Part shown: positions 1-60,298 of the stretch, piece by piece
Layout: every line of letters starts with the position of its first letter
How positions within the stretch are numbered: the stretch's first letter is position 1
DNA from: an uncultured Gammaproteobacteria bacterium
GTDB taxonomy: Bacteria > Patescibacteriota > Microgenomatia > UBA12405
Length of the DNA: 60,298 nucleotides
NCBI GenBank assembly: GCA_964558195.1
Contig: CAZLCB010000001.1
Coordinates: 1 to 60,298 of the forward strand
Direction of reading: 5' to 3'
Position numbers and translations under genes: made by a program
The notes under the pieces: generated by a model
What the model was told of the DNA's origin: nothing
The model's database searches: none
The model's input: the letters and a program-made list of their open reading frames with translations, nothing else

Positions 1-66
1 GAGGCAACTGCTGAAATTTTGGAAAGATTAATGGATGTGAGGTATTTTAGACGAGAAGATAATTAA
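1..66 (+). CDS. 3' end of an upstream CDS (partial, product unknown)
   Basis: Frame 1 is open from the window edge (EATAEILERLMDVRYFRREDN) to TAA at 64-66. There is no start codon in the window. Confidence 0.3.
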   Translation, partial: EATAEILERLMDVRYFRREDN

Positions 67-72
67 AATTAG

Positions 73-117
73 GTAGTCCGGATGAATGTTGCAAAGCAAC
101 AAACAGAGCCGGACTAC
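73..117. terminator. Hairpin between convergent genes
   Basis: gtagtccgg (73-81) is the exact reverse complement of ccggactac (109-117). An inner gttgc/gcaac stem is present. A T-rich tail occurs only on the minus strand. Confidence 0.4.
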
Positions 118-130
118 TAAGTCGGAATTA

Positions 131-1246
131 TTATTTTTCGTTTTCATGGAGGGGGTTGTTCATTATCGAACCAAAGTGATTGACTTTAATCGGATATGTT
201 TTCCCGATTACGTATTCTTGCCAATCATTTTGATTGCTATAAGAAACAGAAAAAGTTTTCTTTTCCTTATCAATTTCTGCCTTAAAATAGACAGTATATG
301 ATTCGGTTTTATCTGAAACTCTTTCTGCACCAATAATTTGTTGACCGTTAAACCGGAGAGTATATTTTCCCCACTTTGGTTCACGATCATTGCCTTGAGT
401 AGTAACACTTCTGCTGTAACTCCACCTGTCGACATTGTAGGAATACCAAGTTTTGTAAATTGGTTTTTCGCCGATTTTTTCTTGATATGTTTTTGTTGTC
501 CAATAAGAATTGTCAACTGTTTCTACTGAAACTGCACCATTACCTCTATCAGAATATACAGTTGTAGAACTGGGATGGTATACATCTCTAGTTTTTGTTA
601 TGGTTATGTCTTCGTTATGATGAAAGCGTAACTCGCTAGTGACATTGTAGGCGTCTGACGGAGGAGTATTCCATCCAAATTCGGACTCTACCTGGTATTC
701 TTGAATATTTATTGTTCTGTTCCACCGAAACATAGACAATTCGCCGGTATAAGTTTCAGTGTGAAAAATAAAATAACCAAGAAGACTCAAAAGTAGAAAA
801 CCAGCGACAAGAGATAATCCAACCCATAAAAATTTGTTTCCAGTGGGTGCTTCCTGACGAATCGGCTTGAGTTGATTTTTTCTTTCAACTTTTTCTGGCT
901 CGGCAGTAACTACCGATGGTTCAATTGGTAGATGATCAAGTTGACGAACTACGTTTGTATGATCGTCAGACTCTCGAGGACTACTACAACCATCACAGTC
1001 GAGATTTTTGTCGAGATTGACAGATCCACAACTAGAGCAAACCCAATGAGGTTTGCCCTGGGCCAGTTCTAATCCAATTTCATCCTTTATCTCTTTAACA
1101 GAGAAGGATTCTTGGTCCTGAGGAACCTTGGAATTTCCACAACCAGGACAACGAGTGTTCCTGAGAGCGGAAATACCATCACGTCCACAGCTTGGGCATT
1201 TCCAAAATTTCTCCAGGTATGTAGTCAAAAATAACACCTCTTTCAC
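131..1246 (-). CDS. Membrane-anchored hypothetical protein with two N-terminal zinc-ribbon modules
   Basis: 371-aa ORF. It has CPSCGR..CPGCGN and CSSCGS..CDGCSS motifs, then a hydrophobic helix (LWVGLSLVAGFLLLSLLGYFIF) and a beta-rich extracytoplasmic part. Confidence 0.6.
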   Translation of the reverse strand: MKEVLFLTTYLEKFWKCPSCGRDGISALRNTRCPGCGNSKVPQDQESFSVKEIKDEIGLELAQGKPHWVCSSCGSVNLDKNLDCDGCSSPRESDDHTNVVRQLDHLPIEPSVVTAEPEKVERKNQLKPIRQEAPTGNKFLWVGLSLVAGFLLLSLLGYFIFHTETYTGELSMFRWNRTINIQEYQVESEFGWNTPPSDAYNVTSELRFHHNEDITITKTRDVYHPSSTTVYSDRGNGAVSVETVDNSYWTTKTYQEKIGEKPIYKTWYSYNVDRWSYSRSVTTQGNDREPKWGKYTLRFNGQQIIGAERVSDKTESYTVYFKAEIDKEKKTFSVSYSNQNDWQEYVIGKTYPIKVNHFGSIMNNPLHENEK

Positions 1247-1404
1247 TTAATATTAATTCCGATTTTTAAAGGTACCGTTTAATTTATTTATTTTTATATA
1301 TAAAGTTAAACTGATTGGAATTATACCATATTTTGGTATATATTTTTGTAATATAAGATATTTATGATATAATCTACCTATTCTAAGGTGTAAAAGCCTT
1401 ATGA

Positions 1405-1419
1405 ATTTCTTCTTCTTGC
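1405..1419. repeat. Left arm of a perfect 15-bp inverted repeat flanking the GC-rich gene
   Basis: atttcttcttcttgc is the exact reverse complement of 1924-1938. Confidence 0.85.
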
Positions 1420-1435
1420 ACATTTCAAATATCGA

Positions 1436-1912
1436 ATGAAAAGGGATGGTTTTATGACGTATTCTCTGGAGAATCTCGCCCTACTCGAGAGTTTTATTAA
1501 ACCGATCGCTCGACGGTTGATGAAAATGGATGGAAAGTCCGGCCTTTGGCTGGTACTTTACCAAGGCGATAAGAGCTTGAAATTTGAAGACCTGGAACCG
1601 ATTTACCAACTGGTGATCGGGAAGGCTGGCAAATACGAGAAGATCGCTAAGGCGAAAGCAAGGCCAGCCTGGAGAACGGGTTACTCTAGTGGCGATGCCG
1701 CTGACTGTGATGGGTTTTTCACTGATTCCGGGGATGCTATTTGGAAAGGATCGTCGGTGATAACGGCTGGGGACAACCGCATTGTGGTTTCAGTCTCCGG
1801 TTTAACTGGAATTCATGACGAATACCTGTCGATGGTAACCCTGGACACACTGAGGATGGTCGGCAAAGACGTGATTGATCAGCTTTCAAAGGCTGACGGT
1901 ATTATGCCCTAG
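1436..1912 (+). CDS. Hypothetical protein, compositionally foreign (about 48% GC), possibly GlcG/DUF336-like
   Basis: 158-aa ORF (alternative ATG at 1454). GC counted on four 60-nt blocks is 40-57%, against about 30% in the next gene. The segment IAKAKARPAW...VVSVSGLTGIHDEYL resembles the GlcG/HbpS family pattern (A.AKA..A ... G.SG....DE), recalled from memory. Confidence 0.55.
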   Translation: MKRDGFMTYSLENLALLESFIKPIARRLMKMDGKSGLWLVLYQGDKSLKFEDLEPIYQLVIGKAGKYEKIAKAKARPAWRTGYSSGDAADCDGFFTDSGDAIWKGSSVITAGDNRIVVSVSGLTGIHDEYLSMVTLDTLRMVGKDVIDQLSKADGIMP

Positions 1913-1923
1913 ACCTAGGATAA

Positions 1924-1938
1924 GCAAGAAGAAGAAAT
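1924..1938. repeat. Right arm of the perfect 15-bp inverted repeat
   Basis: gcaagaagaagaaat is the reverse complement of 1405-1419. It lies 12 nt after the stop codon. Confidence 0.85.
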
Positions 1939-1996
1939 GCCCGTGTGGAATTGAGGAGCTAACGCTCTGAAAGTTCTGCACGGGTTATTTTTTTTG
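1939..1996 (+). terminator. Intrinsic terminator of the GC-rich gene
   Basis: Stem cccgtgtgg (1940-1948) pairs with ctgcacggg (1976-1984) with G.U pairs. An inner gagc/gctc hairpin is present, followed by ttatttttttt. Confidence 0.55.
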
Positions 1997-2008
1997 TAAA
2001 ATTAAATA

Positions 2009-2311
2009 ATGAATTTTAGAGAAAAAGTTTACGAAGTTGTAAAAAATATTCCCAAAGGGAAAGTGATGACATATAAACGAATTGGAGATAAATTAGGTTC
2101 CAAAGCTTATCAGGCGATTGGTCAGGCGTTGAAAAATAATCCTGATCCTAAAAATATTCCATGTCATAGAGTAATTAAAAGTAATGGTGATATTGGCGGA
2201 TATTTTGGTCATATTGATGATGATTTAAGTAAAAAGAAGGAAGAATTATTACTAAACGAAGGTGTAAAAATTGTGAATGGGAAAGTCGATATGAATTGCG
2301 TTATACTCTAA
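2009..2311 (+). CDS. ogt: Methylated-DNA--protein-cysteine methyltransferase (MGMT/Ogt DNA-binding domain protein)
   Basis: 100 aa with the IPCHRVI active-site motif (PCHR with the catalytic Cys retained). Confidence 0.75.
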   Translation: MNFREKVYEVVKNIPKGKVMTYKRIGDKLGSKAYQAIGQALKNNPDPKNIPCHRVIKSNGDIGGYFGHIDDDLSKKKEELLLNEGVKIVNGKVDMNCVIL

Positions 2312-2314
2312 ATC

Positions 2315-3463
2315 ATGCAAAAAAGAATTAATTGGTGGTGGATAGGAGCCGGAATATTGGTTTTGATTTTTATGGGAATGCTTTTGGTTTATTTTAATTA
2401 TAACCGAATGGTAGTTAAAGTTAATAAGCCCAAGGAAATAAGCAATGTAACTCCAACAGCGACACCAACTCCAGATCCATTAGCTCCGTATTCGATATTA
2501 TTGATGGGCTATGGCGGCGGAACACACGACGGGGGGAGATTAACCGATTCAATTATGTTAGCTCAAATTAGACCAAGAGATGAGGTTGTGAAGTTAATTT
2601 CAATACCAAGAGATTTATGGGTACAAATTCTAATAAATGAAACCGAGACTGTTGGTAAAAAAATCAATGAGGCTTATGTAATTGGTTTAGATGACAGGCA
2701 GTATCCTAATAAAAAAACAGAATTTACCGGAGAGGCTGGTGGCGGTGAATTATCAAAATATGCAATAGAACAAGTGACCGGGATAAAACCGGATTATTTT
2801 GCGGCAATAGATTTTGATGGATTTACAAAAATTATCGATAGTTTAGGAGGAATTGATCTAAAAATAAACCAAACTTTTGATGATCCGTTTTATCCCATTG
2901 AAGAATTAAAAAATGACACTTGTGGAAAAAGTGAAGAAGAAATGAAATCTTTGGAGGCAACAATGTCGGGTGATAAATTGGAGCAGCAATATACTTGTCG
3001 CTATGAAAATTTACATTTTGATAAAGGTGTTCAACATCTAGACGGAACAACGGCTTTGAAATATGCCAGATCAAGACATTCAACTGTTGGCGGTGGAGAT
3101 TTTAATCGAGCAGAAAGACAAAAACTAGTAGTAACAGCCATCAGAGATAAAATAATGAGTATAGGATTTATTCCAAAAATTATTCCAACAATTCAAACTT
3201 TGACCAAACATATAACGACTGATGTAGATTTTACAAAAATGAGTGAATTGGTGACAAAAATCCCCGAAGTATCGCAATATAAAATAGTTTCGATAGCCTT
3301 AACTGATGTGAATGTACTAAAGAATGCTAAATCAAGTACAGGACAATTTATTTTATCCCCAAAATTAGGTGAAAATGATTTTTCTGAGATAAAAATGTTT
3401 ATAGAAAACAACGGAATTTTGACAATAACACCAACAGCAACGGTAAGCCCAGCAATTAAATAG
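2315..3463 (+). CDS. LytR-CpsA-Psr (LCP) family cell-envelope phosphotransferase
   Basis: N-terminal TM helix. Motifs LLMGYGG...RLTDSIML, ISIPRDLWV and DYFAAIDFDGFTKIIDSLGGIDL are typical of LCP proteins. Confidence 0.8.
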   Translation: MQKRINWWWIGAGILVLIFMGMLLVYFNYNRMVVKVNKPKEISNVTPTATPTPDPLAPYSILLMGYGGGTHDGGRLTDSIMLAQIRPRDEVVKLISIPRDLWVQILINETETVGKKINEAYVIGLDDRQYPNKKTEFTGEAGGGELSKYAIEQVTGIKPDYFAAIDFDGFTKIIDSLGGIDLKINQTFDDPFYPIEELKNDTCGKSEEEMKSLEATMSGDKLEQQYTCRYENLHFDKGVQHLDGTTALKYARSRHSTVGGGDFNRAERQKLVVTAIRDKIMSIGFIPKIIPTIQTLTKHITTDVDFTKMSELVTKIPEVSQYKIVSIALTDVNVLKNAKSSTGQFILSPKLGENDFSEIKMFIENNGILTITPTATVSPAIK

Positions 3464-3516
3464 TAGATCTGATATAATACTTGGTCTTTAAATTAGAAAA
3501 AATTAAACAAAAAATA

Positions 3517-4002
3517 ATGAAAAATTTTGGAAATGACCGTGGATTTAAAAATTTTAGCGACCGAGGTTTTGGTGATAGAAACCGGGGGCGAAGCTTTGGT
3601 GGAAACCGGGGTGGATTTGATCGTAATCGAAATGATCGACAGATGTATGATGCTGTTTGCGACAAATGTGGTAAAGATTGCCAAGTACCTTTTATGCCAA
3701 CCGGAGAGAAACCAGTTTATTGCAGTAATTGTTTTGAAAAAACCAGTGGACGCGATGGTGGCAATGAAAGAAGTTTTGGTGGTGGCAATAGAGACTTTGG
3801 TGGAAATAATCGAAGATTTGAAACTAGAGATACTAAAGATTATGCCCAAGAAAACACTAGATCTGAAATTGAAGCTTTAAATAAAAAGCTTGATAAGATA
3901 ATTGATCTTTTGACCGCTCAAAAACCAGTCGTGGCTATGGTAGAGAAAAAGATCAAGAAAGCTAAGAAAATCGAAACTCCTGTTGAAGAAACTCAGGAAT
4001 AA
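3517..4002 (+). CDS. CxxC-x17-CxxC zinc-ribbon protein with RGG/RG-rich flanks
   Basis: CDKC followed by 17 residues then CSNC. Repeated DRGF/GGNR motifs are present. ATG at 3517 sits inside ORF 3481..4002. Confidence 0.7.
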   Translation: MKNFGNDRGFKNFSDRGFGDRNRGRSFGGNRGGFDRNRNDRQMYDAVCDKCGKDCQVPFMPTGEKPVYCSNCFEKTSGRDGGNERSFGGGNRDFGGNNRRFETRDTKDYAQENTRSEIEALNKKLDKIIDLLTAQKPVVAMVEKKIKKAKKIETPVEETQE

Positions 4003-4024
4003 AAATAAATTTATTTAGATTTTA

Positions 4025-4072
4025 AACTCCCCTTAATTGGGGAGTTTTTTATTACCCTGCCCATGGCAGGGT
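4025..4072. terminator. Two tandem hairpins between convergent genes
   Basis: aactcccc/ggggagtt (4025-4046) followed by T6. A second hairpin accctgcc/ggcagggt spans 4054-4072. Confidence 0.6.
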
Positions 4073-4080
4073 GAGGGTTT

Positions 4081-5280
4081 TTAGATTTGGAATTGGCCGT
4101 CTTTATATAAAACTATTTTTTTGCCGGATTTGAGAGTAGCAGTAACAGTGCGGTTGGAGGTGGCAATAATGTCGGTGTGAACAGAAGAATCATTGAAACC
4201 TAAATCTTCCCAATCTTTTGGTAATAATTTGTTTAATTTGCCATTGAAAGTATCTTTGTAAGCTGACCCGAGAGCAATGTGAGTATTGCCGAATGGGCCA
4301 CCGAAATTTTCATCATAAAGAGTTTCGGCCATAAATTTGTTGATTTTAGAAAAACGTTTGTCTGTTAACGAAAACTCACCTATTTTGTCACTGTTAGGGG
4401 TTTTAATAAGTTCCTGTAGATATTTTTCACCATAGCCAGCTTCAGACTTAACTACTAAACCGTCTTTAAAAGTTAATTTAATATTTTTGATTAAATTACC
4501 TTGGCGATAAAGAGGTTGATCAAAATAAATATAACCATTGGTACCCCGCCAGTCAGGAGAGGTAAAAATTTCAAAACTAGGAATATTACGACCACCACCA
4601 CCAAGCCATTGGCGATTTTGACCAATAGTAATGTTTAAATCGGTATCTTTGGCTTTAATATTAACTTCAACTATTTCGAGCTTATTTAGTTTTTGACGAA
4701 TTTTATTGCTTTTATTTTGAACTGATTGCCATTTTTTGACTGGGTCGGAATAATTTAAAAAACAGGCTTTAATAACTTGTTGCCAGGCTTGACGTAAAGT
4801 GAGTTTGGCTTCGGTAGCCATGGCAGGGGTGGGAAATAAACCAATTGTCCAAGTTAATTTACCTTTATTTTCCTTGTTATCCCGCCAATCTTTGTAAGGT
4901 TTAAAAACCATGTTTCGCTCCATGATCAGGTGAGGATCAATACCTTCGAGTTCGTGATAATTGGTTTCGGCTAAAACCATAAGAAAATGATCGGCTTCCC
5001 GAACCCGACCTTTCATAAAAGTTGCGGGAAAAAATTTGAGTTGATCTGGTGAAGCTAGTTCATAAAATTCACGCGACATTTCGTCGGGTAAATATTGAAT
5101 GATAGGATGAGCGCCGCTTTTGAGAACCGAACGCTGAAGAGAAACTAATAGAGGCTTGGCAGACTCGGGCACTTGAAGAAAGACAACTTCGCCAGTCCTG
5201 ACACCTTTACCACTATTTAAGGCAAATTTAACCAAAACATCGGCATATTTATCGAGAATTTTTTGAGACGGACAATACAT
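4081..5280 (-). CDS. Aminopeptidase, M29 (AmpS/PepS) family
   Basis: 399 aa. The N-terminus KYADVLVKFALN..KG, NIPSFEIFTSP and GNTHIALGSAY are typical of the M29 family. Confidence 0.8.
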   Translation of the reverse strand: MYCPSQKILDKYADVLVKFALNSGKGVRTGEVVFLQVPESAKPLLVSLQRSVLKSGAHPIIQYLPDEMSREFYELASPDQLKFFPATFMKGRVREADHFLMVLAETNYHELEGIDPHLIMERNMVFKPYKDWRDNKENKGKLTWTIGLFPTPAMATEAKLTLRQAWQQVIKACFLNYSDPVKKWQSVQNKSNKIRQKLNKLEIVEVNIKAKDTDLNITIGQNRQWLGGGGRNIPSFEIFTSPDWRGTNGYIYFDQPLYRQGNLIKNIKLTFKDGLVVKSEAGYGEKYLQELIKTPNSDKIGEFSLTDKRFSKINKFMAETLYDENFGGPFGNTHIALGSAYKDTFNGKLNKLLPKDWEDLGFNDSSVHTDIIATSNRTVTATLKSGKKIVLYKDGQFQI

Positions 5281-5400
5281 GAATAATTAAAAATTAATAA
5301 TGAATAATTTTAAACCGATTACAATAAATATAACTTACCTTAATCCTACTTCGTTAAAACTACCAAGGGCGGAGAAATGGGGGCTAAGTAAGTTTTTGAT

Positions 5401-6762
5401 TTATTGTTTAGTGATGATAGCGAGAACTTCGTCGCGTTTTTGTTCCATCAATGCTTGATTGTCTGCTTCTAGATTGAGACGGAGAAGAGGTTCAGTATTT
5501 GAAGATCGAACATTAAAGCGCCAATCCCCCATTTCAAAAGTAATTCCATCCATTTTTTCGACTGGAGAAATTGCTTGGGGTCCATAAATTGATTCCAATT
5601 TCATCATAATACCTGGAGCATCAGCAACAGTATTACTAATTTCACCAGAGATAAAGTATTTTGAGTTGAGTTCGTTAACTAACTCTTCAAGGCTTTTTTC
5701 TGAACCAGATAAAAATTCAATTAAATAGACAAGACTGGTGCTGCCAGTATCACATAGGAAAAAGTCTTTAAAATAATAATGACCAGAAATCTCACCGCCG
5801 AAATAAGCATTTTCGGCTTTCATACGAGCTTTGATGTGTGTATGACCGACACGATTAGCTAAAGCCTTACCGCCATTGGCGGAAACAATTTCTCTAACCG
5901 CTTTTGAAGCACGAATATCATAAACGATAGTACAATTTGGATATTTTTTAAGAAAATATCGAGAAAGTATAGCTGTCAAAAAATCACCTGGTACAAATCG
6001 GCCCTGTTTATCGATGGCAAAGAAGCGATCTCCGTCCGGATCAAACATTACGCCGAGATCAGCGTTTTCCTGAACTACACGCTTTTCGATGTCGACACGA
6101 TTTTCTTCGTGAAGAGGATCCCCACCATGGTTTGGAAAGTTACCGTCAACCTCCCAATACAAAGGAATAAATTGAATGGCAGGAAGTTTTTTGGATAAAT
6201 TTTCAAGAATAGGACCAACAGTACCATTCGCCGGATCAGCTACAATTTTCATCGGTTTAAATTTTGTAGTGTCAACTAAACTGAGAATATAATCAGTAAA
6301 CTCATCAAGAACATTTATTTTTTCAACCTGACCAGGATTAGGAGAGTCTGATGGTAGCTCATCATTAAGAATATACTCTTTGATCTCTTTTATACCAGCA
6401 TCGCCAGAAAGTAACTCCGGGATTTTTTTGACCATTTTAAAACCAGTGTATTCTTTTGGATTATGACTGGCAGTAACCGAGACACCAGGGATATCACGAG
6501 TTTGACAAGCATAATAAAGCATGTCTGTTGAAGCTAAATCAATATCAATTACATTAACACCTACCTTAGTCAAACCCAGAATAATAGCGTCTTTCATCGA
6601 TTGACCCGAGACACGACCATCACGAGCAACAATGACTTTTTGAGGAAAATTTAAATATTTAGCAAAACCCCGACCAATAGCTTCAGCAAGTTTCTCGTCG
6701 GCTTGGTTAGGATAAATACCACGAATATCGTAAGACTTAAAAATAGAAGTATCAACGTTCAT
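5401..6762 (-). CDS. Phosphomannomutase/phosphoglucomutase
   Basis: 453 aa. It has the TASHNP phosphoserine loop, FDPDGDR metal loop and GGEISGH sugar-binding loop. Confidence 0.85.
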   Translation of the reverse strand: MNVDTSIFKSYDIRGIYPNQADEKLAEAIGRGFAKYLNFPQKVIVARDGRVSGQSMKDAIILGLTKVGVNVIDIDLASTDMLYYACQTRDIPGVSVTASHNPKEYTGFKMVKKIPELLSGDAGIKEIKEYILNDELPSDSPNPGQVEKINVLDEFTDYILSLVDTTKFKPMKIVADPANGTVGPILENLSKKLPAIQFIPLYWEVDGNFPNHGGDPLHEENRVDIEKRVVQENADLGVMFDPDGDRFFAIDKQGRFVPGDFLTAILSRYFLKKYPNCTIVYDIRASKAVREIVSANGGKALANRVGHTHIKARMKAENAYFGGEISGHYYFKDFFLCDTGSTSLVYLIEFLSGSEKSLEELVNELNSKYFISGEISNTVADAPGIMMKLESIYGPQAISPVEKMDGITFEMGDWRFNVRSSNTEPLLRLNLEADNQALMEQKRDEVLAIITKQ

Positions 6763-6814
6763 AAATTGTTTTATTAATTGATAACTTTGGGGAAGTAACT
6801 TAAGGATAACACAT

Positions 6815-6851
6815 TTTAGTTTATCAGTTAATCAGCTTTTCAGTTTTTCAG
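6815..6851. repeat. Array of four phased NNNNTCAG octamers (copy 1)
   Basis: tttatcag ttaatcag cttttcag tttttcag. The first 21 nt (6815-6835) are identical to 16588-16608. Confidence 0.75.
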
Positions 6852-6893
6852 ATAAATAAAAGAAATTGGACTATATTTTTGGTAAAATTGGCT

Positions 6894-7259
6894 ATGGATC
6901 AAATTAAATATACGGACTTTGCCAAAGTAGAATTTTTGATTGGTGAAATAAAAGAAGCCATAGAAGTTGAAGGGTCAGAAAAATTATTAAGACTGCAAGT
7001 GGATTTTGGCGAAGAAAATGTGAGAACAGTATTTTCAGGAATTAAGAGATGGTACTCCCCTGCTGATTTGATTGGTAAAAAAACGGTATTTGTGACTAAT
7101 ATAATTCCGAGGAAAATAATGGGAGAAGAGTCACAAGCAATGATTTTTGGCGCCTCCGCCTTCGTTAAAACTACGGCGGACAAGGAAGATGAAGGTAAAG
7201 AAGAAATGAGTGTATTATTTTTGGATAAAGATTTACCAGTTGGATCAAAGGTTTTTTAA
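6894..7259 (+). CDS. tRNA-binding domain protein (CsaA/EMAP-II/MetRS C-terminal-like)
   Basis: KVEFLIGEIKEAIEVEGSEKLLRLQVDFGEE..RTVFSGI..Y matches the OB-fold tRNA-binding domain pattern. ATG is at 6894. Confidence 0.75.
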   Translation: MDQIKYTDFAKVEFLIGEIKEAIEVEGSEKLLRLQVDFGEENVRTVFSGIKRWYSPADLIGKKTVFVTNIIPRKIMGEESQAMIFGASAFVKTTADKEDEGKEEMSVLFLDKDLPVGSKVF

Positions 7260-7260
7260 A

Positions 7261-9009
7261 ATGAAAATAGTAGAAGATTTAAAACAAATTATTTTAAAAT
7301 CGATTAAAGATAGTGGTTTTGAGGTGGGTGAAGAAAAAATTAAATTAGAACATCCGAGTGATGTTAAGTTTGGTGATTACTCTACTAATATAGCTATGGT
7401 GTTGGCCAAGTTGGATGGTAAAAATCCAAGAGAATTGGCTAATTTAGTTTGTCAGTCTATCAGCTTGTCAGATAGTCAGATAATAAAAAAAGTAGAAGTG
7501 GCTGGGGCGGGATTTATAAATTTTTATTTGAAACCGGAAGTGATGATTGAAGAGGCAGAGACGATAAATTACGACGTGGAATTTAGAAATAAATTGAGTG
7601 AATACGGTAAAAGCAAAACGATGGTGATTGATTATTCGGCGCCAAATATTGCTAAACCATTTGGAATTGGACATTTAAGATCGACGGATATCGGCCAGGC
7701 TATTTACAATCTTTATAAAATTTTAGGCTGGAATTGTATTGGTGATAATCACATTGGAGACTGGGGAACCCAGTATGGCAAACTGACAGCAGCGATTATT
7801 AGATGTAAGATGTTAGATCCTAGATTTAAGATCTTTGAAAAAGAATTTGATATTAATAAATTAACAATAAGTGATTTGGAAAAACTTTATGTGGCTTTTC
7901 ATAAAGAGGCAGAAACTGATGAAAGTTTGATTGACGAAGGTCGTGATTGGTTTGCTAAATTGGAAAACGGTGATAAAGAAGCCCGAGAAATTTGGCAAAA
8001 ATGTATTGATATTTCCCTATTGGAATTTGAAAAGGTGTATCAAATGCTGGGGGTTCATATTGATTTTATTCATGGAGAAAGTTTCTATAGTGAAATGTTG
8101 CCAGAAGTTATAAAAGAAATCATAGCCAAGGGAATTACTAAAAAAAGTGAAGGAGCAACGATTGTGGAATTAAACGGAATGCCACCGGCAATGTTACAAA
8201 AATCAAACGAAACAACAACATATTTCACTAGAGATATGGCAACAATTAAGTATAGAATAGAAAATTGGAACCCGGATTTGATTGTTTATGAAGTGGGTGT
8301 TGATCAACAATTACATTTTAGACAAGTATTTGAAACAGCAAAGTTGATGGGGTGGACCCGCAGCTGCGGGTTGGTACATGTGGCTCATGGATTAATTCGC
8401 TGGCCAACAGGAAAATTTTCCACCAGAAAAGGCGACACAATTCATTTGTCGGATGTAATCGAAAAGGCTATGGATGAGGCAAGAAAAATTGCCGAAAAAA
8501 CTAGTGTCAATAAGGAAATGACGGCGACTGAAAAAGAAGAAATGATTAAAGCAGTAGCCATTGGGGCAGTTAAATTTAGTGACTTGGCAACTGATCCACG
8601 AAAAGATGTGATTTTTGATTGGGATAAAATTATGAGTTTGGATGGAGACAGTGGGCCATATTTACAATATACTTATGCCCGATGTAAAAGTGTTTTGAAT
8701 AAAACAGCAATTAAAGAACAAAAAAATATTGAAGGGGTGCCAGAAAATATTAATGAAGATGAAATGGCTTTGGTAAGAGAGTTTTATAAATTTGAAGAAA
8801 AAATTATTGAGGCAGCCGAAAGATTTTCACCATCAGTGATTGCAGAATATATATTGGGTGTAGCTAGAAAATATAATGAGTTTTACGCTAAAAATAGAAT
8901 AATTGATCAAAATGAAGAAGTATTCAGAATATTTTTGACCAGGACAACAGCAAGTGTGATTGAAACAGGTTTAGACTTGCTAGGAATACAAACTGTGGAA
9001 AAAATGTAA
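7261..9009 (+). CDS. argS: Arginine--tRNA ligase
   Basis: ATG at 7261 within ORF 7210..9009. Class I motifs are present (SAPNIAKPFGIGHLRS, IGDWGTQ), with the anticodon-binding C-terminus ending in M. Confidence 0.95.
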   Translation: MKIVEDLKQIILKSIKDSGFEVGEEKIKLEHPSDVKFGDYSTNIAMVLAKLDGKNPRELANLVCQSISLSDSQIIKKVEVAGAGFINFYLKPEVMIEEAETINYDVEFRNKLSEYGKSKTMVIDYSAPNIAKPFGIGHLRSTDIGQAIYNLYKILGWNCIGDNHIGDWGTQYGKLTAAIIRCKMLDPRFKIFEKEFDINKLTISDLEKLYVAFHKEAETDESLIDEGRDWFAKLENGDKEAREIWQKCIDISLLEFEKVYQMLGVHIDFIHGESFYSEMLPEVIKEIIAKGITKKSEGATIVELNGMPPAMLQKSNETTTYFTRDMATIKYRIENWNPDLIVYEVGVDQQLHFRQVFETAKLMGWTRSCGLVHVAHGLIRWPTGKFSTRKGDTIHLSDVIEKAMDEARKIAEKTSVNKEMTATEKEEMIKAVAIGAVKFSDLATDPRKDVIFDWDKIMSLDGDSGPYLQYTYARCKSVLNKTAIKEQKNIEGVPENINEDEMALVREFYKFEEKIIEAAERFSPSVIAEYILGVARKYNEFYAKNRIIDQNEEVFRIFLTRTTASVIETGLDLLGIQTVEKM

Positions 9010-9038
9010 TCAGAAGATTGTGATATTATAAAAATAAT

Positions 9039-9194
9039 ATGGAAACAGAAAATAAAAAACCGATAGAAGAAAGTGGTATTAATGTAGATGCTGTTAGGGC
9101 TTATATGTTATCTGAAGATGAAGACTTACCTGAAGTAATGGAAAGATTAAGAACAGAGTATGACAGAGTTGATTTGGATAGTATCGGTTTATAA
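9039..9194 (+). CDS. Small acidic hypothetical protein (51 aa), below the ORF-track cutoff
   Basis: ATG 9039, TAA 9192-9194, translating to METENKKPIEESGINVDAVRAYMLSEDEDLPEVMERLRTEYDRVDLDSIGL. No homology recognised. Confidence 0.3.
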   Translation: METENKKPIEESGINVDAVRAYMLSEDEDLPEVMERLRTEYDRVDLDSIGL

Positions 9195-9199
9195 AAATA

Positions 9200-11575
9200 T
9201 TATTTAAATATTTTTTTATAAATTTCTGAGTAGTGGTTAACTGGAATAAATTTGATATCCTTTTTGACTTCTTTGGGGATTTCGACTAAAGACTTTTCGT
9301 TATCTTTGGGGATAAAAATAGTTTTGAGTCCGGCGCGGTGAGCGGCAATAGATTTTTCTTTTAAGCCACCGATTTCTAAAATATTTCCCCGCAAAGTAAT
9401 TTCACCAGTCATACCAATTTCACGAGGGATCGGAGTATTTTTGAGAGCGGAAACTAAAGCAGTAGTAATAGCCCCACCAGCAGAAGGACCGTCTTTGGGA
9501 GTAGCACCTTCGGGAACGTGAATATGAATATCAATTTTGTGAAAATCTTGTTTGATACCAAATTCTTTTGATTGAGAACGAACAAAAGATAAAGCGGCTT
9601 GACAAGATTCTTTCATAACAGAGCCTAATTTTCCGGTCAAAATGAGTTGGCCTTTACCGGGCATAATATTGACTTCGATAAACAAAATATCACCACCAAC
9701 AGACGTCCAAGCTAAACCAGTGGAAACACCAGTTTCGTCTTTTTTACCTTTGAGAGTGGCAGTAAATTTTTCCGGACCCAAGAATTTTTTCAAAGTGACA
9801 GAGTTATTTAAATCAATAGAAGTTTTTTTGTCGGTAACAATTTTTTTTGCGGCCTTACGGAAAAGCGAAGAAATAGTTCGATCAAGACCACGAACCCCGG
9901 CTTCGCGAGTGTATTTTTCGACGATGTATTTGAGAGTTTCATCCTTAATTTCGGTAATATCGCTTTTGGATAAACCATTAGCGGTTAATTCTTTTTTGAC
10001 TAAATATTTTTTGGCAATATTAAATTTTTCGTCGAGAGTGTAACCGGAGAAATTAATAATTTCAAGACGATCTCGTAGGGGCCCAGGGATAGTAGAAATA
10101 TCGTTGCCGGTTAAGATAAAAAAGACTTTGGAAAGATCGACAGGGAAATCGACATAATGATCGTTGAATTCGCGATTTTGTTCCGGATCGAGAGTTTCGA
10201 GTAAAGCAGAAGATGGATCGCCACGATAATCAGAACCGATTTTGTCGACTTCATCAAGCATAAAAACTGGGTTCATGGTTTTGGCATCTTTGAGACCTTT
10301 GATAATGCGTCCAGGCATAGCGCCAACATACGTTCGGCGATGACCACGAATTTCGGCTTCGTCGCGAATACCACCAAGAGAGGCACGAATAAATTCGCGA
10401 CCAAGAGCCTTGGCGATAGATTTACCTAAAGAGGTTTTACCGACACCCGGAGGACCAATAAAACAAAGAATGTTGGCAGCGCCAGAAACGTCTTCGTTCT
10501 TTTTGGATTTAATTTTATTTTTGAGCTGAATGACGGCTAAATATTCAAGAATTCTTTCTTTAACATCTTTAATACCGTAATGATCTTCATCTAGAATTTT
10601 GGTAGCTTTGGACAAACTAACATCGGATTTGGAATATTTACCAAATGGAAGTTCAACGATAGTTTCAAGATAAGTTTTGATATAACTGGATTCGGGGGCC
10701 ATAGAGCCCATTTCCATAAGACGGTCGAGTTCTTTTTGGAGTTTTTTACGAATTTCTTTGGAAACATTAAGTTTTTTGATTTTCTTTTCGAGATCGTCGA
10801 ATTCCCCGCCACTAGATTGACCAAGACGTTTTAATTCTTTTTCAATTTGACGTTTGCGTTCTTCAAGAACATTACGCTTGATACCAGTGTTAAATTTTTC
10901 TTGAGTTTTTTCTTCGATAGAGCGTTCAAGATCGGCAATTTTCATTTCCTGAATAAGAGATTCAGTGACAGCTTTGAGACGTTGGCTAACTAAAAGAGTT
11001 TCAAGTAATCCCTGTTTTTCGGATATTTTTGCATCAAGAGAAAAAGCGACTTGATCGGCTAGATCGCTACTAGAGACGCCGTTACTAAGCTGCATCATGG
11101 CAGGCAGGTCTAGTTGACGACCCATAGCAAAGGCTTTTTTGAGCTGGCTTAATAAAGTTTCAGATGATTGTTGAACTTCGGCTAATGGTTCAGGAATAAT
11201 TGGAAGATCGACATATTCGGCTAAAAATAAAGGATCAGTTTTGAGAAGATTGACAATGTTGACTCGGGAAATACCTTTGACAATAGCGTGAAGGTTACCA
11301 TCGGTTTGAAGAACGTGTTCGATTTTAGCTAAAACACCAACATTATAAAGATCGTTAATGCCGGGATTGTCGACTCGAGAGTCTTTTTGAGTGGTAATAA
11401 TAACTAATTTATTGGTATTGTCGTAGGCGTGAAGAAGAGAATTCATGGATTCTTTGCGACCAAAGAAAAGTGAAGTTTCGACGGAAGGAAAGAGGATAAT
11501 ATTACGTAAAGGAATTAAGGGGAGAACTTTACGAACAGGTTGTAAAGTAGTAATTTCGTTGGCGTTTTGTTCCAT
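9200..11575 (-). CDS. lon: ATP-dependent Lon protease
   Basis: 791 aa with a LON N-domain, Walker A GPPGVGKTS and the protease motif PKDGPSAG. Confidence 0.95.
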   Translation of the reverse strand: MEQNANEITTLQPVRKVLPLIPLRNIILFPSVETSLFFGRKESMNSLLHAYDNTNKLVIITTQKDSRVDNPGINDLYNVGVLAKIEHVLQTDGNLHAIVKGISRVNIVNLLKTDPLFLAEYVDLPIIPEPLAEVQQSSETLLSQLKKAFAMGRQLDLPAMMQLSNGVSSSDLADQVAFSLDAKISEKQGLLETLLVSQRLKAVTESLIQEMKIADLERSIEEKTQEKFNTGIKRNVLEERKRQIEKELKRLGQSSGGEFDDLEKKIKKLNVSKEIRKKLQKELDRLMEMGSMAPESSYIKTYLETIVELPFGKYSKSDVSLSKATKILDEDHYGIKDVKERILEYLAVIQLKNKIKSKKNEDVSGAANILCFIGPPGVGKTSLGKSIAKALGREFIRASLGGIRDEAEIRGHRRTYVGAMPGRIIKGLKDAKTMNPVFMLDEVDKIGSDYRGDPSSALLETLDPEQNREFNDHYVDFPVDLSKVFFILTGNDISTIPGPLRDRLEIINFSGYTLDEKFNIAKKYLVKKELTANGLSKSDITEIKDETLKYIVEKYTREAGVRGLDRTISSLFRKAAKKIVTDKKTSIDLNNSVTLKKFLGPEKFTATLKGKKDETGVSTGLAWTSVGGDILFIEVNIMPGKGQLILTGKLGSVMKESCQAALSFVRSQSKEFGIKQDFHKIDIHIHVPEGATPKDGPSAGGAITTALVSALKNTPIPREIGMTGEITLRGNILEIGGLKEKSIAAHRAGLKTIFIPKDNEKSLVEIPKEVKKDIKFIPVNHYSEIYKKIFK

Positions 11576-11646
11576 ATATTTAGCAGTCTAACATTGACAT
11601 TGCTAAGTGTCAACCAATAAACGGTTATATAGTGTAAAATACACCA

Positions 11647-12567
11647 GTGCAAAATAAAAGTAGTGAAAATAAAACAGTTAAAAAAATTGGCAGAGTAGTG
11701 TTGGTTGGTCGGCCAAATACCGGCAAATCAAGCTTACTTAATGCGATTATGTCGCAAAAAGTAGCTATTACTTCCCCGTTGCCTCAAACAACCCGAAAAA
11801 ATAGTCGGGTGGTTTATAGTGACGATAGGGGTCAGATAATTTTTAGTGATACTCCTGGGATTATTGCAAAAGTGGATGATTTGATTGGAAAAAGAATTAA
11901 CCAGGAAGCACCAAAAGAATTAAACCAAGCAGATATTATTTTGTGTTTGGTAGATATTTCCCGACCAAAAAATGAAGAAGAAAATAAAGTAATTGGTTTA
12001 GTCCGAAAAGCACCAGTAAAAAAGATTTTGGTTTATAACAAAATAGATATTGCTATGGGTCCAAAGGATCATTTGCCAGAATATAATTATTTGGAAGATG
12101 AGTTTGATAAAGTAATTGGAGTCAGTGCTTTGAAAGATAAAAATGTGAAAGGTTTAATAAATTTGATTTTTGAATTGTTGCCGGAAAAGATTAATAAAGA
12201 AACTGAATATAATATCAGCATAATGGACAATGGAAATAAGCCAAAGATAGGAATGAATTCTAAAGAATATGTACAAGAAATTATTCGGGAAAAGGCATAT
12301 TTATTTTTGAGAGAAGAAGTCCCCTATTCGGTGGATGTCAGAGTTGATCAAATTACTGACAAAAGAAAAATGTTGGTGATTAAAGCAGCGATTTTGACGA
12401 CAGCTGAAAGATATAAAAAAATGATTATTGGCCGAGGTGGTAAAAAAATAAAAGAAATTGGTTACAATGCCCGTAAAGAATTGGAATTGATGACAGGTAG
12501 AAAGATATTTTTGGAATTGATGGTGGAAGTAGACAAACACTGGCCAGAAAGGGAAGTAGAAAGCTAA
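11647..12567 (+). CDS. era: GTPase Era
   Basis: G1 GRPNTGKSS, G3 DTPG, G4 NKID and a C-terminal KH domain (IIGRGGKKIKEIG). Confidence 0.9.
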   Translation: MQNKSSENKTVKKIGRVVLVGRPNTGKSSLLNAIMSQKVAITSPLPQTTRKNSRVVYSDDRGQIIFSDTPGIIAKVDDLIGKRINQEAPKELNQADIILCLVDISRPKNEEENKVIGLVRKAPVKKILVYNKIDIAMGPKDHLPEYNYLEDEFDKVIGVSALKDKNVKGLINLIFELLPEKINKETEYNISIMDNGNKPKIGMNSKEYVQEIIREKAYLFLREEVPYSVDVRVDQITDKRKMLVIKAAILTTAERYKKMIIGRGGKKIKEIGYNARKELELMTGRKIFLELMVEVDKHWPEREVES

Positions 12568-12748
12568 TAGCTAGTAGCGAGTAGTAAATAGCAGTTTGAT
12601 TGATTTAAGATGTTTTTAACGATAGAATACGCTTATCTATTAATATGGACACAAAAGCTGTGTCTAGAAACGATATATAGATTAAAAAAAAGGACCTTAA
12701 AATCACAAAACGCTTTGAAGTGAATGGATTAGGTGAAGGAGGATTTAT

Positions 12749-13054
12749 ATGTTTCTGTTGATTGGAAGAAGTATTCATTGGATTCGCTCGAAATGGTATC
12801 TATCTAGAATGATGGAGGCATGGCTAAGGACTTTGAGGGCGCTGTTTGTATTCTCTTTGTCTCAGGCGAAGGCAAGTTATTTTTCTTCCGATAGCGGAAG
12901 TTCGGCATCTATAATTTCACTCATAAAGTGGATTATATATGCCAGGACCAGCGATGAGCTTCACTTAGTACTTCAAGAAACACGAAGAAACGACCGATTG
13001 ACCAGGTGGGCTCTGCGAAAAAAGATGAAAATTAGAAGGAGAATGAGAAAGTGA
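12749..13054 (+). CDS. Hypothetical protein with Arg/Lys-rich C-terminus
   Basis: 101-aa ORF preceded by gaaggagga 6 nt upstream. No family recognised. Confidence 0.45.
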   Translation: MFLLIGRSIHWIRSKWYLSRMMEAWLRTLRALFVFSLSQAKASYFSSDSGSSASIISLIKWIIYARTSDELHLVLQETRRNDRLTRWALRKKMKIRRRMRK

Positions 13055-13062
13055 ATAAAAGA

Positions 13063-13200
13063 ATGACGGCACTAGTGCTAATCGCTCTAGCATTGCTATT
13101 TGAGATTGGCATTGGAATTTACCTAAGAATATTCTTTTTGATAATTCCCGCGATTCTCGGAATTATCGGATGGATATACTTGTGGGTAAAAAAAGAGTGA
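13063..13200 (+). CDS. Small hydrophobic protein (45 aa; 49 aa if GTG 13051 is used)
   Basis: MTALVLIALALLFEIGIGIYLRIFFLIIPAILGIIGWIYLWVKKE predicts two TM helices. GTG 13051 overlaps the upstream TGA stop (gtga). Confidence 0.35.
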   Translation: MTALVLIALALLFEIGIGIYLRIFFLIIPAILGIIGWIYLWVKKE

Positions 13201-13235
13201 TACATGCGAACGTACGGAACATTGAAGGTCTTTTG

Positions 13236-13288
13236 ACCGCAGGTATTTGCACAGCAATGTGTGAAATAAATCCTGCGGTTATTTTTTT
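13236..13288 (+). terminator. Intrinsic terminator of the two-gene hypothetical cassette
   Basis: accgcagg (13236-13243) pairs with cctgcggt (13272-13279), followed by tatttttttt. Confidence 0.6.
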
Positions 13289-13347
13289 GAAAAAATTTGT
13301 CCTTCGACAAGCTCAGGATATTTCCCCAAATTAGGTATAATTGGCTA

Positions 13348-14742
13348 ATGAAGAAAATTAGAGTGGCGGTGGTGCAGATGGAGGTAGTACCAGGAAGACC
13401 GGATATAAATTTTGAGAAAATTATTAGCCAAATTAAAAAGGCTAAAAAGAATGGAAATAATATAGTGATTTTCCCAGAGATGGCGGTTAGTGGATATTTG
13501 ATTGGTGATGAATGGGAAAATGAAAGCTTAATTAAAAAATTAATGGAATTAAATGAAAAGATTAGAGAGGAAAGTGGCGGAATAACAGTAATTTGGGGAA
13601 ATGTGTGGGCTGATTTTGAAAAAGTTGGCGAAGATGGCAGAATGAGAAAATATAATGCAGCGTTAATATCCCAAAATAAAAAATGGGTAGACAATGGGGT
13701 TTTTGAAGGACATACTTTTAAGACTTTATTACCTAAATATAGGGAGTTTGATGATGAAAGATATTTTTATTCGATGGTGAAATTGGCAAACGAAAGAAGA
13801 GCTGGTGTAGAGGAATTATTGAAACCTTTTGAAATAAAAATTGGCGAGGAAAAAATTAAAATCGGATTGACTTTGTGTGAGGATATATGGTGGGAAAATT
13901 ATTTGATAAACCCAACAGAAATATTAGTTAAAAATGGAGCCGAATTAGTAATTAATATCTCAGCCTCGCCGTGGACTTGGAGAAAAAATTTTAAAAGACA
14001 TCAAATTGTAAAGAATTTATTGGAAAAACTTAAGGTTAAATTTATTTACTGTAATAATACCGGCATTCAGAATAATGGGAAAAATATATTTTTGTTTGAT
14101 GGCAGCTCAACTGTTTATAACTCTGATGGAAGTTTGATGGTTACGGCTAAGCCTTATAAAGAGGAAACATTAGAGATAAATTTGTCTGACGAGAAAAATA
14201 TTTTGGATGAGGAAAATTCTGATGAAAGAGATACAAAAGAATTGTATGACGGATTGATTTATGGATTGAATAAATTTTTTGAACAAACAGGAATTAAACA
14301 AGCCGTAATTGGGGTGAGTGGAGGAATCGATTCGGCAGTTTCAGCCAGTTTAGCAACAATGGTGTTAGGAAAAGAAAATGTAATTGGAATTAATATGCCA
14401 TCAAAATTTAATGCTGATTTGACAAAAAATGCGGCAGAAAAATTATGCCAAAATTTGGGAATAAATTATAAAATAATGCCGATACAAGATTCGATAGATA
14501 GAACAATAAATCAGTTAGAAAATAGCGGATTTTTGACAAACGAAATGGTGAGGGAAAATATTCAGGCCAGAGACAGAGGAAGTAGAATTTTAGCGGGCGT
14601 GGCGGCGTGTGTCGGTGGAGTAATAATTAACAATAGTAATAAAACAGAATTGGCTTTGGGTTATACAACACTTTATGGTGATATGAATGGAGCGATTTGT
14701 CCGCTGGGAGATTTGTGTATAAATGGGAAGTGTATAAAGTAG
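13348..14742 (+). CDS. nadE: Glutamine-dependent NAD+ synthetase, N-terminal part (nitrilase domain plus most of the synthetase domain), truncated by a frameshift
   Basis: MKKIRVAVVQM... forms a CN-hydrolase domain. The SGGIDS PP-loop is present. The ORF ends abnormally at ...YGDMNGAICPLGDLCINGKCIK. Confidence 0.85.
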   Translation: MKKIRVAVVQMEVVPGRPDINFEKIISQIKKAKKNGNNIVIFPEMAVSGYLIGDEWENESLIKKLMELNEKIREESGGITVIWGNVWADFEKVGEDGRMRKYNAALISQNKKWVDNGVFEGHTFKTLLPKYREFDDERYFYSMVKLANERRAGVEELLKPFEIKIGEEKIKIGLTLCEDIWWENYLINPTEILVKNGAELVINISASPWTWRKNFKRHQIVKNLLEKLKVKFIYCNNTGIQNNGKNIFLFDGSSTVYNSDGSLMVTAKPYKEETLEINLSDEKNILDEENSDERDTKELYDGLIYGLNKFFEQTGIKQAVIGVSGGIDSAVSASLATMVLGKENVIGINMPSKFNADLTKNAAEKLCQNLGINYKIMPIQDSIDRTINQLENSGFLTNEMVRENIQARDRGSRILAGVAACVGGVIINNSNKTELALGYTTLYGDMNGAICPLGDLCINGKCIK

Positions 14743-15170
14743 CTGAATATATTAATAAAATTAATCAAAAAGAATTAATTCCTAAGGAAATTTTTGAAGT
14801 AGTGCCGTCGGCAGAATTGAGTGATAAACAAGACGTGACTAAAGGAAAAGGTGACCCAATCCTCTACCCTTATCATGACAAATTGATGAGAGCGATTGTA
14901 GAATTTAGAAAAGATCCAAAAGAAATTTTGGAGTGGTATGACAGTAATACGATTGAAAAAGAAATGAAATTAGAAGTGGGTTTAATTAAAAAATATTTTA
15001 AAAGTAGAAATGAATTTAAAAAAGATTTGGAAGAAAAATGGAGAATGTATAAATTGAGTTATTTTAAAAGAATTCAGGCACCGCCGATAATAACAGTAAG
15101 TCGACGAGCTTTTGGTTATGATTTAAGAGAAACTCAAAACATGGCGTATTTGATTGACAGTGAATTGTAA
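14697..15170 (+). CDS. nadE: NAD+ synthetase C-terminal fragment (continues in the -1 frame)
   Basis: The frame-0 reading ..YKWEVYKVAEYINK.. continues the conserved GD(L/V)YK..VY.LA.Y.N segment. Confidence 0.8.
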   Translation: MSAGRFVYKWEVYKVAEYINKINQKELIPKEIFEVVPSAELSDKQDVTKGKGDPILYPYHDKLMRAIVEFRKDPKEILEWYDSNTIEKEMKLEVGLIKKYFKSRNEFKKDLEEKWRMYKLSYFKRIQAPPIITVSRRAFGYDLRETQNMAYLIDSEL

Positions 15171-15214
15171 TTAATTTAGACTGAATTAGTTACTTTATTA
15201 AAAAATCAAAAAAT

Positions 15215-15643
15215 ATGGCAAAAAAAGGAAATTTTTTCTTGGCTGGTTTGTTAGCAGCCGCAGCTGGAGCAGTAGGTGGTTTATTATTAGCCCCACAATC
15301 AGGTAAAAAAACCAGAGAAGATATTAAAAAAATGTTAGTGAAATTAACTAAAGAGGTTCAAACCGGAGTAAAAGATACTAAAGGAAAAGTGGAAGAAGTT
15401 TTTGGTGAGGCAACTGAGGAGGCAATGAATAAATATAAAGAAATTAAAACAGCGGTAATGGAAAAAGTAGCTGAAGTAAAAACTGCCGGTAAAGAAATTG
15501 ATAAAGATAAATACGCCATAATTGTGGAAGATATTGTGGAAGAATATAAAAATGATTTGAAAGCGACCAAAAATGGAGCAACCAAATTAGTGTCTCAGTT
15601 GAAGAAAGATTGGGAAAAAGTCAAAAAAGTTGTTTTAGCCTAA
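15215..15643 (+). CDS. YtxH domain-containing protein
   Basis: The N-terminus FLAGLLAAAAGAVGGLLLAPQSGKKTREDIKK is typical of YtxH, followed by a charged helical remainder. Confidence 0.75.
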   Translation: MAKKGNFFLAGLLAAAAGAVGGLLLAPQSGKKTREDIKKMLVKLTKEVQTGVKDTKGKVEEVFGEATEEAMNKYKEIKTAVMEKVAEVKTAGKEIDKDKYAIIVEDIVEEYKNDLKATKNGATKLVSQLKKDWEKVKKVVLA

Positions 15644-16585
15644 TTTTTTGGCGATAAGATCATTGAGTTGTTTGATACTATCGGTGTCGATGATGGAGGT
15701 AACTACATCGGCGCCGATTTTTTTTTGAAGAGGTTTAATGTCTTTTGGATCGAGAGTATCAGATTTAGTAAGAACAACAATTTCTGGTTTTTTGGCAAGG
15801 GTAGAACTGTAATTGACTAATTCTTGACGAATAGTTTGATAATCCTTAAGCGGGTCGGCCGATTCGGCAGAAACACAGTGAATTAACAAACTAGTGCGTT
15901 CAATATGTTTGAGAAATTTAACACCTAAACCACGACCATCGGCGGCGCCTTCAATAAGTCCCGGAATATCGGCAATAATTAAGCCACCCTTGGTAACACC
16001 TAAATTTGGTTCGAGAGTAGTAAAAGCATAATTGGCAACTTTAGCATTGGCTGGGGTAAGTTCGTTTAATAAACTAGTTTTACCGGCGTTAGGTAAACCG
16101 ATTAAACCAATTTGAGCAATAAGTTTGAGCTGTAAAAAAAGTTTTTTTGGAGTACATTTATAACCTAGTTCCCTTTCGTGTGGAGTTTGGTTAGTGGCTG
16201 AGCGAAACATGTAGTTACCTTTACCACCACTGCCACCACGAGCCATAAGAACTTTTTGACCCACTTGGGTAATTTCAATGGAAGTACCATTGTCATACAT
16301 AGCCACAGTACCAACAGGAACTTGGATAATTAAATCATCACCACCTTTGCCAGTACGATTGTTGCGATCACCTGGTTGACCTTGTTCGGCAGCATAAACT
16401 TTGGCATGACGAAATTGATTTAATTTAGAAATATCAGAAACACCTTCAAAAAAGACAGAACCACCATCGCCACCAGTTCCCCCATCTGGGCCACCTTTGG
16501 GTCGGAAAGCATCGTTGTAAAAATGAACGATACCATCGCCACCATCACCACCTTTGATGATAATATGAACTTCGTCGATAAGCAT
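15635..16585 (-). CDS. obg: GTPase Obg/CgtA
   Basis: Gly-rich Obg fold (GGDGGDG, GGPDGGTGGDGG) and G-domain GLPNAGKTSLL, DIPGLIEGA. Confidence 0.95.
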   Translation of the reverse strand: MLIDEVHIIIKGGDGGDGIVHFYNDAFRPKGGPDGGTGGDGGSVFFEGVSDISKLNQFRHAKVYAAEQGQPGDRNNRTGKGGDDLIIQVPVGTVAMYDNGTSIEITQVGQKVLMARGGSGGKGNYMFRSATNQTPHERELGYKCTPKKLFLQLKLIAQIGLIGLPNAGKTSLLNELTPANAKVANYAFTTLEPNLGVTKGGLIIADIPGLIEGAADGRGLGVKFLKHIERTSLLIHCVSAESADPLKDYQTIRQELVNYSSTLAKKPEIVVLTKSDTLDPKDIKPLQKKIGADVVTSIIDTDSIKQLNDLIAKKLG

Positions 16586-16587
16586 AA

Positions 16588-16624
16588 TTTAGTTTATCAG
16601 TTAATCAGTTCGTCAGTATATCAG
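16588..16624. repeat. Array of four phased NNNNTCAG octamers (copy 2)
   Basis: tttatcag ttaatcag ttcgtcag tatatcag. It lies immediately upstream of the obg start on the minus strand. Confidence 0.75.
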
Positions 16625-16653
16625 AAAAATTGCGTAATTGTCGAATAAATAGA

Positions 16654-17652
16654 TTATTTTGAATTGGTGGCGAGTTGGCCGCAGGCAGCAGAATAAGATT
16701 GGCCAAAAGATTTTCGAAGTGAATATTCAACTCCATATTGGTTGAGATAATTCATGAAAAGTTTTTGTTGATCTTTGGTGGCTGGAGCTAGACCGCCGTC
16801 GACTGGATTGAGAGGAATAAGATTAAGGAAAAATAAATGATGAGAATGAAGGAAATCGGCTAATAATTTAGCATCTGTTTGAGAAGTATTTTGATTAGTT
16901 AGAGCATATTCAAAAAATAATTGACGGTTGGTGTGATTGACGTAATAGAGACAAGATTTTTTGAGTTCGTCGAGATTATATTGCCGAGCAATAGGCATAA
17001 TCGATTCACGATATTTTTGATTAGCGGAGTGAAGAGAAATAGCTAAATTGATTTGAGTGTCTAATTTGGTAAACTCGATAATTTTGTCGGCGATGCCGGC
17101 AGTAGAAATACTAATTTTGCGAGCGCCGATATTTAAGCCGTCGGGTGAATTAATAATTTCAAGAGCGGTGAGCAAATTATCCCAATTTAAAAATGGTTCA
17201 CCCATACCCATAAAAACAATTCGGCCAACAAATTGAGGATAAATTTTTTGGTTCCAATAAAGAATTTGATCAACAATTTCGTCAGCGGTTAAATTGCGTC
17301 GGAAGCCCATTTTACCAGTGGCGCAAAACTGACAATTGAGAGCACAACCAACTTGAGAAGAGACACAGGCCGTAATCCAATCTTCATAATCCATTAAAAC
17401 GGTTTCGATGGACTGATTGTCGGATAATTTTAATAAAGTTTTTTGAACTGAATTATCACCGATAGTTTTGGTTTCGGAAACAGATAAAAGAGCAAAATTT
17501 TCCGAAAGTTTGGACCGTAAATCAAGTGAAAGATCGGTCATCTGATCAAAATTAGTATAGCGACCAGAGTAATAATTTTTGACTATTTGGCGAAAACGAA
17601 ACGGCGGAAGATTTTGAGAATCTAAGAAAGTTTTGAGTTGATTTAAATCCAT
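16654..17652 (-). CDS. rlmN: 23S rRNA/tRNA (adenine-C2)-methyltransferase RlmN (radical SAM)
   Basis: CALNCQFCATG radical-SAM cluster, GMGEP motif and C-terminal AACGQL. Confidence 0.9.
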   Translation of the reverse strand: MDLNQLKTFLDSQNLPPFRFRQIVKNYYSGRYTNFDQMTDLSLDLRSKLSENFALLSVSETKTIGDNSVQKTLLKLSDNQSIETVLMDYEDWITACVSSQVGCALNCQFCATGKMGFRRNLTADEIVDQILYWNQKIYPQFVGRIVFMGMGEPFLNWDNLLTALEIINSPDGLNIGARKISISTAGIADKIIEFTKLDTQINLAISLHSANQKYRESIMPIARQYNLDELKKSCLYYVNHTNRQLFFEYALTNQNTSQTDAKLLADFLHSHHLFFLNLIPLNPVDGGLAPATKDQQKLFMNYLNQYGVEYSLRKSFGQSYSAACGQLATNSK

Positions 17653-17656
17653 TTAG

Positions 17657-17968
17657 TTATGCCTTATTGATGGCATTAAGATAATCTTGTTTTTGACGGA
17701 AACCGACAATAGTTTCAATTGGTTGACCATCTTTGAAGATCATAACTGTAGGAATACCAGAAACGCCATATTTACCTGAAAGTTCCTGTGCTTGATCAAC
17801 ATCAACTTTAACAACTTTAACATCGGTTAATTCGTGGCTAAGTTCTTCAATAATTGGCCCAAGCATTTGGCAAGGACCACACCAAGGAGCCCAAAAATCG
17901 ACTAAAACTTTACCTTTGAAATCTAAAACTTCTTTTTGGAAATCATTTTGAGAAATATTTTGTGCCAT
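17657..17968 (-). CDS. trxA: Thioredoxin
   Basis: 103 aa with the WCGPC active site. Confidence 0.9.
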   Translation of the reverse strand: MAQNISQNDFQKEVLDFKGKVLVDFWAPWCGPCQMLGPIIEELSHELTDVKVVKVDVDQAQELSGKYGVSGIPTVMIFKDGQPIETIVGFRQKQDYLNAINKA

Positions 17969-17985
17969 AGGTGGATTATAAACTA

Positions 17986-18420
17986 TTATTTGGTTTTTAC
18001 TAACTTGGCGGTGTAGATAATTTGACGAACCACGCCATCCGGACCTTCGATTTGGTTGGTACCAGAAAGAGTCACATATTGTGCCAAATAATCAGATAAA
18101 GCAATTTTAAGTTCTTTAGCTTGCATTTGATTTTCTTTGAGTTTGTCGAGAGTAGACTTGGCTTCGGGAGAACTGAGAACATTTTGTTTGGCAGAAGTTT
18201 TTAATTTGGCCTGTTTTTTGGCTTCTTTTTCGATTTCTTGATACTCAGCATTATTTTCTAAAAGAGCATCGATCATACCTTTTTGTTCTTGAAGTTGCTT
18301 ACTTATTTCATCAAGACGAACAGTGGCGGTATTAATAAGAGATTCAATATTAAGGATTGTTTGAGCTTGATTTTCGTCTGGCATACTTTTAACTTTATCA
18401 AGGCTGAAATTCATCTTCAA
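17986..18420 (-). CDS. Hypothetical coiled-coil protein
   Basis: 144-aa ORF, charged and helical. The start is uncertain (M1, M3 or M13), and the longest form overlaps the dus stop. Confidence 0.5.
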   Translation of the reverse strand: MKMNFSLDKVKSMPDENQAQTILNIESLINTATVRLDEISKQLQEQKGMIDALLENNAEYQEIEKEAKKQAKLKTSAKQNVLSSPEAKSTLDKLKENQMQAKELKIALSDYLAQYVTLSGTNQIEGPDGVVRQIIYTAKLVKTK

Positions 18421-19438
18421 GGGACAAAAGTTCTTTGACTGAGTTTAATCTAACAAGTTTCATTCTGAGTGATTTAGCATTGGGAAAATCAGAAGTGTAA
18501 AGTAAAAAATGTTTGCGTAAACTATCAAAACAGCGATTGTGAAAAACTTCTTGAAAAATTTGGGCATGAAGTAACATGGCAGAAAATTTTTCTTGAGGGG
18601 TGGCGATATGATTATTGAAAGCCCAAGGATTACCACCAGCAGCTCGACCAACGAGAACTCCGTCAACACCATATTTTTGGCAATAGTCTTCGCCTTGCTG
18701 ACGATTTTGGATATCACCATTACCATATATTTTTATGCCCGTACCTTTGGCTAATTTAACAACTTTTTGAATTTCAGACCAATCAGCTTGGCCAGCATAG
18801 GCTTGTTTGAGAGTGCGACCATGAATGGTTAAAAAATCAATTGGTTGGGAAAGTAAAATAGGAATCCACGTGTCGATAATGGGTTCAGAATTGCCAAGAC
18901 GGGTTTTGACTGATAAAGTTGGTTTAGATATAGAAGTCTTTAAGTTTGAATATCTTTGATTTTTTTTGATGACATCCAAGGTTTTTTGATTAAGACCAAT
19001 GTCGGTAATTTTGACTTTACCAGAAAACCAATCATCAATCCCCTGCTTGGCGGATTGGATAATTTGAACAGCTAATTCTGGTTTGGCAATTAGAGCGGCA
19101 CCTGACCCATGTTGGGTAACAGTTTTGGCGGGACAACCCATATTTATATCAACACCATCAAAACCTAATTCACACAGAATAATGGCGGATTTATAAAAAC
19201 TTTCTGGGTCTTTGCCAAATAATTGACCGATAATTGGGCGTTCTTCTGGAGAAAACAAAAGGGTGTCGTATAGCTTGATACCACCACGAGAAATACCCTC
19301 AGCACTAACAAATTCAGTAAAAATTAGATCTGGTTTGGCGATTTTAGTTTGAACCAAACGAAAAGCCTCATCAGTAATACCGTCCATAGGAGAAAGACCA
19401 ATGATATTTTTTTGGGATAAAAATTTATTTAGCTTCAT
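18398..19438 (-). CDS. dus: tRNA-dihydrouridine synthase
   Basis: SPMDGITDEAFR, DINMGCP and HGRT motifs. ATG at 19438 is chosen inside ORF 18398..19492. Confidence 0.85.
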   Translation of the reverse strand: MKLNKFLSQKNIIGLSPMDGITDEAFRLVQTKIAKPDLIFTEFVSAEGISRGGIKLYDTLLFSPEERPIIGQLFGKDPESFYKSAIILCELGFDGVDINMGCPAKTVTQHGSGAALIAKPELAVQIIQSAKQGIDDWFSGKVKITDIGLNQKTLDVIKKNQRYSNLKTSISKPTLSVKTRLGNSEPIIDTWIPILLSQPIDFLTIHGRTLKQAYAGQADWSEIQKVVKLAKGTGIKIYGNGDIQNRQQGEDYCQKYGVDGVLVGRAAGGNPWAFNNHIATPQEKFSAMLLHAQIFQEVFHNRCFDSLRKHFLLYTSDFPNAKSLRMKLVRLNSVKELLSLEDEFQP

Positions 19439-20594
19439 TTTTAATAATCTTTTTGAGAGAGAAATAAAAATATAAAACAGGAATACCAGCAATTGATTGA
19501 ATAATCAAAGCGTTTCTTGGGCCTAGTTTATCAGCTAATATACCTAAAATAGTGGAAAAAATAACAAAAGATATACTACCAAATAAAGAATTTAACGATC
19601 CCATCGTAGCTCGCTGTTCACTACTAAATTCTTTTTGTAAAAGATTATTTTTAGCAACCTGCCCAACACCATAAAATAATGAATTTAGTGTTAGAAAAAT
19701 AGGAGAAAAAACATTAGCCATTAATAAACCAATTAGACTAATTATTTTATTTATAAACAATTTTGAAATTAAAATGTTTATTGAAGAGAATTTTTTCAAA
19801 ATTTTACCACTAAAATGAAAACTAAAACTAGAACCAATGTTAGATAATGTATTGGAAAGACCTATTGCCCAAACCGGCCAAAGACTACTGACAAAAGCGG
19901 CTCTAAATTGATACCCAGGTTCATTTAACCCAAAACTAATAATATCTGAAAAACTGATTAATCTAAGTCTGAGGTTAGAAAAAAAGTTTTTATAGGCAAT
20001 ATTTAAATGTTTAAAGATATTTTCTGACTGCTGACTAATTTCCTTAGTCTCTGAAACCTTTGTGGCTAAAATAAAACAAATAACATTAGGAATAATTGAA
20101 ATCCACATAAGAGCTGAAAAAGAAAAATAGGCAATAACTCCACCAAATAGGCTGCTGAATGCCAATGCTAGCTGCGACATTGATGATATTTTTCCGTTGT
20201 ATTCAGCAAAATCTTCTTTTTTATTAATTTGACTTAAATTATCATAAAGTAGAGCATCGTTATTGCCACTATAAAACGATCTACCTAAACCAGATAAAAT
20301 TGCCCCAACAACCAAAATCCAATAGTTTAGTCCAATAGCATAAAACAATGAACTTAAAATAAATGAAATTGCTCCAAAAATTAAGGTTTTAACCCGACCG
20401 TATTTATCGGAAAAAATACCTGTCGGTAATTCAAAAATAGCACTTGAGGCCATTTCAATAGAAAATATACTTAAACCTAAAGTATAAGATCCTGAAATTT
20501 TGGAAAAATAAATTATGGCAAGAGGTGCCCAAAGAGAAAAATCAGTAAAAAAACTATGCCAGCGGAGTAATTTAATATTCCTGTCAAAAGACAT
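19425..20594 (-). CDS. MFS transporter
   Basis: Multiple TM helices and the D(K)YGR loop motif. ATG at 20594 (MSFDRNIKLL) is chosen inside ORF 19425..20666. Confidence 0.8.
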   Translation of the reverse strand: MSFDRNIKLLRWHSFFTDFSLWAPLAIIYFSKISGSYTLGLSIFSIEMASSAIFELPTGIFSDKYGRVKTLIFGAISFILSSLFYAIGLNYWILVVGAILSGLGRSFYSGNNDALLYDNLSQINKKEDFAEYNGKISSMSQLALAFSSLFGGVIAYFSFSALMWISIIPNVICFILATKVSETKEISQQSENIFKHLNIAYKNFFSNLRLRLISFSDIISFGLNEPGYQFRAAFVSSLWPVWAIGLSNTLSNIGSSFSFHFSGKILKKFSSINILISKLFINKIISLIGLLMANVFSPIFLTLNSLFYGVGQVAKNNLLQKEFSSEQRATMGSLNSLFGSISFVIFSTILGILADKLGPRNALIIQSIAGIPVLYFYFSLKKIIKNEAK

Positions 20595-20595
20595 G

Positions 20596-21312
20596 TTATT
20601 TATTTTTGCTTTTGGCGGCGAACTTGGCACCGGTACGCGATCCAAAATGACGCTGCTTAAAAACACTACTACGAACGTGTAAAGGGGAACTGGCTAAATA
20701 TTCTGGTTTTTGACCAGGTCGAGGACGGAATTTCTTTTTATTTTTAGCAGGGAAAGATTCCGGAATAAATTTTGGAGTGTATTCGCCACTAGTATCGCGA
20801 TTTAGAGATTTACCTAAAGAATTGAAAACCGGTTTACCACCTTTATATTTTTTGTGAGGTCTAAATTCTGAATTATTACTTTGATTATCGTCAAAATTAA
20901 AACGAGAAGACGAATGAGCTTGAAAACTGCGTTTTTGATATTCGTTGGTATCAGAGTCGGGGTGGGGTAAATAATTTAAAGCCTGGCGACGATTAGGGTG
21001 TTTAGCTAAGGCTTCTTCGTGACGAGCTTTACCTTCGGGAGTTAAAAACGGATCAGGCTGAGCATAATCAACAATGATACTGCGATCACCCAAATGAAAA
21101 TTATGATACTTTTCTTTGGCACGAATAGCATCGTCGAGATTTTCATATTCGATATAGCCCATACCGCGGCTTTTACCCCAACGATTGTGCATAATGCGAA
21201 CAGAAATAATTTTTCCCTCAGAAATAAATAAGTCTAAAAGTTCACCTTCGGTAAAGCGATAAGGCAAACTACCGATGAATAATCTTTTGGAGACAGGTTT
21301 GTTTTCGTTCAT
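20596..21312 (-). CDS. RRM (RNP-1) RNA-binding protein with a long basic tail
   Basis: RLFIGSLPYRFTE (RNP-2) and RGMGYIEY (RNP-1), followed by a Lys/Arg/Ser-rich C-terminus. Confidence 0.8.
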   Translation of the reverse strand: MNENKPVSKRLFIGSLPYRFTEGELLDLFISEGKIISVRIMHNRWGKSRGMGYIEYENLDDAIRAKEKYHNFHLGDRSIIVDYAQPDPFLTPEGKARHEEALAKHPNRRQALNYLPHPDSDTNEYQKRSFQAHSSSRFNFDDNQSNNSEFRPHKKYKGGKPVFNSLGKSLNRDTSGEYTPKFIPESFPAKNKKKFRPRPGQKPEYLASSPLHVRSSVFKQRHFGSRTGAKFAAKSKNK

Positions 21313-21333
21313 AGATATGAGTTATTATAACCT

Positions 21334-21996
21334 ATGATTAAATTTGAAGTATTGGTTTTGGGCCAACTTGAGACAAATTGTTATTTAGTTTGGGATGAAG
21401 AAACAAAAGACGGTTTAGTAATTGACCCAGCAGATGATGGGGTAGGAATTTCGGAGGAATTAAATAATAAAGGAATAAATTTAGTGGGAGTAGTGATGAC
21501 TCATGGACACTTTGACCATTCTTTGGCAGCTTTGGATTTGAAATTGATGTATAACGTGCCAGTTTATATAAGTTCAAAAGATAAGTTTTTGTTGGACAGA
21601 CAGGACGAAACAGCGAAACATTTTTTAAAAATGGATATAAAGACACCAAATATTTTGAAAATTGATAAAGATTTAGAGGAAATTAGAGAAATTAATTTTG
21701 GAAAAAGTAAATTGGAAGTAATTAAAACTCCAGGACATACGCCAGGGTCAGTGTGTCTTTTCAATCTCCCTCATTCCCTCTTTAACAAGAGGGAGGTAAA
21801 ACCAATTTTATTTTCTGGGGATACTTTATTTAAAGACTTAAGAGGCAGAACAGATTTTAAATATGGTTCGACTAAGAAAATTTTTGAAAGTTTAAGGAAA
21901 TTAATGGAATTACCAGAAGATACTGATGTTTTTTCGGGACATGGAGAACCGACAAACATTGGACGAGAAAAAGAAAGATACAGTTTCAAAAGTTAG
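21334..21996 (+). CDS. MBL-fold metallo-hydrolase (glyoxalase II-like)
   Basis: THGHFDH, TPGHTPGS and FSGDTLF motifs. Confidence 0.85.
   Translation: MIKFEVLVLGQLETNCYLVWDEETKDGLVIDPADDGVGISEELNNKGINLVGVVMTHGHFDHSLAALDLKLMYNVPVYISSKDKFLLDRQDETAKHFLKMDIKTPNILKIDKDLEEIREINFGKSKLEVIKTPGHTPGSVCLFNLPHSLFNKREVKPILFSGDTLFKDLRGRTDFKYGSTKKIFESLRKLMELPEDTDVFSGHGEPTNIGREKERYSFKS
21762..21799. repeat. CCCTC...GAGGG palindromic element, copy inside the MBL hydrolase CDS
   Basis: caatctccctcattccctctttaacaagagggaggtaaa. Hairpin ccctctt/aagaggg spans 21776-21793. It is clearly homologous to 40434-40470. Confidence 0.65.
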
Positions 21997-22157
21997 TTGC
22001 TCTTGAGATTGTTGATAGTTTCATCAAAATTGTTGATGTGATCTTGTTTGATACTTTCAAGAAGTTCAACCAAAAGACTGTTCATGTATTGCTTGACTCC
22101 TTCGGCTTGCTCCGGAGTAAGTTTTAATTCTTGAATTAGTTGTTCTATGGTTTGCAT
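21993..22157 (-). CDS. Small hypothetical protein (54 aa), below the ORF-track cutoff
   Basis: ATG at 22157, stop at 21993-21995, translating to MQTIEQLIQELKLTPEQAEGVKQYMNSLLVELLESIKQDHINNFDETINNLKSN. Confidence 0.3.
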   Translation of the reverse strand: MQTIEQLIQELKLTPEQAEGVKQYMNSLLVELLESIKQDHINNFDETINNLKSN

Positions 22158-22187
22158 TTGGCTAAATTATACCATTTGACGTATAAT
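22158..22187 (+). promoter_or_regulatory. Possible sigma70-type promoter for tRNA-Gln
   Basis: TTGGCT (22158-22163), 18-nt spacer, TATAAT (22182-22187). It ends 12 nt before the tRNA 5' end. Confidence 0.35.
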
Positions 22188-22199
22188 AATGGCCATTAC

Positions 22200-22270
22200 T
22201 ACCCCATCGTCTAATGGTAGGACACTACGCTCTGAACGTAGTAATTGTGGTTCGAATCCATGTGGGGTAA
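22200..22270 (+). tRNA. tRNA-Gln (anticodon CUG)
   Basis: Hand-folded cloverleaf. Acceptor UACCCCA/UGGGGUA, D stem GUCU/GGAC, anticodon stem CUACG/CGUAG with loop CUCUGAA, T loop UUCGAAU. CCA is not encoded. Confidence 0.9.
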
Positions 22271-22290
22271 CAAAAAAAAACAGTAGTGTT

Positions 22291-22935
22291 TTATTTAGAA
22301 TTTTTATAACAACTCAATATTTCTGGGTATATCAATGGTATTTTTTCTAAAATCTTTAGATCTGATTTCATTTCGTCATTTTTTTTCTTTATTTGATTGG
22401 TCATATCTTCACCTACTCCCAAATTAGTCCACATATCAATGAGATCTTGGGAAATTAATTCATTTTTTTTATAAAGATCAATAAGAATTTGATTGTATTT
22501 TTTTATTAATTCATTTTTTTCATTATTAGGTGTTTCTGTATACTCTAGATGTTTTAAATAATTTTTTATGGGAAATTGAGATACATCGTGCAAATCTTGA
22601 AATATTTTTAAATTTGTTCTTAAAACCCAATGTTCTGGTGATAATTTATTTTTTTCGTCTTTAAAGATATCTAATAAATCAGGAAAAATATATTTGAAAA
22701 CTTTAAATTGGATTTTGTCACAGATTAAATGGACAAACCACCCTTTTTTAAAATCATCATCCTTATAAAAATTATCGTTTAAGAAATTATTACTGTGGGT
22801 TGTCTCTCGATCAATTTTCGTGATATAGCGGCTATCAGGATAAACCGTTCCTGATATATATTCATCAAGATTTTTAATATCAAAATCGTTTTTAACATCC
22901 AGAGCAAACCTGATATGAGTTCCAAGAAGTGCCAT
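22291..22935 (-). CDS. Hypothetical protein (possible metal-dependent hydrolase)
   Basis: 214-aa ORF. Scattered His/Asp motifs (GTHIRFA, YPDSRY, WFVHLICD) are only weakly suggestive. Confidence 0.5.
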   Translation of the reverse strand: MALLGTHIRFALDVKNDFDIKNLDEYISGTVYPDSRYITKIDRETTHSNNFLNDNFYKDDDFKKGWFVHLICDKIQFKVFKYIFPDLLDIFKDEKNKLSPEHWVLRTNLKIFQDLHDVSQFPIKNYLKHLEYTETPNNEKNELIKKYNQILIDLYKKNELISQDLIDMWTNLGVGEDMTNQIKKKNDEMKSDLKILEKIPLIYPEILSCYKNSK

Positions 22936-22975
22936 AATGTTGATTATAACCTAATAATTTTTGGTAGAATAGGTT

Positions 22976-23308
22976 GTGACGCGAATTAAGTTTAAGAGTG
23001 ATAAGTATAAAAAAGTTAGGGGTGGATATTCCAGATTATTAGACATTTCTTGTGCCAGATGCGGACAACATCTGTGTCTTTATCAAAAAGATGGACCGGG
23101 ATTATTGAAGAGAATGTATTTAGATAGAATTTATGAATCGGATAAATATTCTGGGTTAGAAAATAAACCACTGAAATTAATTCCTAATTTAGTTTGTACT
23201 GGCTGTAATCAAATTGTTGGTATTCCTTATATTTATGAACCGGAGAAAAGATTAGCTTTTAGATTGTTTGTGGGTGAAGTATCGAAGAAAATTGTTAAGT
23301 CAAAATAA
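22976..23308 (+). CDS. Hypothetical CxxC...CxxC zinc-ribbon-like protein
   Basis: 110-aa ORF with a GTG start. It contains CARCGQ and CTGCNQ pairs. Confidence 0.5.
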   Translation: MTRIKFKSDKYKKVRGGYSRLLDISCARCGQHLCLYQKDGPGLLKRMYLDRIYESDKYSGLENKPLKLIPNLVCTGCNQIVGIPYIYEPEKRLAFRLFVGEVSKKIVKSK

Positions 23309-23332
23309 TTCAGTAGCGGAGTTTTGATATTT

Positions 23333-23393
23333 AAAAAAAACGAGGCCCAGGATTGTGTTTCGCACGATGCGAATATAAACACAGCCCTAGGCC
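23333..23393 (-). terminator. Long hairpin plus U8 tract, terminator-like on the minus strand
   Basis: 23344-23360 pairs with 23377-23393 over 17 positions. On the minus strand this gives 14 Watson-Crick pairs, 2 G.U and 1 mismatch. An inner ttcgca/tgcgaa stem is present. The A8 run at 23333-23340 reads as U8 three nt after the stem on the minus strand. Confidence 0.55.
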
Positions 23394-24075
23394 AATGGAT
23401 AAGTCGGGAAAGGAAGGGAGAAGGGGTTGCGTTGGTGACGCGTGGAGTGGCTTGCGGGCGATGAGACGCGCGCGAAGCATTTCCTTGGCCCAATGGTTGG
23501 GTCAGAATGATACGAAAGATATTCAGTTTTCGAGTCACACAAGACCAACGGAGACGATCGGCCCGGCGGATTGATCCATGATGGATTACTACCGTGTTGT
23601 TGTGGCGAAGTCGAACGAGTGTGTGTTCCAAGAGAACTTTTCTCGTGTAGACGACGCCGGGCCGAAGAGATGGATTACCATAGTCCCCTTGAGGCTTAAG
23701 TGCATTTCACCTCAGGCGGCTGCCGTCTGCGCCACTGCGCTGTTCGAGGCCTGGGATTTGGGCGGACCGGTGTTGGTGTGTGACATGCTCGAAGCCCCCT
23801 TAGCGTTCAGCCGTGAACTGGGCGTAGGCCTTTGCCTTCGCCGAAGAAACCCCGGGTTACTACTGCATGGGATTGTCCCTTTTGCCTTTGTTGGCCTAAT
23901 GCAGTGAGTTGAGATTCACAACAGCAACTGTGGCGGCATGATGTTGTCTGGAGCGGTCTGACTAGTTCAATGGACTGCCTCCTCTCCTAGGTCGATTCGC
24001 CCCTGTAGTAACGGTTGGCGCGGTCGGACGCGAGGATGCGAGACAAAAATGATTCACCTCTCTTTCCTTTCTAAT
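23344..24075 (+). ncRNA. Candidate large structured ncRNA of unknown class (GC-rich island); strand unresolved
   Basis: Hand count over 23341-24060 gives G 226, C 170, A 152, T 172 (55% GC). No credible ORF is present. There are many helices, including a perfect 10-bp G/C helix (23559-23568 with 23655-23664). G+U excess and G.U-dependent helices favour the plus strand. The hairpin plus U8 at 23333-23393 favours the minus strand. Confidence 0.5.
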
Positions 24076-24185
24076 TGTTCAGGTACAGTGAAAACAATAT
24101 TTATAAAAACGCTATGTTTTTATATAATTTTTTCAATAATAGATGGAGTTTATATCGAACAAGAAATTAATTCAATGGGGAAAAA

Positions 24186-25010
24186 TTAGTTTGAGAATTT
24201 AATATGGGATAAATAGATTTTTTCGAAACCGGAAATAAAACGTTTTTTGGCATCAGGGACGAATTTTTGATAGATAGAAAATAAGCCTAACCATTGGTTT
24301 AAATTTAATTGAGTTGGTTTGAGAGAATTTACTTTTAATTGGTGATTAATTTTTTTGAACTGATCATAGGAAAATATTTTTTTGTAAATTTCAAAAATAT
24401 TGGGCTTCCATTGATTAAAACCAAAAATAATAAAATCACGAAATTGTTGATAATGCGGCAGATCAATTAATGGTTTATTTAGTAAAGTAAATTTGGCAAA
24501 AACTATATTTACTTGAGGCTTGGGGGTAAAAGCAGTCCGATCAATATCACCTAAAATTTCAACAGCAAAAAATGGAGCAGCCAGTATAGCATCTTGATTA
24601 TTAATATCATCGAATAAAGAAAATTTTTCGGCGGCTTCTTGTTGTAAGATTAAATACATTTCGTCTGGCTTATTGGGTGATTTTAGAATTTTATTGATTA
24701 TAGGAGCAGTAATTGAGAAAGGAATATTGGAAAATATTTTATAGGGTGTTTTTGGTAGTGACCATAAAAGAAAATCAGTGTTAATTAATTTAAAATTTTT
24801 ATTTTGAGAAAATCGATCTTGGAGTTCATTAATTAATTGACGATCTTTTTCGATAGCAATGACCTGGCAACCAAAATTTAATAATTTTTGAGTAATAATT
24901 CCCTTACCTGGACCAATTTCGACAACAACATCTCCAGAATTTATTTGACTGGATTGAAGAAGTTGAGAAACAAGTTGGGGTGATTTAATGAAATTTTGGG
25001 AAAAATTCAT
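24186..25010 (-). CDS. Erm-type rRNA adenine N6-methyltransferase (Erm/KsgA family)
   Basis: SQNFIKS start, SAM motif VVEIGPGKGIIT, AIEKD, YKIFSNIPFSIT, and a C-terminal ...YKKIFS..QF...L.LF.IY pattern that tracks ErmC as I recall it. Confidence 0.8.
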   Translation of the reverse strand: MNFSQNFIKSPQLVSQLLQSSQINSGDVVVEIGPGKGIITQKLLNFGCQVIAIEKDRQLINELQDRFSQNKNFKLINTDFLLWSLPKTPYKIFSNIPFSITAPIINKILKSPNKPDEMYLILQQEAAEKFSLFDDINNQDAILAAPFFAVEILGDIDRTAFTPKPQVNIVFAKFTLLNKPLIDLPHYQQFRDFIIFGFNQWKPNIFEIYKKIFSYDQFKKINHQLKVNSLKPTQLNLNQWLGLFSIYQKFVPDAKKRFISGFEKIYLSHIKFSN

Positions 25011-25051
25011 ATATGAGAAATACTACCACAAAGTTTGCTATCATTTTATTA

Positions 25052-26458
25052 ATGGAAAAGAGGACAAAAATCATTGCGACTATCGGTCCGGCTTCTGAGT
25101 CGATTGAGGTAATCGAAAAAATGATAATAGATGGAGTAAATATTTTTCGCTTTAATTTGAAACATAATGAATTTGAATGGCACAAGAGAATAATAAAAAG
25201 ATCAAGGATTGTAGCAAAAAGGCTAAAGAAAAAACTAGGAATAATGATTGATTTTCAAGGTCCGGAAATAAGACTGGATACAAAAGATAAAAATAATATC
25301 GAAATTAATCCTGGTGGAGTTTTTTGGATTAATAGTAAATTAAACAAAGACTTAAGAGTAATTAAAATAAATCCTGAAATAGCGATCAAATATATTAAAA
25401 GGGGGAGTAGAATTTTTATTGATGATGGAAACGTCGAAGGATTAGTAAAAGGCAAAGATGGTAACGGAATTAAGATTGAAGTAGAAGAGTTTTCAGTGAT
25501 AAAAAACGGCAAAAGTTTAAATATTATATCTGAAGAGTTGGACTTACCTATTTTGTCAGAAAAAGATAAGCAAATTTTGGAGAAACTAGATGAAATCGAT
25601 CCTGATTATATCGCCCTATCTTTTGTTAGAAACGAAAAAGATGTTCTTTATTTAAAAAATAAATTAAAAAGTATTGACTCGGCAGTTAAGGTGGTGGCAA
25701 AAATTGAAAATAGAAGAGCAATTAAAAATATTGAAGAAATTATAAAAGTTTCTGATGGAATCATGATAGCTAGAGGTGATTTGGGTATAGAAGTTCCTAT
25801 AAACGAACTAGCTTTTTGGCAGAAGAAAATAATCGACTTATGTCGACTGAATGGTAAACCAGTGATTGTGGCAACCCAAATGCTTCAATCGATGGTGACA
25901 AACAATAGACCTACTAGAGCCGAAGCAACTGATGTATCAAACGCCGTGTTTGATGGAACAGACGCATTGATGTTGTCAGAAGAAACTTCTATTGGAGTTA
26001 ATCCTGTTAGGGTGATTAGAGAAATGAGCAGTATTGCTATTTTTGCTGAAAATTCTATGATTACTAGAAATTTAACTATTGAACCAAAAAATTCAACTGA
26101 GGTATTGGTTGATGCGGCGGTAAAAATAATTCAAAATAATAAAGAACTAAAAATAGGAGCTGTAATAATTTTTACCCAATCAGGAAATACTGCAAGAATT
26201 TTTTCTAGATATAGAAATAATTTACCCATAATAGCGATTACCGACAATAAGGATACAGCAAAGGGTTTGACTATAAGTTATGGTGTTAAATCTTATGTAA
26301 AGAAGTTTTCTAAAACCTTTTTTGAAATGCCACAAAGCATAATTAAAATATTGATCAAGAGTAAACAAATTTCTTATGGCGATAGTTTACTGGTGATTCA
26401 TGGGAATAATTGGATGGAAACCGGATCAACCTCAGATATTAGCCTTGTGTCTGTTTAG
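25052..26458 (+). CDS. pyk: Pyruvate kinase
   Basis: [27 protein letters not shown] and [11 protein letters not shown] motifs. ATG at 25052 lies inside ORF 25013..26458. Confidence 0.9.
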
Positions 26459-27161
26459 CTTTTTGAGCCATGATGTTGCTGACATGCAAAAGACTATCGA
26501 AAGTACCAGCATCTTCCCAAAGAGTATCGAAAATATTTACTTGTAGTTCACCTTTTTCTAAATAAGTTCGATTGATATCAGTAATTTCGATTTCGCCGCG
26601 ATCCGATGGTTTAAGGTTTTTGGCGATATCAACAACTTGATTATCGTAGGTATAAAGCCCGACGACAGCATAGTTACTTTTGGGGGCAGTGGGTTTTTCT
26701 TCGATAGAAATAGCTTTCATATTTTGATCAAATTCGACGACACCAAAACGTTCCGGATCGGAAACTTGCTTAGCAAAAACCATACCGCCGGATTTGAAAT
26801 TTTTGATTTCTGAAGAAAAATCCTGATCAAAAATATTATCACCTAAAATCATAGTGACGTTATCGTTACCGATAAAATCAGCACCGATAATAAAAGCATC
26901 AGCCAAACCTTTTGGTTCCTTTTGAACAGCATAACTAAAATGAGCTCCAAATTCTTTACCATCGCCCAAGAGATTTAGAAAATGACCGGAATAGTCAGGA
27001 GCGATAATGATCAAAATATCTTTTATCCCCGCTTTAATTAAAGTTTCGATAGGATAAAAAATCATGGGTTTGTTATAAACCGGAAGAAGTTGTTTGGATG
27101 TAATGGCAGTTAACGGACGAAGACGAGTGGCACGGCCACCAGCAAGAACAATACCTTTCAT
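26439..27161 (-). CDS. rfbA: Glucose-1-phosphate thymidylyltransferase-like sugar nucleotidyltransferase (short form)
   Basis: [33 protein letters not shown] and LGDNIF motifs. Confidence 0.85.
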
Positions 27162-27243
27162 AATGAAATTACTAATTACTAATTAATAATTACTAATTAA
27201 AATTAAAAATAATTAGTGAATAGCCTATTTTACAATATTAAAA

Positions 27244-28440
27244 CTATTTTTTCTTATTTTTCCAAATGAACTTGTTATACATGAACCAATTGTATGGAAG
27301 AACTAAGAAAACGATGATGAATGGTAATAAAATTTGTCGAGAGCCTGGACCAAAAGCCATAACACCTAGAGTTCCAAAAATGGTTTGGATTAATAAAGCT
27401 CCCATAGAAGAAAGATTGAATTGAAGGAACTTGGAAACTAATTGTTTAGATTCAGAAATTTTTTGAGACTTGAATGTCCAAAGATTATTGAGAGTGAAAT
27501 TGCTAATGATAGACAACTCGGTTGATAATAACCACGAAAGCCATTCAATAGACCAGGCTTTGGAAAAAATTGATAAAAATGTAGCGTTGACTAAGTAACC
27601 GACAAAACCAACGGTACCGAATTTAAGGAATTTTTGAGTAAATTCATCTTGCCATCGAAGTAAAAAGGCAACGCGGAAAATATCTTTGGCGGTTTTTGAT
27701 TCGATTTTGGATTCACCAGCATTACGGACATGAAATTGAAGAGGAACTTCTTTGAATTTGGCACCCATTTTGAGAGTTTCAAAAAGAAGTTGGAGTTTGT
27801 AACCAAAACTACGAGTCAGAAGACGGCTGTAATCCATATCCATTTTGTCGATAAAACCCTTGACACGAGTAACTTTAATACCGGTGGTAGGATCAGTAAC
27901 TTTGAAGAAATTTTTGAACGGAAAAAACATCATAAAACGAGCAGTAAATCCACCAACTTCAGAGAAAAAGACTCGCTTGAAACCCCAACCCTTAGGGTTA
28001 GAACCACCCTTGATTTTACGAGACCCAATAACATAATCGTAACCGTCTTCCATGGCTTTCAACATAACCGGGATAGTTTCCGGAGGATGTTGGAAATCAC
28101 CGTCGAATTCAAAGACAAAATCGGCTTTGAGATGTTCCATAGCGTATTTGAACCCTTTAAGGTAAGCGGCACCAATACCGTCTTTACTAGTTTCGGTATA
28201 AAGAAAAGTATTGGAATATTTTTTAGCTTCTTTTTCGACAATCTTACCAGTACCATCGGGAGAATTCCCATCGACAACCAAAATTTTCATATCCCAATCT
28301 TGGGTTAAATCATTTTTTTTATTTTCGATATCAACAAAAGTTTTGGTATTAAGATACTTAATCATTTTGCCGATATTATCGGCTTCATTGTATGTAGGAA
28401 TAACGATAACAGCGACTGATTTTTTGGTTTTTGTTGTCAT
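27244..28440 (-). CDS. GT2 polyprenol-phosphate glycosyltransferase fused to a GtrA-like membrane domain
   Basis: VIPTYNEADNI, VVDGNSPDGT and FDGDFQHPP motifs, plus C-terminal TM helices with NNLWTF (GtrA-like). Confidence 0.85.
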   Translation of the reverse strand: MTTKTKKSVAVIVIPTYNEADNIGKMIKYLNTKTFVDIENKKNDLTQDWDMKILVVDGNSPDGTGKIVEKEAKKYSNTFLYTETSKDGIGAAYLKGFKYAMEHLKADFVFEFDGDFQHPPETIPVMLKAMEDGYDYVIGSRKIKGGSNPKGWGFKRVFFSEVGGFTARFMMFFPFKNFFKVTDPTTGIKVTRVKGFIDKMDMDYSRLLTRSFGYKLQLLFETLKMGAKFKEVPLQFHVRNAGESKIESKTAKDIFRVAFLLRWQDEFTQKFLKFGTVGFVGYLVNATFLSIFSKAWSIEWLSWLLSTELSIISNFTLNNLWTFKSQKISESKQLVSKFLQFNLSSMGALLIQTIFGTLGVMAFGPGSRQILLPFIIVFLVLPYNWFMYNKFIWKNKKK

Positions 28441-28479
28441 ATATAAAATGAGTATAGCGCAAAATGATAAAATAGGCTT

Positions 28480-29196
28480 ATGAAGATAGAGGTGTTGACA
28501 TTGTTTCCAAAAATGTTTGAATCCCCTTTTGAGGAAAGTATTATAAAAAGGGCAATAAAAAATGGTTTAGTGGAAATTAAAACTCATAATTTACGTGATT
28601 GGGCGATTGATAATTATGGTTCGGTAGACGATAAACCTTTTGGGGGTGATGTGGGGATGCTGATAAGAGCGGATGTGGTTTGGAAGGCTTTAGAAAAAAT
28701 TTCTAATGTCGAATTTTTAATGTCTAATGAGGACAAAGAAAAAAGACAAAGAGAAAACAAAACAAGAATAATTATGATGTCGGCGAGAGGGAAAAAATTT
28801 GATCAAGCAAAGGCAGAAGAATTGTCAAAATTGGAAAATTTAGTAATATTGGCCGGTCATTACGAAGGGTTTGACCAAAGAATCAGTGATTATATGATTG
28901 ATGAAGAAATATCGATTGGTGATTATGTATTAACTGGTGGTGAATTGCCAGCGATGGTGTTGATTGATTCGGTAACTAGATTAATTCCTGGAGTATTGGG
29001 AAAAGATGAATCGAGTCAAACAGAAAGCTGGTCGGAGACAGAAATTGATGGTCAAAAAATAAGAACAATTGAATATCCGCAATATACGAGACCAAGGGAT
29101 TTTATGGGAAAAACAGTACCAGAAGTTTTGTTATCGGGTGACCCAAAAAAAATAAAGGCCTGGCAAACAGAACAGATTAAAAAAACGATAAAGTAA
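28480..29196 (+). CDS. trmD: tRNA (guanine37-N1)-methyltransferase
   Basis: FGGDVGM, LAGHYEGFDQR and ISIGDYVLTGGELPAMVLIDSVTRLIPGVLG motifs. Confidence 0.9.
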   Translation: MKIEVLTLFPKMFESPFEESIIKRAIKNGLVEIKTHNLRDWAIDNYGSVDDKPFGGDVGMLIRADVVWKALEKISNVEFLMSNEDKEKRQRENKTRIIMMSARGKKFDQAKAEELSKLENLVILAGHYEGFDQRISDYMIDEEISIGDYVLTGGELPAMVLIDSVTRLIPGVLGKDESSQTESWSETEIDGQKIRTIEYPQYTRPRDFMGKTVPEVLLSGDPKKIKAWQTEQIKKTIK

Positions 29197-29440
29197 GCAA
29201 GGTAATTCCGAAGAGAGCAATAATTAAGTACTCAATAATAATTGAGAGACTGAGGTCTCCTCGCCGGTAATGGTGATAAAGACTCCAAAAAAAATAATTG
29301 GCAGCCATAAGGTAAACAATAATTCTTTTGCCGTGAGAATCAAACGGAGCAAAGAAATAGAGAATCAGACCGATAAGAAAAATAATACCTAGAATAAGGT
29401 ATTCTAAAGGTTTTTGTCGAACTTCTTTAGGAATAATCAT
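29177..29440 (-). CDS. Small membrane protein
   Basis: 87 aa with three predicted TM helices. It is the last gene of the minus-strand surface cluster. Confidence 0.5.
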   Translation of the reverse strand: MIIPKEVRQKPLEYLILGIIFLIGLILYFFAPFDSHGKRIIVYLMAANYFFWSLYHHYRRGDLSLSIIIEYLIIALFGITLLTLSFF

Positions 29441-29443
29441 AGT

Positions 29444-30346
29444 TTAAAAAATTACCCCCTGTTGTTGATAAAGAATAAATAAAAGAATAACAATTAAAAA
29501 ACCTATATGGCCAACAGTTGAACCGGTCATACGATGAATACCGTGTTTGAGAGTAATGTAGCCATCTATAAATAAGACAGTAATGATGAGACCAAAAATA
29601 ATTAGGCCAAAAATTTTATTCAGAGTCAGAGGATTAAGATAATTTTGTTGGTTTTGAGATAAGACTTGAGACTCAGATGTTTGCGGAATAATATCAACGA
29701 CCTTATTTTGTTCGTCATTGATAACAATATCGTTGGATATTACCGGTTTTTGAGTTTGAGTCTTTTTTGGTTCAATAACAGCAGCAACCGGGGTGCCGAA
29801 ATGTTGAACTACTAAAGTAGTTTTAATACCACCTAAGGTACCATTAACCACACCGATACCAATTTCCTGATATTTAGAATTAATAATGTTGGCTTTGTGA
29901 GTAGGAGAATTCATCCAAGCTTTCATGAGAGAATCGGTGTCGTAAAAATCACGGGCCAAGTTTTCACCGGCAACTGAATATTGGTAACCAACGGCTTTAA
30001 AAAAATCCCAAGGAGTAGTTCCTTTAGGAGAATTGTGAGCCCAGTAATTATTAGCAAACATATCTTGGGCTTTTTGGGCGGCCGATTGGGATAATATTGA
30101 GTTATATTTTAGGGCAGTTAAGCCAAGGGCAGTTCTCTGATTATTGGTTTGATCGAAAACTTTTTGGGCGGTAATTTCTGATGAATAACCTAAAACTCCT
30201 GGTTTAGCGAAACTAAGATACTTTATGAAAGCCTGATTGAGAAGATAAATACCGACCAATAAAGCCAAGAAACCATTTTTGAGGATAGTGGCGCGAAAAT
30301 TATTTTCTTTTTTGGGTATAAAAAAATGAGACCAATGACGTTTCAC
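29444..30346 (-). CDS. CAP (SCP/PR1, YkwD-like) domain membrane protein
   Basis: NYWAHNSP, AGENLA and MNSPTHKANIINSKYQEIGIGV motifs, with N- and C-terminal TM segments. Confidence 0.75.
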   Translation of the reverse strand: MKRHWSHFFIPKKENNFRATILKNGFLALLVGIYLLNQAFIKYLSFAKPGVLGYSSEITAQKVFDQTNNQRTALGLTALKYNSILSQSAAQKAQDMFANNYWAHNSPKGTTPWDFFKAVGYQYSVAGENLARDFYDTDSLMKAWMNSPTHKANIINSKYQEIGIGVVNGTLGGIKTTLVVQHFGTPVAAVIEPKKTQTQKPVISNDIVINDEQNKVVDIIPQTSESQVLSQNQQNYLNPLTLNKIFGLIIFGLIITVLFIDGYITLKHGIHRMTGSTVGHIGFLIVILLFILYQQQGVIF

Positions 30347-30384
30347 AGTTTAAGTATATAAGAAAAAAAAGTTTTTGAATTAAT

Positions 30385-30939
30385 TTAATTAGAGGAAACA
30401 TAATTTGATATTACTTGTTGATATTCAAACCCGGATTTTTGATTTATATCTTGATTAAAACCTAAAATTACTAAATCGAATTGACAGTTTAATGTTTGGT
30501 TAGATAGATAATTTTTATCTAAACTTAGGGTAATTAACCAGTCAGTAAAATCTGAATCTTTTGAAAAAGAATCGTTGAAGTTAAGGTCAATTAAATCACC
30601 TTGATAGAAAGTCTGATTGTTTTTGGATAGATTGATTTTTAGATGACGACAAAAATTATCATCACCAGATATTTTTTGAAAAGAAAGATTATATTTTAAT
30701 TGGGATTTGCCTTGATTTTTTATTCTTAGGGTGTTGACTTGATAACCGCCAGGTAAAAGCTGATCAATATTAAATAAACTTTCGACAGTTGATTCGTTGG
30801 TAGTTTTAATTTTGGAAAAATCCAGTGTGGTAGCAGAAAATTGATTGTTTTTTATGGATTTGCGAGAAACAAAATCAGCGTTGGTAGGTTTAACTAAAAT
30901 GAGACTAAAAATGAGAACTAAAAACCAAATTCTGGCCAT
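30385..30939 (-). CDS. Secreted protein with a SipW-dependent-type signal peptide (TasA/camelysin-like)
   Basis: Signal peptide followed by ...ADFVSRKSIKNNQFSATTLDF, matching the A.F....N.F..GTLD class motif. Confidence 0.6.
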   Translation of the reverse strand: MARIWFLVLIFSLILVKPTNADFVSRKSIKNNQFSATTLDFSKIKTTNESTVESLFNIDQLLPGGYQVNTLRIKNQGKSQLKYNLSFQKISGDDNFCRHLKINLSKNNQTFYQGDLIDLNFNDSFSKDSDFTDWLITLSLDKNYLSNQTLNCQFDLVILGFNQDINQKSGFEYQQVISNYVSSN

Positions 30940-30945
30940 AAATTA

Positions 30946-31434
30946 TCAAGTGAGATTTTTTTTAAGGTTCTTTTTTATTTCTAAAAACTCTTGGTAAATA
31001 ATCAGAGTTGAAGGGATAATAATAAGAATAATTAATCCCGGAAGACTTTTGACAAACATTATAAAATAGCCAATTTTTGGGATAGTAAAAAAAACTTTTC
31101 CAAGAATGTCTGAATTGCGGAGAGTATTTTGGTCAGCAACAGGGTTAGCATCACCTTTGGTAATAAAACTGTCATTATTTACCTGAGCAATTCGATGAGT
31201 GACAGTAAAGTTTTGTTGAGAATTGAAGGTAATAATGTCGTTAACTTTATATAAAGAAACAGGTTTAATAATAACTACGTCACCGGTTTTTAGGGCCGGT
31301 GACATAGAACCTGATTGAACTAAAAAGACATGATAATTTCCCGGGAGATTTAATTGAGACAGAAGAAAAAAAACAGCTAAAATTATTAAAACTAAAGTCA
31401 ATAGCCATTTTAAAAAACTTAAAATAGAAGTCAT
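30946..31434 (-). CDS. sipW: Signal peptidase I, SipW (archaeal/ER) type
   Basis: SGSMSPALKTGD (Ser box), VTHRI (His box) and TKGDAN, with a C-terminal TM helix. Confidence 0.85.
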   Translation of the reverse strand: MTSILSFLKWLLTLVLIILAVFFLLSQLNLPGNYHVFLVQSGSMSPALKTGDVVIIKPVSLYKVNDIITFNSQQNFTVTHRIAQVNNDSFITKGDANPVADQNTLRNSDILGKVFFTIPKIGYFIMFVKSLPGLIILIIIPSTLIIYQEFLEIKKNLKKNLT

Positions 31435-31437
31435 AAA

Positions 31438-32037
31438 TTAATTGACGACTTGTTGGAGATTGAAGTTTAAATCAAAACCTAAACTATCACTTTGGATTTC
31501 GTTACCATAATCACCTGTTTCAAACCATTCAATTTTAAGTTCTGATTCCTGACCTGGATTTAGAACTATCTGATTAGTAGACCAATAATTATTTAGAGCA
31601 GTGATACCGGCTTCGGTCAAAGGAAAAGTGGTTTTAAGGTTATTATCCAAATAAAGATTGACACTGATTAGTTTCCCGAGATCACCCTGACCAACTCCAG
31701 GAGTGTCACATGTTTGATCAACTTCACTTTCGGGAACGTTGCAACCATTTTCATCATCTGAAATATTTGAAAGTTCGGCAATAAAATTACCAGACAAAGT
31801 TCCAGTATTTTTTACTTTCCAGATTTTTTGACCGGCAATTTCACCTGTTCCTAAGTCAGAAATTACAAAAGGTTCGACTTGTTTGTTTTGAGAATCGCCA
31901 ACTTGTAAATCGAGAGTGCCGACAGTAAATTTGTTACCCGAGCTGACTTTTCTATCGGAAAAATAGGCCCTAGTTAAAAGAAAAGAAAAGCTGCTAACAG
32001 CAATAATTATGGCTAAGCTTAGAAATATTTTTTTCAT
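31438..32037 (-). CDS. TasA/camelysin-like protein with a SipW-dependent signal peptide
   Basis: MKKIFLSLAIIIAVSSFSFLLTRAYFSDRKVSSGNKFTVGTLDLQV matches the canonical AYFSD...N.F..GTLDL motif. Confidence 0.7.
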   Translation of the reverse strand: MKKIFLSLAIIIAVSSFSFLLTRAYFSDRKVSSGNKFTVGTLDLQVGDSQNKQVEPFVISDLGTGEIAGQKIWKVKNTGTLSGNFIAELSNISDDENGCNVPESEVDQTCDTPGVGQGDLGKLISVNLYLDNNLKTTFPLTEAGITALNNYWSTNQIVLNPGQESELKIEWFETGDYGNEIQSDSLGFDLNFNLQQVVN

Positions 32038-32094
32038 AAATCGTTTTTGAATGTATGTAACAGATATACATTTAAACGATTTTTCCTCCCCGAG

Positions 32095-32457
32095 TCAAGA
32101 CTTAAATTTTATTTTGATCCGAGGCCAGATAAATTTTATGACTAGAAATCCAATTAAAATGCCAAGTAAATCAATTAATGTATCAGTGAATTTAGGCATT
32201 CGACCAGGAGTAAAAGATTGATGAAATTCATCACTAACAGCATAAAGATAAGAAATTAAAATAGAGGTTGTTTTTTTGTTGACGGCGAAATTAATTAGGA
32301 AAAAAAGAACAGCGTATTCGACAAGATGAAAAGTTTTGAGGATTAAAAATCGATACCAGTAAGAATCGCCGCCAATGCCAGTAGTTTGACGTGAGGAGAA
32401 ATAAAAAATAACACACATCCAAATAATAGCCGGAATAAAACGAATTATTTTTTTCAC
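32095..32457 (-). CDS. VanZ family membrane protein
   Basis: Four TM helices, with HLVEYAVL and SDEFHQSFTPGR..D motifs. Confidence 0.75.
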   Translation of the reverse strand: MKKIIRFIPAIIWMCVIFYFSSRQTTGIGGDSYWYRFLILKTFHLVEYAVLFFLINFAVNKKTTSILISYLYAVSDEFHQSFTPGRMPKFTDTLIDLLGILIGFLVIKFIWPRIKIKFKS

Positions 32458-33554
32458 TTCTTATTAAGTTTACTAATAATTATTGGAGAAGTCAGTAAAA
32501 GACCTCCGGAGATAATTAAGATTAAAGGAAGATAATTTTTTTGAGTAGTATTAGCAATATCGTTGCCCAAGACTTCTCCGCTGGTAGGAACAGGGGTAAT
32601 CTCTGGAGTAATAAAACTTGAGCCTTGAGACGGTTCGATAATAGCTGATTCTGTGGCTGTATCTGATGAAGTAAATTTACTTTGATCGGGAGTTGGAGTA
32701 AGGGTGTTGGTAGGAATAGGAGTTGAAGTGGGGGCGGAATAACAAGAAGTAACATTAACGTAACCTTTGGTAATACTTGATTGACACCAGCTGTTATTAA
32801 TTAATGACCAAGAGCGATCGACAGTTCTTAGTCCGCCATTGTAAGAAGTTTGATTAATTACGGTATTGTCTTGGCGACGAAAAATTACGGTTTCATCGTT
32901 ATTATTGTCAAAAAAAGCTGAGTACTCAAAAATAAAATAACTATTGGCACCAATAGTAATATCGCTAATATTTCTAGTATGGCTTTCTTTGTCTTCAAGT
33001 TTCCAACCGACGAGCTTAATGGGTTTGTCATTGCTGTTATGGATTTCAATCCATTCTGGATCGGAATAAGGCATAAATTCGGTCATAGTAACTCCGGAAG
33101 TAGGATTGACAATGGTTGGATCGGAGGTTGGTGTGGCGGTGGGAGTTGGAGTATTGGTTGGAATTGGTGTTGATGTTGGAGTATTAGTTGGAAGAGCACA
33201 AGTATTAGTATTAGTTGGTTTGTCTTTAGTAACACCGGTAGTGTAGGTAAAAGTGTCGATTAGTTCGTTAGTGTTGTTATATAGATAAACGGTGTCACCA
33301 TCATTATTTAAATAACTACTAAAATCGAAAGTTTGAGTAAGATTGCTTGAAATACAAGTATTAGTAATTGTTTTGACTGTACCAGCAAGGTCTTTGAAAT
33401 ACCAATTAGAGATATTGATTGATTCGGAAGAATTGTTAGTTAACTGAATCCATTCAGGTGAAGAGTTTGACGAAAAGTCGGTTATCTTTATTGTTGGTTC
33501 GGCGAAGACAGGTTTAGATAAAAAGAAACAAAGTATAAAAAATAAAAACGCCAC
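32454..33554 (-). CDS. Surface protein with two lamin-tail (LTD) domains, Pro/Thr linkers and a C-terminal TM anchor
   Basis: PEWIQLTNNSSESINISNWYFKD and PEWIEIHNSNDKPIKLVGWKLED. PTNTPTSTPIPTNTPTPT linkers are present. Confidence 0.7.
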   Translation of the reverse strand: MAFLFFILCFFLSKPVFAEPTIKITDFSSNSSPEWIQLTNNSSESINISNWYFKDLAGTVKTITNTCISSNLTQTFDFSSYLNNDGDTVYLYNNTNELIDTFTYTTGVTKDKPTNTNTCALPTNTPTSTPIPTNTPTPTATPTSDPTIVNPTSGVTMTEFMPYSDPEWIEIHNSNDKPIKLVGWKLEDKESHTRNISDITIGANSYFIFEYSAFFDNNNDETVIFRRQDNTVINQTSYNGGLRTVDRSWSLINNSWCQSSITKGYVNVTSCYSAPTSTPIPTNTLTPTPDQSKFTSSDTATESAIIEPSQGSSFITPEITPVPTSGEVLGNDIANTTQKNYLPLILIISGGLLLTSPIIISKLNKK

Positions 33555-33573
33555 AAATTATTTTAATAAAAAT

Positions 33574-35016
33574 TTATGAAAGTTTGTTAACAGCAATGTC
33601 TATTTTTTTTAGAGTTGATTCTTTGCCTAAAGCCGGAAGACAGTCAACAACTGGAGGAGTAAAAGCAGAACCACAAATAGCAACTCTAAAAACCATAAAG
33701 AATTCACCAACATTCCAATTATTTGACGAAATTAAATTCGTTAAACAAGATTGGATAGTGGTAAAGTCAAAAGTTTTTAAGGTTGATAAAGATTTTTTTG
33801 TTTGAGTTAAAAACTCGATGGCCAGTTTTGGGTCAGTCCCCTTTTTGAATAATAAATCTTTATCATAATCAACATCTTCAAATAAAAATTTGGCTTGAGT
33901 TTGAAGATCGGATAGTTTAACAATTCGATCCTTGAGGACCGGAACTAAAATTTTTATTTGGTCATCTGTGGCTTGAGGTAAAAATTTTTTGAATAAGTCA
34001 AATAATTGATCGTCAGTTTTTTGGCGAAGATAATAACCATTTAAATAATCAAGTTTTTTGCGATCGAAAACCGGGGATTTTTTGTGAAGGTGTTCAAGAC
34101 TAAAAGCTTGAACAAATTCTTCTAAGGTAAAAAATTCTCGATTATCACCAGGATTCCAACCCAAAAACATTAAGAAATTGAGCATAGCTTCGGGCAAATA
34201 GCCATCTTCTAAAAATGAACGAGCCGAAGTAGCACCATGACGTTTACTTAATTTACCTTTACCATCTGGATTTAAAATTACCGTAAGGTGGGCAAAAATT
34301 GGTGGTTCCCAACCAAAATAACGATAAAGCAAAAGATGTTTGGGAGTGGAAGTGAGCCATTCTTCGCCACGAAAAACATGAGTAATTCCCATTAGATGAT
34401 CGTCGACCATGGCGGCTAAATGATAGGTAGGGATGCCATTTGATTTGATAATTACTTGATCGTCAACGTCATTAGTATTGAATTTGATTTTTCCCCGAAT
34501 AGCATCTTCAAAAATTATGGTTTCGTTTTTGGGAATAACCATACGAATGGTGTAAGGAATTTTGGCATCAAGATTTTTTTGGATTTCTTCTTTGGACAAA
34601 TTGAGACAATGTTGGTCGTATTTGGGTAAATGACCGGCAGCTTTTTGAGAGGCACGAAGCGAATCAAGTCTTTCTTGAGTACAAAAACAATAATAGGCTA
34701 AACCTTTATCAATTAATTCTTGGGCGTATTTTTGGTAAATTTCAAGGCGTTTGGTTTGAGTATACGGAGCATATGGACCACCGATATCCGGACCTTCGTC
34801 CCAGTTTAAGCCATAATCTTTGATAACTTGAAGTGTTCGTTCGGCTGAACCGGCGACAAATCTTTTTTGATCAGTATCTTCAATACGAATAATAAATTGA
34901 CCATTGTATTTGCGAGCTAAAGCATAATCGTAAAGACAGGTACGCAAATGGCCGATGTGATATTCTCCTGTGGGACTGGGGGCAATGCGGGTACGAACAA
35001 CTTTAGTGTCACTCAT
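33574..35016 (-). CDS. gltX: Glutamate--tRNA ligase
   Basis: PSPTGEYHIGHLRT (HIGH motif) and KLSKR (KMSKS motif). Confidence 0.95.
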   Translation of the reverse strand: MSDTKVVRTRIAPSPTGEYHIGHLRTCLYDYALARKYNGQFIIRIEDTDQKRFVAGSAERTLQVIKDYGLNWDEGPDIGGPYAPYTQTKRLEIYQKYAQELIDKGLAYYCFCTQERLDSLRASQKAAGHLPKYDQHCLNLSKEEIQKNLDAKIPYTIRMVIPKNETIIFEDAIRGKIKFNTNDVDDQVIIKSNGIPTYHLAAMVDDHLMGITHVFRGEEWLTSTPKHLLLYRYFGWEPPIFAHLTVILNPDGKGKLSKRHGATSARSFLEDGYLPEAMLNFLMFLGWNPGDNREFFTLEEFVQAFSLEHLHKKSPVFDRKKLDYLNGYYLRQKTDDQLFDLFKKFLPQATDDQIKILVPVLKDRIVKLSDLQTQAKFLFEDVDYDKDLLFKKGTDPKLAIEFLTQTKKSLSTLKTFDFTTIQSCLTNLISSNNWNVGEFFMVFRVAICGSAFTPPVVDCLPALGKESTLKKIDIAVNKLS

Positions 35017-35051
35017 GGTTAATATTGTATCATTTTAGTGTAGAATAATTT

Positions 35052-36089
35052 ATGTCATTAACACAGACGGCTTATACCAGCAGAAGAGTGATTAAATTTG
35101 GCGGTATTGGAGTAATAGTTTTTAGTTTGCTTTGGGTAATCGTAACTACTTCTTATAATTTATACAGAAGCCGTAATCCGGTTTATACAGCGCCAACAGT
35201 AAGGTATGGAGTTTTACCAAAGATAGTTTTCCCAGAAAAAGAAAAGACAAGTAAAAATTTTAGCTTTGAATTGGCTAATGATACGGTACCGAATTTTAAA
35301 GACCAAGCAAAGGTTTATATAATTTACCGACCAAATACAACATTTTTGGCGTTACAGGAAGATACTCAAACAGCAAAATCTTTTGGATTTAATAGTGATC
35401 CCGTAGAACTTAAGGCGGGTATTTATGAATTTAAGGATACAACTAACAATAAAACATTAACATTAAACGTATTGGCGGGAAATTTTGAATTGACCTATCC
35501 TTACGGCTCAGACCAAGTATTGTTGACAGAGAACAAAGTACCAAGTAAATCAGAGGCAATAGAAATTGCTTCAAATTTTTTGAATAAAGGAAATAAATTG
35601 TCGGAGGATTTGAAAAATGGAGAAAAGAATGTTTCATACTGGAAAATAGACGGGGGAACTTTGAAGTCAGTGTCGGCTCAATCGGAAGCTAATGCTGCCA
35701 GAGTGGATTTTTACAGAAAAGATTTTGATAATTTTGATTTAATTTCTTCTAATTTTGGCCAAGCATCAATTTCGGTTTTAATTTCAGGATCGACAGTAGA
35801 AGCGAAAAAAATAATTGGGGTTAACTTTAAGGATGTAAATATTGATAGAGAATCATATTCGACTTATCCAATAAAGACAGCGGAAGAGGCAATAAGTGAT
35901 TTGAAATCGGGTAATTACTGGACAGCCAGAGATATAAGTGATTCTAATGTAACTATACGGAAGATATATTTGGCTTACTACGAGCCAATAATATTGACCA
36001 ATTATTTACAACCGATTTTTGTGTTTGAGGGAGACAATAATTTTGTGGCGTATGTATCGGCCGTATCGAGTAAATATGTTGGGGATTAG
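35052..36089 (+). CDS. Membrane-anchored hypothetical protein
   Basis: 345-aa ORF with an N-terminal TM helix. No family recognised. Confidence 0.6.
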   Translation: MSLTQTAYTSRRVIKFGGIGVIVFSLLWVIVTTSYNLYRSRNPVYTAPTVRYGVLPKIVFPEKEKTSKNFSFELANDTVPNFKDQAKVYIIYRPNTTFLALQEDTQTAKSFGFNSDPVELKAGIYEFKDTTNNKTLTLNVLAGNFELTYPYGSDQVLLTENKVPSKSEAIEIASNFLNKGNKLSEDLKNGEKNVSYWKIDGGTLKSVSAQSEANAARVDFYRKDFDNFDLISSNFGQASISVLISGSTVEAKKIIGVNFKDVNIDRESYSTYPIKTAEEAISDLKSGNYWTARDISDSNVTIRKIYLAYYEPIILTNYLQPIFVFEGDNNFVAYVSAVSSKYVGD

Positions 36090-37018
36090 TATTCAACCCA
36101 AGAAACGTTTTGTTTGAGCCAGGAAATAAGATTTTTGGTGTCTTGAAAACGATCGTCACTATTGGCGACAACACTAATGACCAAATGACCATTGATATTT
36201 AGGAGACCAATAAAACAACCTTTTGCTTCATTGGTAAATCCGGTTTTAAGACCAATAACTTCTGGAATAACTCCTAAAAGCTCATTAGTAGTAGTGATTT
36301 CATGTTTGATTTCTCCGGTAACATTAGTAATAGTCATACTTTTATTTTTGACGACATCGCGAACAGTGGAATTTTGAATAGCTAAACGACCCAACTGAGA
36401 AAGATCATAAACAGTGGAGTGGTGATTATCATTGTGAAGACCGTCAGGGTTAACAAAATGAGTATTTTTGAGATTATATTTAGTCATAAGAGAATTCATT
36501 TGACTAATAAAACCAGATAAACCTTGACTATAATGATTACCTAATGAAAAAGCAGCATCGTTGGCGGAATAAACTAATAGAGCAGTAACTAAAGATTTAA
36601 CGGTGATTTTTTCGCCGGGTTGAAGATCCATAACTTTACCTTCATCGTATTTTTGATCAATAGTAACAACTTCATCGAGAGGGTATAAATTGAGAGCAGT
36701 AAGAGCGGTAGCTAATTTAGTGGTAGAGGCGGGATAAATTTTACTATCCTGATTTTTGGAAACTAAAACTTTATTTGTATCGACATCAATTAAGATATAT
36801 TTATCGGTTAAAAGTTGGGGTGGATTAACTAATTTAACCAATGGGGTTTCCGGATGAGAAAAATCTAAAATCTGATTATTTTCGGTAATGAAACTATTTT
36901 TGGGATAAATTTTCCAAAACGAAAAAGTCGGCAACCAAAAAAGATTGAGAATTAAAATCAGAAAAATAATGACAAAATCGAGCCAATTATTTTTTAGGCT
37001 TGTTGTTTTTTTTACCAT
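36086..37018 (-). CDS. D-alanyl-D-alanine carboxypeptidase (S11, PBP5/6-like)
   Basis: ASTTKLATA (SxxK), SANDAA (SxN) and KTGFT (KTG). ATG at 37018 (MVKKTTSL) is chosen inside ORF 36086..37111. Confidence 0.8.
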   Translation of the reverse strand: MVKKTTSLKNNWLDFVIIFLILILNLFWLPTFSFWKIYPKNSFITENNQILDFSHPETPLVKLVNPPQLLTDKYILIDVDTNKVLVSKNQDSKIYPASTTKLATALTALNLYPLDEVVTIDQKYDEGKVMDLQPGEKITVKSLVTALLVYSANDAAFSLGNHYSQGLSGFISQMNSLMTKYNLKNTHFVNPDGLHNDNHHSTVYDLSQLGRLAIQNSTVRDVVKNKSMTITNVTGEIKHEITTTNELLGVIPEVIGLKTGFTNEAKGCFIGLLNINGHLVISVVANSDDRFQDTKNLISWLKQNVSWVEY

Positions 37019-38366
37019 CCGTTTTAATCTTAGCAATTTTTTTACCAGAAACGGATAATCTAGAATCGACTCTTTCCATGTCACGAGGGAAAAGACTGGC
37101 TTGGCGAACATTTTCTAAACCTAAAATATTTTGAGTAATTCGTTCGAGACCAATAGCAAAACCACCTTCTGGGGGCATGCCATATTTAAATGCTTGACCA
37201 TAGGGAAGTTCGAAATCGGCTGGATTTTGACCTCGAGAAATAATTTTTTCTTGAAGTTGTTGGTAATCATGAATACGTTGACCACCACTAATCCATTCAA
37301 CACCACAACCGATTAAATCGAAGGTTAAAGTTTCTTCGGGATTCTTTGGATCAGCATAAGAATACCAGGCTCGTTTTTTGGTATAAAAATGAGTAATAAA
37401 AACTAAATCACTACCATATTTTTCTCGAGACCAACGACAAATTTCGCGTTCCCCTTCTGGGTCCATGTCAGGTTCATTACGAACATCGCGACCTGTTCTT
37501 TCGAAGATTAATTGTAGAGCATCTTTAAGTTTTATAGTTGGAGTATTTTCTACTGTTTGAGGGATAGAAACTCCATATTCATCAAGAATGTTTTGATGTT
37601 TTTCGGAGATAGCTTTGAATATTGATTTAACCACGTTATCGGCAGTTTTTAAAACTTCAGTCCAATCATCTATAAAACCCATTTCAACATCAAGACCAAC
37701 ATATTCGGTAAGATGGCGAGTGGTGACTGATGGTTCAGCTCGATAAGCATGGGCAACTGTAAAGACTCTTTCAAAAATAGAGGTAAGGATTTGTTTGTAT
37801 AATTGTGGGCTTTGAGCTAAATAGGCTCGGTAACCAAAGTAATCGATAGGAAAAACTTCGGATCCACCTTCAGTAGAACCAGCAACAATAGTAGGAATAA
37901 AAATTTCTGTAAAACCAATTTGATTAAGGCATTCTCTAAAAGCTTGGACTATGGTAGCCTGAACTTTAAAAACATCCTGGATTTTTTGATTACGAAGAGA
38001 TAATGAACGGTTATCTAAAATAACAGGGAGGGTAGTTTTGATATCTGCTTGGCGAATATCAAAAGGCAACTCAGCAGCTTTGGATAAAACGTTAACTAAT
38101 TCGACTTCAATTTCAATTTTCCCAGTAATTAATTTGTCATTAAAATATTTTTCATTGCGACTACGAATAGTACCAGTAATTTCGACTACCGATTCGTCTT
38201 TTAATGAACCAATTTCTGGACCACCAACAACTTGAATAAGACCAGAGCGATCGCGAATATCAGCAAAAGCTAACTTACCGTAGCTTCTAACACTATTCAC
38301 CCACCCTTTGATAGTAACTTTTTCACCTACCTTAGTGGTACATTCTGCATTTAATATTCTAGTCAT
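36987..38366 (-). CDS. aspS: Aspartate--tRNA ligase, archaeal/type-2 form, with a Lys-rich C-terminal extension
   Basis: OB fold GWVNSVRSYGKLAFADIRDRSGLIQVV. Class II motifs are present (FRAEPS.TTRHLTEY, GLDVEM, GFAIGLER). Confidence 0.9.
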   Translation of the reverse strand: MTRILNAECTTKVGEKVTIKGWVNSVRSYGKLAFADIRDRSGLIQVVGGPEIGSLKDESVVEITGTIRSRNEKYFNDKLITGKIEIEVELVNVLSKAAELPFDIRQADIKTTLPVILDNRSLSLRNQKIQDVFKVQATIVQAFRECLNQIGFTEIFIPTIVAGSTEGGSEVFPIDYFGYRAYLAQSPQLYKQILTSIFERVFTVAHAYRAEPSVTTRHLTEYVGLDVEMGFIDDWTEVLKTADNVVKSIFKAISEKHQNILDEYGVSIPQTVENTPTIKLKDALQLIFERTGRDVRNEPDMDPEGEREICRWSREKYGSDLVFITHFYTKKRAWYSYADPKNPEETLTFDLIGCGVEWISGGQRIHDYQQLQEKIISRGQNPADFELPYGQAFKYGMPPEGGFAIGLERITQNILGLENVRQASLFPRDMERVDSRLSVSGKKIAKIKTDGKKNNKPKK

Positions 38367-38375
38367 AGGTGTATT

Positions 38376-39974
38376 TTACGATAGAAAGTCTTTGACGACA
38401 AGTTGGGGAGAAGTGTAACCATTCCAAATATTTAAACTAAGGTTAGCGGTAAAGTCGATAAGGTCACCGACTTTTATTTTTGAATCATAGTCCCCTTTTT
38501 TGAAGGCAATAGTATCTATCATAGAATCGCCTACTTTTAATTTGAGATGATCACCTGTGGAGCCGAGAAGACGTTTTTCGACAACCCGAACTTGTTTGAA
38601 TAAAAATACCGGGTCAGGATTGCCAATACCGAATGGTTCAAGTTTTTTGATAAGACGACAATTTTTGACAGTGACAGCATTTAATTTCATTTGAGCATCA
38701 ATAAATTTTTCGGGTTTAAGTTCGCAATTGGCTAATTTTTGATTAACAAACTTGGTTATTTGTGCTTTCATTATTCCTATCTTCTTAGTTTTGATACTAA
38801 AACCAGCAGCACCGGCATGACCACCTAAGTCAATAAAAAGATCAGAAAATTGGCGTAAAGTTTCAATAATATTTAATTCTTTTATGGATCGACAAGAACC
38901 TTTGGAAATCTCGTCATCAACACTAATAACAATTGAAGGTAAATAATATTTTTCAGTAAGGCGACCAGCGATTAAACCAATAACTCCAGGATGAAAAGAA
39001 GCATCGGCAATAAAAAGAAGTTTATCTTTGGGATTAATATTTTTCTCGGCTAAAACTAGACTTTCTTGTTGAAGAATTTGACGTTCTTTGTTGTAACCAT
39101 CTAAAATAGAGACAAATTTATTGGCTTGCTGAGGCGTTTGACTACACAAAAGACGTAAGGCATCAATAGGATTGGATAAACGACCAACAGCATTAATTCT
39201 TGGTCCAAGAGTAAAACCTAAATCGTAAGTAGTGAGTGAATCTTGCTTGGAACCGCTGGTTTGAATTAATTTTTTGATACCATGATTTGGTTGAAGACGA
39301 AGAGATTGAAGTCCATGATAGACAATATTACGATTAACAGTATTAAGTGGCATACAGTCAGTAACAGCACCGAGAGCAGCTAAACCCAAGTCACTGGACT
39401 TGTCGATTTGAGAGGCAACTAACCAAGAAAGAACGGAACCGGAAGTAAGAGTAGAATGAACTGTAGAAATTTCTTTGGGTAAAAAATTATCGGCAACGTG
39501 ATGATCAATAACCACAATTTGAGTACCGGATTTAAGAATTTTTTCTAATTCTTTGCCAGCAACAATACCATTGTCGACAGTAATGAGTAAATCAAAATGA
39601 AGTTTTTTTTCGGTTTGAATGCGGAAAAACGAATCAGCCTTGATACCGTAACCATCTGTTTCTCTGTCGGGAACAAAAGGTAAAACTTTGGCACCTTGCT
39701 GATATAAAACCTGCCACAAAATAGCGGTGGCAGTAATACCATCGACATCATAGTCACCATAGATCAAAATTTGACTGTCTTTTTTGATATGATCCTGAAT
39801 AATTTCGACAGCTTGACAGAGAGATTTTTGATTAACGCCAAAATTTTTAGGCTCAAGTTTTTGAGGGTTTACGGGTTTTAGGAAACTGTCAGCATCTTTT
39901 TGGCTGATTTGACGGTTTTTTAGGAGTAATTTTAAAATTTCGGTTTCTGAGGTGGAATGGTCAATACAAAGCAT
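38376..39974 (-). CDS. recJ: Single-stranded-DNA-specific exonuclease RecJ
   Basis: DHH family motifs are present (GDYDVDGIT, DNG, VIDHH) together with the GGHAGAAG DHHA1 motif. Confidence 0.9.
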   Translation of the reverse strand: MLCIDHSTSETEILKLLLKNRQISQKDADSFLKPVNPQKLEPKNFGVNQKSLCQAVEIIQDHIKKDSQILIYGDYDVDGITATAILWQVLYQQGAKVLPFVPDRETDGYGIKADSFFRIQTEKKLHFDLLITVDNGIVAGKELEKILKSGTQIVVIDHHVADNFLPKEISTVHSTLTSGSVLSWLVASQIDKSSDLGLAALGAVTDCMPLNTVNRNIVYHGLQSLRLQPNHGIKKLIQTSGSKQDSLTTYDLGFTLGPRINAVGRLSNPIDALRLLCSQTPQQANKFVSILDGYNKERQILQQESLVLAEKNINPKDKLLFIADASFHPGVIGLIAGRLTEKYYLPSIVISVDDEISKGSCRSIKELNIIETLRQFSDLFIDLGGHAGAAGFSIKTKKIGIMKAQITKFVNQKLANCELKPEKFIDAQMKLNAVTVKNCRLIKKLEPFGIGNPDPVFLFKQVRVVEKRLLGSTGDHLKLKVGDSMIDTIAFKKGDYDSKIKVGDLIDFTANLSLNIWNGYTSPQLVVKDFLS

Positions 39975-39985
39975 AGATAGTCAAT

Positions 39986-40015
39986 TTTACACATTTTTGG
40001 GAAATATGTTATATA
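39986..40015 (+). promoter_or_regulatory. Possible promoter of the RRM protein gene
   Basis: TTTACA (39986-39991), 18-nt spacer, TATATA (40010-40015). This would give a ~90-nt leader. Confidence 0.3.
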
Positions 40016-40111
40016 CTATTCATTAGTTCCTAAAGGTAGCCAACTTTTGGGAGCGAGGTTCAAACCTGTTATATTTTATTAAGGTATTTAAGGAGTTTTT
40101 AAAAAAAACAC

Positions 40112-40372
40112 ATGGCAAAAAAATTATTTGTAGGCAATCTTCCTTTTGCAATGGCTGATGCTGATTTGAATTCAATCTTTTCAGCTTACGGTGCTGTAAC
40201 TTCAGCAAACGTAGTCATTGATAAATTCTCTAAGAGAAGCAAAGGCTTCGGTTTCGTTGAATTCGAAAACGATGAAGATGCTGCTAAAGCTATGGAAGCT
40301 CTCAATAACTCTGAACAGATGGGTAGAAATATCGCTGTAAAAGAAGCTTTACCAAAGCCAGATCGTCAATAA
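40112..40372 (+). CDS. Single-RRM RNA-binding protein (Rbp-like)
   Basis: KLFVGNLPF (RNP-2) and KGFGFVEF (RNP-1). 86 aa. Confidence 0.9.
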   Translation: MAKKLFVGNLPFAMADADLNSIFSAYGAVTSANVVIDKFSKRSKGFGFVEFENDEDAAKAMEALNNSEQMGRNIAVKEALPKPDRQ

Positions 40373-40396
40373 ACTAAATAAAAACGATTTATAGAA

Positions 40397-40422
40397 CCCT
40401 CCAGGAAACTGGAGGGTTTTTT
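40397..40422 (+). terminator. Intrinsic terminator
   Basis: ccctccag GAAA ctggaggg forms a perfect 8-bp stem with a GAAA loop, followed by T6. Confidence 0.8.
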
Positions 40423-40433
40423 GGATCAAGACA

Positions 40434-40470
40434 TAATCTCCCCTCCCCCTCTTTGACAAGAGGGGTAAAA
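40434..40470. repeat. CCCTC...GAGGG palindromic element, intergenic copy
   Basis: taatctcccctccccctctttgacaagaggggtaaaa. Perfect 8-bp hairpin cccctctt/aagagggg spans 40446-40465. A further hairpin cccttt/aaaggg lies at 40483-40501. Confidence 0.65.
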
Positions 40471-40530
40471 AAAATATTTAAACCCTTTGCTTTAAAAAGG
40501 GCAACTTAAAATAAGGTAAAATAGAGGAGA

Positions 40531-41904
40531 ATGAAAGAATTAGTGATCCCAGAGAGGATTAAAAAAATTATTGCTAAGTTTCACGAAAATAAAGCTGAGA
40601 TTTATATCGTCGGCGGGGCGGTTCGTGATCTTCTTTTGGGGCGAGAAGTAAACGATTGGGATTTTACCACTAATTTGACTCCAGAAGAAATGAAACAACT
40701 GTTTCCGAAAAATAGTTTTTATAATAATGCTTTTGGAACTTTGAGTATTGTAGAAAAGGATGGGGAAATTTTTGAAGTAACAACTTTTAGAACTGAAAGG
40801 GGTTATAGTGATGGTCGTCATCCAGATGAAATTAAATGGGGTAAAACCTTGACAGAAGATTTAGAAAGAAGAGACTTTACTATTAACGCGATGGCAATTA
40901 ATTTTAAACCCACTCTACCCTCCCTTAAAAAGGGAGGCTTTGACTCAGGAAATATTGAAATAATTGATTTGTTTGAAGGGCAAAAAGATTTAGAAAACAA
41001 ACTAATTAGAACTGTGGGTAACCCAGACGAGAGATTTGGTGAAGATGCATTGAGATTAATACGAGCAGTAAGAATTGCCGGACAAATAGGATTTAAAATT
41101 GAAGAAAAAACTTTGGAGTCGATTAAGAAAAATGCTCACTTAATTAAAAATATTGCCGGAGAAAGAATTCGGGATGAATTGTTTAAAATATTGTTATCCT
41201 CTACTCCATCAGAAGGAATTGAATTATTAAGAGAATCCGGATTGATGGCTGAAATTATGCCGGAATTGATTAATGGTGTAGGAATGACCCAAAAAGGACA
41301 TCATATTGATGACGTCTGGACACATAATTTAAAAGCTTTGGATAATTGCCAAAGTAATAATCCGGTAACCAGATTGGCGGCTTTGCTTCACGATGTAGGT
41401 AAACCAAAATCAATGCGGGATGATGGAAAAGAAAAAACATTTCACAATCATGAAGTTTATGGATCAAGAATTGCGGTTGAAATCGGTAAAAGATTGAAAT
41501 TATCAAATAAAGAATTGGATCAATTGTTTAGATTGGTGCGATGGCATATGTTTACAGTACAAGAAACTCAAACTGATAAGGCAGTGAGAAGATTTATTAG
41601 AAATGTAACATTGGATTATATTGATGAAATGATTGCTATGCGTCGAGCCGACAGATTAGGTAGTGGAGCTAAGGAGACTAGTTGGCGATGGGAATTATTT
41701 AAACAAAGAATTGTAGAGGTCCAGAAGCAGCCATTTGCAGTCAAAGACTTGAAAGTGAATGGCTTGGATGTAATGGAAATATTAGGAATAAAACCAGGGC
41801 CAAAGATCGGTGAGGTATTGAACAGTATTTTTAAAGAAGTGGAAGAAAAACCAGAATTAAATGACAGAGAAATTTTGTTAGAAAAAATTAAAAGTTTTAA
41901 ATAA
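40531..41904 (+). CDS. cca: CCA-adding enzyme (tRNA nucleotidyltransferase) with HD domain
   Basis: IVGGAVRDLLLG, RRDFTINAMA and LLHDVGKP motifs. Confidence 0.9.
   Translation: MKELVIPERIKKIIAKFHENKAEIYIVGGAVRDLLLGREVNDWDFTTNLTPEEMKQLFPKNSFYNNAFGTLSIVEKDGEIFEVTTFRTERGYSDGRHPDEIKWGKTLTEDLERRDFTINAMAINFKPTLPSLKKGGFDSGNIEIIDLFEGQKDLENKLIRTVGNPDERFGEDALRLIRAVRIAGQIGFKIEEKTLESIKKNAHLIKNIAGERIRDELFKILLSSTPSEGIELLRESGLMAEIMPELINGVGMTQKGHHIDDVWTHNLKALDNCQSNNPVTRLAALLHDVGKPKSMRDDGKEKTFHNHEVYGSRIAVEIGKRLKLSNKELDQLFRLVRWHMFTVQETQTDKAVRRFIRNVTLDYIDEMIAMRRADRLGSGAKETSWRWELFKQRIVEVQKQPFAVKDLKVNGLDVMEILGIKPGPKIGEVLNSIFKEVEEKPELNDREILLEKIKSFK
40908..40945. repeat. Related CCCTCCCTT...AAGGGAGG palindromic element inside the cca CDS
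   Basis: Hairpin cctccctt/aagggagg spans 40919-40937. It encodes KPTLPSLKKGGFDS in a loop after the NAMA motif. Confidence 0.55.
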
Positions 41905-41906
41905 AA

Positions 41907-42089
41907 ATGGAAATAAGACCTAGATCAGATTTCTTAATAAAAAAAGAAGAATTAGTAAAACCCGTTAAACCAATTGATGAAGCCGGAATGGGAAGTGTTC
42001 CATCTAAATTAAGGGAAGATAAATCGACTTTACCAGAAAAACAGAAAGACACAAAAAGATTCAGTCCTGAACTTTACCAAAAAGGTTGA
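41907..42089 (+). CDS. Small hypothetical protein
   Basis: 60-aa charged ORF starting 3 nt after the cca stop. Confidence 0.4.
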   Translation: MEIRPRSDFLIKKEELVKPVKPIDEAGMGSVPSKLREDKSTLPEKQKDTKRFSPELYQKG

Positions 42090-42090
42090 T

Positions 42091-43203
42091 TTATTTAATA
42101 AGATAACCTCTAACGGATGGACGACCTTTGTCGTTTACTCTCCTGAAGTAAGCACTATCACTTTCGCCAGGGTTGCGGGGAATTAAGACATCTAATCTAG
42201 TTTTACTATTAAAGCTCTTGCCACCCCTGTCTTTGACTGTCATAATGCCGTAACCTTCAAGATATATTTTGGTACCACAGGGATAGACATTGTTGGCAAC
42301 ATAAATTACTTCCTTAACACTGGTAATTTTGCCACCACAAGCCATATCGGCGTGGCCGCCATTTTCTATGGGTAAAGAAGTATAAAAAGTTAGATTAAAC
42401 GTTGTGTAAGTGATGGTTGGCGTTGGTGTTTTAGTTGGAGTCGGAGTTAAGGTTTTAGTCGGTGTTGGTGTATTAGTCGGTATTACTGGGTTAGGGTTAA
42501 TGATTTGTCCATCTTCTTTTTGAGATAATGATTCTTTAAGTAAAGAAGTATCAAAGGAGTTAACGACTCCATCCAAGTTAAGGTCTCCAGTTCTATTGCA
42601 GTTGATATCAGTTGAAGTATTAAGATTAGATTTAATTACAGAATAGTCTAGGGTATTAATCATACCGTCTTGATTGATGTCTCCCGGGATTAAGGAATAG
42701 TCTGAAAAATCATAAGTGGTGGTATTGGTATTAGTTAAGTCGATATCACAGGTGGTTACTTCATCCAATTTGCTACTTTGATTATTCAGACACATCCGTG
42801 AGGCTAGATGGAATGATCCTTTGACTCTGAGGTAATTAAAGGTATTAAGATTATTAAACTTAGAATCTAAGACTAGATTAGAGACTAAGAATACTTGATC
42901 ACCATCCTTATTGGTTTCATTAGAGATGGGAGTTAAAGATGCATTGATATCTGATTGAAAAGTATTGGTTGATTTATTAACTACTTCAGTTTTAATTTTA
43001 GTTAATGAAGTTAAACAAGTTGATGATGGTTTAACTCCTTTGAAAGCTACCTTAAAACTTACCTTGGAAGTACTGGTGTCCGTTGCCCGACTTCGATCAT
43101 CTTGACTTTGTTTAACTAAGTTAGTGGCTAAAGGCAGAGATAGAGCCAGAAAAGAGATTAATAGTAAGAGAGATAATTGGGAATTAAGTTCCGACTTATT
43201 CAT
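42091..43203 (-). CDS. Secreted protein with dockerin-like repeats, a Pro/Thr linker and a C-terminal 3D/DPBB (lytic transglycosylase-like) domain
   Basis: Signal peptide present. GDINQDGMINTLDYSVI and GDLNLDGVVNSFDTSLL are dockerin-like repeats. PTNTPTPTKTLTPTPTKTPTPT is the linker. The C-terminus has VKDRGG....RLDV. Confidence 0.65.
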   Translation of the reverse strand: MNKSELNSQLSLLLLISFLALSLPLATNLVKQSQDDRSRATDTSTSKVSFKVAFKGVKPSSTCLTSLTKIKTEVVNKSTNTFQSDINASLTPISNETNKDGDQVFLVSNLVLDSKFNNLNTFNYLRVKGSFHLASRMCLNNQSSKLDEVTTCDIDLTNTNTTTYDFSDYSLIPGDINQDGMINTLDYSVIKSNLNTSTDINCNRTGDLNLDGVVNSFDTSLLKESLSQKEDGQIINPNPVIPTNTPTPTKTLTPTPTKTPTPTITYTTFNLTFYTSLPIENGGHADMACGGKITSVKEVIYVANNVYPCGTKIYLEGYGIMTVKDRGGKSFNSKTRLDVLIPRNPGESDSAYFRRVNDKGRPSVRGYLIK

Positions 43204-43285
43204 TGATTATTGATGTTTATTAATTAATTCTAATGGATCTAAGAATTTTTGAAAGACTTATAGATTAATTAGATCATCAATATCC

Positions 43286-44152
43286 CTATTTGTTTTTTTT
43301 AGAATGATTTTTGAAAAAGAGAACGAGTGGTATAGCAACACCGATTGATGAATAGGTACCACAGACTACACCAATAAGAAGAGCGGTAGCAAACCAGCGA
43401 GTAGTAGTTCCACCAAGTAAAACTAGTGAAGTTAACATAAAAATAATGGTCATAGAATTATTAATAGATCTGGTTAATGTTTCAGTAATAGCTTCGTTGG
43501 CTAAAGAAACCCAATTTTTTTGAAAACTCTGGCGTTTAAGTTCACGAATGCGATCAAAGGTAACAACAGTATCGTGAACTGATGATGATAAAGTGGTTAG
43601 TAGGGCAGTAACAAATAACGAATCGAGCTCGGCACCAAAAAAATGTCCGAGTAAAGAAAAGCTGCCAACCAAGATAAATGTATCGTGAAGCATTGCTAAA
43701 ACTGCTCCAAGACCAAAAGAAATATCTTTAAACCGGCGACCAATAAATAAAAACAAAAACAGTGAAGAGAGAATAACAGCGGTGATGGTTTTTTTAAGTA
43801 GTTCTTTACCTAAAATAGGACCAATTGATTCGAATTTTTGTTCTTTATATTCGGAAAAACTTTCTTTTAATGTTTGATTTAAGGCTGTTTTTTGATCAAC
43901 TGTAATATCAGGAAATTTTAGAGAATAATTTTGGTTTCCAAGTGGAGTAATTTCTTTTAATTCCAGGTTGTTTTTAGAAAAAACTTCTTTTAATTTATCT
44001 TCGGAATAGTTAGGTAAGGTTAATTCCCAAGTAGTACCACCAGTAAAATCAATAGATAATTTAAATTTCCAAAAAATAATGGAAAATAGTGAAGAAATTA
44101 ATAAGATTAAAGAGAGACCAAAAAAAATTGGTCTTAGTTTCATGACGTTCAT
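43286..44152 (-). CDS. secF: Protein translocase subunit SecF
   Basis: 288 aa with IDFTGGT and an SSD-type six-TM domain. Confidence 0.9.
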   Translation of the reverse strand: MNVMKLRPIFFGLSLILLISSLFSIIFWKFKLSIDFTGGTTWELTLPNYSEDKLKEVFSKNNLELKEITPLGNQNYSLKFPDITVDQKTALNQTLKESFSEYKEQKFESIGPILGKELLKKTITAVILSSLFLFLFIGRRFKDISFGLGAVLAMLHDTFILVGSFSLLGHFFGAELDSLFVTALLTTLSSSVHDTVVTFDRIRELKRQSFQKNWVSLANEAITETLTRSINNSMTIIFMLTSLVLLGGTTTRWFATALLIGVVCGTYSSIGVAIPLVLFFKNHSKKNK

Positions 44153-44155
44153 AAG

Positions 44156-45529
44156 TTACTTTTTAATTTTTTCTTTAATAAAAACACGTAAGAGATTGCG
44201 AGTGACAAAGACACCAGTAAAGATACCAATAAAAATACCTAAAATAAGAGTTAAGGCAAAGCCTCGAACCATACCAGAGGTGCTTAAAAATGACCAATTG
44301 AATGGATTAAATAAAATAAAACCGGTAATGATAGTACAAGTATTGGCATCCTTGATAGAATCCCAAGCCCGACCAAAAGCTGATTCTAAGCTTATATTCC
44401 AATCTTTACCTTTGCGTGTTTCCTCTTTGAATCTTTCAAAAATTAAAATATTACTATCGACAGCCATACCAATGGAAAGAATAAAACCAACTATACCAGG
44501 GAAAGTTAACGTGACCGGTATAAGACGATAGAGACTAAGGGTAATAAGACCATAAATAATTAAACCAATATCAGCAACTAAGCCGAGTTTGCCGTAATTA
44601 GCAATCATGAAAAGAGAGACTAAAACCAAACCAACAACACCGGCTAAAATACCTCTATTAAGGGAATCTTGACCTAAAGTAGCGCCGACCTGAGATTGTT
44701 GGATTAATTTAATAGGTAAGGGTAAAGCACCAGCATTGAGTTGGATTGATAAATTTTTGGCTGATTGAGAAGTGAAACTACCACTAATAGATGCCTTACC
44801 TTCGGTAATTACTGAGTTAACTGTGGGAGCAGTTAGTAATTGACCATCTAATAAAATAGCAATTCTTTTGTTTTGAAATTCTTTGGTGGCTTGGGCAAAT
44901 AGTTTTGAACCATCTTCGTTAAACTCTAGACTAACTTCTGGTTGGGAGTTGTTAGGATTAATTTCGACTGAAGAAATCTTTAGATGAGATCCGTTGATAT
45001 TAGTATCTTTAAGTGATTTTTCGAATTCAGCTGAAGAGGTAGCCTCAGTGAATAAAGTATCATCAGCAACGCCATAAAAATTTAACTGAGCAGTAGTACC
45101 AATAAGTTCAATAGCATCGTTCATATTTTCGACACCAGGGAGATCGACTTGTAAACGATATTTATCTTGTTGTTTGTTTATTTGAACAGCGGTTTCACTA
45201 ACCCCAAAGAGATTGATACGACGCTCAATTTTGCTTTTGAGCGACTCTAAAGCTTTGGGTAAATTTTCTGAACTAACACCACTAGTATTAATATCAAAAA
45301 GAAGTGAAGACCCTCCGGCTAAATCAAGACCATACTTGAGTTCGACATTTTTAATAAAAGGAACGGGCCCAATTTTAGAAAGATCTGGCCGATAGAAAGT
45401 GTGTTCCCAGTTTATATTTTTAAAATTAATTTTAATCGGTAAAGTTTTAGGGAAATTTAACAGACCACAAAACAAAGTTAATGCAATAATTACCCAAAAA
45501 ATCCTGATGGTTTTTTTATTTTTGGTCAT
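44156..45529 (-). CDS. secD: Protein translocase subunit SecD
   Basis: 457 aa with LGLDLAGG and a periplasmic P1 domain. The C-terminal TM bundle contains AVDSNILIFER. Confidence 0.9.
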   Translation of the reverse strand: MTKNKKTIRIFWVIIALTLFCGLLNFPKTLPIKINFKNINWEHTFYRPDLSKIGPVPFIKNVELKYGLDLAGGSSLLFDINTSGVSSENLPKALESLKSKIERRINLFGVSETAVQINKQQDKYRLQVDLPGVENMNDAIELIGTTAQLNFYGVADDTLFTEATSSAEFEKSLKDTNINGSHLKISSVEINPNNSQPEVSLEFNEDGSKLFAQATKEFQNKRIAILLDGQLLTAPTVNSVITEGKASISGSFTSQSAKNLSIQLNAGALPLPIKLIQQSQVGATLGQDSLNRGILAGVVGLVLVSLFMIANYGKLGLVADIGLIIYGLITLSLYRLIPVTLTFPGIVGFILSIGMAVDSNILIFERFKEETRKGKDWNISLESAFGRAWDSIKDANTCTIITGFILFNPFNWSFLSTSGMVRGFALTLILGIFIGIFTGVFVTRNLLRVFIKEKIKK

Positions 45530-45531
45530 AA

Positions 45532-45723
45532 TTATTTTTGTTGGGAAATAAGGGATAATTGACGTGGGTGGCCAGAGAATGAGTAGGTAATACTAGCTTT
45601 AGAATGATTAATTTTTATAGAGACCGGGTCGCCTTCTTTAATATTAAAATCCTTAATAGATTTTGATGGAATAGTGAGGGCTAAACTATTACCAGTTTTG
45701 ATAACTTTTCTGATTTGAGTCAT
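45532..45723 (-). CDS. AbrB/MazE/SpoVT-family DNA-binding protein
   Basis: KVIKTGNSLALTIPSKSIKDFNIKEGDPV matches the swapped-hairpin barrel motif. Confidence 0.7.
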   Translation of the reverse strand: MTQIRKVIKTGNSLALTIPSKSIKDFNIKEGDPVSIKINHSKASITYSFSGHPRQLSLISQQK

Positions 45724-46317
45724 TTAAAGATTATTAATTTCCTGGCAGCTCCCTATTATAGCAATAGGATTACTCAAGAAAAAGTCAACAATAAATTGAT
45801 CCCGTTTTTGACGGCGAAGATTAAATTCCCCTTTACCCATAACCATATAGTTAATTTCATGACCCCGAACTGATTCTTCTTGTTTAATTAGACTTTCAAT
45901 TTCACGAATTGAGACATCACCAACAATAACTAAATCAATATCATCGGCTTTTCTTTTTTCGCCGGTCATAAATTTATAATTGTAAAAAACTAATTTAATT
46001 GAACCAAGAGTTTCGTTTTTGTTTTGAAGTTTAAGACCAAGACCATTAGATTGATTGGCGATTATTAATAAATCGGTAAAAAGTGACGACTGTTTGTCGG
46101 CCCAATAATAAAGACGATTACCTCGCCATTCAGAAGAAATAAGACCGCTTTTTTGAAGGTTGTTTAATTCGCGACGAACAGAGTTGATCTCCTCATCAAT
46201 TAAGCGAACTAACTGACGGACATAAAAAATTTCGCCCGGATGATAGAACAAAACATTGATAATCTTGATTCTGGTTTGAGAAACAAAGAGATGTTTGAGA
46301 CTGTTCTGAATTTTCAT
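45724..46317 (-). CDS. Winged-helix (ArsR-like) regulator with a C-terminal nucleotidyltransferase-like domain
   Basis: FYVRQLVRLIDEEINSVRRELNNLQKSGLI is the wHTH segment. The C-terminus has DIDLVIVGD. Confidence 0.6.
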   Translation of the reverse strand: MKIQNSLKHLFVSQTRIKIINVLFYHPGEIFYVRQLVRLIDEEINSVRRELNNLQKSGLISSEWRGNRLYYWADKQSSLFTDLLIIANQSNGLGLKLQNKNETLGSIKLVFYNYKFMTGEKRKADDIDLVIVGDVSIREIESLIKQEESVRGHEINYMVMGKGEFNLRRQKRDQFIVDFFLSNPIAIIGSCQEINNL

Positions 46318-46322
46318 AAAAA

Positions 46323-47570
46323 TTAATTATAAGAAACTGTAGTGCCAATAGGTAGAAGTTCTACCCAAACATTACCGGCGATAAAGTTAACTTCTTTACC
46401 AGATTTATCTTTGAAGATGGTTCGGGAAAGACGATTGGCTTTGGACCAGGTAATTTCTGTTTTTTCACCGTTTTGAACGAGAATACCATTACCACTACCA
46501 ATGACATCATAAAGATTGTGTAGGTGTTCGTCGACAGATCGGGTTTCTTTAACAAATTGGATGACTAAATTTTTTGTAGTGATGGTTTTACTAGTATTGA
46601 AATCGACATGAGCGACTCCGCCGTTGTAGCGTTGATAGTTATTATTGGCTGAGTCATATTTCCAATTTACTGAATAATCCTTGTAACCCGACCAAAAATC
46701 GAAAGAGATATTATTGGCTGTAGGAGAAGAACTAGATTTATCGGTTTGTTTAAATAACCAAGAACGATAATTTTTATCCCAAGAACTTTTTTTGGCTTCA
46801 GTAGAGTTGGTGAGCCCTCTGGTTTCTGCAACATTCCAAAGTTCTTTGGTGGAGCAGTACATAGTGTGTTCAGTAGCTCGTTCATCACCGGTGCGATCCG
46901 GTTCGCGACGGCAAGCCTTGTAGGACAAGGAAAATTGACTCAAATCACTCCAAGTACCTTTATTGTTCCAACCGAAACTCGCTATTTGCTCAATAGCTTG
47001 GGCTTTTTTGTTAGTAGTACAAGGACCACCATCGGTAGCAGCACTACAATTGGCACCACCAACATGGTTATAAAGCGGATAATCAGAATATTCGGAAGCT
47101 AAATCGAGAAAGTAAGTGCGAGCAGAACGAACAGGACCAACATCGTATTTGTTAGCCTCTGAACCAGCAACCTGACCACAGTAAAAAACACCCATAAATC
47201 GAGTAATTCCACCTTCAGCAACAGCTTCATAAACAATATCGGCAGTTTGCAAACCAGATTGTGGCCTGGAGTCTTCATGGTTTTCAATCATTACCATTAG
47301 TGGACGACGTTTAGCCCAGATGGCAGCCTCCTGCTTGGTGTAAAGTTGTCCATTGAGAGGACAGGCTTCAGTTTTTGGACCAGGATAAAGACTGGTGTTG
47401 GTACTTGTTTGTTCTGTTTCTAATGGAGTATCGGTTGCTTTTTTGGAAACGGAACTTAAAAAACCACCATTACTGGCTGGGAGGAAATAGTCAAAAAGAA
47501 AATAAGATATACCACTAATTATTAGGAAAATTCCTACTAATCCAGATATTTTGGTGATTTTGGGGTTCAT
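46323..47570 (-). CDS. DUF3048 domain-containing secreted protein
   Basis: RPLMVMIENHEDSRPQSGLQTADIVYEAVAEGGITRFMGVF is the hallmark DUF3048 N-domain. Confidence 0.75.
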   Translation of the reverse strand: MNPKITKISGLVGIFLIISGISYFLFDYFLPASNGGFLSSVSKKATDTPLETEQTSTNTSLYPGPKTEACPLNGQLYTKQEAAIWAKRRPLMVMIENHEDSRPQSGLQTADIVYEAVAEGGITRFMGVFYCGQVAGSEANKYDVGPVRSARTYFLDLASEYSDYPLYNHVGGANCSAATDGGPCTTNKKAQAIEQIASFGWNNKGTWSDLSQFSLSYKACRREPDRTGDERATEHTMYCSTKELWNVAETRGLTNSTEAKKSSWDKNYRSWLFKQTDKSSSSPTANNISFDFWSGYKDYSVNWKYDSANNNYQRYNGGVAHVDFNTSKTITTKNLVIQFVKETRSVDEHLHNLYDVIGSGNGILVQNGEKTEITWSKANRLSRTIFKDKSGKEVNFIAGNVWVELLPIGTTVSYN

Positions 47571-47577
47571 TTAAATT

Positions 47578-47925
47578 TTAACCTTTAATAGTTTTAACTA
47601 TAGCTAATTTTTCCTCTTTTGACAAAGTGATATTATCACCTTGACCATCTTTAATTGGTTTGGCGTATACACGGGTAATATCGCGATTATGAAGAGAAGA
47701 GACAATTACGCCTGAATTGCTCTGATCTAATATGGTTAAAATAAAACTTTGATCGCCACCAATATTTTCAAAAGGATTATAACGAACAACATTAATTTTA
47801 AGATTATTACTTGACGGTAAATTAATAGACTCTTTGTAAGAAGATTTATTTTTGCGATAAATACCGTAGGTTATAAATCCCAACCAAAAAAGATTTAAAA
47901 AAGTAAGAAAATATAGCAACAGCAT
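47578..47925 (-). CDS. DUF4446 family protein
   Basis: ATG at 47925 (MLLLYFLTFLN...) followed by a TM helix. The segment VVRYNPFENIGGDQSFILTILDQSNSGVIVSSLHNRDITRVYAKPI matches the family pattern. Confidence 0.65.
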   Translation of the reverse strand: MLLLYFLTFLNLFWLGFITYGIYRKNKSSYKESINLPSSNNLKINVVRYNPFENIGGDQSFILTILDQSNSGVIVSSLHNRDITRVYAKPIKDGQGDNITLSKEEKLAIVKTIKG

Positions 47926-47970
47926 ACTTTCATTGTAGCAAAATTTATGTGCTATACTGGCCTTAGAAAG

Positions 47971-48090
47971 ATGATTCAAGAACAAAATAATAGATATATT
48001 AAAAAAGATTTGATTAAAAGCTTGATTTTAAGTTTGGTTTCAATTATGTTGATAGTTGTTATCTATTTATTTGTTAATTTGAGGGGGTGA
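47971..48090 (+). CDS. Possible 39-aa single-TM peptide
   Basis: MIQEQNNRYIKKDLIKSLILSLVSIMLIVVIYLFVNLRG. Its stop overlaps the RBS of the next gene. This is speculative. Confidence 0.25.
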   Translation: MIQEQNNRYIKKDLIKSLILSLVSIMLIVVIYLFVNLRG

Positions 48091-48097
48091 AGCTTAA

Positions 48098-48274
48098 ATG
48101 CCAACCATTAAATTTTATTCTGTTAAATCACGCAAGTCTGTAGAAGTAGACGTATCTCAAGTTAAGAAAGTTATGCTTAAAAACGGTAGACCAGCAGCTG
48201 AAACTGTTGATCCAGAAACCGGTACCAAGATGTTCAAAATCTTGTCTGCCGCTGATGCAGCTTTACTTAAATAA
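48098..48274 (+). CDS. Small basic protein (58 aa), DUF5679-like but lacking the four Cys ligands
   Basis: RBS gagggggtga lies 8 nt upstream. Sequence is MPTIKFYSVKSRKSVEVDVSQVKKVMLKNGRPAAETVDPETGTKMFKILSAADAALLK. It is below the ORF-track cutoff. Confidence 0.55.
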   Translation: MPTIKFYSVKSRKSVEVDVSQVKKVMLKNGRPAAETVDPETGTKMFKILSAADAALLK

Positions 48275-48295
48275 GTAAAAATTTTAAAATAAATT

Positions 48296-48601
48296 AGCCT
48301 TCAGAGAAATTGAAGTGTCTGACCTGACGAAAGCTAACGCAATCTGACGGTAGGAAAGTCCGGACCACAAAAGGTACAGAACCTAAAAATGTAGGGATTT
48401 GGGTAACCAAATGGCAATGCTACAGAGACGAGTAAGCAAGCCGCCTTCGCAAGAAGCTACGGTGAGCCGAAGTGAAACGAGCAACCTTCTGGTGGAAATC
48501 TCAAGTTGAGACATCAATATCTAACCTTTGAGAGTCTCAGGTAGGGAGAATAGATAGATGACACATAAACAGAATCCGGCTTAACAATTTCTTTGAAGGC
48601 T
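48296..48601 (+). ncRNA. rnpB: RNase P RNA, bacterial type A, compact (~306 nt)
   Basis: P1 pairs agccttcagagaaattg with caatttctttgaaggct. The P4 strands GAAAGUCCGGAC and ACAGAAUCCGGCUUA are present. Confidence 0.9.
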
Positions 48602-48611
48602 TTTGTTTGGA

Positions 48612-49586
48612 CTATTTTTTATTCATCAAGACTTTTACAACAGTTTCGAGTGTAAGAAATATAGGTAAAGCTAAGATTGCTCCAATAACACCACCAAGCT
48701 TGGCACCGGCAGCAATAAGTAAGATAGTGACTAGTGGATTAAAACCGACCGTTTGCTTCATGACACGAGGGACAATGATGTTGTTTTCTAATTGTTGGAT
48801 AACAATACCAACAATAACGGTTAAGATTCCGATTAATGGAGAAACAGTAAATCCGACTAAAGCAGCTACTAATGTGGCAACTGTAGGACCAATAGACGGG
48901 ACGGCTTCAAGTAAACCAGCAAAAATAGCTAAAGGAACAGCGTATTTAAGTCCAAGTGATAAATAAGCTATATAGGAAATGCCACCAATAATGGTCATAA
49001 GGAAAAATTCAGCAGTAACCCAACTACCAAGTCGATTTTCGAGACGTTCGATGATAGCAATGGCTTTTTTTTGACCATTTTCACCGAACATTTCTAAACT
49101 ATACTTAGGAAAATTTTTCTTTTCCAGTAAGAGGTAGAAGGTAAGAAACATAATAACAAAAGCAGAAATAACATTTGAGACTAATGAAATGGCAGTCTTA
49201 GCAATACCTCCGGGAAGATTTTCGAGAATTTTAAATTGAGATGATAGATCAATCGGATTCGTACCGAGGATTTTGATGTTGCTAAGAGTGCTAGGTAATG
49301 TCTGAACTAATCCAGCAGTTTGTTCAACCAAGATTGGAACAATACCAGCAACTGCAAAAGAAATAACTGCCAAGATAATAATATAGACGATTAGAATAGC
49401 TAATGGTCGGGGAATTTTAAATTTTTCCAAACGAACAATGGCAGGATTAACAGCTTCCATAAAAACAAAACTAATGAAGAGAAGAACGATGAGAGCACGA
49501 ACTTGCCAAAGTAAAAACAAAGAAAGTAGAAATAAAACGGTAAACACTACAGTTTTGGTAGAAACTTCAAATTTTTTATTGATCAT
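48612..49586 (-). CDS. AI-2E family transporter (PerM/UPF0118)
   Basis: 324 aa with about 8 TM helices. The C-terminal pattern IGPTVA...P.....V.QQLENNIIVPRVM is characteristic. Confidence 0.85.
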   Translation of the reverse strand: MINKKFEVSTKTVVFTVLFLLSLFLLWQVRALIVLLFISFVFMEAVNPAIVRLEKFKIPRPLAILIVYIIILAVISFAVAGIVPILVEQTAGLVQTLPSTLSNIKILGTNPIDLSSQFKILENLPGGIAKTAISLVSNVISAFVIMFLTFYLLLEKKNFPKYSLEMFGENGQKKAIAIIERLENRLGSWVTAEFFLMTIIGGISYIAYLSLGLKYAVPLAIFAGLLEAVPSIGPTVATLVAALVGFTVSPLIGILTVIVGIVIQQLENNIIVPRVMKQTVGFNPLVTILLIAAGAKLGGVIGAILALPIFLTLETVVKVLMNKK

Positions 49587-50506
49587 ACCTTAGTATACCA
49601 TCGGGAAACCAGGGTTAATATTTGTTTTTTGAACTGGGGATTGGTAATGTCAAAAAAACAGGCACCGGATTTAGTTTTAAACCAACAACTTTGACGTCGG
49701 GCATCAGAATGTTCGGCATAAGACCAGAGTTGGAGACAGAAGGCCAAGTCTTTTTTATTTTCAAAATATGGACGAAGGCATTGGTAAGCCCCAATTTGCA
49801 TACCGGGATCAGACCATTTATATTTTTTTAATAATTTAGTTATTTCGCTTAAAAACCCAATTTGCATGCGTTTATTAACCCGTGTATCAATGCGTTGATA
49901 AAGAAAATCGAGTGGAGCGGTGAGAGAAATATGTAAGATGTCGAAACCCTCCCCTAACCCCTCCCTTGACAAGGCGGGGAACTGTTTTTTTTTGGTTAAA
50001 TTTGCTATTTTAATTTCTATTTTTCTGGTTAAACGATAATGATTATTAACGTCGGAATGATTTAGTTTAGAAAAGTTCTCCGGGTCTAAAAATTGATAAA
50101 TTTTTTGTAAAAATTTTACCGAACAAAGACGAGAAATAAAACGCCAAAATTTATGAGGTTTAACCGAAAACGTGGTGTAATTAGGATTAATTAAAGAGTC
50201 AATATAAAAACCACTGCAACCAACTAAAATAGGTAACTTGTTTCGGGATTGAATTTCAGTAATAGTTTGGAGGCCAATTTTTTGAAAATCAGCCACGGAA
50301 AATTTTTGATCAGGAGTGATGATATCGATTAAATGAATTGGTGTTTCTTCTGGTTGATCTTTGCCAGTACCAATATCCATACCTTTGTAGATTTGACACG
50401 AATCGCCAGAGACTAATTCCCCATTGTATTTTTTTGCCAATTCCACAGCCAAATCGGTTTTGCCGGTAGCAGTGGGACCAGAAATGACTAAAAGTTTGTT
50501 AAGCAT
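49583..50506 (-). CDS. miaA: tRNA dimethylallyltransferase
   Basis: ATG at 50506 ([25 protein letters not shown]), overlapping the ychF stop by 8 nt. The longer ORF to 50794 is a shadow extension. Confidence 0.9.
   Translation of the reverse strand: MLNKLLVISGPTATGKTDLAVELAKKYNGELVSGDSCQIYKGMDIGTGKDQPEETPIHLIDIITPDQKFSVADFQKIGLQTITEIQSRNKLPILVGCSGFYIDSLINPNYTTFSVKPHKFWRFISRLCSVKFLQKIYQFLDPENFSKLNHSDVNNHYRLTRKIEIKIANLTKKKQFPALSREGLGEGFDILHISLTAPLDFLYQRIDTRVNKRMQIGFLSEITKLLKKYKWSDPGMQIGAYQCLRPYFENKKDLAFCLQLWSYAEHSDARRQSCWFKTKSGACFFDITNPQFKKQILTLVSRWYTKV
49945..49985. repeat. Related palindromic element inside the miaA CDS
   Basis: aaccctcccctaacccctcccttgacaaggcggggaactg. The hairpin spans 49959-49979. 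It encodes FPALSREGLGEGF on the minus strand. Confidence 0.55.
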
Positions 50507-51569
50507 TGATTCTAAATTCAACGACGTCGTCGGGGCGCATAATGTAATCACGACCTTCGTGACGAAGTTTGCCTGCATCTTTGGCACCGAGTGGGCCATT
50601 ACAAGCCACAAAATCTTGATAAGAAACAACTTCAGCCATAATGAAACCTTTTTCAAAATCAGTGTGAATGGCAGCGGCAGCTTTGGGAGCAGTATCCCCT
50701 TTTTTGATAGTCCAAGCGCGAACTTCTTTGACACCAGCGGTGTAATAAGACTGAAGACCAAGAGTGTCGTAGGCTTTTTGAATAACTCGCTCAAGACCAG
50801 ATTGAGAAACGCCTAATTCTTTCAAATAACTTTTTCGTTCTTCAGAGTTTAATTCAGATAAATCAAATTCGATTTTGGCGCAAACTGGAACAACTGATTC
50901 ATAATTTTCAATTTTCAAATTAAAATTAGCTATGTTTTGATAAGTATCTTCATCAACATTGGCGACAATAAAATATGGTTTGGCAGTAAGTAAGAAAAAT
51001 TCTTTTAATAAATCTTTTTCTTCGTCGTCAAGTTTTAAATTGACAGCCAAGATCCCTTTTTCAAGTTCGGTTTTTAACTTTTGAGCCAAAATAAATTTTT
51101 TACTAATTTTTTCTTTGGCATTATTTTTGTTGGTATCAATGTATTTATCGATAGTTTCTAAATCTTTGATAATTAACTCAGCACAAATAACTTCAAAATC
51201 TCCTTGAGGATCAACAGAACCTTCCTTAATAATATTGGCATCAGAAAAAGCACGAACGACATGGCAAATAGCATCGCAATCGCGAATGTTAGTTAAAAAT
51301 TTGTTACCTAAGCCCTCGCCTTGAGAGGCACCTTTGACTAAACCGGCAATATCAACAAATTCGACAATAGCTGGGACAATCTTGTCGGTTTTGACAATTT
51401 CAGCTAAAACCGGGAGTTTTTCGTCGGGAACTTCAACAACACCAACATTAGGGTCAATAGTGCAAAAAGGATAATTGCTGGCATCAGCAACACGTTTACC
51501 CAAAAGGGCGTTGAATAAAGTGGACTTACCGACGTTGGGTAAACCAACAATTCCGATGGATAATTTCAT
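50499..51569 (-). CDS. ychF: Ribosome-binding ATPase YchF
   Basis: [18 protein letters not shown] with a TGS-like C-terminus ([22 protein letters not shown]). Confidence 0.95.
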
Positions 51570-51581
51570 AAAGGTATTTTA

Positions 51582-52085
51582 CTATAAATTTGGCTTAAAT
51601 TCGGAGAGAAATTTAAAAACATTATCGGGAATAAAATTTAAAATATTGGGGTCTTTCTCGGAAATCATTTGACGGATATTGGTGGCGCGGGATGGAAGAA
51701 TAGTGGGAGTGAGATGTTCGAAATTATGGCCATAATTTACAAAACAATCGGAAGTATAAGAATTATCGGTAAAAAGACAGGTATTGGATTCGTTGATTTG
51801 AGGGAAAAAAGTTTTAACATGGTCGGCGTATTTTGGCGGATTGTGAATATCAGGAATAATTTGAATTTGATAAGGAAAATTTAATTGATCTAAATTGGGA
51901 ATTAATAAGTTTTTGACTTGTTGAGCCGTAAGAAAATTTTTATCATCAATAATTCCAGAATCACCAACACCAATTAAAAGTTGTTGAATACCGGATTTGA
52001 TAACTTCCTTGAAGAATTCTAAATGATGGAGACATGGTGGCTGAAAACGACCAATAATCAGACCAAATTGTTTATTTGTTTTCAC
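51582..52085 (-). CDS. Cytidylyltransferase-family protein, NMN adenylyltransferase-like
   Basis: GLIIGRFQPPCLHHLEF resembles the GRFQP.H.GH nucleotidyltransferase motif. Confidence 0.6.
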   Translation of the reverse strand: MKTNKQFGLIIGRFQPPCLHHLEFFKEVIKSGIQQLLIGVGDSGIIDDKNFLTAQQVKNLLIPNLDQLNFPYQIQIIPDIHNPPKYADHVKTFFPQINESNTCLFTDNSYTSDCFVNYGHNFEHLTPTILPSRATNIRQMISEKDPNILNFIPDNVFKFLSEFKPNL

Positions 52086-52614
52086 TAGTTATTAATTTAT
52101 ATTTTAATAAAATTGAACCTCTACTATTTAATTTTTGTAAATCGATAAGTTGATATTTTTGAAAAATATTTAAATCGTCAAATAGATTTTGGCCGTTGCC
52201 AAAAATATATGGTTCGATGGTTAAAAAAATTTCGTTAATTAAATTTTGTTTTAAAAATAAGGAATAAATTTGGCTACCACCTAAGATTAAAATTTGTTTG
52301 TATTTTGGGAAATATTGCAATGAAATTTCTTTGGGAGTTAGAGAAGTAAATTCAAGATGTTTTGAAATCTTGAGGTGAGAATATTTTTTGGGATTTTTGG
52401 TTAAAACTAATCTAAGTGGACCATGGGTTAAATCCATTTTTGAAGAATTGACTTGATAAGTTTTACGGCCCATAACGATTAAATCTGATTCTTTTATAAG
52501 GTTAGTGAAATATTTTTGATCTTCAGGTGATGTCCAAGAAAATGAATCGCCATTTGAACCGCGAGTAATTTTATTATCAATAGAAGTGGCGGCAACTAAA
52601 ATAACTTTGGACAT
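52072..52614 (-). CDS. Dihydrofolate reductase-like (RibD C-terminal domain) protein
   Basis: ILVAATSIDNKIT, ...LIVMGRKTY and ILILGGSQIYSLFL motifs. Confidence 0.65.
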   Translation of the reverse strand: MSKVILVAATSIDNKITRGSNGDSFSWTSPEDQKYFTNLIKESDLIVMGRKTYQVNSSKMDLTHGPLRLVLTKNPKKYSHLKISKHLEFTSLTPKEISLQYFPKYKQILILGGSQIYSLFLKQNLINEIFLTIEPYIFGNGQNLFDDLNIFQKYQLIDLQKLNSRGSILLKYKLITSENK

Positions 52615-52629
52615 AACTGATTATACTAA

Positions 52630-52676
52630 AACCAAAAACTCCCCCGATTAACGAGGGAGTTTCCGCCAGAGGCGGA
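52630..52676 (-). terminator. Tandem hairpins terminating hup
   Basis: On the minus strand: tccgcc tct ggcgga, then actccc...gggagt, followed by tttttggtttt. Confidence 0.65.
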
Positions 52677-52693
52677 TTTAATTTGGAAAGAAA

Positions 52694-52966
52694 TTATTTG
52701 ACCAATTTCTTGATCTTGGTGCCAGGAATATAGCGAGGCATACGGCGAGCAACAATTTTCTTAGCTTCTTTTGAACCAATAGCTTTGATGGTTTTAGCTT
52801 TGAACATTTTAGTTTTGAAGGTTCCAAAACCAGAGAGTTTAACGGTTTCGCCACTGGAGAGAGCTTTCATGATTTCAGATAAGAAAGTTTCGACAGCTTG
52901 TTTGGCAGCCTTTTTGCTGAGTTTTGCCTTTTGAGAGACAGACTCGATGAGATCTTTTTTGGTCAT
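52694..52966 (-). CDS. hup: DNA-binding protein HU
   Basis: 90 aa with MTKKDLIESVSQKA...GFGTFK...R.P.TG. Confidence 0.9.
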   Translation of the reverse strand: MTKKDLIESVSQKAKLSKKAAKQAVETFLSEIMKALSSGETVKLSGFGTFKTKMFKAKTIKAIGSKEAKKIVARRMPRYIPGTKIKKLVK

Positions 52967-53035
52967 TTTTGTTTTTTATTTTTCAATAAATAATTAACTT
53001 AATAATAGCGGATAATACCGAAATTGCAAGTAAAT

Positions 53036-54658
53036 TTAGTCTTCTTTTACCGCATTTTTGTTGATTTTTGGAGCAGCAATAACACTACTAGTACGAAGTT
53101 CACGAATAACAGTGACTTTGATTTGACCAGCCCATTTTGCTTCTTCTTCCAGTTTTTCGGCAATATTTTGACTTAGGACTTCTGCCTCGGAGTCAGAAAC
53201 TTGCGAAGGTTCGACAATAACGACAACTTCCCTACCGGCTTGATAAGCAGCAACACTAATAACACCAGCAAAACCTTTAGCAACTTCTTCGATATTCTTC
53301 ATACGCTTAAGATATTCTTCGTGAACTTCGTAACGAGCACCAGGTCGAGCACCAGAAGCGGCATCACCAATATAAACGATGACCGATTCAATGGAAGAAA
53401 ATTCTTTGTCTTCGTGGTGTTCGGCTACACAGTTGATGACTTTTTCAGGGATTTTATATTTTCTGAGTAGGTCGACACCTAAATCAATGTGGGTACCTTC
53501 CTGATCAGCAACAATTTTACCAATGTCGTGAAGTAAAGCGCCTAAACGAACAGTGTTAACATCAGCCTTGAGCTCATAAGCAATGCCAATAGCAATTTTG
53601 GTAGCTTCAATTGTATGTTTGGCTAAATTTTGACCGTAGGAAAAACGGAATTTGTATTTGCCGATTTCCTTAATTAAGTCGAGAGGCAAATTAAAAGCAC
53701 CAACTTCCTGACACAATTTTTTACCTTCGTTAATAAGGATTTTATCCATGTCGTTTTTGGTTTGAGCCACGATCTGTTCAATCTTGAGAGGTTGAATACG
53801 ACCGTCTTTAACCAATTTTTCGAGAGCGATACGGGCAATTTCACGGCGAGTGGAATCGAAAGATGAAATGCGAATATCATTGGTTTCATCAAGTTCAAGT
53901 TCAACGCCAGTGGCTTTTTCGAAAGCACGAATATTGCGACCTTCACGGCCAATAATTTTACCTTTGGCAGCTTCGTCGGCAAGAGAAATAGTAGAAACAG
54001 TGTATTCAGCAACATAGTCAGTAACACCATGACGGATATTATCGACAATAACTTCTTTGGTAATTTCTTCTTCTTTTTGACGAATTTCATCACGAGCTTC
54101 TTCGATTTTTTTGGCAACCCAAGAACTCATTTTCTTTTCAGTACTACTAATGACCAATTGTTTGGCCTTTTCAACATCAAGACCGGAAATAACTTCGAGT
54201 TTATCGAGTTGTTTGCGATAGAGATCGTCGACACTAGCCAGTTTGTTTTTTAAATCTAACGACTGTTGGTCGAGAGATTTTTCTTTTTGAATTAAATAGC
54301 GTTCTTTTTCATCAAGAGAAGTTAATCGGTGAAAAATTTCAGCTTCTTTAGCTTTAGCATCGGCTTCAACTTTTTTGGCATTTTGAAGAATGGCTTGAGC
54401 TTGAGCATTGGCTCGATCAATTTCTTCTTTGGAAACTGATGGTTGAGCTACTGGCTGAGCAACAGGCTGAACAGATGGTTTAGTTGGACTAAAAACGACC
54501 CGATTTTTATCATCAGTATCTTCAGTGATAACTGACTGTTTAACAGTTTCTTTTTCTTTTGTAACCTTTGCTGTTTCTTTTTTGGCAACTGGTTTTTGAA
54601 CGGTAGTTGTAGGTGAAGAAAATAACCCTTTGACCTTAGTCAAGAAAAAATCTAACAT
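53036..54658 (-). CDS. rny: Ribonuclease Y
   Basis: N-terminal anchor and coiled coil, KH domain (GKIIGREGRNIRAFE) and HD domain (LLHDIGK). Confidence 0.9.
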   Translation of the reverse strand: MLDFFLTKVKGLFSSPTTTVQKPVAKKETAKVTKEKETVKQSVITEDTDDKNRVVFSPTKPSVQPVAQPVAQPSVSKEEIDRANAQAQAILQNAKKVEADAKAKEAEIFHRLTSLDEKERYLIQKEKSLDQQSLDLKNKLASVDDLYRKQLDKLEVISGLDVEKAKQLVISSTEKKMSSWVAKKIEEARDEIRQKEEEITKEVIVDNIRHGVTDYVAEYTVSTISLADEAAKGKIIGREGRNIRAFEKATGVELELDETNDIRISSFDSTRREIARIALEKLVKDGRIQPLKIEQIVAQTKNDMDKILINEGKKLCQEVGAFNLPLDLIKEIGKYKFRFSYGQNLAKHTIEATKIAIGIAYELKADVNTVRLGALLHDIGKIVADQEGTHIDLGVDLLRKYKIPEKVINCVAEHHEDKEFSSIESVIVYIGDAASGARPGARYEVHEEYLKRMKNIEEVAKGFAGVISVAAYQAGREVVVIVEPSQVSDSEAEVLSQNIAEKLEEEAKWAGQIKVTVIRELRTSSVIAAPKINKNAVKED

Positions 54659-54805
54659 GAATCCTCCAATACTTTTACTTTTTACGACACAACCGTGGCA
54701 GGCTTTTTAGGAAATCAAAAGACAAGAAAACATAAGAGTGTGTTTAAGTAAAAAGTTAAAAAATTAAATTAATGATTAATAAGTTTAAAATGAAATCAGT
54801 ATATT

Positions 54806-55447
54806 TTACTGTAATGAGAGGTAATCGTCAATTGCCGCCTTAATATCGGAAATATCGAATCCTTGGCGAAAAAGTGAGGCGTACAACTTATTTTTCGCCT
54901 GGAAATTAGATAAAATTTCTCGATTTACCCGTTTTTTAGCTAAAATTCGCTTGATTGAGTCAACATCATTGTTTTTTTCTAACTTTAGATTAGAGACATC
55001 AACACCCTTTTGAGACAAAAGAAATTTAATTTGATTAGCTGACTTGCGGTGATTTTTGGCAATAAAACTTTTAATAAAATCATCCTGATTAAGAAGATTT
55101 CTGGAATTTAGCTGGTTAATAATCGTAGAAATTATTTGGTCTGTTTTAAAACCAATAAAATGTTTATATTTTCGTCCAGTTTTAAGAAAAAATAATTTTA
55201 ATTTTTGAGAAATTATTTTTTGGGTTTTGGGAGAAATGGCGACTTGACGCAAGGCATATTCCCATCCTAAGTAGAATAAGGCAGCAGAAATAATTTGGGG
55301 AAATTTTTCTTCATCGATAGTCTGATTTTTTTGTAAAGAAAGTTTAACGACATCATCGATAAAAAACGGTAAATATGAGTCGTCAGAAAAGATCAGATTA
55401 ACCCGATTAGGTACTCGACTGGTTTTAATATTAGTTAAGACCAACAT
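54806..55447 (-). CDS. recX: Recombination regulator RecX
   Basis: 213-aa helical-repeat protein whose start overlaps the recA stop codon by 1 nt. Confidence 0.8.
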   Translation of the reverse strand: MLVLTNIKTSRVPNRVNLIFSDDSYLPFFIDDVVKLSLQKNQTIDEEKFPQIISAALFYLGWEYALRQVAISPKTQKIISQKLKLFFLKTGRKYKHFIGFKTDQIISTIINQLNSRNLLNQDDFIKSFIAKNHRKSANQIKFLLSQKGVDVSNLKLEKNNDVDSIKRILAKKRVNREILSNFQAKNKLYASLFRQGFDISDIKAAIDDYLSLQ

Positions 55448-56535
55448 TATTCTTCGTCTTGAGAATTTGAAGAAGGGTTAGTAGTTTCACCAGATTCTGC
55501 AGCAGATTTGATTTTGGCCCAAATTTTGTCGCGATATTCTTTGGCAATTTTGGGATTTTCTTTGAAGAATTTTTTGGCACCTTCGCGACCTTGAATATTT
55601 TGATCACCAACTTTGAAGAAAGCACCAGCTTTGGTGATTAACCCATGTTGAACAGCTAAATCAACTAAGCCGCCAAAAACAGAAATACCTTCAGTATTCA
55701 TAATGTCGAATTCGGCCTCTTTGAATGGAGGAGCAACTTTATTTTTGATAATACGAGCGCGGTGTTGAGAACCAATAGCCTCACCAGAAGAAGTTTTGAT
55801 GTTGGCAATTTTTCGTAAATCAATACGAACTGAGGCATAAAATTTGAGAGCCAAACCACCAGGAGTAGTTTCAGGATTACCAAACATAACGCCGATCTTT
55901 TGGCGAATTTGATTAGTAAAGATAACTACAGCTTTGGATTTGGAAATAGCACCGGTAAGTTTGCGAAGAGCTTGAGACATGAGACGGGCTTGAACACCCA
56001 TCATCGAATCCCCCATTTCACCTTCGATTTCGGCTTTGGGAACTAAAGCAGCAACAGAATCGACAACGATAACGTCGACAGCGTTGGAACGAACCAAGGT
56101 TTCGACGATTTCGAGAGCTTGTTCACCATTGTCTGGCTGAGAAATTAAAAGATTATCTAAATTGACACCAACAGTAGCAGCACGAAGAGGATCAAGAGCG
56201 TGTTCGACGTCAATAAAAGCACAAGTACCATCAAGTTTTTGAGCTTCGGCAACAACATGAAGACAGACGGTAGTTTTACCGGAGGCTTCTGGTCCAAAAA
56301 TTTCACTAATGCGACCACGAGGTAAACCACCAACACCCAAAGCAATATCGAGAGGTAAACAACCAGTAGGAATAACTTCAATAGACATGTCGGCTTGCTT
56401 TTCACCCATTTTCATAATGGCACCATCACCAAAAGCTTTAGTAATTTGTTCCATAGCGACACGAATAGCTTCGTTTTTTTGACTTTGATTAGCACCGGCA
56501 GCAGCACCTTTTTGAATTTCTTTTTTCTTTTTCAT
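55447..56535 (-). CDS. recA: Recombinase RecA
   Basis: GPEASGKTT Walker [10 protein letters not shown] and [20 protein letters not shown] motifs. Confidence 0.97.
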
Positions 56536-56661
56536 AAATTTATATTTTTAATTAACTGTATTAGTGATATCAGCTTTAAGCCACTTGAGTCAAGGTATCA
56601 AACACGAATAAAAGACGAAGTCTGGTAAATTGAGAATAAAAAAAGTAAAATACACAAGCAA

Positions 56662-56735
56662 CGGGGATTGGCGCAATTGGCTAGCGCGCATGCATGGGGT
56701 GCATGAGGTTGCAGGTTCGAATCCTGTATTCCCGA
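56662..56735 (+). tRNA. tRNA-Pro (anticodon GGG)
   Basis: Hand-folded. Acceptor CGGGGAU/AUUCCCG (C1-G72), D stem GCGC/GCGC, anticodon stem CAUGC/GCAUG with loop AUGGGGU (G37), T arm GCAGG-UUCGAAU-CCUGU. Confidence 0.9.
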
Positions 56736-56783
56736 CAAAGTTTGTACTCAATAGCGTAAGGATGTTCTTTTAAAAAAGGTAGA

Positions 56784-57353
56784 TTACTCCAAAATATGAG
56801 ATGCAGAAAGTTCGATGTTTTTTTGATGTTCTTCGGCTAAATAAACTTTGTTTGATTCTCTGATTATTTTGTAAGTTTCGGTACGATTTAACCAGCCTTT
56901 AACAGTAACATTTTTATTTTCGAGACGTTTATATTCTGAAAAAAAGTGAACTAATTCTTTTAAGAAATGAGGCTCAACATCTTTGAGACTTTTGACATGA
57001 TCATAATTAGGATTTTTGAGAGGTACAGCTAAAACTTTTTCATCATCACCTTGTTCATCAGACATAATTAAAACACCAATTGGTCGAACTTCAATAAGAC
57101 AGCCAGTAAATACAGGGGAATTGGTAATAATCATAACATCTAAGTGATCGCCGTCTTTGGAACGGGTTTGAGGGATAAAGCCATAATCGACCGGATAATG
57201 CATAGGCGAATGTAAAACCCGATCAAGCTTGATGATATCGAGTTTTTCGTCGTATTCATATTTATTATGAGTTTCTTTAGCTATTTCAACAATAGCATTG
57301 ACGGTTTGAGGGGAATTGACTCCTATGGATATGGCAGAATTCATAGTGGTCAT
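56784..57353 (-). CDS. ppa: Inorganic pyrophosphatase (family I)
   Basis: YPVDYGFIPQT and DGDHLDVMII motifs. Confidence 0.9.
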   Translation of the reverse strand: MTTMNSAISIGVNSPQTVNAIVEIAKETHNKYEYDEKLDIIKLDRVLHSPMHYPVDYGFIPQTRSKDGDHLDVMIITNSPVFTGCLIEVRPIGVLIMSDEQGDDEKVLAVPLKNPNYDHVKSLKDVEPHFLKELVHFFSEYKRLENKNVTVKGWLNRTETYKIIRESNKVYLAEEHQKNIELSASHILE

Positions 57354-57442
57354 ATTATAACACTTTGGAACATTAAAACCAAAAAATATATGTATTTAAG
57401 GTGTATCAGGATAAAATCAGTTTGGATGCTCTATAATTAGTC

Positions 57443-58393
57443 ATGGCAGTAAAATTTCAAACAAACGATTTAATTAGAGATGAACATTTTTTGGTATTAA
57501 AAAAAGAAAACAAACAAACCAGTAAAGGTGATGTTTATTATCAATTGGAATTATCGAATAAAGACGGCATAATTGAAGCAAAAATCTGGAATAATAATAT
57601 TCCTCAATGTAACTTGGAACAAGGAAAAATAATTGAAGTTAATGGTAAGACACAAGAATATAATGGTCGGATTAGTTTGATTATTGATAGTTGTCAGATA
57701 GTAACTAGTGAAGATATTAATGAGTATTCCCCTATTACTAAAACAATGGTTTTTGATATTGAAACGGTGGGGAAAAAGTTTGATGAACTTGATGAAGTGG
57801 AACAAGATTATTTAATAAATAATTTGGAAAGAGCGACAGAAGATAAGGAGGAGGCAAAAAAGAAAACTGGTTTGTATGCTATTTTTGGTAAAGTGTGTGC
57901 CATTGGGGCTTATAATCCAGGATCTCAAAAAGGGATCGTGTTGCTGTTGGGAGAAAAAGATTTGACTCCAGAAAAAGAAAATTATACTTACAAAATTTTC
58001 GGAACAGAAAAAGATTTGTTGACGGAATTTTGGCAAATAGCTAAAGAATACGAATTATTTGTAACTTATAACGGCGATAATTTTGATTTTCCTTATTTAA
58101 TAATTCGATCAGGAATTAATCGAGTAAAAGTGCCGTTTGAAGTGAAAAAGTGGGGGTCGGATAAATTTATTGATTTACAAACAAAAATCAGACAAAGTCA
58201 TGGGTATAAGCTGGAAATTTTATGTAAGGCGTTTGGGATAGAAAATCCAAAAGAAGCAGGGGTGCATGGTGGCGATGTAAATGAGTTGTTTGATAATAAA
58301 GATTTTCAAAAAATCGCTGATTATGTGGCTAGAGATGCTTATTCGACAACTCAACTTTATTTGATTTGGAAAGAGTACATGTCAGGAGTTTAG
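57443..58393 (+). CDS. OB-fold plus RNase H-like 3'-5' exonuclease domain protein (PolB-exo/YprB-like)
   Basis: N-terminal OB fold. FDIETVG (ExoI), YNGDNFDFPYL (ExoII) and YVARDAYST (ExoIII) are present. Confidence 0.65.
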   Translation: MAVKFQTNDLIRDEHFLVLKKENKQTSKGDVYYQLELSNKDGIIEAKIWNNNIPQCNLEQGKIIEVNGKTQEYNGRISLIIDSCQIVTSEDINEYSPITKTMVFDIETVGKKFDELDEVEQDYLINNLERATEDKEEAKKKTGLYAIFGKVCAIGAYNPGSQKGIVLLLGEKDLTPEKENYTYKIFGTEKDLLTEFWQIAKEYELFVTYNGDNFDFPYLIIRSGINRVKVPFEVKKWGSDKFIDLQTKIRQSHGYKLEILCKAFGIENPKEAGVHGGDVNELFDNKDFQKIADYVARDAYSTTQLYLIWKEYMSGV

Positions 58394-58429
58394 ATTATCA
58401 GCTTGTCAGTTAAGACAATAAAAATAAAT

Positions 58430-58657
58430 ATGAAAAATAAAAAAACAGAAGATCGATCCAGATATCAGTCAAGACCTCATCGGGACGATCAATCAGAATT
58501 TAATTTAAATATTAATGACGATCGAAAATATCATTTAGATTTTGAAATTATAGATTTAAGAGAACAAAAAAGACCGGAAAGATTAGTAAAAACTGCCAGG
58601 AAGAATTTGAAGAAAGTTATTTTACACCGAATTAACGGTAAAATCGGTGAGTGTTAG
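58430..58657 (+). CDS. Small basic hypothetical protein
   Basis: ATG at 58430 inside ORF 58403..58657. No family recognised. Confidence 0.4.
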   Translation: MKNKKTEDRSRYQSRPHRDDQSEFNLNINDDRKYHLDFEIIDLREQKRPERLVKTARKNLKKVILHRINGKIGEC

Positions 58658-59382
58658 AGAGTAAAGAAAAGTAAAAAACTAAGCAGAATTACATAAACAC
58701 TGAAATACCAAAACTTTCTATTGACGGTAATTTTTTGAAAAACAGAAAGAATAAAAACACCAGCGATTGAAGTAAGAATAAAAGTTAGAATATTATTGAG
58801 AGTAATAAAATTTGAAGAGATAATATCTTTGGCACTAAGTAAAATTGCCCCGGCAGTGGCGGGAATAAATAAACTGAAAGAAAAATTGAAAGCGGCTTGA
58901 GGAGAAAGACCAAGTAAAAGTGCCGAAAAAATAGTACAACCAGAACGAGAAACTCCTGGAAGAATGGCTAAGGCTTGAAAAATACCAATAATGAAGGCAG
59001 AAAGATAATTTAAAGATTTATTTTTGGCGGGAATAAATTTGGTGGAAAAAACCAAAATACCGGTGAAAAGAAAAAAGAAAGGTAAAAGTTGTGGGGCACC
59101 AGCCAAGGATTCGATTTGGTCTTTAAATAAAACACCAACTAACGCTGCTGGAATAGAACCAACAATAATATATTTCAAATTATCAAAAAAATATTTTATT
59201 TGATGACGGAAAAAGAAAATAACGGAAATAAAAGTAGCAGCGTGAAGAAAAATATCAAAATCAAGAGATGGAGTTAATTTAAAAAAATGTTGGAATAAAT
59301 TAAGATGGCCATCGGAAGAGATAGGTAAAAATTCACTAATAGCTTGAACAAGACCGAGGATGAGGGATTGAATAAGAGTCAT
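58654..59382 (-). CDS. uppP: Undecaprenyl-diphosphatase
   Basis: ATG at 59382 (MTLIQSLILGLVQAISEFLPISSDGHL). PGVSRSG motif present. The longer ORF to 59526 runs through the rpsI terminator. Confidence 0.9.
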   Translation of the reverse strand: MTLIQSLILGLVQAISEFLPISSDGHLNLFQHFFKLTPSLDFDIFLHAATFISVIFFFRHQIKYFFDNLKYIIVGSIPAALVGVLFKDQIESLAGAPQLLPFFFLFTGILVFSTKFIPAKNKSLNYLSAFIIGIFQALAILPGVSRSGCTIFSALLLGLSPQAAFNFSFSLFIPATAGAILLSAKDIISSNFITLNNILTFILTSIAGVFILSVFQKITVNRKFWYFSVYVILLSFLLFFTL

Positions 59383-59392
59383 GAGGTAATTA

Positions 59393-59427
59393 TAACCAAA
59401 AACCCTCCAAAATGGATTGGAGGGTTT
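59393..59427 (-). terminator. Intrinsic terminator of rplM-rpsI
   Basis: On the minus strand: aaccctcca atccatt ttggagggtt followed by tttggtt. Confidence 0.7.
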
Positions 59428-59446
59428 GAAGTATAAATACAAAGGC

Positions 59447-59857
59447 TTAACGCTTTGGAGACTGCTTTTGGCGTCGTGATTTACCACCAGTACCAACCAT
59501 ACGGCGTTCCTTAACTCGAGAATCAACAGTCAAAAGACCATTAGTTCGAAGATCGGATTTGAAAGTGTCGTTAATTTTGACTAAACAACGAGAAATAGCT
59601 AAGCTAAGAGCTTGAACTTGACCAGTTTTACCACCACCAATAATTTTAGCTTGGAAATGATATTTACCAGTAGTTTTGGTAATTTCGAATGGTTTATCAA
59701 AAACAATTTTTTCGGTTTTGGTGGGAAAATATTTTTCTAAAGAAAGACCGTTGACAGTAGAATCACCTTTGCCGGAGAATAATTTAATGGTAGCAACAGC
59801 ACTTTTACGACGACCAAGAGATCGAGTGTAAGAATTTTTTGAAGTAGTTTTTGCCAT
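59447..59857 (-). CDS. rpsI: 30S ribosomal protein S9
   Basis: GGGKTGQVQA and a C-terminal ...KSRRQKQSPKR. Confidence 0.95.
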   Translation of the reverse strand: MAKTTSKNSYTRSLGRRKSAVATIKLFSGKGDSTVNGLSLEKYFPTKTEKIVFDKPFEITKTTGKYHFQAKIIGGGKTGQVQALSLAISRCLVKINDTFKSDLRTNGLLTVDSRVKERRMVGTGGKSRRQKQSPKR

Positions 59858-59859
59858 AA

Positions 59860-60276
59860 TTATTTTGTTAATTTGTCAGCGTATGGATGATCAGCACCAA
59901 CGAAAACTTTTAAACGAGTAATTCGGATATCTCGAAGTTTATTTTTTGGAATCATACCATAAACACCACGAATAATGACTTGTCGAGAATCTTTTTGCAT
60001 CATTTCGGCTAAAGTTAATTCTTTAAGACCGCCAGCCCAGTGAGTGTGATGGCGATACATTTTTTCTTTGAGTTTAGAACCAGTAGTTTGAATTTTGTCG
60101 GCATTGATGGCAACAACATAATCACCATCATCACGATGATAAGAAAATGCTGGTTTATCTTTACCTATAAGAATTTGGGCAATTTGAGTGCAAACTCGGC
60201 CTAAAGTTTGATCTTGAAGATCAATTAGGTGCCAATTTCGTTTGACTTGATTACCTTTAACAACAGTGGTTTTCAT
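59860..60276 (-). CDS. rplM: 50S ribosomal protein L13
   Basis: WHLIDLQDQTLGRV...IAQILIGKDKP matches the L13 N-terminus. RBS aggaga lies upstream. Confidence 0.95.
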   Translation of the reverse strand: MKTTVVKGNQVKRNWHLIDLQDQTLGRVCTQIAQILIGKDKPAFSYHRDDGDYVVAINADKIQTTGSKLKEKMYRHHTHWAGGLKELTLAEMMQKDSRQVIIRGVYGMIPKNKLRDIRITRLKVFVGADHPYADKLTK

Positions 60277-60298
60277 TATTTAGTCTCCTTTTTTTCAG

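Follow-up and report, generated by a model that had tools for sequence, protein, structure and literature searches.

A GC-rich, highly base-paired intergenic island in Candidatus Shapirobacteria and the minus-strand RNA it may specify

Genomic setting and coding potential

The island described here occupies positions 23341-24075 of the window (the whole 60,298-nt stretch of DNA that was analysed) from a host belonging to Candidatus Shapirobacteria (CPR). It is intergenic and lies between convergent genes, a zn-ribbon ORF (22976-23308) and, on the minus strand, a gene for an Erm-like rRNA adenine methyltransferase (24186-25010), whose stop codon is about 110 nt upstream of the island in the minus-strand direction and whose start is 2 nt from that of a divergent pyruvate kinase gene. 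A tRNA-Gln is found 1.1 kb from the island. Related GC-rich islands, 0.4-1.1 kb long, occupy the same place in many relatives (denoted here by L numbers), about 110 nt downstream of the Erm-like gene. The original prediction had singled out a GC-rich segment in AT-rich surroundings, and both parts of that description were confirmed: a recount of 23341-24060 returned exactly the claimed composition (G226 C170 A152 T172, 55.0% GC), and the genes on either side and the spacer have 23.6-31.5% GC (zn-ribbon ORF, 31.5%; Erm-like gene, 28.7%; spacer 24076-24185 between the island and the Erm-like gene, 23.6%). No other 735-nt segment of the whole 60 kb is as GC-rich: the island, which has sharp edges in GC content, reaches 0.54, with the median at 0.348, the 99th percentile at 0.436 and the runner-up among nonoverlapping segments at 0.435. 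BLASTN at E<=1 recovered the island itself only, with no further copy or fragment in the 60-kb window. On the plus strand, G exceeds C throughout 20-28 kb, whatever the gene orientation. Because this skew is region-wide, the excess of G over C is no evidence of RNA structure, and base composition was dropped as a strand indicator. The pentamer CCGAC is enriched (26 vs 8.7 expected, under a null of mononucleotide shuffles only), but its candidacy as a shared loop motif is weakened by the general plus-strand skew of GTCGG across the window.

By every test run, the island is non-coding, in line with the earlier view of it as ORF-poor. The longest plus-strand ORF has 109 aa (23578-23907) and the longest minus-strand one, which extends beyond the island, 132 aa (23233-23631); neither has a match in Pfam, and a BLASTX-type search for a decayed gene, with the six frames concatenated, returned nothing at E<=0.01 among 5.8 billion proteins. 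Comparison with the island of L068, which is 89% identical, revealed short indels of 4, 3, 2, 5, 4, 1, 3, 4, 1, 1, 2 and 3 nt, 9 of the 12 not being multiples of three. The absence of protein similarity, together with these frame-breaking indels, speaks against a protein gene or decayed pseudogene. The further claim that no ribosome-binding site and start codon are suitably arranged holds for the plus strand; on the minus strand, canonical Shine-Dalgarno (SD)-plus-start arrangements do precede very short ORFs.

The island matches no Rfam family, and its assignment to no recognised class was upheld, with GOLLD, ROOL, OLE, HEARO, raiA, tmRNA, introns and rRNA all unmatched in Rfam. Scanned against Rfam 15 at the gathering threshold, the whole 60-kb window yielded RNaseP_arch and two tRNAs only, the RNase P RNA being located at 48305-48592, where it had been placed before (near 48.3 kb). 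At E<=10, the segment 23200-24200 gave two chance matches of 12-13 bits, and 23930-24100 gave one. ARAGORN detected no tmRNA in the window and no match to the tmRNA clan was obtained in Rfam; compared with tmRNA, the 24-aa minus-strand micro-ORF described below ends in AAA before its stop, yet its start codon is an AUG preceded by an SD. Group I and group II introns and an rRNA fragment or mimic were rejected, there being no covariance-model match and the island being intergenic rather than inside a host gene. Likewise, the CU-rich end (GUAGUAAC, a hairpin and CACCUC) found no Rfam model support as a mimic of the 16S 3' end and helix 45, and 'GGAAAGA..UGAA', considered for its resemblance to the Erm target site in 23S rRNA, could not be told apart from an ordinary extended SD and was dropped. 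BLASTN of the island against phage and plasmid DNA gave no match, and viral contigs scanned for two conserved island motifs gave chance matches only, without further similarity. In the literature searched, no large non-coding RNA of CPR bacteria is described.

Folding, strand and predicted ends

The abundance of stable helices noted in the original prediction was substantiated, the island folding significantly better than dinucleotide shuffles. MFE z-scores were negative on both strands in 14/14 islands (-2.3 to -6.1 on the minus strand) and more negative on the minus than on the plus strand in 12 of them, compared with +0.3 to +1.4 for CDS controls. For the window, the MFE amounts to -282 kcal/mol on the plus strand and -252 kcal/mol on the minus strand. 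Among five alignment blocks, three had alifold z-scores of -2.4 to -6.1 and the remaining two were at about 0; these alignments, and the covariation counts given below, rest on five distinct alignable sequences. On the minus strand, helix-breaking substitutions between L068 and L008 number 75 vs 102.9 under a permutation null (P=0.000), and they are similarly depleted between L068 and the window (P=0.003), L036 and L042 (P=0.006), and L020 and L042 (P=0.022). The same permutation test on the plus strand gave P=0.46 for L036/L042 and P=0.69 for L020/L042; on the plus-strand MFE structure of the window, helix-breaking substitutions number 12 vs 22.7 expected (P<0.0005). Compensatory pairs also exceed expectation (4 vs 0.67, P=0.004). 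At the level of sequence comparison, the computations show base pairing that appears to be under purifying selection and a sequence and module content that turn over quickly.

Several elements of the predicted minus-strand fold recur among relatives. Within 23450..23504, the consensus fold contains two conserved hairpins: 23478..23467/23460..23450, with 2 covarying pairs in the alignment of the window with L068, L008 and L009, and 23504..23497/23493..23486, which is invariant in the same four sequences. Read from the alignment, the L008 counterpart of 23478..23450 differs in sequence and still forms a hairpin. A perfect 11-bp helix, UCGGCCCGGCG/CGCCGGGCCGA (inverted repeat I4), closes a domain at 23558..23665 that is conserved in L068, L008 and L060 and whose block has alifold z-scores of -6.1 on the plus strand and -4.8 on the minus strand. 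In the hairpin domain at 23859..23909 (minus strand), two base pairs (23864/23903 and 23865/23902) differ between the window and L068 by substitutions that compensate fully, and the helix 23909..23900/23867..23859 is scored with two covarying pairs in the consensus fold.

The original prediction implied a plus-strand reading; the minus strand is the more likely one, since the terminator hairpins and U-runs lie on it. A long hairpin with a conserved apical UCGCA-N3-UGCGA (inverted repeat I1; 23344..23393; -28.2 kcal/mol, z -4.99) is followed on this strand, after 3 nt (UCG), by a U8 tract (23333..23340; A8 on the plus strand), a succession of GC-rich hairpin, short spacer and U-run predicted to act as a Rho-independent terminator. 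A simple terminator scan, which counts only uninterrupted stems around a 3-8 nt loop, missed this hairpin. Reading in the RrnaAD orientation, 10 of the 11 island variants end in a hairpin of -23 to -32 kcal/mol and then U4-U9. No terminator was found at the far end of the plus strand, nor a convincing plus-strand promoter. In the terminator stem of relatives, G.U wobbles on the minus strand correspond to A.C mismatches on the plus strand, which speaks for the minus strand. Several helices, among them the hairpin of GGCCCAAUGGUUGGGUC and the clamp of L068, have G.U on the plus strand and A.C on the minus strand. The count for helices common to both strands, GT(+) 12 vs AC(+) 5, is ambiguous and comes partly from misaligned cells.

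The 5' end of the putative minus-strand RNA is marked by an extended SD-like purine tract, UAGAAAGGAAAGAGAGGUGAAUCA (24050..24073), which forms the 5' strand of a predicted closing helix; the 3' strand is a CU-rich, anti-SD-like tract, CCCCUUCUCCCUUCCUUUCCCGACUUA (23400..23430). In the consensus fold, this clamp pairs 23419..23407 with 24066..24054 (12 bp) and 23403..23400 with 24073..24070 (a 4-bp helix). Long end segments gave no discrimination in RNAduplex, and a windowed pairing test was used instead. By this test, the CU tract at 23400..23430 is the best partner of the window's SD tract within the island (z -3.55), and the 3' CU tract is the best intramolecular partner in 12/12 islands scored (z -2.0 to -4.1), except L008, in which the top pairing window of the SD tract is the terminator U-run. 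The terminator-bearing variants (10/11) begin with an extended SD-like tract predicted to pair with a CU-rich tract before the terminator, and the predicted 5'/3' complementarity is thus preserved across relatives, as in an icaR-like SD:anti-SD arrangement. GAAAGGA is the sole 7-mer common to 6 of the 8 island types. Directly 5' of the SD-like tract, the 15-mer CUGUACCUGAACAAU (24074..24088, minus strand) is identical in the window, L008 and L009 and has one mismatch in L068 (CAUUGUACCUGAACAAU). Further upstream, in the spacer past the stop of the Erm-like gene, a weak candidate promoter was recognised by eye (TTGAAT-15 nt-TATAAA; 24149..24175, minus strand). It is present in the window, L071, L008, L031 and L060 with an identical -35, a -10 of TATA-A/C-A/T and a spacer that varies in sequence; with its 15-nt spacing it fails the 16-18 nt rule of the promoter scan, which found no sigma-70-type site on the minus strand of the window. 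Promoter-like sites in the minus-strand (methyltransferase) orientation are found in other island types.

Two candidate micro-ORFs lie on the minus strand. One, of 24 aa (MSHTNTGPPKSQASNSAVAQTAAA, then a stop; 23712..23786), follows an SD, AAGGGGG, at 23801..23795. Compared with L068, its body has no substitutions and one 3-nt in-frame indel, and its stop has changed from TGA to TAA, against an island-wide rate of about 1 substitution per 10 nt. ORFs with the same N-terminal NTG motif follow strong SDs in L012 (56 aa) and L038 (60 aa), whose islands are otherwise unalignable; L009, L060 and types B, C, E, F and G lack the ORF. The shared sequence 'AACACYGGUC' (nhmmer E=0.29) might just as well be a motif of the RNA. 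The other, proximal to the 5' end, has 19 aa (MSRILASDRANRYYRGEST, then a stop; 23987..24046) and a UUG start 7 nt past the SD-like tract; UUG in the same position opens ORFs of 17-19 aa in L008 and L009 and, as read from the sequence, likewise in L068. Its peptide sequence varies among relatives and is not conserved, and most island types have, on reading their sequences, a start codon 6-10 nt past the 5' SD tract. The micro-ORF peptides have no homologue among 5.8 billion proteins, nor in Pfam or NCBIfam.

Mosaic evolution among relatives

The locus is hypervariable, with different genes (GIY-YIG, HD, Nudix, 96-aa ORF) found at the same place in relatives. The methyltransferase gene precedes every island; the gene on the other side differs between genomes. 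The island is absent from some close relatives (L007/L030 and L063) and is, therefore, dispensable. Where it is present, GC-richness, folding stability and pairing are kept across lineages in which the flanking protein is 64-83% identical. The family is a mosaic, in which modules and even single helix arms have been lost at short direct repeats. The junction ACTAGTTCAATGGA (23962..23974, minus strand) marks a 286-nt module that is present in L068, L008 and L009 and absent in the window, with the insertion point after 23967. One arm of the 11-bp helix has been deleted in L009 between ATGGATTAC direct repeats, and an arm of an 18-bp helix has been lost in L008. These lost arms and the missing module argue for weak constraint on the overall fold. 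Few sites could be polarised reliably, and among them GC-to-AT changes number 11 and AT-to-GC changes 5.

The different island types are putative homologues. A nhmmer profile of type A run against all fetched loci matched other types marginally (the L014 terminator hairpin at E=0.024, L012 at E=0.29), and the features common across types, namely GC-richness, pairing, an SD-like tract and a terminator, are generic. Most likely, the RNA family is restricted to a Shapirobacteria subclade and evolves fast through gain and loss of whole hairpin modules.

Known systems and competing explanations

GOLLD, ROOL and OLE belong to the large 'ornate' ncRNAs of bacteria, which come to light as GC-rich intergenic regions (PMC12286853; for the GC-IGR discovery pipeline, PMC6429828, PMC8632094, PMC11109978). 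The island resembles them in being long, GC-rich, ORF-poor, strongly folding and intergenic in an AT-rich genome; unlike them, it has no covariance-model match, belongs to one subclade and to a single syntenic locus, is hypervariable, can lose helix arms and gives no sign of an intricate conserved tertiary core. A likeness to its predicted clamp is offered by the icaR mRNA of Staphylococcus aureus, in which a C/U-rich 3' anti-SD motif pairs with the 5' SD region of the same RNA (PMC3868564), as the 3' CU tract of the island is predicted to do with the 5' SD tract. However, the masked SD of icaR serves a real gene of the 186-aa class, whereas that of the island, in its predicted pairing, precedes an ORF of at most 4-19 aa. 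No real gene is required in the case of STAB-SD, the 5' mRNA stabiliser of Bacillus thuringiensis cry3A, whose SD-like sequence, placed at the 5' end of the transcript, blocks the 5' exonuclease and binds 30S (PMC4113751). The SD-like tract of the island similarly has extended complementarity to the 16S 3' end and lies near the predicted 5' end; unlike STAB-SD, it may be sequestered in the clamp, and the likeness is one of the sequence element.

Dual-function RNAs include SgrS and RNAIII; the latter is an sRNA of many hairpins that carries C-rich tracts, ends in a terminator hairpin and contains a micro-ORF of about 25 aa. The island, too, combines many hairpins, a C-rich tract, a terminal terminator hairpin and an embedded candidate micro-ORF, but it has no homology to RNAIII (the C-rich motifs of which are mentioned in PMC3868564) and its ORF is not conserved across the island family. 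Finally, the modular hairpin array at a gene 3' end, between convergent genes and with variable module content, recalls REP/BIME and BOX elements. These are short intergenic hairpin units present in many copies per genome, and a dispersed repeat of the REP/BIME/BOX/MITE kind was rejected, the island being single-copy in the 60 kb and locus-specific. An Erm leader-peptide attenuator was also rejected: the island is downstream of the stop of the Erm-like gene, not upstream of a coding sequence, and the 2 nt between the starts of this gene and the pyruvate kinase gene leave no room for a leader.

Our preferred reading, which we hold at close to an even chance, is that the island serves as template for an extensively base-paired, essentially non-coding minus-strand RNA of about 0.75 kb with clamped ends and possible micro-ORFs. 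Such an RNA would be read in the same direction as the methyltransferase gene, either from a promoter of its own in the spacer or as a 3' product processed from the methyltransferase transcript. It would start with the SD-like tract (24073..24050), predicted to pair with the anti-SD-like tract (23430..23400), and would end in the intrinsic terminator (23393..23333; a long GC hairpin and U8) directly after the latter, with about 20 hairpins, arranged as exchangeable modules, between the clamp strands. The 5'/3' clamp and the terminal hairpin would make the RNA nuclease-resistant and mask its ribosome-binding-like 5' tract. It may act in cis as a stabiliser or insulator between the convergent genes, or in trans as a regulator. 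The original prediction of a large ncRNA thus stands as regards the non-coding character, the lack of an Rfam family, the strong fold and the selected helices; it does not stand as regards a broadly conserved, tightly constrained giant RNA, given the confinement to a subclade, the range of 0.4-1.1 kb and the loss of modules and helix arms.

The functional product might instead come from the plus strand, as a structured RNA or as a long 3' UTR of the upstream convergent zn-ribbon ORF (22976-23308), in which case its CU-rich 3' end would resemble the anti-SD tail of 16S rRNA. The lower MFE of that strand, the depletion of helix-breaking substitutions in its window fold and the plus-strand G.U pairs in the conserved hairpins and the clamp favour this reading. 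We nevertheless consider it unlikely: the missing far-end terminator and promoter speak against it, as does the A-run before the terminal hairpin with no U-run after, owing to which the hairpin would terminate minus-strand transcripts only; the upstream plus-strand gene changes between genomes and the methyltransferase neighbour is constant, and the other island types tested favour the minus strand only. Equally on the minus strand, the micro-ORFs (19-aa and 24-aa 'NTG') could be the point of the locus, which would then be an mRNA or dual-function RNA with very long structured UTRs. The SD-plus-start arrangements, the unsubstituted NTG body with its in-frame indel and retained stop, the recurrence of NTG in unalignable islands and the start codon that most types carry past the SD tract are consistent with a small-protein product. 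Yet the ORFs make up about 10-20% of the island and leave 735 nt of GC-rich paired sequence unexplained, and this reading is made improbable by the patchy occurrence of the NTG ORF, the unconserved 5' peptides, the lack of homologues and the motif that fits RNA equally well.

Rapid turnover would be explained if the methyltransferase transcript simply ended in an array of hairpins that acts in cis only, with no sequence-specific function, as terminator, exonuclease block or collision insulator. The position between convergent genes, with a strong terminator abutting the stop of the convergent gene, fits such a role, as do modules and arms that come and go, dispensability in close relatives and the generic nature of what island types share. 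We give it little credence, as the island is single-copy in 60 kb, unlike the REP, BIME and BOX families, its 0.4-1.1 kb far exceeds what a terminator or stabiliser needs, and the conserved predicted SD:anti-SD clamp and possible own promoters suggest a defined RNA unit. Functionless foreign DNA, that is, a GC-rich gene or mobile-element fragment decaying in a variable region near tRNA-Gln, is very unlikely. The hypervariable locus, the tRNA-Gln 1.1 kb away and the slight GC-to-AT excess are as expected of such a remnant; against them weigh the lack of similarity to proteins, phage, plasmids and viral contigs, the GC-richness, folding and pairing kept across lineages, substitutions that avoid helix breakage, and the fixed position, orientation, SD tract and terminator.

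Beyond the preferred minus-strand RNA, a more specific and rather doubtful possibility is that the islands form an undescribed class of large (0.4-1.1 kb), modular, fast-diversifying CPR RNA acting as a ribosome-engaging or translation-sensing regulator. An unusually long 5' complement to the 16S 3' tail, clamped by an internal anti-SD beside an Erm-like gene, would be its distinguishing trait, a proposal we make with the same reserve, and hypervariability might then reflect an arms race or host adaptation.

In CPR bacteria (Patescibacteria), genomes are very small and non-coding DNA is scarce. Maintaining 50-55% GC and base pairing over 0.7-1.1 kb of single-copy non-coding sequence, against a strong mutational pull towards AT, therefore comes at a cost and presumably brings a benefit. 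Should the island amount to no more than a 3' hairpin array acting in cis, it would serve as a warning that a GC-rich island in an AT-rich genome need not be an ornate RNA of the ribozyme-like kind. If it does specify an RNA, a little-explored region of the tree would gain a large ncRNA family, and an unusual one, in which a structured RNA evolves by module shuffling rather than by conservation of a core.

Composition and classification of the island

The stretch at 23341-24075 matches its original description as a GC-rich island amid AT-rich flanks, and base counts over 23341-24060 (G 226, C 170, A 152, T 172; 55.0% GC) are identical to the earlier hand count. Among 735-nt windows across the 60 kb, the island represents the GC maximum (0.54), compared with a median of 0.348, a 99th percentile of 0.436 and a runner-up of 0.435, and the GC content changes abruptly at its edges. 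It is flanked by a zinc-ribbon ORF (22976-23308, plus strand, 110 aa, 31.5% GC) and, across a 110-nt spacer of 23.6% GC, by an Erm-like methyltransferase gene (24186-25010, minus strand, 274 aa, 28.7% GC), which scores 209.6 bits against the NCBIfam model Erm23S_rRNA_broad (cut-off, 212). The island is present once in the window, and neither the longest plus-strand ORF (109 aa) nor the longest minus-strand ORF (132 aa, extending beyond the island) contains a Pfam domain.

At gathering thresholds, Rfam models matched only the RNase P RNA (48305-48592, in line with its predicted location at 48.3 kb) and two tRNAs in the whole window, and nothing in the island. Permissive Rfam scans (E<=10) of 23200-24200 and 23930-24100 yielded only chance matches of 12-14 bits, which excludes GOLLD, ROOL, OLE, HEARO, raiA, tmRNA, introns and rRNA within the reach of the Rfam models. 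ARAGORN found no tmRNA either, in agreement with the earlier failure to recognise tmRNA, intron or rRNA hallmarks. A decayed protein gene, considered in the original prediction, found no counterpart: the six concatenated frames had no match at E<=0.01 among 5.8 billion proteins. BLASTN against phage and plasmid collections returned no match to the island.

Two other loci in the window deserve mention. At 48305-48592 (plus strand), the RNase P RNA of the CPR host is matched best by an archaeal Rfam model (RF00373; 100.2 bits, full length 1-288) rather than by bacterial type A or B. Second to the island in GC content is a stretch (1501-1960; 50% GC, G 139 versus C 90) inside a 158-aa ORF (1436-1912, plus strand) with a plausible Shine-Dalgarno (SD) sequence and a terminator-like hairpin after it (~1940-1995). 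This ORF belongs to no family in Pfam or NCBIfam, its plus-strand folding is unusually strong for a coding sequence (z -4.07), and it may have been acquired horizontally.

Synteny and mosaic evolution

With the methyltransferase as an anchor for locating related loci, genome and metagenome scans identified Candidatus Shapirobacteria (CPR/Patescibacteria) as the host group, and six Logan contigs are identical to the window. Many of the nearest genome records (L007-L028) are titled 'uncultured Gammaproteobacteria bacterium' (MAG TPA_asm); these labels are probably wrong, because genes and synteny match Candidatus Shapirobacteria/Parcubacteria records. Many relatives with 64-91% identity in the methyltransferase have a GC-rich island (0.3-1.1 kb) at the corresponding place, starting ~100 nt past the methyltransferase stop codon on the same side. 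Loci L007 and L030, despite a 90% identical enzyme, have no island and carry a 96-aa and a 186-aa ORF there. The island is also missing from L063, with an HD-domain gene immediately downstream of the methyltransferase gene, and from L062, with a GIY-YIG gene; more distant relatives have a LytR-family gene immediately after the methyltransferase gene. Given this recurrence at the same place in many relatives and absence from some close ones, the island is a lineage-restricted, dispensable element, fixed in position and orientation relative to the Erm-like gene. Its far-side neighbour differs, being a zinc-ribbon, 172-aa or 214-aa ORF.

The region from tRNA-Gln (22200-22271) to the methyltransferase gene (window 22200-24186) is variable as a whole, containing zinc-ribbon, 214-aa, 172/186-aa, Nudix-like, GIY-YIG, HD, DUF2726 and 96-aa ORFs across L007, L008, L027, L062, L063 and L068. 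On its other side, the methyltransferase gene (minus strand, start 25010) diverges from a pyruvate kinase gene (plus strand, start 25013); the starts are 2 nt apart, which necessarily places the promoter of either gene within the coding sequence of the other. In L062 and L063, the methyltransferase gene is instead downstream of, and codirectional with, an NTP-transferase gene.

Few islands are alignable with that of the window by BLASTN. These type-A islands are L068 (=L069, L070; 89% identity to the window plus a 286-nt insertion), L008 (1.1 kb), L009 (=L031, L032) and L060. The islands of L010, L012/L038, L014/L017, L018, L019/L040 and L027, as well as the lower-GC intergenic regions of L020/L036/L037/L042, also scored as islands, have no detectable sequence similarity to the window's and mostly none to one another.

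The evolution of the island is mosaic, and the five-sequence type-A alignment is a patchwork of modules. A 286-nt module of L068, L008 and L009 is missing from the window, where the junction follows 23967, between two copies of ACTAGTNCAAYGGA. L009 lacks ~110 nt between two ATGGATTAC repeats, a deletion that takes one arm of a perfect 11-bp helix (23558-23568/23655-23665), L008 lacks the 5' arm of an 18-nt inverted repeat (23534-23551/23767-23784), and L060 lacks the entire block 23430-23550. Comparison of the window with L068 gives 69 substitutions and 15 indels. Of these indels, 12 are short and fall within the island, with lengths (4, 3, 2, 5, 4, 1, 3, 4, 1, 1, 2 and 3 nt) that do not fit a coding sequence. 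In L012, ~4965-5175 in the orientation of the methyltransferase gene, two tandem near-identical ~104-nt units with two hairpins each precede a 56-aa ORF whose SD is perfect (AAGGAGG-7-ATG).

Predicted RNA structure and probable strand

The island is predicted to fold strongly, and its helices are under selection against disruption. Relative to dinucleotide shuffles, its z-scores are -2.80 (plus) and -4.08 (minus), or -2.85 and -4.46 in a repeat with 40 shuffles, and negative values were obtained on both strands in all 14 island variants; for comparison, values were +0.3 to +1.4 for three control coding sequences and -1.3 and -1.9 for the RNase P RNA of the window. RNAalifold energies were significant versus column-shuffled alignments in three of the five type-A blocks (plus/minus z, -2.8/-3.2, -6.1/-4.8 and -3.2/-2.4) and not in the remaining two. 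In a permutation test, in which structure was predicted from one sequence and the substitutions of a relative were re-dealt to same-base positions, the observed substitutions broke fewer pairs than expected. Compensatory changes between the window and L068 convert T-A to C-G and G-C to A-T at 23864/23903 and 23865/23902. Across the five type-A sequences, this signal is suggestive, though short of rigorous, as covariation evidence. The original prediction of a large structured non-coding RNA is partly supported, as to a real, non-coding, structured element of no known family, with the qualification that the family is narrow and fast-evolving and covariation falls short of statistical proof.

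The minus strand is probably the RNA strand, contrary to the plus-strand reading implied originally. In this orientation, 10 of 11 variants, spanning six island types, end in a long hairpin (-23 to -32 kcal/mol; z -4.7 to -7.3) with U4-U9 within 0-4 nt. The minus-strand terminator of the window's island comprises a hairpin at 23393..23344, UCG and U8 (23340..23333). Read in the plus direction, this element becomes an A-run ahead of a hairpin, which would not terminate transcription, and G.U wobbles of the minus-strand stem in relatives become A.C mismatches. The minus strand also has the more negative z-score in 12 of 14 islands, and promoter-like sites immediately precede the island in this direction in L036 (TTGATA-17-TAAAAT), L010 and L018. 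The permutation test likewise favours it for L068/L008 (75 versus 102.9 broken pairs, P=0.000; plus, 0.098), L036/L042 (P=0.006; plus, 0.46) and L020/L042 (P=0.022; plus, 0.69), and is significant on both strands for L068 and the window (minus, 0.003; plus, 0.009). A functional plus-strand RNA, although less likely, draws support from the window's own minimum free energy structure, in which broken pairs are depleted on the plus strand (12 versus 22.7, P<0.0005; minus, 20 versus 23.7, P=0.13); by contrast, it is the minus strand that shows an excess of compensatory pairs (4 versus 0.67, P=0.004). Some conserved helices have G.U pairs on the plus strand, and in helices common to both strands GT outnumbers AC (12 versus 5, plus-strand notation). 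Base composition is uninformative, because the entire 20-28 kb region has more G than C on the plus strand, irrespective of gene direction.

Within 15 islands of all types, read in the methyltransferase orientation, CCGAC occurs 26 times versus 8.7 expected from mononucleotide shuffles, and its complement GTCGG 4 times versus 6.8. CCGAC often lies within GACCGAC or AACCGACA, with window sites at 23403 and 24023 (plus-strand coordinates). Since GTCGG is skewed to the plus strand window-wide (47 versus 26 outside the island), the excess may partly reflect GC skew.

End tracts and possible roles of the predicted RNA

Complementary SD-like and CU-rich tracts lie close to both ends of the island. 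The predicted minus-strand RNA starts with an extended SD-like tract, UAGAAAGGAAAGAGAGGUGAAUCA (24073..24050), and GAAAGGA is the sole 7-mer common to six of eight island types. The partner of the SD-like tract in the consensus fold is a CU-rich stretch immediately before the terminator (24066..24054 pairs with 23419..23407; 24073..24070 with 23403..23400). A windowed duplex test picked a CU-rich segment in the 3' part as the best match to the SD tract within the island for virtually all islands scored (z -2.0 to -4.1).

The original statement that no ribosome-binding site is suitably placed before a start codon did not hold on the minus strand. A start codon lies 6-10 nt beyond the SD tract in most island types and opens an ORF of only 4-19 aa that is not conserved in sequence; in the window it is a UUG at 24046 (19 aa). 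A second SD, AAGGGGG (23801..23795), precedes a 24-aa ORF (23786..23712) that differs from its L068 counterpart by no substitution, a 3-nt in-frame indel and a TGA to TAA stop change. Two further ORFs behind strong SDs, of 56 aa in L012 and 60 aa in L038, share its N-terminal NTG motif, and the 24-aa ORF is missing from L009, L060 and five other island types. Searches of the protein collection, Pfam and NCBIfam returned no homologue of the micro-ORF peptides. Given SD-preceded ORFs that are patchily conserved and lack homologues, a micro-ORF or dual function of the minus-strand RNA is possible.

Between the island and the AT-rich spacer lies a 15-mer, ATTGTTCAGGTACAG (plus strand, 24074-24088), which the window, L008 and L009 share without change despite the varying spacer, and which has one mismatch in L068. 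On the minus strand it reads CTGT-N8-ACAA, a near-palindrome, and is possibly an operator-like site.

The predicted end clamp resembles the 5'/3'-UTR interaction of icaR mRNA, in which the SD pairs with UCCCC (PMC3868564), and the 5' SD-like tract of the putative RNA recalls STAB-SD stabilisers, where 30S binding blocks RNase J1 (PMC4113751). Unlike in GOLLD, ROOL and OLE (PMC12286853), an intricate, essential tertiary fold is disfavoured, because modules and helix arms are freely lost and close relatives lack the island. The island is a non-coding, unclassified, single-copy, GC-rich, syntenic and lineage-restricted element, best filed with the orphan structured RNAs discovered as GC-rich intergenic islands. 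We infer that it specifies a stable, end-clamped, multi-hairpin RNA, which would arise either by its own transcription from the spacer or as a processed 3' part of the methyltransferase mRNA, and which may act in cis, in stability or in insulation between convergent genes, or in trans.

Follow-up and report, generated by a model that had tools for sequence, protein, structure and literature searches.

In Staphylococcus aureus, a C-rich 3' motif of the icaR mRNA, resembling an anti-Shine-Dalgarno (anti-SD) sequence, pairs with the SD region at the 5' side of the same transcript (PMC3868564). The pairing of the two sides masks the SD and creates a double-stranded end (PMC3868564). Two further systems concern SD-like elements and ribosomes at the 5' side of a transcript: the major cry3A transcript of Bacillus thuringiensis starts close to its STAB-SD (PMC4113751), and the hbs mRNA of B. 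subtilis is ribosome-protected (PMC5737220).

The window studied here (the whole stretch of DNA that was analysed, 60,298 nucleotides) contains a region, hereafter the island, for which the initial annotation proposed a plus-strand RNA. Its 3' tail (24051-24073, GATTCACCTCTCTTTCCTTTCTA) was thought to resemble the anti-SD end of 16S rRNA and to pair with an SD-like purine run near the other end (23406-23426, GGGAAAGGAAGGGAGAAGGGG). Re-reading the sequence confirmed both strings as well as the 10 consecutive pairs (8 Watson-Crick and 2 G.U) between 23409-23418 and 24070-24061. Also GTAGTAACGGTT at 24005-24016 and the CGCG-GTCGGA-CGCG hairpin, to which a place in the 16S 3' minor domain had been assigned, are found in the plus strand. 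The interpretation we prefer is a different one, to which we give a probability of roughly 0.6: the two tracts form the 5' and 3' termini of a structured non-coding RNA of ~671 nt, which is made from the minus strand (24074 to 23404), has its own promoter and terminator, and is trimmed to a closing helix. The features are as follows.

23333-23340, minus strand: U8 tract of the putative intrinsic terminator, read from the sequence (U9 in G031, UUUUCCAUUU in G036).
23344-23393, minus strand: terminator hairpin (predicted, -28.2 kcal/mol), outside the mature RNA.
23404-24074, probably minus strand: mature abundant non-coding RNA of ~671 nt (RNA-library contigs, no Rfam match, fold).
23406-23426, minus strand: 3'-terminal pyrimidine-rich, anti-SD-like tract CCCCUUCUCCCUUCCUUUCCC, previously read as the SD-like purine run; it holds the predicted 3' arm of the closing helix (23408-23423).
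23559-23568, no strand assigned: one arm of an internal 10-bp G/C helix, CGGCCCGGCG, paired in the folds with 23655-23664.
23987-24046, minus strand: mini-ORF with a TTG start 7 nt past GGUGA, 19 codons and a stop; translation LSRILASDRANRYYRGEST.
24051-24073, minus strand: 5'-terminal SD-like purine tract UAGAAAGGAAAGAGAGGUGAAUC, which is the former anti-SD tail read on the strand that is probably transcribed.
24057-24071, minus strand: predicted 5' arm of the closing helix, consisting of GAAAGGAA, one unpaired A and GAGAGG (minimum-energy and centroid folds).
24075-24140, minus strand: putative AU-rich 5' leader, absent from the mature RNA (no contig coverage), with the block CUGUACCUGAACAAU at 24074-24088.
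24147-24152, minus strand: -10-like hexamer TAAACT, 17 nt past the -35-like hexamer (alignment).
24170-24175, minus strand: -35-like hexamer TTGAAT of the candidate promoter, conserved, starting 11 nt past the erm stop codon.
24186-25010, minus strand: gene for an Erm-like rRNA adenine methyltransferase (Pfam RrnaAD, E = 8e-46), co-oriented with the RNA gene and located upstream of it.

Contigs from three independent metatranscriptomes show that the RNA exists, that it is abundant and where it ends: they span 23404-24074, 23407-24067 and 23404-24071 at depths of 18, 318 and 24, these ends and depths being those of assembled contigs and not strand-resolved. The one raw-read run examined, X22, contains no reads from this stretch. 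In the 1 kb of flanking sequence the depth is zero except for one 151-nt contig at 3.5 (the depth of the RNA is up to ~90-fold higher than that of this contig), so that DNA carry-over can be excluded. Six RNA runs from four studies contain 0.78-0.81 of the sampled words, which matches 671/831, and DNA runs contain up to 1.00. The metatranscriptomes originate from anaerobic digesters, sludge and wastewater. Since the contigs stop at the two tracts (23404/23407 on one side, 24067/24071/24074 on the other), the coordinates singled out by the initial annotation are in fact the termini of an abundant RNA of ~671 nt.

Signals for transcription are found on the minus strand. The hexamer TTGAAT is identical in G000, G036, G031, L096 and G004 (alignment A3); across five genomes TTGA is invariant in the -35 element, as are a T, an A and the final T in the -10 element. 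The pattern TTGnnn-17-TAnnnT follows the erm stop codon in 7 of the 13 island-bearing loci and in none of the island-less loci at that spot. At the far end of the island, the changes in the stem of the terminator hairpin among G000, G036 and G031 are compensatory, and strong hairpins with U-runs (-23 to -27 kcal/mol) are also present in G031, G018, G021, G028 and G027. The promoter and the hairpin were assessed by script and alignment; a simple scanner had missed both because TTGAAT-17-TAAACT matches only 8/12 of the consensus and because the loop limit of the scanner is 8 nt. The island thus has the elements of an independent transcription unit, namely -35 and -10 hexamers at 17-nt spacing and a G+C-rich hairpin directly followed by a U-run. 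Transcription would start near 24140. The leader between this position and the mature RNA (24075-24140) is covered by no RNA-library contig in any of the runs examined, and its 15-mer CUGUACCUGAACAAU is invariant in G000, G036 and G031 (a similar string occurs in G002). On the plus strand nothing comparable to the minus-strand terminator is present.

Based on these transcription signals, it is very probable that the minus strand (the sense of the Erm-like gene) is the transcribed one. An adapter junction points in the same direction: in run X16 the sequence, read on the plus strand, passes at 24067 into a Read-1-type adapter, and there is none at the other end. In a dUTP library such a junction is expected where reverse transcriptase runs off the 5' end of the RNA. 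This makes 24067 a sharp end of the kind expected for a 5' terminus. Structure-based cues for this island variant instead lean towards the plus strand. Here G exceeds C (209 against 159), as in the 16S and RNase P RNAs of the lineage; the plus-strand fold is 34 kcal/mol more stable than the minus-strand fold; and in the alignment fold the first 170 nt reach -29.3 on plus against -16.2 on minus. Several conserved hairpins, such as GGCCCAAUGGUUGGGUC, have G.U on plus and A.C on minus, and the G.U:A.C ratio at positions beside Watson-Crick helices is 15:3 on plus. However, these cues are reversed in other island types (8:2 in G018 and 6:3 in G033, in favour of the erm sense), and the composition-corrected z-scores slightly favour minus (-3.2 against -2.3 for plus). 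As these z-scores are similar on both strands, folding energy does not decide the strand.

The RNA is predicted to be highly structured. The minus-strand fold of the ~671-nt RNA has an energy of -224.3 kcal/mol (z = -3.47), and both arms of the internal G/C helix (23559-23568/23655-23664) are conserved in G031 and L096. Both strands, in their minimum-energy as well as their centroid folds, form an end-to-end helix; on minus it pairs 24071-24064 with 23408-23415 and 24062-24057 with 23418-23423 (8 + 6 predicted pairs). The duplex of the 5' and 3' tracts is predicted at -18.4 kcal/mol on the minus strand and -23.6 kcal/mol on the plus strand, which surpasses all 26 other 60-nt island windows used for comparison (median -9.1, best -13.7 kcal/mol). 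Within the SD-like tract, AGAGGTGAA is conserved in G036 and G031. Pairing of the ends is also seen where the sequences are different. A separate scan placed the window that pairs best with the 5' tract immediately ahead of the terminator in G000, G031, G036, G027, G033 and G002, which differ in tract sequence, and 3' tracts complementary to the 5' tract occur also in L096, G027, G033, G002 and G021. In G002, for instance, GAAGAGGUAAGU pairs with ACUUACCUCUUC, and in G027 AGGAAAGGA with UCCUUUCCU. These observations support the view that the two tracts are the closing stem of the abundant RNA. A simple closing helix was already among the options of the initial annotation, and it is this option that the mapped ends and the recurrent pairing in diverged relatives bear out.

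Our preferred model can be outlined as follows. The RNA would be transcribed from its own sigma-70-type promoter (-35 at 24175-24170, -10 at 24152-24147), starting near 24140, and transcription would stop at the hairpin and U8 terminator (23393-23333); both steps are suggested by conserved signals. Because the mature RNA lacks the terminator hairpin, a cleavage step is required, in which a leader of ~66 nt and a terminator-containing trailer of ~70 nt would be removed. Judging from the folds and the recurrence of end pairing, trimming may come to a halt at the duplex between the SD-like, purine-rich tract GAAAGGAAAGAGAGG of the 5' end and its pyrimidine-rich counterpart CCUUCUCCCUUCCUUUC at the 3' end. 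The resulting helix would join the ends, hide the SD-like sequence and probably block exonucleases such as RNase J.

What, then, remains of the likeness to 16S rRNA? The last 48 nt of the organism's own 16S were recovered (contig C7:1-48); the assembly of this genome lacks complete 16S and 23S genes. Only TCACCTC-CTTT of the plus-strand tract aligns with this 3' end (score 17, against 11.8 +/- 2.0 for shuffled sequences, 24 of 1000 of which reach 17), that is, the plus strand shares UCACCUC-CUUU with the 16S tail and nothing else aligns significantly, including the remainder of the claimed tail. The shared 11/12 bases are explained by the SD-like GAGGUGA on the minus strand. The elements resembling helices 44 and 45 fall outside the best local alignment and are not conserved: G031 differs at both places and G036 keeps the hairpin only, without the GUAGUAAC element. 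Moreover, the SSU and LSU covariance models find nothing in the window when gathering thresholds are applied, and nothing in 23200-24250 even with E values up to 10. An rRNA origin of the island tail is therefore not supported. Given that the RNA most likely derives from the minus strand, the 16S-like tail is most likely the DNA complement of its RBS-like, SD-like 5' tract. That one RNA carries both an SD-like and an anti-SD-like tract is nonetheless unusual, as the initial annotation remarked, and even more so because this genome seldom uses SD sequences.

Several identities for the island were rejected. A protein-coding gene is disfavoured by tblastx, which gives about equal scores in all six frames, and a mobile or phage origin by the lack of any similarity to the island in phage and plasmid collections. 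A known RNA family is likewise not supported: Rfam gives no match in the window at gathering thresholds, none for 23200-24250 at E up to 10 and none for eleven related loci at E up to 0.1. For a CsrA sponge of the CsrB/RsmZ type the partner CsrA (PF02599) was not found in the genome, although absence from a genome that is 92.6% complete is no proof. Full-text literature searches gave no description of such an RNA in CPR/Patescibacteria.

The host is a bacterium of the CPR (Shapirobacteria-like) with a genome of 653 kb that is poor in SD sites. An archaeal reading, raised by an RNase P RNA that scores best with an archaeal Rfam model, is ruled out by the L7/L12 and sigma-70 genes and by the Shapirobacteria relatives. 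Genes for RNase J (TIGR00649, 443.8 bits against a cut-off of 400) and RNase III are present. The Erm-like protein scores 209.6 bits with NCBIfam Erm23S_rRNA_broad (cut-off 212) and 150 with ksgA (cut-off 171), and has homologs in 33 of the 38 genus genomes. Islands are found at ~13 of 30 genus loci and in L096; each of them immediately follows the Erm-like gene and has the same orientation. They diverge fast, with modular turnover between species of this one CPR genus. DNA searches of 61 relatives and 104 family genomes recovered island homologs in G031 and G036 only; the related ones among 42 matches in a 17-mer scan of genome contigs were confined to the contigs of the same two relatives, and among metagenome contigs a scan with 19-mers picked up two copies, both identical to G036. 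Among the contigs of the closest Erm-like proteins, one holds a new variant (L096), one stops at the gene and one is without island. An attenuator with an erm leader peptide is ruled out, given that the island lies downstream of the gene and has its own promoter and terminator.

A number of alternatives have to be weighed against the closing-helix model. If the stable RNA were plus-sense after all (23404 to 24074), its 3' end UCACCUCUCUUUCC would mimic the anti-SD tail of 16S. As a decoy or sponge it might then draw off RNAs that carry an SD, or factors with an affinity for the 16S 3' end, the purine tract at the 5' end keeping the mimic masked. The G-rich composition, the larger number of G.U pairs and the more stable fold and closing helix on plus all agree with this, as do the 11/12 bases shared with the 16S tail and the conservation of TTCACCTCT in G036 and G031. 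We nevertheless consider it unlikely: no plus-strand terminator is seen after 24074, and inspection by eye of the sequence before 23404 gave no conserved promoter on that strand, whereas the conserved promoter and the strong terminators bracketing the island are all in the erm sense, and the adapter junction fits a 5' end. In addition, L096 lacks the CACCUC core, the tail has CCUCU in place of the core CCUCC, the helix 44/45-like elements change in G031, and targets for a decoy would be scarce, few genes of this genome being SD-led. A somewhat better, though still rather unlikely, candidate is that the 5' tract chiefly serves to dock the 30S subunit, as a stabiliser of the STAB-SD type that would stop RNase J at the mature 5' end and so yield a long-lived, abundant RNA. 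The tract would then pair with the 16S tail, possibly together with a ribosome initiating on the next start codon, and the 3' tract would compete. The duplex with the host's own 16S tail GAUCACCUCCUUU is predicted at -15.1 kcal/mol; of 554 ORF upstream regions only 2 reach -12 kcal/mol, so that at most these 2 could match it. The AU-rich leader stops, and the mature RNA begins, 3 nt before the tract; RNase J is encoded; and in most island types a start codon follows 4-9 nt downstream. On the other hand, folding predicts that the closing helix masks the tract in the mature RNA, which would keep the 30S subunit out and argues against constitutive binding, and the complementarity to 16S is weak in other island types (-5.9 kcal/mol in G027, -6.5 in G033, -7.2 in G002 and -7.9 in L096). 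The closing helix by itself would also halt an exonuclease.

Could the tract simply be a ribosome-binding site? The RNA would then be an mRNA or dual-function RNA for a very short peptide (19 codons) with a long structured 3' UTR, and a strong SD is indeed followed by TTG at 7 nt in G000, G036 and G031, AUG or UUG stands at 4-9 nt in ~7 of 9 island types (by eye), and the islands of G029 and G004 carry SD-led, G+C-rich ORFs of ~55-60 codons. Yet conservation at the peptide level is lacking (the conserved nucleotides of the mini-ORF fall in one frame in G000 and in another in G036), the ORF lengths (2-19 codons) are those expected by chance, tblastx favours no frame, and the SD would be masked by the closing helix. 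Judged by its sequence, the mini-ORF is probably not a conserved coding gene, and a coding role for the RNA seems very unlikely; the suggestion that the tract only provides a minus-strand RBS is borne out as far as the RBS-like tract and start codon go, but with a short, unconserved ORF behind them the word 'only' is not supported. Least probable of all is a functional tie to the Erm-like methyltransferase, with the RNA as its substrate, substrate mimic or regulator. Such a tie is suggested by the position of every island directly behind the gene, and the conserved GGAAAG in the 5' tract would resemble the GGAAAGA context of A2058, the Erm target in 23S rRNA. This likeness is short and purine-rich, however, synteny among close relatives is weak evidence, and the RNA has its own promoter. 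The Erm-like gene is also kept in genomes without island, which indicates that the enzyme does not depend on the RNA.

CPR bacteria account for much of the diversity of their domain; they have not been cultured, and their RNA biology has hardly any experimental basis. Here one of them makes a ~670-nt non-coding RNA, far above the level of a neighbouring mRNA, that matches nothing catalogued and whose sharp ends would be set by the SD-like/anti-SD-like closing helix. It is one of a modular, rapidly evolving group of RNAs that occupy a single chromosomal site next to an Erm-like gene. With its known ends, likely strand, promoter and terminator the RNA is directly testable, and a tempting but probably wrong reading as an rRNA mimic has been corrected. 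The host almost never uses SD sequences but keeps a canonical 16S tail, and its abundant RNA bears, at its extreme 5' end, one of the strongest complements to this tail in the genome, which the anti-SD-like 3' end would hold in check. This near-perfect SD complement in an SD-poor genome offers a lead into how CPR use the conserved 16S tail. It is conceivable, but quite unlikely, that the RNA is directed at the ribosome, an opened closing helix allowing the 5' tract to dock on the free 16S 3' end of the 30S subunit. If so, it could sequester or mark ribosomes (hibernation or quality control), perhaps along with the adjacent rRNA methyltransferase.

Compared with known systems, the RNA is similar to ROOL, GOLLD and OLE in size (about 600-1000 nt), dense structure, high expression and non-coding nature. 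It differs from them in matching no Rfam model at E up to 10, in having no phage or plasmid relatives, and in its narrow distribution with rapid modular turnover between the species of one CPR genus. With the STAB-SD systems of cry3A and hbs it shares a 5' SD-like tract (24071-24054) located at the RNA contig ends (24067-24074), complementarity to the 16S 3' end of the host (-15.1 kcal/mol) and the presence of RNase J. Unlike in these mRNAs (for a toxin and a histone-like protein), the predicted partner of the SD-like tract is the 3' end of the same molecule, and the candidate stabilised RNA is non-coding. What it has in common with icaR is a C/U-rich motif on the 3' side that is complementary to the SD region on the 5' side, in a host that also encodes RNase III. 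Whereas icaR is an mRNA with a regulated ORF, the ~671-nt RNA holds only an unconserved ORF of 19 codons and shows no frame preference; and here it is the extreme ends of a processed, abundant RNA that pair, in a host that hardly uses SD sequences.

A G+C-rich island (50-60% G+C at about 23340-24075) stands out from the A+T-rich window, and no ORF of at least 140 residues overlaps it. It is flanked by two features:

22976-23308, plus strand: zinc-ribbon-like ORF of 110 residues, on one flank of the island
24186-25010, minus strand: rRNA adenine methyltransferase gene (Erm-like), on the other flank

Against the Erm23S_rRNA_broad model (cut-off 212) the methyltransferase yields 209.6 bits, against ksgA (cut-off 171) 150 bits; judged by these scores, it is nearer to Erm than KsgA. 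The window's own genome has another RrnaAD homolog, a weaker one on a different contig (G000; C21:2445-2999, plus strand, 85.7 bits, within a 334-residue open frame), which may be the true KsgA/RsmA, the island's neighbour then being an Erm-like paralog. Any functional tie of the island's RNA to the enzyme has synteny as its sole basis.

The stretch is present in 20 public runs, six of which are metatranscriptomes (four studies; digesters, sludge and wastewater). Sampled words of an 831-nt query are found at a fraction of 0.78-0.81 in the RNA runs, which equals the island's share of the query, and up to 1.00 in DNA runs. Over 22900-24600, the three RNA runs compared each give a single island contig: 23404-24074 (depth 18), 23407-24067 (depth 318) and 23404-24071 (depth 24). 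The 1 kb flanks have zero depth, except for a 151-nt contig (depth 3.5) in the zinc-ribbon ORF. DNA carry-over is therefore excluded as the origin of the signal, as it would have covered the flanks. From the contig limits it follows that the mature RNA measures about 671 nt and that its ends coincide with two tracts, at 23406-23426 and 24051-24073.

The RNA is non-coding and falls into no known class. The island has no match in Rfam, even at E up to 10, nor do any of eleven related loci, and phage and plasmid collections show no similarity to it. Species-level homologs number three (G000 and its genus relatives G036 and G031), with 71-93% identity in blocks and whole modules gained or lost; in tblastx among them all six frames score about equally. 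A fourth, shorter variant (locus L096) shares an internal 10-bp G/C helix with them, as well as the 3' tract and the terminator, and is without the middle domain. Within the RNA, a second GAGGUGA (23707-23713, minus strand) lies in a conserved hairpin (23690-23725) that joins UGAGG to CCUCA by base pairing; of four GAGGTGA copies in the 60-kb window, two fall within the island. A conserved internal GGAGAGGAGGCA (23980-24000, minus strand) is followed 7 nt on by a start-stop-like two-codon "ORF" (TTG-AAC-TAG in the window, TTG-CAC-TAA in G036, TTG-CAC-TAG in G031).

Across the genus, the Erm-like gene is present in 33 of 38 genomes. About 13 of 30 loci have, after this gene, a block of 300-1000 nt that is more G+C-rich than its flanks, and a convergent gene comes next; the block sequences are unrelated or barely related. 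Loci lacking an island have that convergent gene, or a co-oriented protein gene, directly after the Erm-like gene. The locus is a hotspot for small insertions. In G029 (L071) the island, some 165-365 nt past the Erm-like gene, holds a segment of about 100 nt that is perfectly duplicated in tandem, and a G+C-rich ORF of about 56 codons led by an SD (MYNQNFNTGQQ...). An SD-led ORF of similar size (MSYLYNNPV...) is found in the G004 island, so some islands may encode small proteins. In G004 (L089) an inserted co-oriented ORF, about 95 codons long, separates the Erm-like gene from the conserved promoter block; this ORF also occurs in G024 (L066), there without an island.

Very probably (about 85%) the transcribed strand is the minus, erm-sense strand. 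On this strand the erm-distal end of the island carries a hairpin of -28.2 kcal/mol followed by U8, and hairpins of equal strength with U-runs (-23 to -27 kcal/mol, U5 to U9) occupy the corresponding place as terminators in G031, G018, G021, G028 and G027; the stem shows compensatory changes among G000, G036 and G031. No comparable terminator was found for the other strand at the erm-proximal island end. Directly 3' of the erm stop codon stands TTGAAT-17 nt-TAAACT. A five-genome alignment, including two genomes with different island bodies, shows no variation in the -35 TTGA or in the T, A and last T of the -10, and TTGnnn-17-TAnnnT occurs at this spot in seven island-bearing loci and in zero island-less ones. 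In X16, one of the metatranscriptome runs, plus-strand sequence enters a Read-1-type Illumina adapter at 24067, and the opposite contig end is without adapter. A sharp adapter-joined end is expected from reverse-transcriptase run-off at an RNA 5' end, and Read 1 is antisense in usual dUTP libraries; the junction favours the minus strand, though it is suggestive only. Evidence against this choice comes from the plus strand's G > C (as in the lineage's 16S and RNase P RNAs), its more stable fold (-258 vs -224 kcal/mol), its more frequent G.U beside Watson-Crick helices (15:3) and its better score when the first 170 nt are folded as an alignment. These composition and fold cues reverse in other island types, and composition-corrected z-scores are slightly in favour of minus. 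The primary transcript would start near 24140 and end near 23335, the mature RNA lacking a 66-nt AU-rich leader and the terminator hairpin.

The initial annotation had read the plus strand as ending in a 16S-like anti-SD tail, possibly an rRNA-derived decoy. The last 48 nt of the 16S of G000 lie at the start of contig C7 (C7:1-48; ...GGAUGGAUCACCUCCUUUGAGG) and agree with the 16S 3' end of the genus relative G019; the remainder of this gene and the 23S gene are unassembled in the MAG. Only UCACCUC-CUUU of the tail aligns to it, a score equalled by 24 of 1000 shuffles; the supposed minor-domain elements, GUAGUAAC and a hairpin, fall outside the alignment and are not conserved in G031, and the L096 variant is without the CACCUC core. 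An rRNA origin is not supported, and the plus-strand rRNA-mimic or decoy interpretation is probably wrong in both strand and origin. Read on the minus strand, the tract is complementary to the genome's own 16S tail (predicted -15.1 kcal/mol). This is remarkable in an SD-poor genome: only 56 of 554 ORFs (10%; ORFs of at least 120 codons, GGAG, GAGG or AGGA at -20 to -3) are preceded by a 4-base SD core, and just two of the 554 upstream regions reach -12 kcal/mol with the 16S tail. The tail itself retains CCUCC. Since TATAAT stands immediately or within a few bases 5' of ATG in many genes, leaderless or very short-leader mRNAs seem widespread.

This genome (653 kb, 40 contigs, 92.6% complete, 34.8% G+C) is bacterial. 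Close homologs of the methyltransferase are annotated as Candidatus Shapirobacteria (CPR/Microgenomates). The two closest relatives, G031 and G036 (contigs L029 and L031), are publicly labelled "uncultured Gammaproteobacteria bacterium", probably a mislabel; gene content and relatives point to CPR/Shapirobacteria. An Rfam scan of the window gave two tRNAs and one RNase P RNA (48305-48592, plus strand), the latter scoring best with the archaeal rather than the bacterial model (100.2 bits; gathering score 84). An archaeal host is rejected, as ribosomal protein L7/L12 and sigma-70 are encoded.

On the best-supported reading, a terminal helix would form between the SD-like 5' tract and the pyrimidine 3' tract, setting the mature ends, protecting them and masking the SD-like sequence. 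The tract strings and coordinates first described are exact, as are the ten consecutive pairs between 23409-23418 and 24070-24061 (8 Watson-Crick plus 2 G.U). The minus-strand RNA begins with UUAGAAAGGAAAGAGAGGUGAAUCA and ends with CCCCUUCUCCCUUCCUUUCCCGA, and both minimum-energy and centroid folds pair 24071-24064 with 23408-23415 and 24062-24057 with 23418-23423. This terminal duplex is predicted at -18.4 kcal/mol, against a best of -13.7 and a median of -9.1 for 26 internal windows. In other island types the best partner of the purine-rich 5' tract likewise lies just upstream of the terminator, with differing sequences (GAAGAGGUAAGU with ACUUACCUCUUC in G002, AGGAAAGGA with UCCUUUCCU in G027; likewise L096, G033 and G021). 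Such recurrence supports the closing helix, which the initial annotation had listed as one option, and amounts to family-level covariation.

A live alternative is a STAB-SD-like role for the 5' tract. [quoted passage not shown] In the island's RNA, the tract stands 3 nt downstream of the mature 5' end and, read by eye, a start codon follows 4-9 nt after it in most island types, including the window; yet folding predicts a paired tract, and several island types have a tract with weak complementarity to 16S. The mini-ORFs behind it have 2-19 codons and are not conserved. Genes for RNase J and RNase III were found in G000. This 92.6% complete genome yielded no csrA gene, which makes a CsrA-sponge role unlikely.

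That one abundant RNA should carry SD-like and anti-SD-like ends side by side, in a CPR bacterium poor in SD sites, remains unusual and testable. The proposed terminal helix would work similarly to cry3A STAB-SD and to icaR mRNA, where a 3'-UTR UCCCCUG motif pairs with the mRNA's own SD (PMC3868564); B. subtilis hbs mRNA is a case related to cry3A (PMC5737220).

Follow-up and report, generated by a model that had tools for sequence, protein, structure and literature searches.

An abundant RNA of about 670 nucleotides from a GC-rich island behind ksgA in a CPR bacterium, a candidate structured non-coding RNA

What is encoded by a sharply bounded, GC-rich island that lies behind ksgA in the small genome of a CPR bacterium? 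The island occupies positions 23316-24101 of the window (by which we mean the whole 60,298-nucleotide stretch of DNA that was analysed) and has 52.7% G+C, against 34.8% for the assembly, which comprises 653,514 bases (about 0.65 Mb) and is 92.6% complete. Only two stretches in the assembly are longer than 700 nt and above 50% G+C; the second, on contig C13, is a protein gene of 286 amino acids whose layout is like that of the island. One flank of the island is formed by a plus-strand gene for a zinc-ribbon-like protein of 110 amino acids (22976-23308), and the other by ksgA/rsmA on the minus strand (24186-25010; Pfam RrnaAD, E = 8e-46), with a tRNA-Gln gene (22200-22271) 1.1 kb from the island and a gene for an RRM protein at 20596-21312. 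An initial annotation, made from the sequence alone, had singled out 23450-23982, which falls within the island, and had called its dense set of nested stems RNA-like rather than protein-coding. That judgement is supported by a discrete, abundant transcript, by a missing codon signal, and by indels that break the frame. A repeat or mobile element is ruled out by the single copy of the island in the genome, and by its conserved motifs, which are unique there.

A discrete, abundant RNA confined to the island

The stretch is found in 20 public sequencing runs, seven of which are recorded as RNA and come from five studies on the communities of anaerobic digesters, sludge, and wastewater; these seven contain 85-88% of its sampled words. 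Logan contigs of three of the RNA runs (X13, X15, and X18, from three studies) were compared with positions 22000-26000, and each run yielded exactly one contig, 100% identical to the window. The contigs span 23404-24074 (X13), 23404-24071 (X15), and 23404-24066 (X18), at depths of 18, 24, and 377, respectively, Logan contigs carrying neither strand information nor a true expression level. Coverage of 22000-23403 and of 24075-26000, flanking genes included, is zero in all three, which excludes DNA carry-over and identifies the contigs as transcript. A discrete, stable transcript is a general mark of large non-coding RNAs, and here the contigs are confined to 23404-24074 in three of three RNA-run contig sets. 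The end at 23404 is common to all three contigs and thus sharp, while the other end is ragged (24066, 24071, and 24074). In X18, an Illumina adapter is joined at 23404, and since the last base of the adapter is the same as that at 23404, the end lies at either 23404 or 23405. Two of the RNA runs hold only 41 and 72 million letters, and assembly of this RNA, from a single low-abundance bacterium, out of so little data implies that it is among the most abundant of its host. A further run with raw reads (X22) has no reads on the stretch, and counts neither way. The island thus gives rise to a discrete transcript, about 670 nt long (approximately 671 nt, from 23404 to about 24074), that is far more abundant than its neighbours.

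The six reading frames of the island contain no long ORF (the longest have 109 amino acids on the plus strand and 132 on the minus strand, neither with a Pfam match), and the G+C content is flat across the three codon phases (0.585, 0.537, and 0.525). Compared with the two homologous islands described below, mismatches are evenly spread over the three column phases with no period of three, and the indels, with lengths of 1, 4, 5, 6, 7, and 23, include ones that break the frame. The Pfam blanks, flat codon phase, aperiodic substitutions, and frame-breaking indels rule out a protein-coding gene or a foreign gene fragment, and, as judged from these comparisons, the transcript evolves as non-coding sequence.

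Homologs and predicted folds

Relatives of the island are few. BLAST searches of 40 relatives, 16 of them genomes from further families of the order, gave no homolog, and within the genus (38 genomes, counting this one) homologs are present in only two of the other 37, G044 and G045. A scan of metagenomes seeded with KsgA added two further loci, L037 and L038; L037 is identical to G044 at all 878 island positions compared, and L038 gives the same BLAST matches and alignment rows as L037, so that the number of distinct homologous sequences is three. When profiles of three conserved blocks were run against the loci with nhmmer, the only match was a weak one (E = 0.17) at the terminator of locus L006, and an 18-nt invariant pattern searched in all of the species genomes recovered the two known homologs and six chance matches. 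The closest relative as measured by KsgA (G024, 90% identity) has two ORFs where the island would be.

The three islands are mosaics, with common 5' and 3' parts and middle modules that are either present or absent. The G045 RNA would be about 1030 nt long and has both the middle modules of the G044 type and those seen here; the G044 RNA would be about 600 nt long and lacks some 95 nt. This variation bears directly on the most prominent feature of the initial annotation, a perfect 10-bp G/C helix between 23559-23568 and 23655-23664. The two arms are indeed exact reverse complements, and the helix in fact extends to 11 bp (23558-23568 and 23655-23665), enclosing the hairpins at 23572-23588 and 23615-23646 as described. 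Its fate in the homologs is divided: in G045 the arms are identical and the enclosed hairpins are kept with small changes, whereas the segment missing from G044 corresponds to the arm at 23655-23665 together with the enclosed hairpins. In the present genome, the segment of about 95 nt is flanked by two copies of a 10-nt direct repeat, and no second copy of it was found. On this comparison, the G/C-helix domain is a lineage-variable module and not the core of the family. G045 retains both this domain and the three-way junction (23861-23906), although their sequences have changed.

The remaining pairings that had been listed are likewise present at their positions, and the hairpins at 23450-23478, 23485-23505, 23687-23716, 23821-23842, and 23950-23982, as well as the three-way junction, fold as claimed on one or both strands. 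How far they exceed chance is another matter. Of 2000 mononucleotide shuffles of the island, 155 contain a perfect inverted repeat of 10 bp whose arms lie within 200 nt. Across 23340-24060, folding energies compared with those of dinucleotide-shuffled controls give z = -3.27 on the minus strand (none of 100 shuffles folds as well) and z = -1.38 on the plus strand (7 of 100 shuffles fold as well). For the transcript itself (23404-24074), the z-scores are -2.09 on the plus strand (1 of 60 shuffles) and -2.78 on the minus strand (0 of 60). The helix signal against chance is moderate, and by themselves the helices do not rise far above it.

Compensatory changes in homologs, which had also been proposed as a check on the helices, are convincing for only a few stems among the three sequences. 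RNAalifold predicts 119 pairs, 29 of them with a double change, but many of these lie in modules that are not homologous and only three distinct sequences contribute; clear compensatory changes are found in the terminator stem and in a few other stems. Three sequences are too few for significant covariation, and the covariation support that the alignment offers is thin.

Conservation of the primary sequence is concentrated in short runs. In the three-way alignment, 239 of 543 columns with three bases are invariant, including runs of 19, 11, 11, and 11 nt; a run of 19 was reached in none of 5000 shuffles, and the four runs of at least 11 nt compare with a mean of 0.03 in shuffles. Outside these runs, blocks are 68-72% identical between this genome and G045, compared with 71% at third codon positions of KsgA, and 72-90% identical between this genome and G044, compared with 64%. 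By this measure the conserved blocks outside the invariant runs are hardly better kept than silent sites. Possible targets in the genome, sought by complementarity to the invariant motifs, included nothing notable.

Strand and organization of the transcription unit

We regard it as quite probable that the RNA is encoded on the minus strand, that of ksgA, in which case it most likely lies directly downstream of ksgA and is co-directional with it. First, a hairpin followed by a run of eight or nine U residues lies on the ksgA strand, and its stem has compensatory changes among the present genome, G044, G045, and loci L006 and L012. Second, the gene upstream is ksgA throughout, and it is the gene on the opposite side that varies. 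Third, single changes in the stem at 23687-23716 and in the three-way junction give G.U pairs on the minus strand and A.C mismatches on the plus strand. Fourth, the adapter joined at 23404 in X18 is on the read-1 side, which would make 23404 the 3' end of an RNA from the minus strand, provided that the library is of the common stranded type, as we assume. The MFE z-scores are slightly better on the minus strand, but substitution-based strand counts, counts of G.U against A.C pairs, RNAalifold applied to both strands, and the MFE z-scores of the mature RNA do not decide between strands.

The competing arrangement is the same discrete RNA transcribed from the plus strand, with its 5' end at 23404/23405 and its 3' end at about 24074; its pyrimidine tracts would then be anti-Shine-Dalgarno-like and resemble the 3' tail of 16S rRNA. 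Structured RNAs are often G-rich, and the plus strand has 209 G against 159 C within 23404-24074, although the G-over-C skew of the island (0.14) is no different from the background value in the window and is thus of little informative value. Among strand-symmetric helices, 21 positions form G.U on the plus strand where the minus strand has A.C, against 7 of the reverse kind; the RNAalifold energy is -79.6 on the plus strand and -57.7 on the minus strand; and several of the hairpins in the initial annotation are more stable on the plus strand. The sharp end at 23404 could be a 5' end, and the 3' end on the plus strand resembles the 16S rRNA 3' tail of G019, a relative in the genus. Nonetheless, the plus strand has no promoter-like sequence upstream and no terminator, the covarying hairpin and U run are on the minus strand, and the gene upstream on the plus strand differs between this genome and G044 and G045; the z-scores and, with the usual type of stranded library, the orientation of the adapter likewise point to the minus strand. 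Taken together, we consider a plus-strand RNA unlikely.

With the RNA on the minus strand, the unit reads from ksgA as follows. A -10-like TATAAAT (24099-24105), set in AT-rich sequence that all three species conserve, is a candidate promoter. A 15-nt stretch at 24074-24088, invariant in the three species and unique in the genome, coincides with the 5' end of the contigs or immediately precedes it; it may be a leader or else belong to the genuine 5' portion of the RNA, and since standard libraries lose RNA 5' ends, it could have been missed in the contigs. The next element is a purine-rich, Shine-Dalgarno-like tract (24057-24071) that is complementary to the 16S rRNA 3' tail of G019 and is predicted to form the 5' strand of a closing helix, P1. 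A second Shine-Dalgarno-like purine run, also invariant in the three species (23976-23986), is followed by a mini-frame of a TTG codon, one further codon, and a stop (23962-23970), alongside a motif that recurs in the units of other species; RNAalifold predicts that this purine run pairs with a U-rich stretch upstream. A module shared with G045 only (23859-23974, 78% identity) includes the three-way junction and the hairpin at 23950-23982, and a block shared with G044 and not G045 (23669-23735, 92.5% identity over 67 nt) includes the hairpin at 23687-23716. The G/C-helix domain (23558-23665), in which the 11-bp helix is predicted to close three hairpins, is present in G045 and incomplete in G044. 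An 11-nt invariant run (23520-23530) is also found near the 3' end of the unrelated-looking unit at locus L011, and the 19-nt invariant run, the longest conserved element in the three-species alignment, coincides with a predicted hairpin (23486-23504). A pyrimidine-rich tract (23408-23423), the predicted 3' strand of P1, stands a few bases before the end of the RNA at 23404. Beyond the RNA covered by contigs, a G+C-rich hairpin (23344-23393) is followed directly by a U8 run (23333-23340), the arrangement of an intrinsic terminator on the minus strand.

The P1 helix deserves separate comment. When each of the three homologs is folded independently by MFE, the purine tract at the 5' end pairs with the pyrimidine tract at the 3' end and closes the whole RNA; RNAalifold predicts the same helix; and the transcript ends seen in the contigs coincide with the two tracts. 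These predictions are suggestive of a closing helix, bearing in mind that purine and pyrimidine tracts pair easily by chance.

These elements can be assembled into a plausible life history of the RNA. Transcription would start from the AT-rich promoter-like region of the unit itself (about 24099-24105) or arise by read-through from ksgA, and would terminate at the hairpin and U8 run (23333-23393), with subsequent trimming of the 3' end back to 23404. After trimming, the purine 5' end and the pyrimidine 3' end may pair flush with each other, in a closing helix that would hold together a fold of several domains. Between the conserved 5' and 3' parts, structural modules such as the G/C-helix domain would be gained and lost across species.

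The slot behind ksgA, known RNAs, and possible roles

An alternative of a different kind is that the island has no function as a structured RNA, and is either a lineage-specific, autonomous GC-rich unit (with promoter, ribosome-binding site, and terminator) that has lost its reading frame by decay, or a messenger for one or more tiny peptides, the RNA accumulating only through strong transcription and high G+C content. The slot behind ksgA is a hotspot in the genus: 13 of 18 loci have a purine tract some 80-135 nt past the ksgA stop codon (in one of them after an inserted ORF), followed by 0.2-1 kb of sequence unrelated to the island and often of higher G+C content. From our reading of the sequences, some of these units contain clear small ORFs, of about 60 amino acids at L044 and about 63 at L016, and those at L011, L042, L048, and L043 have a conserved frame ending in Pro-Pro-stop. 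The island shares with the GC-rich small-gene units of the lineage a promoter-like region, a ribosome-binding-like tract, high G+C content, the style of its terminator, and a strain-variable slot, and the GC-rich island on C13, with the same layout, is a gene. Block identities near the level of silent sites, gain and loss of modules, and the missing island in G024 also speak for this alternative.

The transcript itself has frames of 19, 2, and 24 codons behind strong ribosome-binding-like sites. However, the 19-codon frame changes reading frame between species, and the 24-codon frame (23712-23786, minus strand) resembles a 26-codon frame of G045 in its first nine residues only and is probably not a gene; the peptides are not conserved, which argues against a peptide messenger. 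Unlike the small-gene units, the island has no conserved frame, evolves as non-coding sequence, and accumulates as a discrete RNA. Further points against a decayed unit are the invariant runs far above shuffle expectation, folds more stable than those of shuffles, sharp transcript ends that fall exactly on the two strands of the predicted closing helix, and assembly as a single contig at up to 377-fold depth with the neighbouring genes unassembled. We therefore think a decayed gene unit or peptide messenger improbable as an account of this island.

On balance, and by a modest preference, we take the island to encode a stable and abundant RNA, non-coding and about 670 nt long, most likely on the minus strand downstream of ksgA. 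Its mode of action is a matter of speculation, the likeliest being that of a trans-acting RNA that serves as a stable scaffold or decoy: a protein or the small ribosomal subunit could be engaged through the invariant hairpin, the single-stranded motifs, and the two Shine-Dalgarno-like tracts. The suggestion of a scaffold or decoy draws on the abundance and stability of the RNA, its invariant motifs, the Shine-Dalgarno-like tracts, and its fixed place behind ksgA.

The transcript matches no RNA family in Rfam by these sequence and covariance-model searches. A scan of the whole window against Rfam 15 at gathering thresholds found RNase P RNA and two tRNAs only, all outside the island; at E values up to 10, positions 23200-24200 gave two chance-level matches of 12-13 bits; and at E values up to 1, 12 related loci gave tRNAs and one sub-threshold match elsewhere. 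The OLE, GOLLD, ROOL, HEARO, and raiA RNAs, group I and II introns, riboswitches, and rRNAs are among the families of Rfam 15. SRP RNA (RF00169 and RF01854) was found neither in the genome or region nor in any of the 38 genomes of the genus, in which the SRP pathway would thus seem to be lost. No tmRNA was detected in the window with RF00023 and ARAGORN, the copy in this genome being on contig C7 (9115-9545). A full-text literature search gave no account of such an RNA in the titles and openings of abstracts that it covered.

Comparison with better-known large RNAs is nonetheless instructive. OLE RNA, a non-coding RNA of about 0.6 kb in anaerobic Firmicutes, is among the most abundant RNAs of its hosts, contains many helices, and long had no known function. 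The transcript described here is of a similar size scale, abundant, rich in predicted helices, and confined to one lineage, but it has no match to the OLE model, is much less conserved and modular between species, adjoins ksgA rather than genes of OLE-associated proteins, and belongs to a CPR bacterium. GOLLD and ROOL are bacterial RNAs of about 0.6-0.8 kb with a patchy distribution, sometimes encoded in variable or mobile DNA near tRNA genes. The island is likewise patchily distributed and sits in a variable hotspot close to the tRNA-Gln gene; its distribution, however, is far narrower, it has no Rfam match, and no prophage context was seen in the surrounding ORFs.

Two smaller classes share single features with the transcript. 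6S RNA is abundant, has processed ends, and pairs its 5' and 3' ends in a closing stem, and the transcript is also abundant with ends predicted to pair. 6S RNA, however, is rod-shaped, with a central bubble and a length of only about 185 nt, whereas the transcript has 671 nt and a multi-branched predicted fold; the 6S model (RF00013) has no match in the genome at E ≤ 1, and none in the region, although it is positive in 5 of 14 genomes used as a control, and we reject this identity. RNAs of the CsrB/RsmZ type act as sponges that display Shine-Dalgarno-like purine motifs. The transcript has two such motifs that are invariant, but both are predicted to be paired and not in loops. A CsrB-like sponge is rejected on two further grounds: no CsrA gene (PF02599) was found in the 92.6% complete genome, and GGA motifs, of which the 671 nt contain 8, are no more frequent than the composition would predict (about 9).

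The RNA is thus best filed as a candidate structured RNA, a new and narrowly distributed large non-coding RNA. Bacterial non-coding RNAs longer than 500 nt, other than rRNA, are rare, and the OLE, GOLLD, and ROOL classes each opened new biology. To our knowledge, no large non-coding RNA class is specific to the CPR/Patescibacteria, a very large branch of bacteria with minimal genomes and hardly any cultivated members. The present candidate has evidence of expression beyond folding, its RNA being one of the few of its host that are abundant enough to assemble from transcriptomes of digester and wastewater communities. If the RNA is functional, 0.1% of the DNA in a 0.65-Mb genome, and a large part of all its transcripts, would be devoted to it, and the modular, fast-changing build would constitute a natural experiment on gain and loss of domains in large RNAs. 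Even if it should prove to be only a decayed gene unit, it would illustrate the turnover of GC-rich accessory units in such genomes.

A more far-reaching interpretation, which we regard as a long shot, is that the RNA represents a class of its own, the first to be found of the large, highly abundant structured RNAs specific to ultra-small CPR bacteria. Its terminal helix would mimic the duplex of Shine-Dalgarno and anti-Shine-Dalgarno sequences, and its invariant motifs would bind the small ribosomal subunit or the machinery that matures it. KsgA is the 16S rRNA dimethylase that acts beside the anti-Shine-Dalgarno tail, and a ribosome-directed role would explain the fixed position of the RNA behind ksgA. 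It would then be a regulator or a hibernation-like decoy in cells from which many conventional factors have been lost.

Other RNA genes and signals of the genome bear on the nature of the host. The RNase P RNA in the window (48305-48592) matches the archaeal model of Rfam at gathering thresholds, which would suggest an archaeal (DPANN) origin. This is rejected, because other contigs carry an LSU rRNA of bacterial type along with a 5S rRNA and an AdoCbl riboswitch, and the genome has a tmRNA; the host is a bacterium. Genes in this genome are preceded by Shine-Dalgarno sequences and end in terminators consisting of a hairpin and a U run.

A repeat-flanked segment with one arm of the G/C helix

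One arm of the 11-bp G/C helix of the island RNA (23558-23568 with 23655-23665) lies in a segment of approximately 95 nt (window coordinates 23569-23664) with a copy of a 10-nt direct repeat on either side. In an alignment with G044, one of the two other genomes of the genus with island homologs, this segment is missing and the 10-nt repeat is present as a single copy. No second copy of the segment is found in the host genome. This arrangement looks like the product of either an insertion that duplicated its target or the deletion of sequence lying between repeats.

Occupants and neighbors of the ksgA-downstream region

In other species, the same variable slot downstream of ksgA that holds the island is occupied at four loci (L011, L042, L043, and L048) by a unit of about 230 nt containing a small reading frame. 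Reading these sequences by eye, we find that in three of the four the frame has a conserved end, Gln-Gly-Phe-His/Arg-Pro-Pro-stop, and that the fourth ends Phe-Tyr-Ile-Pro-Pro-stop; Pro-Pro-stop endings are typical of ribosome-arrest peptides. The same inspection reveals features common to the island and these units, namely a 5' purine tract, a 3' pyrimidine tract, and two short motifs.

Two kilobases from the RNA gene, a minus-strand gene (20596-21312) encodes a 238-aa protein with what we judge by eye to be an RRM-like RNA-binding region at its N terminus, followed by a long basic tail. It is a possible partner of the island RNA.

The signal recognition particle pathway

RNA model searches identified the small SRP RNA in none of 38 genomes of the genus, and the large SRP RNA was not found in the host genome. 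Domain searches likewise recovered the SRP54 M domain in none of the 38 genomes, a set in which 20 reach a completeness of 90% or more, and the SRP54/FtsY GTPase domain is absent from the host search results. The same RNA and domain searches were positive in 11 to 14 of 14 control genomes. The pathway seems to be either missing from the host and its genus, or diverged past recognition.

Other structured RNAs and a second GC-rich stretch

The RNase P RNA of the bacterial host (48305-48592, plus strand) is matched best, and at full length, by an archaeal model, RF00373 (100 bits; E = 8e-27), and not by any bacterial one. An AdoCbl-II riboswitch (44 bits) is present in this minimal genome at positions 6964-7038 of locus L031, on host contig C13. 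The same locus includes the only other long stretch exceeding 50% G+C (C13:17396-18406), which is a minus-strand gene coding for a 286-aa protein with an N-terminal, zinc-ribbon-like CxxC pair and a hydrophobic segment. This gene is preceded by a long, purine-rich ribosome-binding tract, and its terminator is a hairpin and U-run in the style of the island's own.

Follow-up and report, generated by a model that had tools for sequence, protein, structure and literature searches.

Between an RRM gene and the gene of a CCA-adding enzyme lies a short G/C-rich hairpin, and segments homologous to it are read in frame inside conserved genes nearby. What kind of element is this, how could it reach such places, and what limits where it stays? 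The stretch of DNA analysed here (the window) comprises 60,298 nucleotides with 31-40% G+C and a positive GC skew on the + strand throughout. Its closest named protein homologs belong to Candidatus Shapirobacteria, at 85-90% identity, which places the organism in CPR (Microgenomates). The original prediction recognised four homologous copies built on a common plan and placed three of them within conserved genes. All four are present, and the genes concerned are those of an MBL-fold hydrolase, of the CCA-adding enzyme and miaA.

Four copies of a three-arm repeat

The four copies and the two structures that flank the reference copy are the following.

40434..40470, C-rich strand on +: copy 1, type A, the intergenic reference copy (sequence, nhmmer, triplex scan); arm1 TCTCCCC 40437-40443, spacer TC, arm2 CCCCTCTT 40446-40453, loop TGAC, arm3 AAGAGGGG 40458-40465
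21762..21799, +: copy 2, type A, in frame in the MBL-fold hydrolase gene, peptide LPHSLFNKREV; arm1 TCTCCCT 21765-21771, spacer CAT, arm2 TCCCTCTT 21775-21782, loop TAAC, arm3 AAGAGGGA 21787-21794
40906..40938, +: copy 3, type B, in frame in the CCA-adding enzyme gene, peptide KPTLPSLKKGG; AAA, arm1 CCCACTC 40909-40915, spacer TA, arm2 CCCTCCCTT 40918-40926, loop AAA, arm3 AAGGGAGG 40930-40937
49944..49979, C-rich strand on +, gene on -: copy 4, type C, in frame in miaA, the G-rich strand being the sense strand, peptide PALSREGLGEGF; AAA, arm1 CCCTCCCC 49947-49954, spacer TAA, arm2 CCCCTCCCTT 49958-49967, loop GAC, arm3 AAGGCGGGG 49971-49979
40395..40424 (stem 40395-40418), +: terminator-like hairpin of the RRM gene, AACCCTCCAggaaacTGGAGGGTT, then a T run
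40483..40501, +: weak A/T-closed hairpin CCCTTTGctttaAAAAGGG with AAA 5' of the stem, downstream of copy 1

Copies 1-3 have perfect 8-bp stems (40446-40465, 21775-21794 and 40919-40937) with DNA hairpin energies of -7.2 to -8.5 kcal/mol (z ~ -3); the 9-bp stem of copy 4, with one mismatch and one G-T pair, is weaker (z ~ -1.2). With up to three mismatches the 18-mer CCCTCTTTGACAAGAGGG is matched twice in the window, against 0.01 matches expected. A profile scan had been proposed together with the prediction, and an nhmmer search of the 60-kb window with a profile of 124 family members, at E<10, returns the four copies only, the C-rich strand lying on + in 4/4. Neither an Rfam gathering scan of the window nor an E-value scan of 40300-41000 gave a match at the elements.

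Copy 1 starts about 10 nt past the terminator-like hairpin of the RRM gene and lies 60 nt ahead of the CCA gene. It had been described as sitting between a terminator and another hairpin, and both structures are indeed visible in the sequence; the first of them, however, went unflagged by a simple terminator scanner in spite of its stem and T run. This terminator-like hairpin is also kept in three relatives (L126-L128, see below). The hairpin at 40483-40501 is missing in the relatives compared at this spacer and may be a decayed second element.

On the C-rich strand each element reads AA(A/T), a pyrimidine arm1, a spacer of 2-3 nt (often TAA), arm2, a loop of 3-4 nt (often GAC) and a purine arm3, in all 33-37 G/C-rich nucleotides. 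Arm1 is the mirror image of arm2, and the reverse complement of arm2 is arm3, so that the G-rich strand runs C-arm, loop, G-arm, TTA, mirrored G-arm. The hairpins first noticed are real, but a plain palindrome is not the right description: these are three-arm repeats, mirror and inverted at once. In copy 1 the G-rich strand, which is the - strand, could potentially form a purine-motif triplex.

A scan for such three-arm (triplex-type) sequences finds in the window exactly the four copies, against 0.017 expected from block shuffles. Among the matches listed, 104/104 unique copies of type A and 120/122 of type B/C pass the same scan, which about 40% of copies still pass when arm1 is shuffled. 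The run lengths of arm1, arm2 and arm3 covary, as (3,3,3) 56 times, (4,4,4-5) 38 times and (5,5,5-6) 8 times, and so do the bases at matching places (T,T,A 55 times; C,C,G 55 times). In the run-length test, an asymmetric arm2 is mirrored by arm1 in 19 cases and repeated directly by it in 0, while 17 cases are neither. One mismatch in the third arm is present in window copy 2, and one in copy 3. Nothing is conserved beyond the three arms, and the type A copies among the matches listed group sharply around two consensus sequences, cAATCTCCCTAAATCCCTCTTTGACAAGAGGGACTT and cAATCTCCCCTAACCCCTCTTTGACAAGAGGGG. RNAalifold on a MAFFT alignment gave a poor register. C-type copies have a conserved central stem mismatch, and in some copies a further mini-hairpin stands between the like arms.

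Two other readings of the motif were set aside. The TTGACA loop invites comparison with a promoter; there is no sigma-70-like site around copy 1, and the loops vary (GAC, GTC, ATC, AAA). The G strands of types B and C are canonical G-quadruplex (G4) motifs, and the only such motif in the window is that of copy 4 on the - strand (49947-49965); type A, the reference copy included, has only two G runs, and the quadruplex was rejected as the unifying feature.

In-frame loops and their turnover

The three host genes are these.

21334..21996, +: MBL-fold (glyoxalase II-like) hydrolase, 220 aa (Pfam PF00753, orthologs)
40531..41904, +: CCA-adding tRNA nucleotidyltransferase with HD domain, 457 aa (PF01743, PF12627, PF01966)
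49583..50494, -: tRNA dimethylallyltransferase MiaA, 303 aa (Pfam PF01715, orthologs)

Each host protein was aligned with its 120 closest homologs. In the MBL protein the stretch from HTPG to FSGD has 12 residues in 89/120 homologs and 17-37 in 31/120; the insertion site of the CCA-adding enzyme has 7-14 residues in 90/120 and 17-32 in 30/120; in MiaA, element-like peptides occur in 39/120, inside a variable linker. Solved structures lack the inserts as well, with a gap of 9 residues for the MBL protein in PDB 2xf4 and 7ev5 and of 15 residues for the CCA-adding enzyme in 6ibp. The AF2 model of the MBL protein shows a coil of lower pLDDT at residues 145-157, between the strands 140-144 and 158-162. 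The in-gene segments are insertions at loop sites and not conserved protein, as the original prediction requires: about three quarters of 120 close orthologs are without them.

The inserted peptides recur between unrelated proteins. KPTLPSLKKGG of the CCA-adding enzyme is found again as KPTLPSLEKGG in MBL orthologs of other genomes, and below the peptide level the window CCA copy and the MBL copy of one relative (L001) are identical in about 30/33 nt, while the window miaA copy shares 28 consecutive identical nt with an rlmN copy of the same relative. What recurs here is shared DNA and not convergent protein evolution. That these are ordinary lineage-specific loops selected for protein function, with DNA converged on peptides of the P-S-L-K-K-G-G type, is hardly credible to us, even though the KPTLPSLKKGG-type peptide recurs in CCA and MBL orthologs and loops persist after the G/C runs decay (for example WKNTLLNFKKEGF). 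The same DNA occurs between genes; four or more of its frames, over both strands, are in use and yield peptides as unrelated as NLPKSLFDKRDL, SPNPSLTRGG, KSLLSKRDLGRL and SPLVKEGLGEI; the nucleotide identity between unrelated genes goes far above amino-acid constraint; and the hosts span 94 Pfam families.

The sites themselves could be followed through syntenic loci of relatives (L001, L004, L126, L127, L128) with flanking proteins 82-92% identical. The MBL site is empty in L004, has type A in the window and type B in L001. The CCA site is empty in L127, holds type B in the window and L128, and in L126 type B with a nested mini-hairpin. At the dus site, empty in the window, L001 and L004 have two different elements. 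The rlmN gene of L001 contains a clean insertion of 36 nt, at which no target-site duplication was found. Nor is a target motif evident at the sites compared, and in two other cases the 5' AAA may have been there beforehand. The RRM-CCA spacer is filled at the same position in all four genomes compared (window, L126, L127, L128), with different subtypes; between the window and L126 the stems differ by three compensatory pairs, and the terminator and promoter-proximal flanks are nearly identical. Judged qualitatively, the loci are unusually variable between close relatives. In another ortholog, L250, arm3 alone is left, and since its 3' junction is common with the filled L001 allele, this allele is more simply read as the remnant of a partial deletion.

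These alleles also bear on the idea that each hairpin was born in situ through template-switch (quasi-palindrome) mutation, and was not copied from another locus. Perfect stems that change by compensatory pairs agree with it, and the arm3-like AAAAAGGAGGG found alone in some orthologs is readable as a precursor. Such an origin nevertheless appears very improbable to us, with identities of 28-33 nt across unrelated loci and genomes that include the unpaired arm1, spacer and loop, with hundreds of near-identical copies, and with the L250 junction, which fits a deletion remnant better than a precursor.

Abundance, strand bias and proposed mode of spread

The original prediction was staked on further copies beyond the window, and these are plentiful. 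An exact scan of a species-representative genome collection with the type B/C pattern (AAACCC N5-10 CCYTCCCTT N3-4 ARGGNNGG) gave at least 120 matches against some 13 by chance, a rough estimate; the free stretch of the pattern is C-rich in nearly all of the matches listed. The type A pattern has at least 120 matches in metagenome contigs, all at 30-45% G+C among those listed. At least nine near-identical copies are found in Parcubacteria OH_SDB_33, and at least five type A copies in one contig of 949 kb. Among the matches listed, the CPR hosts include Shapirobacteria, Parcubacteria, Gracilibacteria, Peribacteria, Saccharibacteria, SR1/Absconditabacterales, Moranbacteria and Azambacteria. The family is not confined to CPR: it occurs as well in Melainabacteria, Saprospiraceae, Ignavibacteria, Accumulibacter, Gallionellaceae, Geobacter, Legionellaceae, alphaproteobacteria, an actinobacterium and others, some of the loci having 55-65% G+C. 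In Avigastranaerophilus the motif lies inside a unit of about 150 nt whose ends resemble TIRs. Phages were considered as a vehicle and set aside, IMG/VR containing 1 match only.

In low-GC (CPR-like) contigs, 40-54% of the copies among the matches listed fall within ORFs with a minimum length of 100-150 codons, where 78-90% of random positions would fall. Copies in ORFs use four or more reading frames, over both strands, and 63 host ORFs among the matches listed gave 94 Pfam families, mostly of housekeeping function (MiaA five times, MiaB-like, MetRS, TsaD, Sua5, TsaE, Dus, PheT and Fpg are examples). In CPR housekeeping enzymes such as the CCA-adding enzyme, MiaA, MiaB-like proteins, TsaD and aminoacyl-tRNA synthetases, the copies also show, some of the lineage-specific loops derive from repeats and are not adaptive, which matters for annotation, alignment and modelling of these proteins.

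A tally of orientation and of genic versus intergenic location had also been proposed, and in it the orientation follows GC skew. GC skew, measured on loci of 3-14 kb, served as a proxy for replication direction. Among the matches listed, the C-rich strand of type A lies on the locally G-skewed strand in 78:11 cases (p 1e-13). Intragenic copies of type A reach 42:0, divided 21/21 between the two gene directions, and intergenic ones 36:11 (both among the matches listed). For type B/C in low-GC contigs the figures among the matches listed are 36:5 inside genes and 16:18 between them, and for both types pooled, again among the matches listed, 78:5 and 52:29. The four copies of the window, and all eight distinct sites of the window and its syntenic relatives, have one and the same orientation; no orientation bias was seen in high-GC loci or in Melainabacteria copies. 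The bias is independent of the direction of transcription and strongest inside genes. Its simplest reading is an orientation-dependent instability during replication, the harmful orientation being purged, most strictly from essential genes. We infer that selection rather than insertion preference stands behind it; an orientation-specific insertion step may nonetheless be a source of the bias.

Could the elements be cis-acting structures under selection at each site, that is terminators, RNA-stabilising hairpins, Shine-Dalgarno or anti-Shine-Dalgarno mimics, or G-quadruplex/hairpin switches? Copy 1 lies between a terminator and the CCA start at a site filled in all four relatives, T runs follow several copies on the C strand, arm3 resembles a Shine-Dalgarno sequence, and the type B/C G strands have their quadruplex motifs. 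Yet presence and absence differ at the same codon among orthologs 82-92% identical, both orientations relative to genes occur (21:21), type A has no G4 motif, no Rfam family matches, and copy 1 has no sigma-70-like promoter around it. PIT elements in E. coli are likewise without promoter or terminator activity (PMC4666352). We regard a site-by-site regulatory role as quite improbable.

Somewhat better, though in our judgement still unlikely, is the suggestion that these are non-autonomous elements similar to REP/REPIN or PATE, moved by a dedicated single-strand HUH (Y1) transposase, encoded at another place in the genome, which would act on their hairpin in the lagging-strand template. Their size and imperfect hairpin with the conserved central stem mismatch of C-type copies would suit it; so would the clean rlmN insertion without target-site duplication, the documented intragenic REPs (PMC3733652) and the strong GC-skew bias, as expected for transposition dependent on single-stranded DNA. 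However, the GTAG or CGTC tag is absent in types A and C, and the GTAG seen in type B results solely from G-TA-G where its G arms join. No transposase was found in the window or among the Pfam-annotated genes of the syntenic loci, and related TMECO repeats have no transposon link (PMC4666352). A third arm kept as a mirror repeat is superfluous under the REP model, and a bias of 78:5 in genes against 52:29 between genes fits selection better than insertion preference.

Taking the above together, we consider it probable that these are BoxC/PIT-like three-arm repeats, selfish or neutral, which are spread and exchanged by a process linked to replication or repair. When the element becomes single-stranded, arm2 and arm3 would pair into a hairpin, and the third arm would enter its major groove, giving a purine-motif triplex on the G strand. 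The folded structure may stall synthesis or cause a break, and another copy may then serve as template for the repair or as donor for gene conversion, so that the repeat would reach new or existing sites; slippage would delete copies, wholly or in part. In a gene-dense, AT-rich CPR genome the genic survivors would be those that keep the frame open and fall in a surface loop, at the price of 7-16 residues gained. Inside genes only one orientation would be tolerated, with the G-rich strand on the C-skewed strand, presumably the leading-strand template. The three-arm symmetry, the membership of the family, the same DNA at unrelated sites, the gain, loss, swap and partial deletion at fixed sites, the place in protein loops and the strand bias are observed; from these observations we infer folding into hairpin or triplex in vivo, stalling, and copying or slippage by repair with no dedicated transposase.

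Recurrence at the same loop could represent independent insertions filtered by protein tolerance and not conversion. The four copies of the window belong to three subtypes, which argues against a recent homogenisation in this genome. A trans-acting enzyme, a target motif and a target-site duplication were all unfound in the window and the loci compared, which counts against the explanation that we prefer. One may go further and suggest very small DNA parasites without any transposase of their own, which fold at the fork, stall it and are copied or converted by replication and repair of the host. This is conceivable, and we lean against it. If true, it would cover the cross-phylum presence, the missing associated gene and the near-absolute orientation inside genes, and in reduced genomes such elements would be a steady source of new loops in essential enzymes.

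Comparison with known repeat systems

The behaviour of the copies had been likened to that of Rickettsia palindromic elements (RPE), reportedly described by Ogata et al. in 2000 as in-frame repeats in conserved, often essential genes. These are said to be about 100-150 bp long, to have a CGTC tag and to be restricted to Rickettsia. In behaviour the likeness stands, both being in-frame, tolerated surface segments of reduced genomes, present or absent between related genomes. In kind it does not: the units here have 33-37 nt, no CGTC tag in the four copies and no sequence similarity to RPEs, which for their part are without a polypurine/polypyrimidine mirror arm (their termini are discussed in PMC3733652), and the closest described relatives are BoxC/PIT/TMECO (PMC4666352).

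REP and REPIN elements, associated with RAYT transposases (PMC3733652, PMC3116915), resemble the present ones in being numerous G/C-rich hairpins, imperfect and 20-40 nt long, with families specific to a species and some units intragenic; REP units inside genes are documented (PMC3733652). They differ by an unpaired GTAG (or CGTC) tag, frequent inverted dimers and the RAYT link, none of which is seen here, and by the lack of a third mirror arm. MITEs, which have terminal inverted repeats matching an IS element and a target-site duplication, are not a better match, with no duplication at the 36-nt rlmN insertion and, apart from the Avigastranaerophilus unit, no conserved ends beyond the arms.

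Small dispersed repeats (SDR) of heterocystous cyanobacteria, reportedly described by Elhai et al. in 2008, are said to be G/C-rich and about 20-40 nt long. Yeast mitochondrial genes contain GC clusters, which are very short G/C-rich repeats. By description both are alike to our elements in being short, G/C-rich, apparently mobile, non-coding and tolerated inside genes; they differ in sequence and host, and three-arm symmetry does not define them.

A search of the literature combining palindromic elements with CPR or Patescibacteria found nothing relevant, and we found in the searchable literature no account of this class in CPR or of its heavy occupation of essential genes, nor of same-site subtype swaps or a near-absolute orientation rule inside genes. 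The original prediction knew of no such repeats described for CPR bacteria; the family extends beyond them. The kind of repeat is not new in itself, and Rickettsia and some REPs provide earlier cases of tolerated in-frame repeats (PMC3733652).

The nearest likeness is found in a group of repeats from E. coli and other Proteobacteria, and it concerns architecture and behaviour together. BoxC/PIT/TMECO repeats have been known since the 1990s, and we know of no function or mode of spread found for them. They too have 33-37 nt, with a C-arm, a loop of 3-6, a G-arm, a 3-nt loop (TTA) and a mirrored G-arm, and in the C arm frequently one mismatch at the centre. Numerous copies, dispersed and much alike, with no associated transposon or phage, and an unusual variability of loci between close relatives through whole or partial deletions, complete the resemblance. 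An example of TMECO has the layout CCCTCTCCC TTGA GGGAGAGGG TTA GGGTGAGGG, and TMECO marks loci of raised variability (PMC4666352). It forms an intrastrand purine-motif triplex in vitro, and in vivo footprinting detected no triplex (PMC4666352). E. coli K-12 has 23 copies, all intergenic and without +/- strand bias, and no transposon link is reported (PMC4666352). BoxC/PIT/TMECO also occur in other Proteobacteria, and G/C-rich triplex motifs in cyanobacteria (Holder et al. 2015, NAR, PMC4666352); for PIT motifs we refer to Hoyne et al. 2000 as cited in PMC4666352.

The differences are equally clear. Arms here have 7-8 nt (GGGAGGGG, AGAGGGG) against the 9-nt GGGNGAGGG consensus of TMECO, and the exact consensus CCCTCNCCC N3-6 GGGNGAGGG N3 GGGNGAGGG is not matched, for instance by CCCCGCC / GGGAGGGG / GGGGAGGG. 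Unlike E. coli copies, always intergenic and unbiased, three of the four in the window lie in frame in genes, with a bias that follows GC skew; the hosts here are AT-rich, reduced CPR genomes, and some copies have the extra mini-hairpin. [quoted passage not shown] With arms that differ in this way, the likeness may come from common descent or from convergence.

The CPR copies have several things to offer that are missing from the E. coli system. They show exact insertion boundaries, including the 36-nt gain in rlmN, and, in genomes 82-92% identical, one and the same codon with an empty, a filled or a swapped allele, as well as deletion remnants and a very strong link of orientation to GC skew. 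With boundaries, allele states, remnants and orientation at hand, the movement of such repeats and its limits therefore become directly testable.

Spacer hairpins in the element, and terminator-like hairpins resembling its arms

In some copies of the G/C-rich three-arm element, the TA or TAA spacer that separates the two like arms is replaced by a small additional hairpin, and such copies were found at three loci syntenic with the window:

L126 10372-10420, element copy with an additional hairpin as spacer
L001 9205-9262, element copy with an additional hairpin as spacer
L004 7546-7600, element copy with an additional hairpin as spacer

The spacer hairpin sequences of these copies are GTCTttcAGAC, TGTCCttcgGGACA and TGTCGATaaATCGACA. 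Since a mini-hairpin in this position still brings the two like arms side by side, such copies could fit either a triplex or a G4 fold.

Terminator-like hairpins of the window genome have stems, AAACCCTCC...GGAGGGTTT, that are similar to the element arms and to its AAACCC start, and it is possible that these terminators are related to the repeat family:

window 40395-40418, terminator-like hairpin
window 59400-59427, terminator-like hairpin

Structural differences between the window and its relatives

In the closest relative (L126, GCA_964428535.1) a hydrophobic ORF of 117 aa (9631-9984) is inserted directly after the intergenic element, accompanied by a duplicate of the promoter/RBS-proximal sequence, and this is an example of a structural change directly adjoining the element. 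The syntenic locus L004 differs from the window by an insertion at 11008-12057, downstream of its MBL hydrolase gene, that comprises one gene with a GIY-YIG domain and one with DUF2726.

Comparison of MiaA orthologs showed that relatives lacking the G/C-rich element at the MiaA linker site have A/T-rich segments there instead:

L128 9381-10337, minus strand, locus with an A/T-rich MiaA linker segment
L126 19134-19991, minus strand, locus with an A/T-rich MiaA linker segment

Each segment contains a direct repeat of an 11-nt unit, as in ATTGAAAATTG..ATTGAAAATTG (peptide NIENCKLKIEN) and ATACTAAATAC..ATACTAAATAC (peptide NTKYLIPDTKY), and these segments may constitute a second, A/T-rich, mini-repeat family.

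RNase P RNA and organism labels

One RNA gene of the window exceeds the gathering threshold of an archaeal RNase P model, not of a bacterial one:

window 48305-48592, plus strand, RNase P RNA gene (RF00373, 100 bits)

The reason may be that CPR bacteria have a reduced or atypical RNase P RNA. Contigs that share synteny with the window, which is Shapirobacteria-like, (L004, L051, L055 (CAYRYK01) and other 'binchicken'/SRP MAGs) are recorded as 'uncultured Gammaproteobacteria bacterium', and the organism names on these records are unreliable.

The motif in other lineages

In high-GC proteobacteria, namely Gallionellaceae and other proteobacterial MAGs, the motif also lies inside long ORFs (loci L030, L112, L027, L103, L100), adjoining further peptides of apparently repeat-derived origin, SPDKGRLGGV and PPLTRGGWEGF. 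Several elements of this kind may be stacked there within one protein, although a long ORF in GC-rich DNA may be spurious.

Strand bias was absent among the copies of the melainabacterium Candidatus Avigastranaerophilus (JAZRWI01; loci L007, L013, L029, L040, L050, L062, L074, L085, L096, L097, L108, L113, L116). The motif is here the core of a larger repeated unit of about 150 nt with TIR-like ends, GAGGCTGTC ... GACAGCCTC; units are sometimes in tandem, at a spacing of 153-177 nt, and the unit appears to be located within the loop of another copy.
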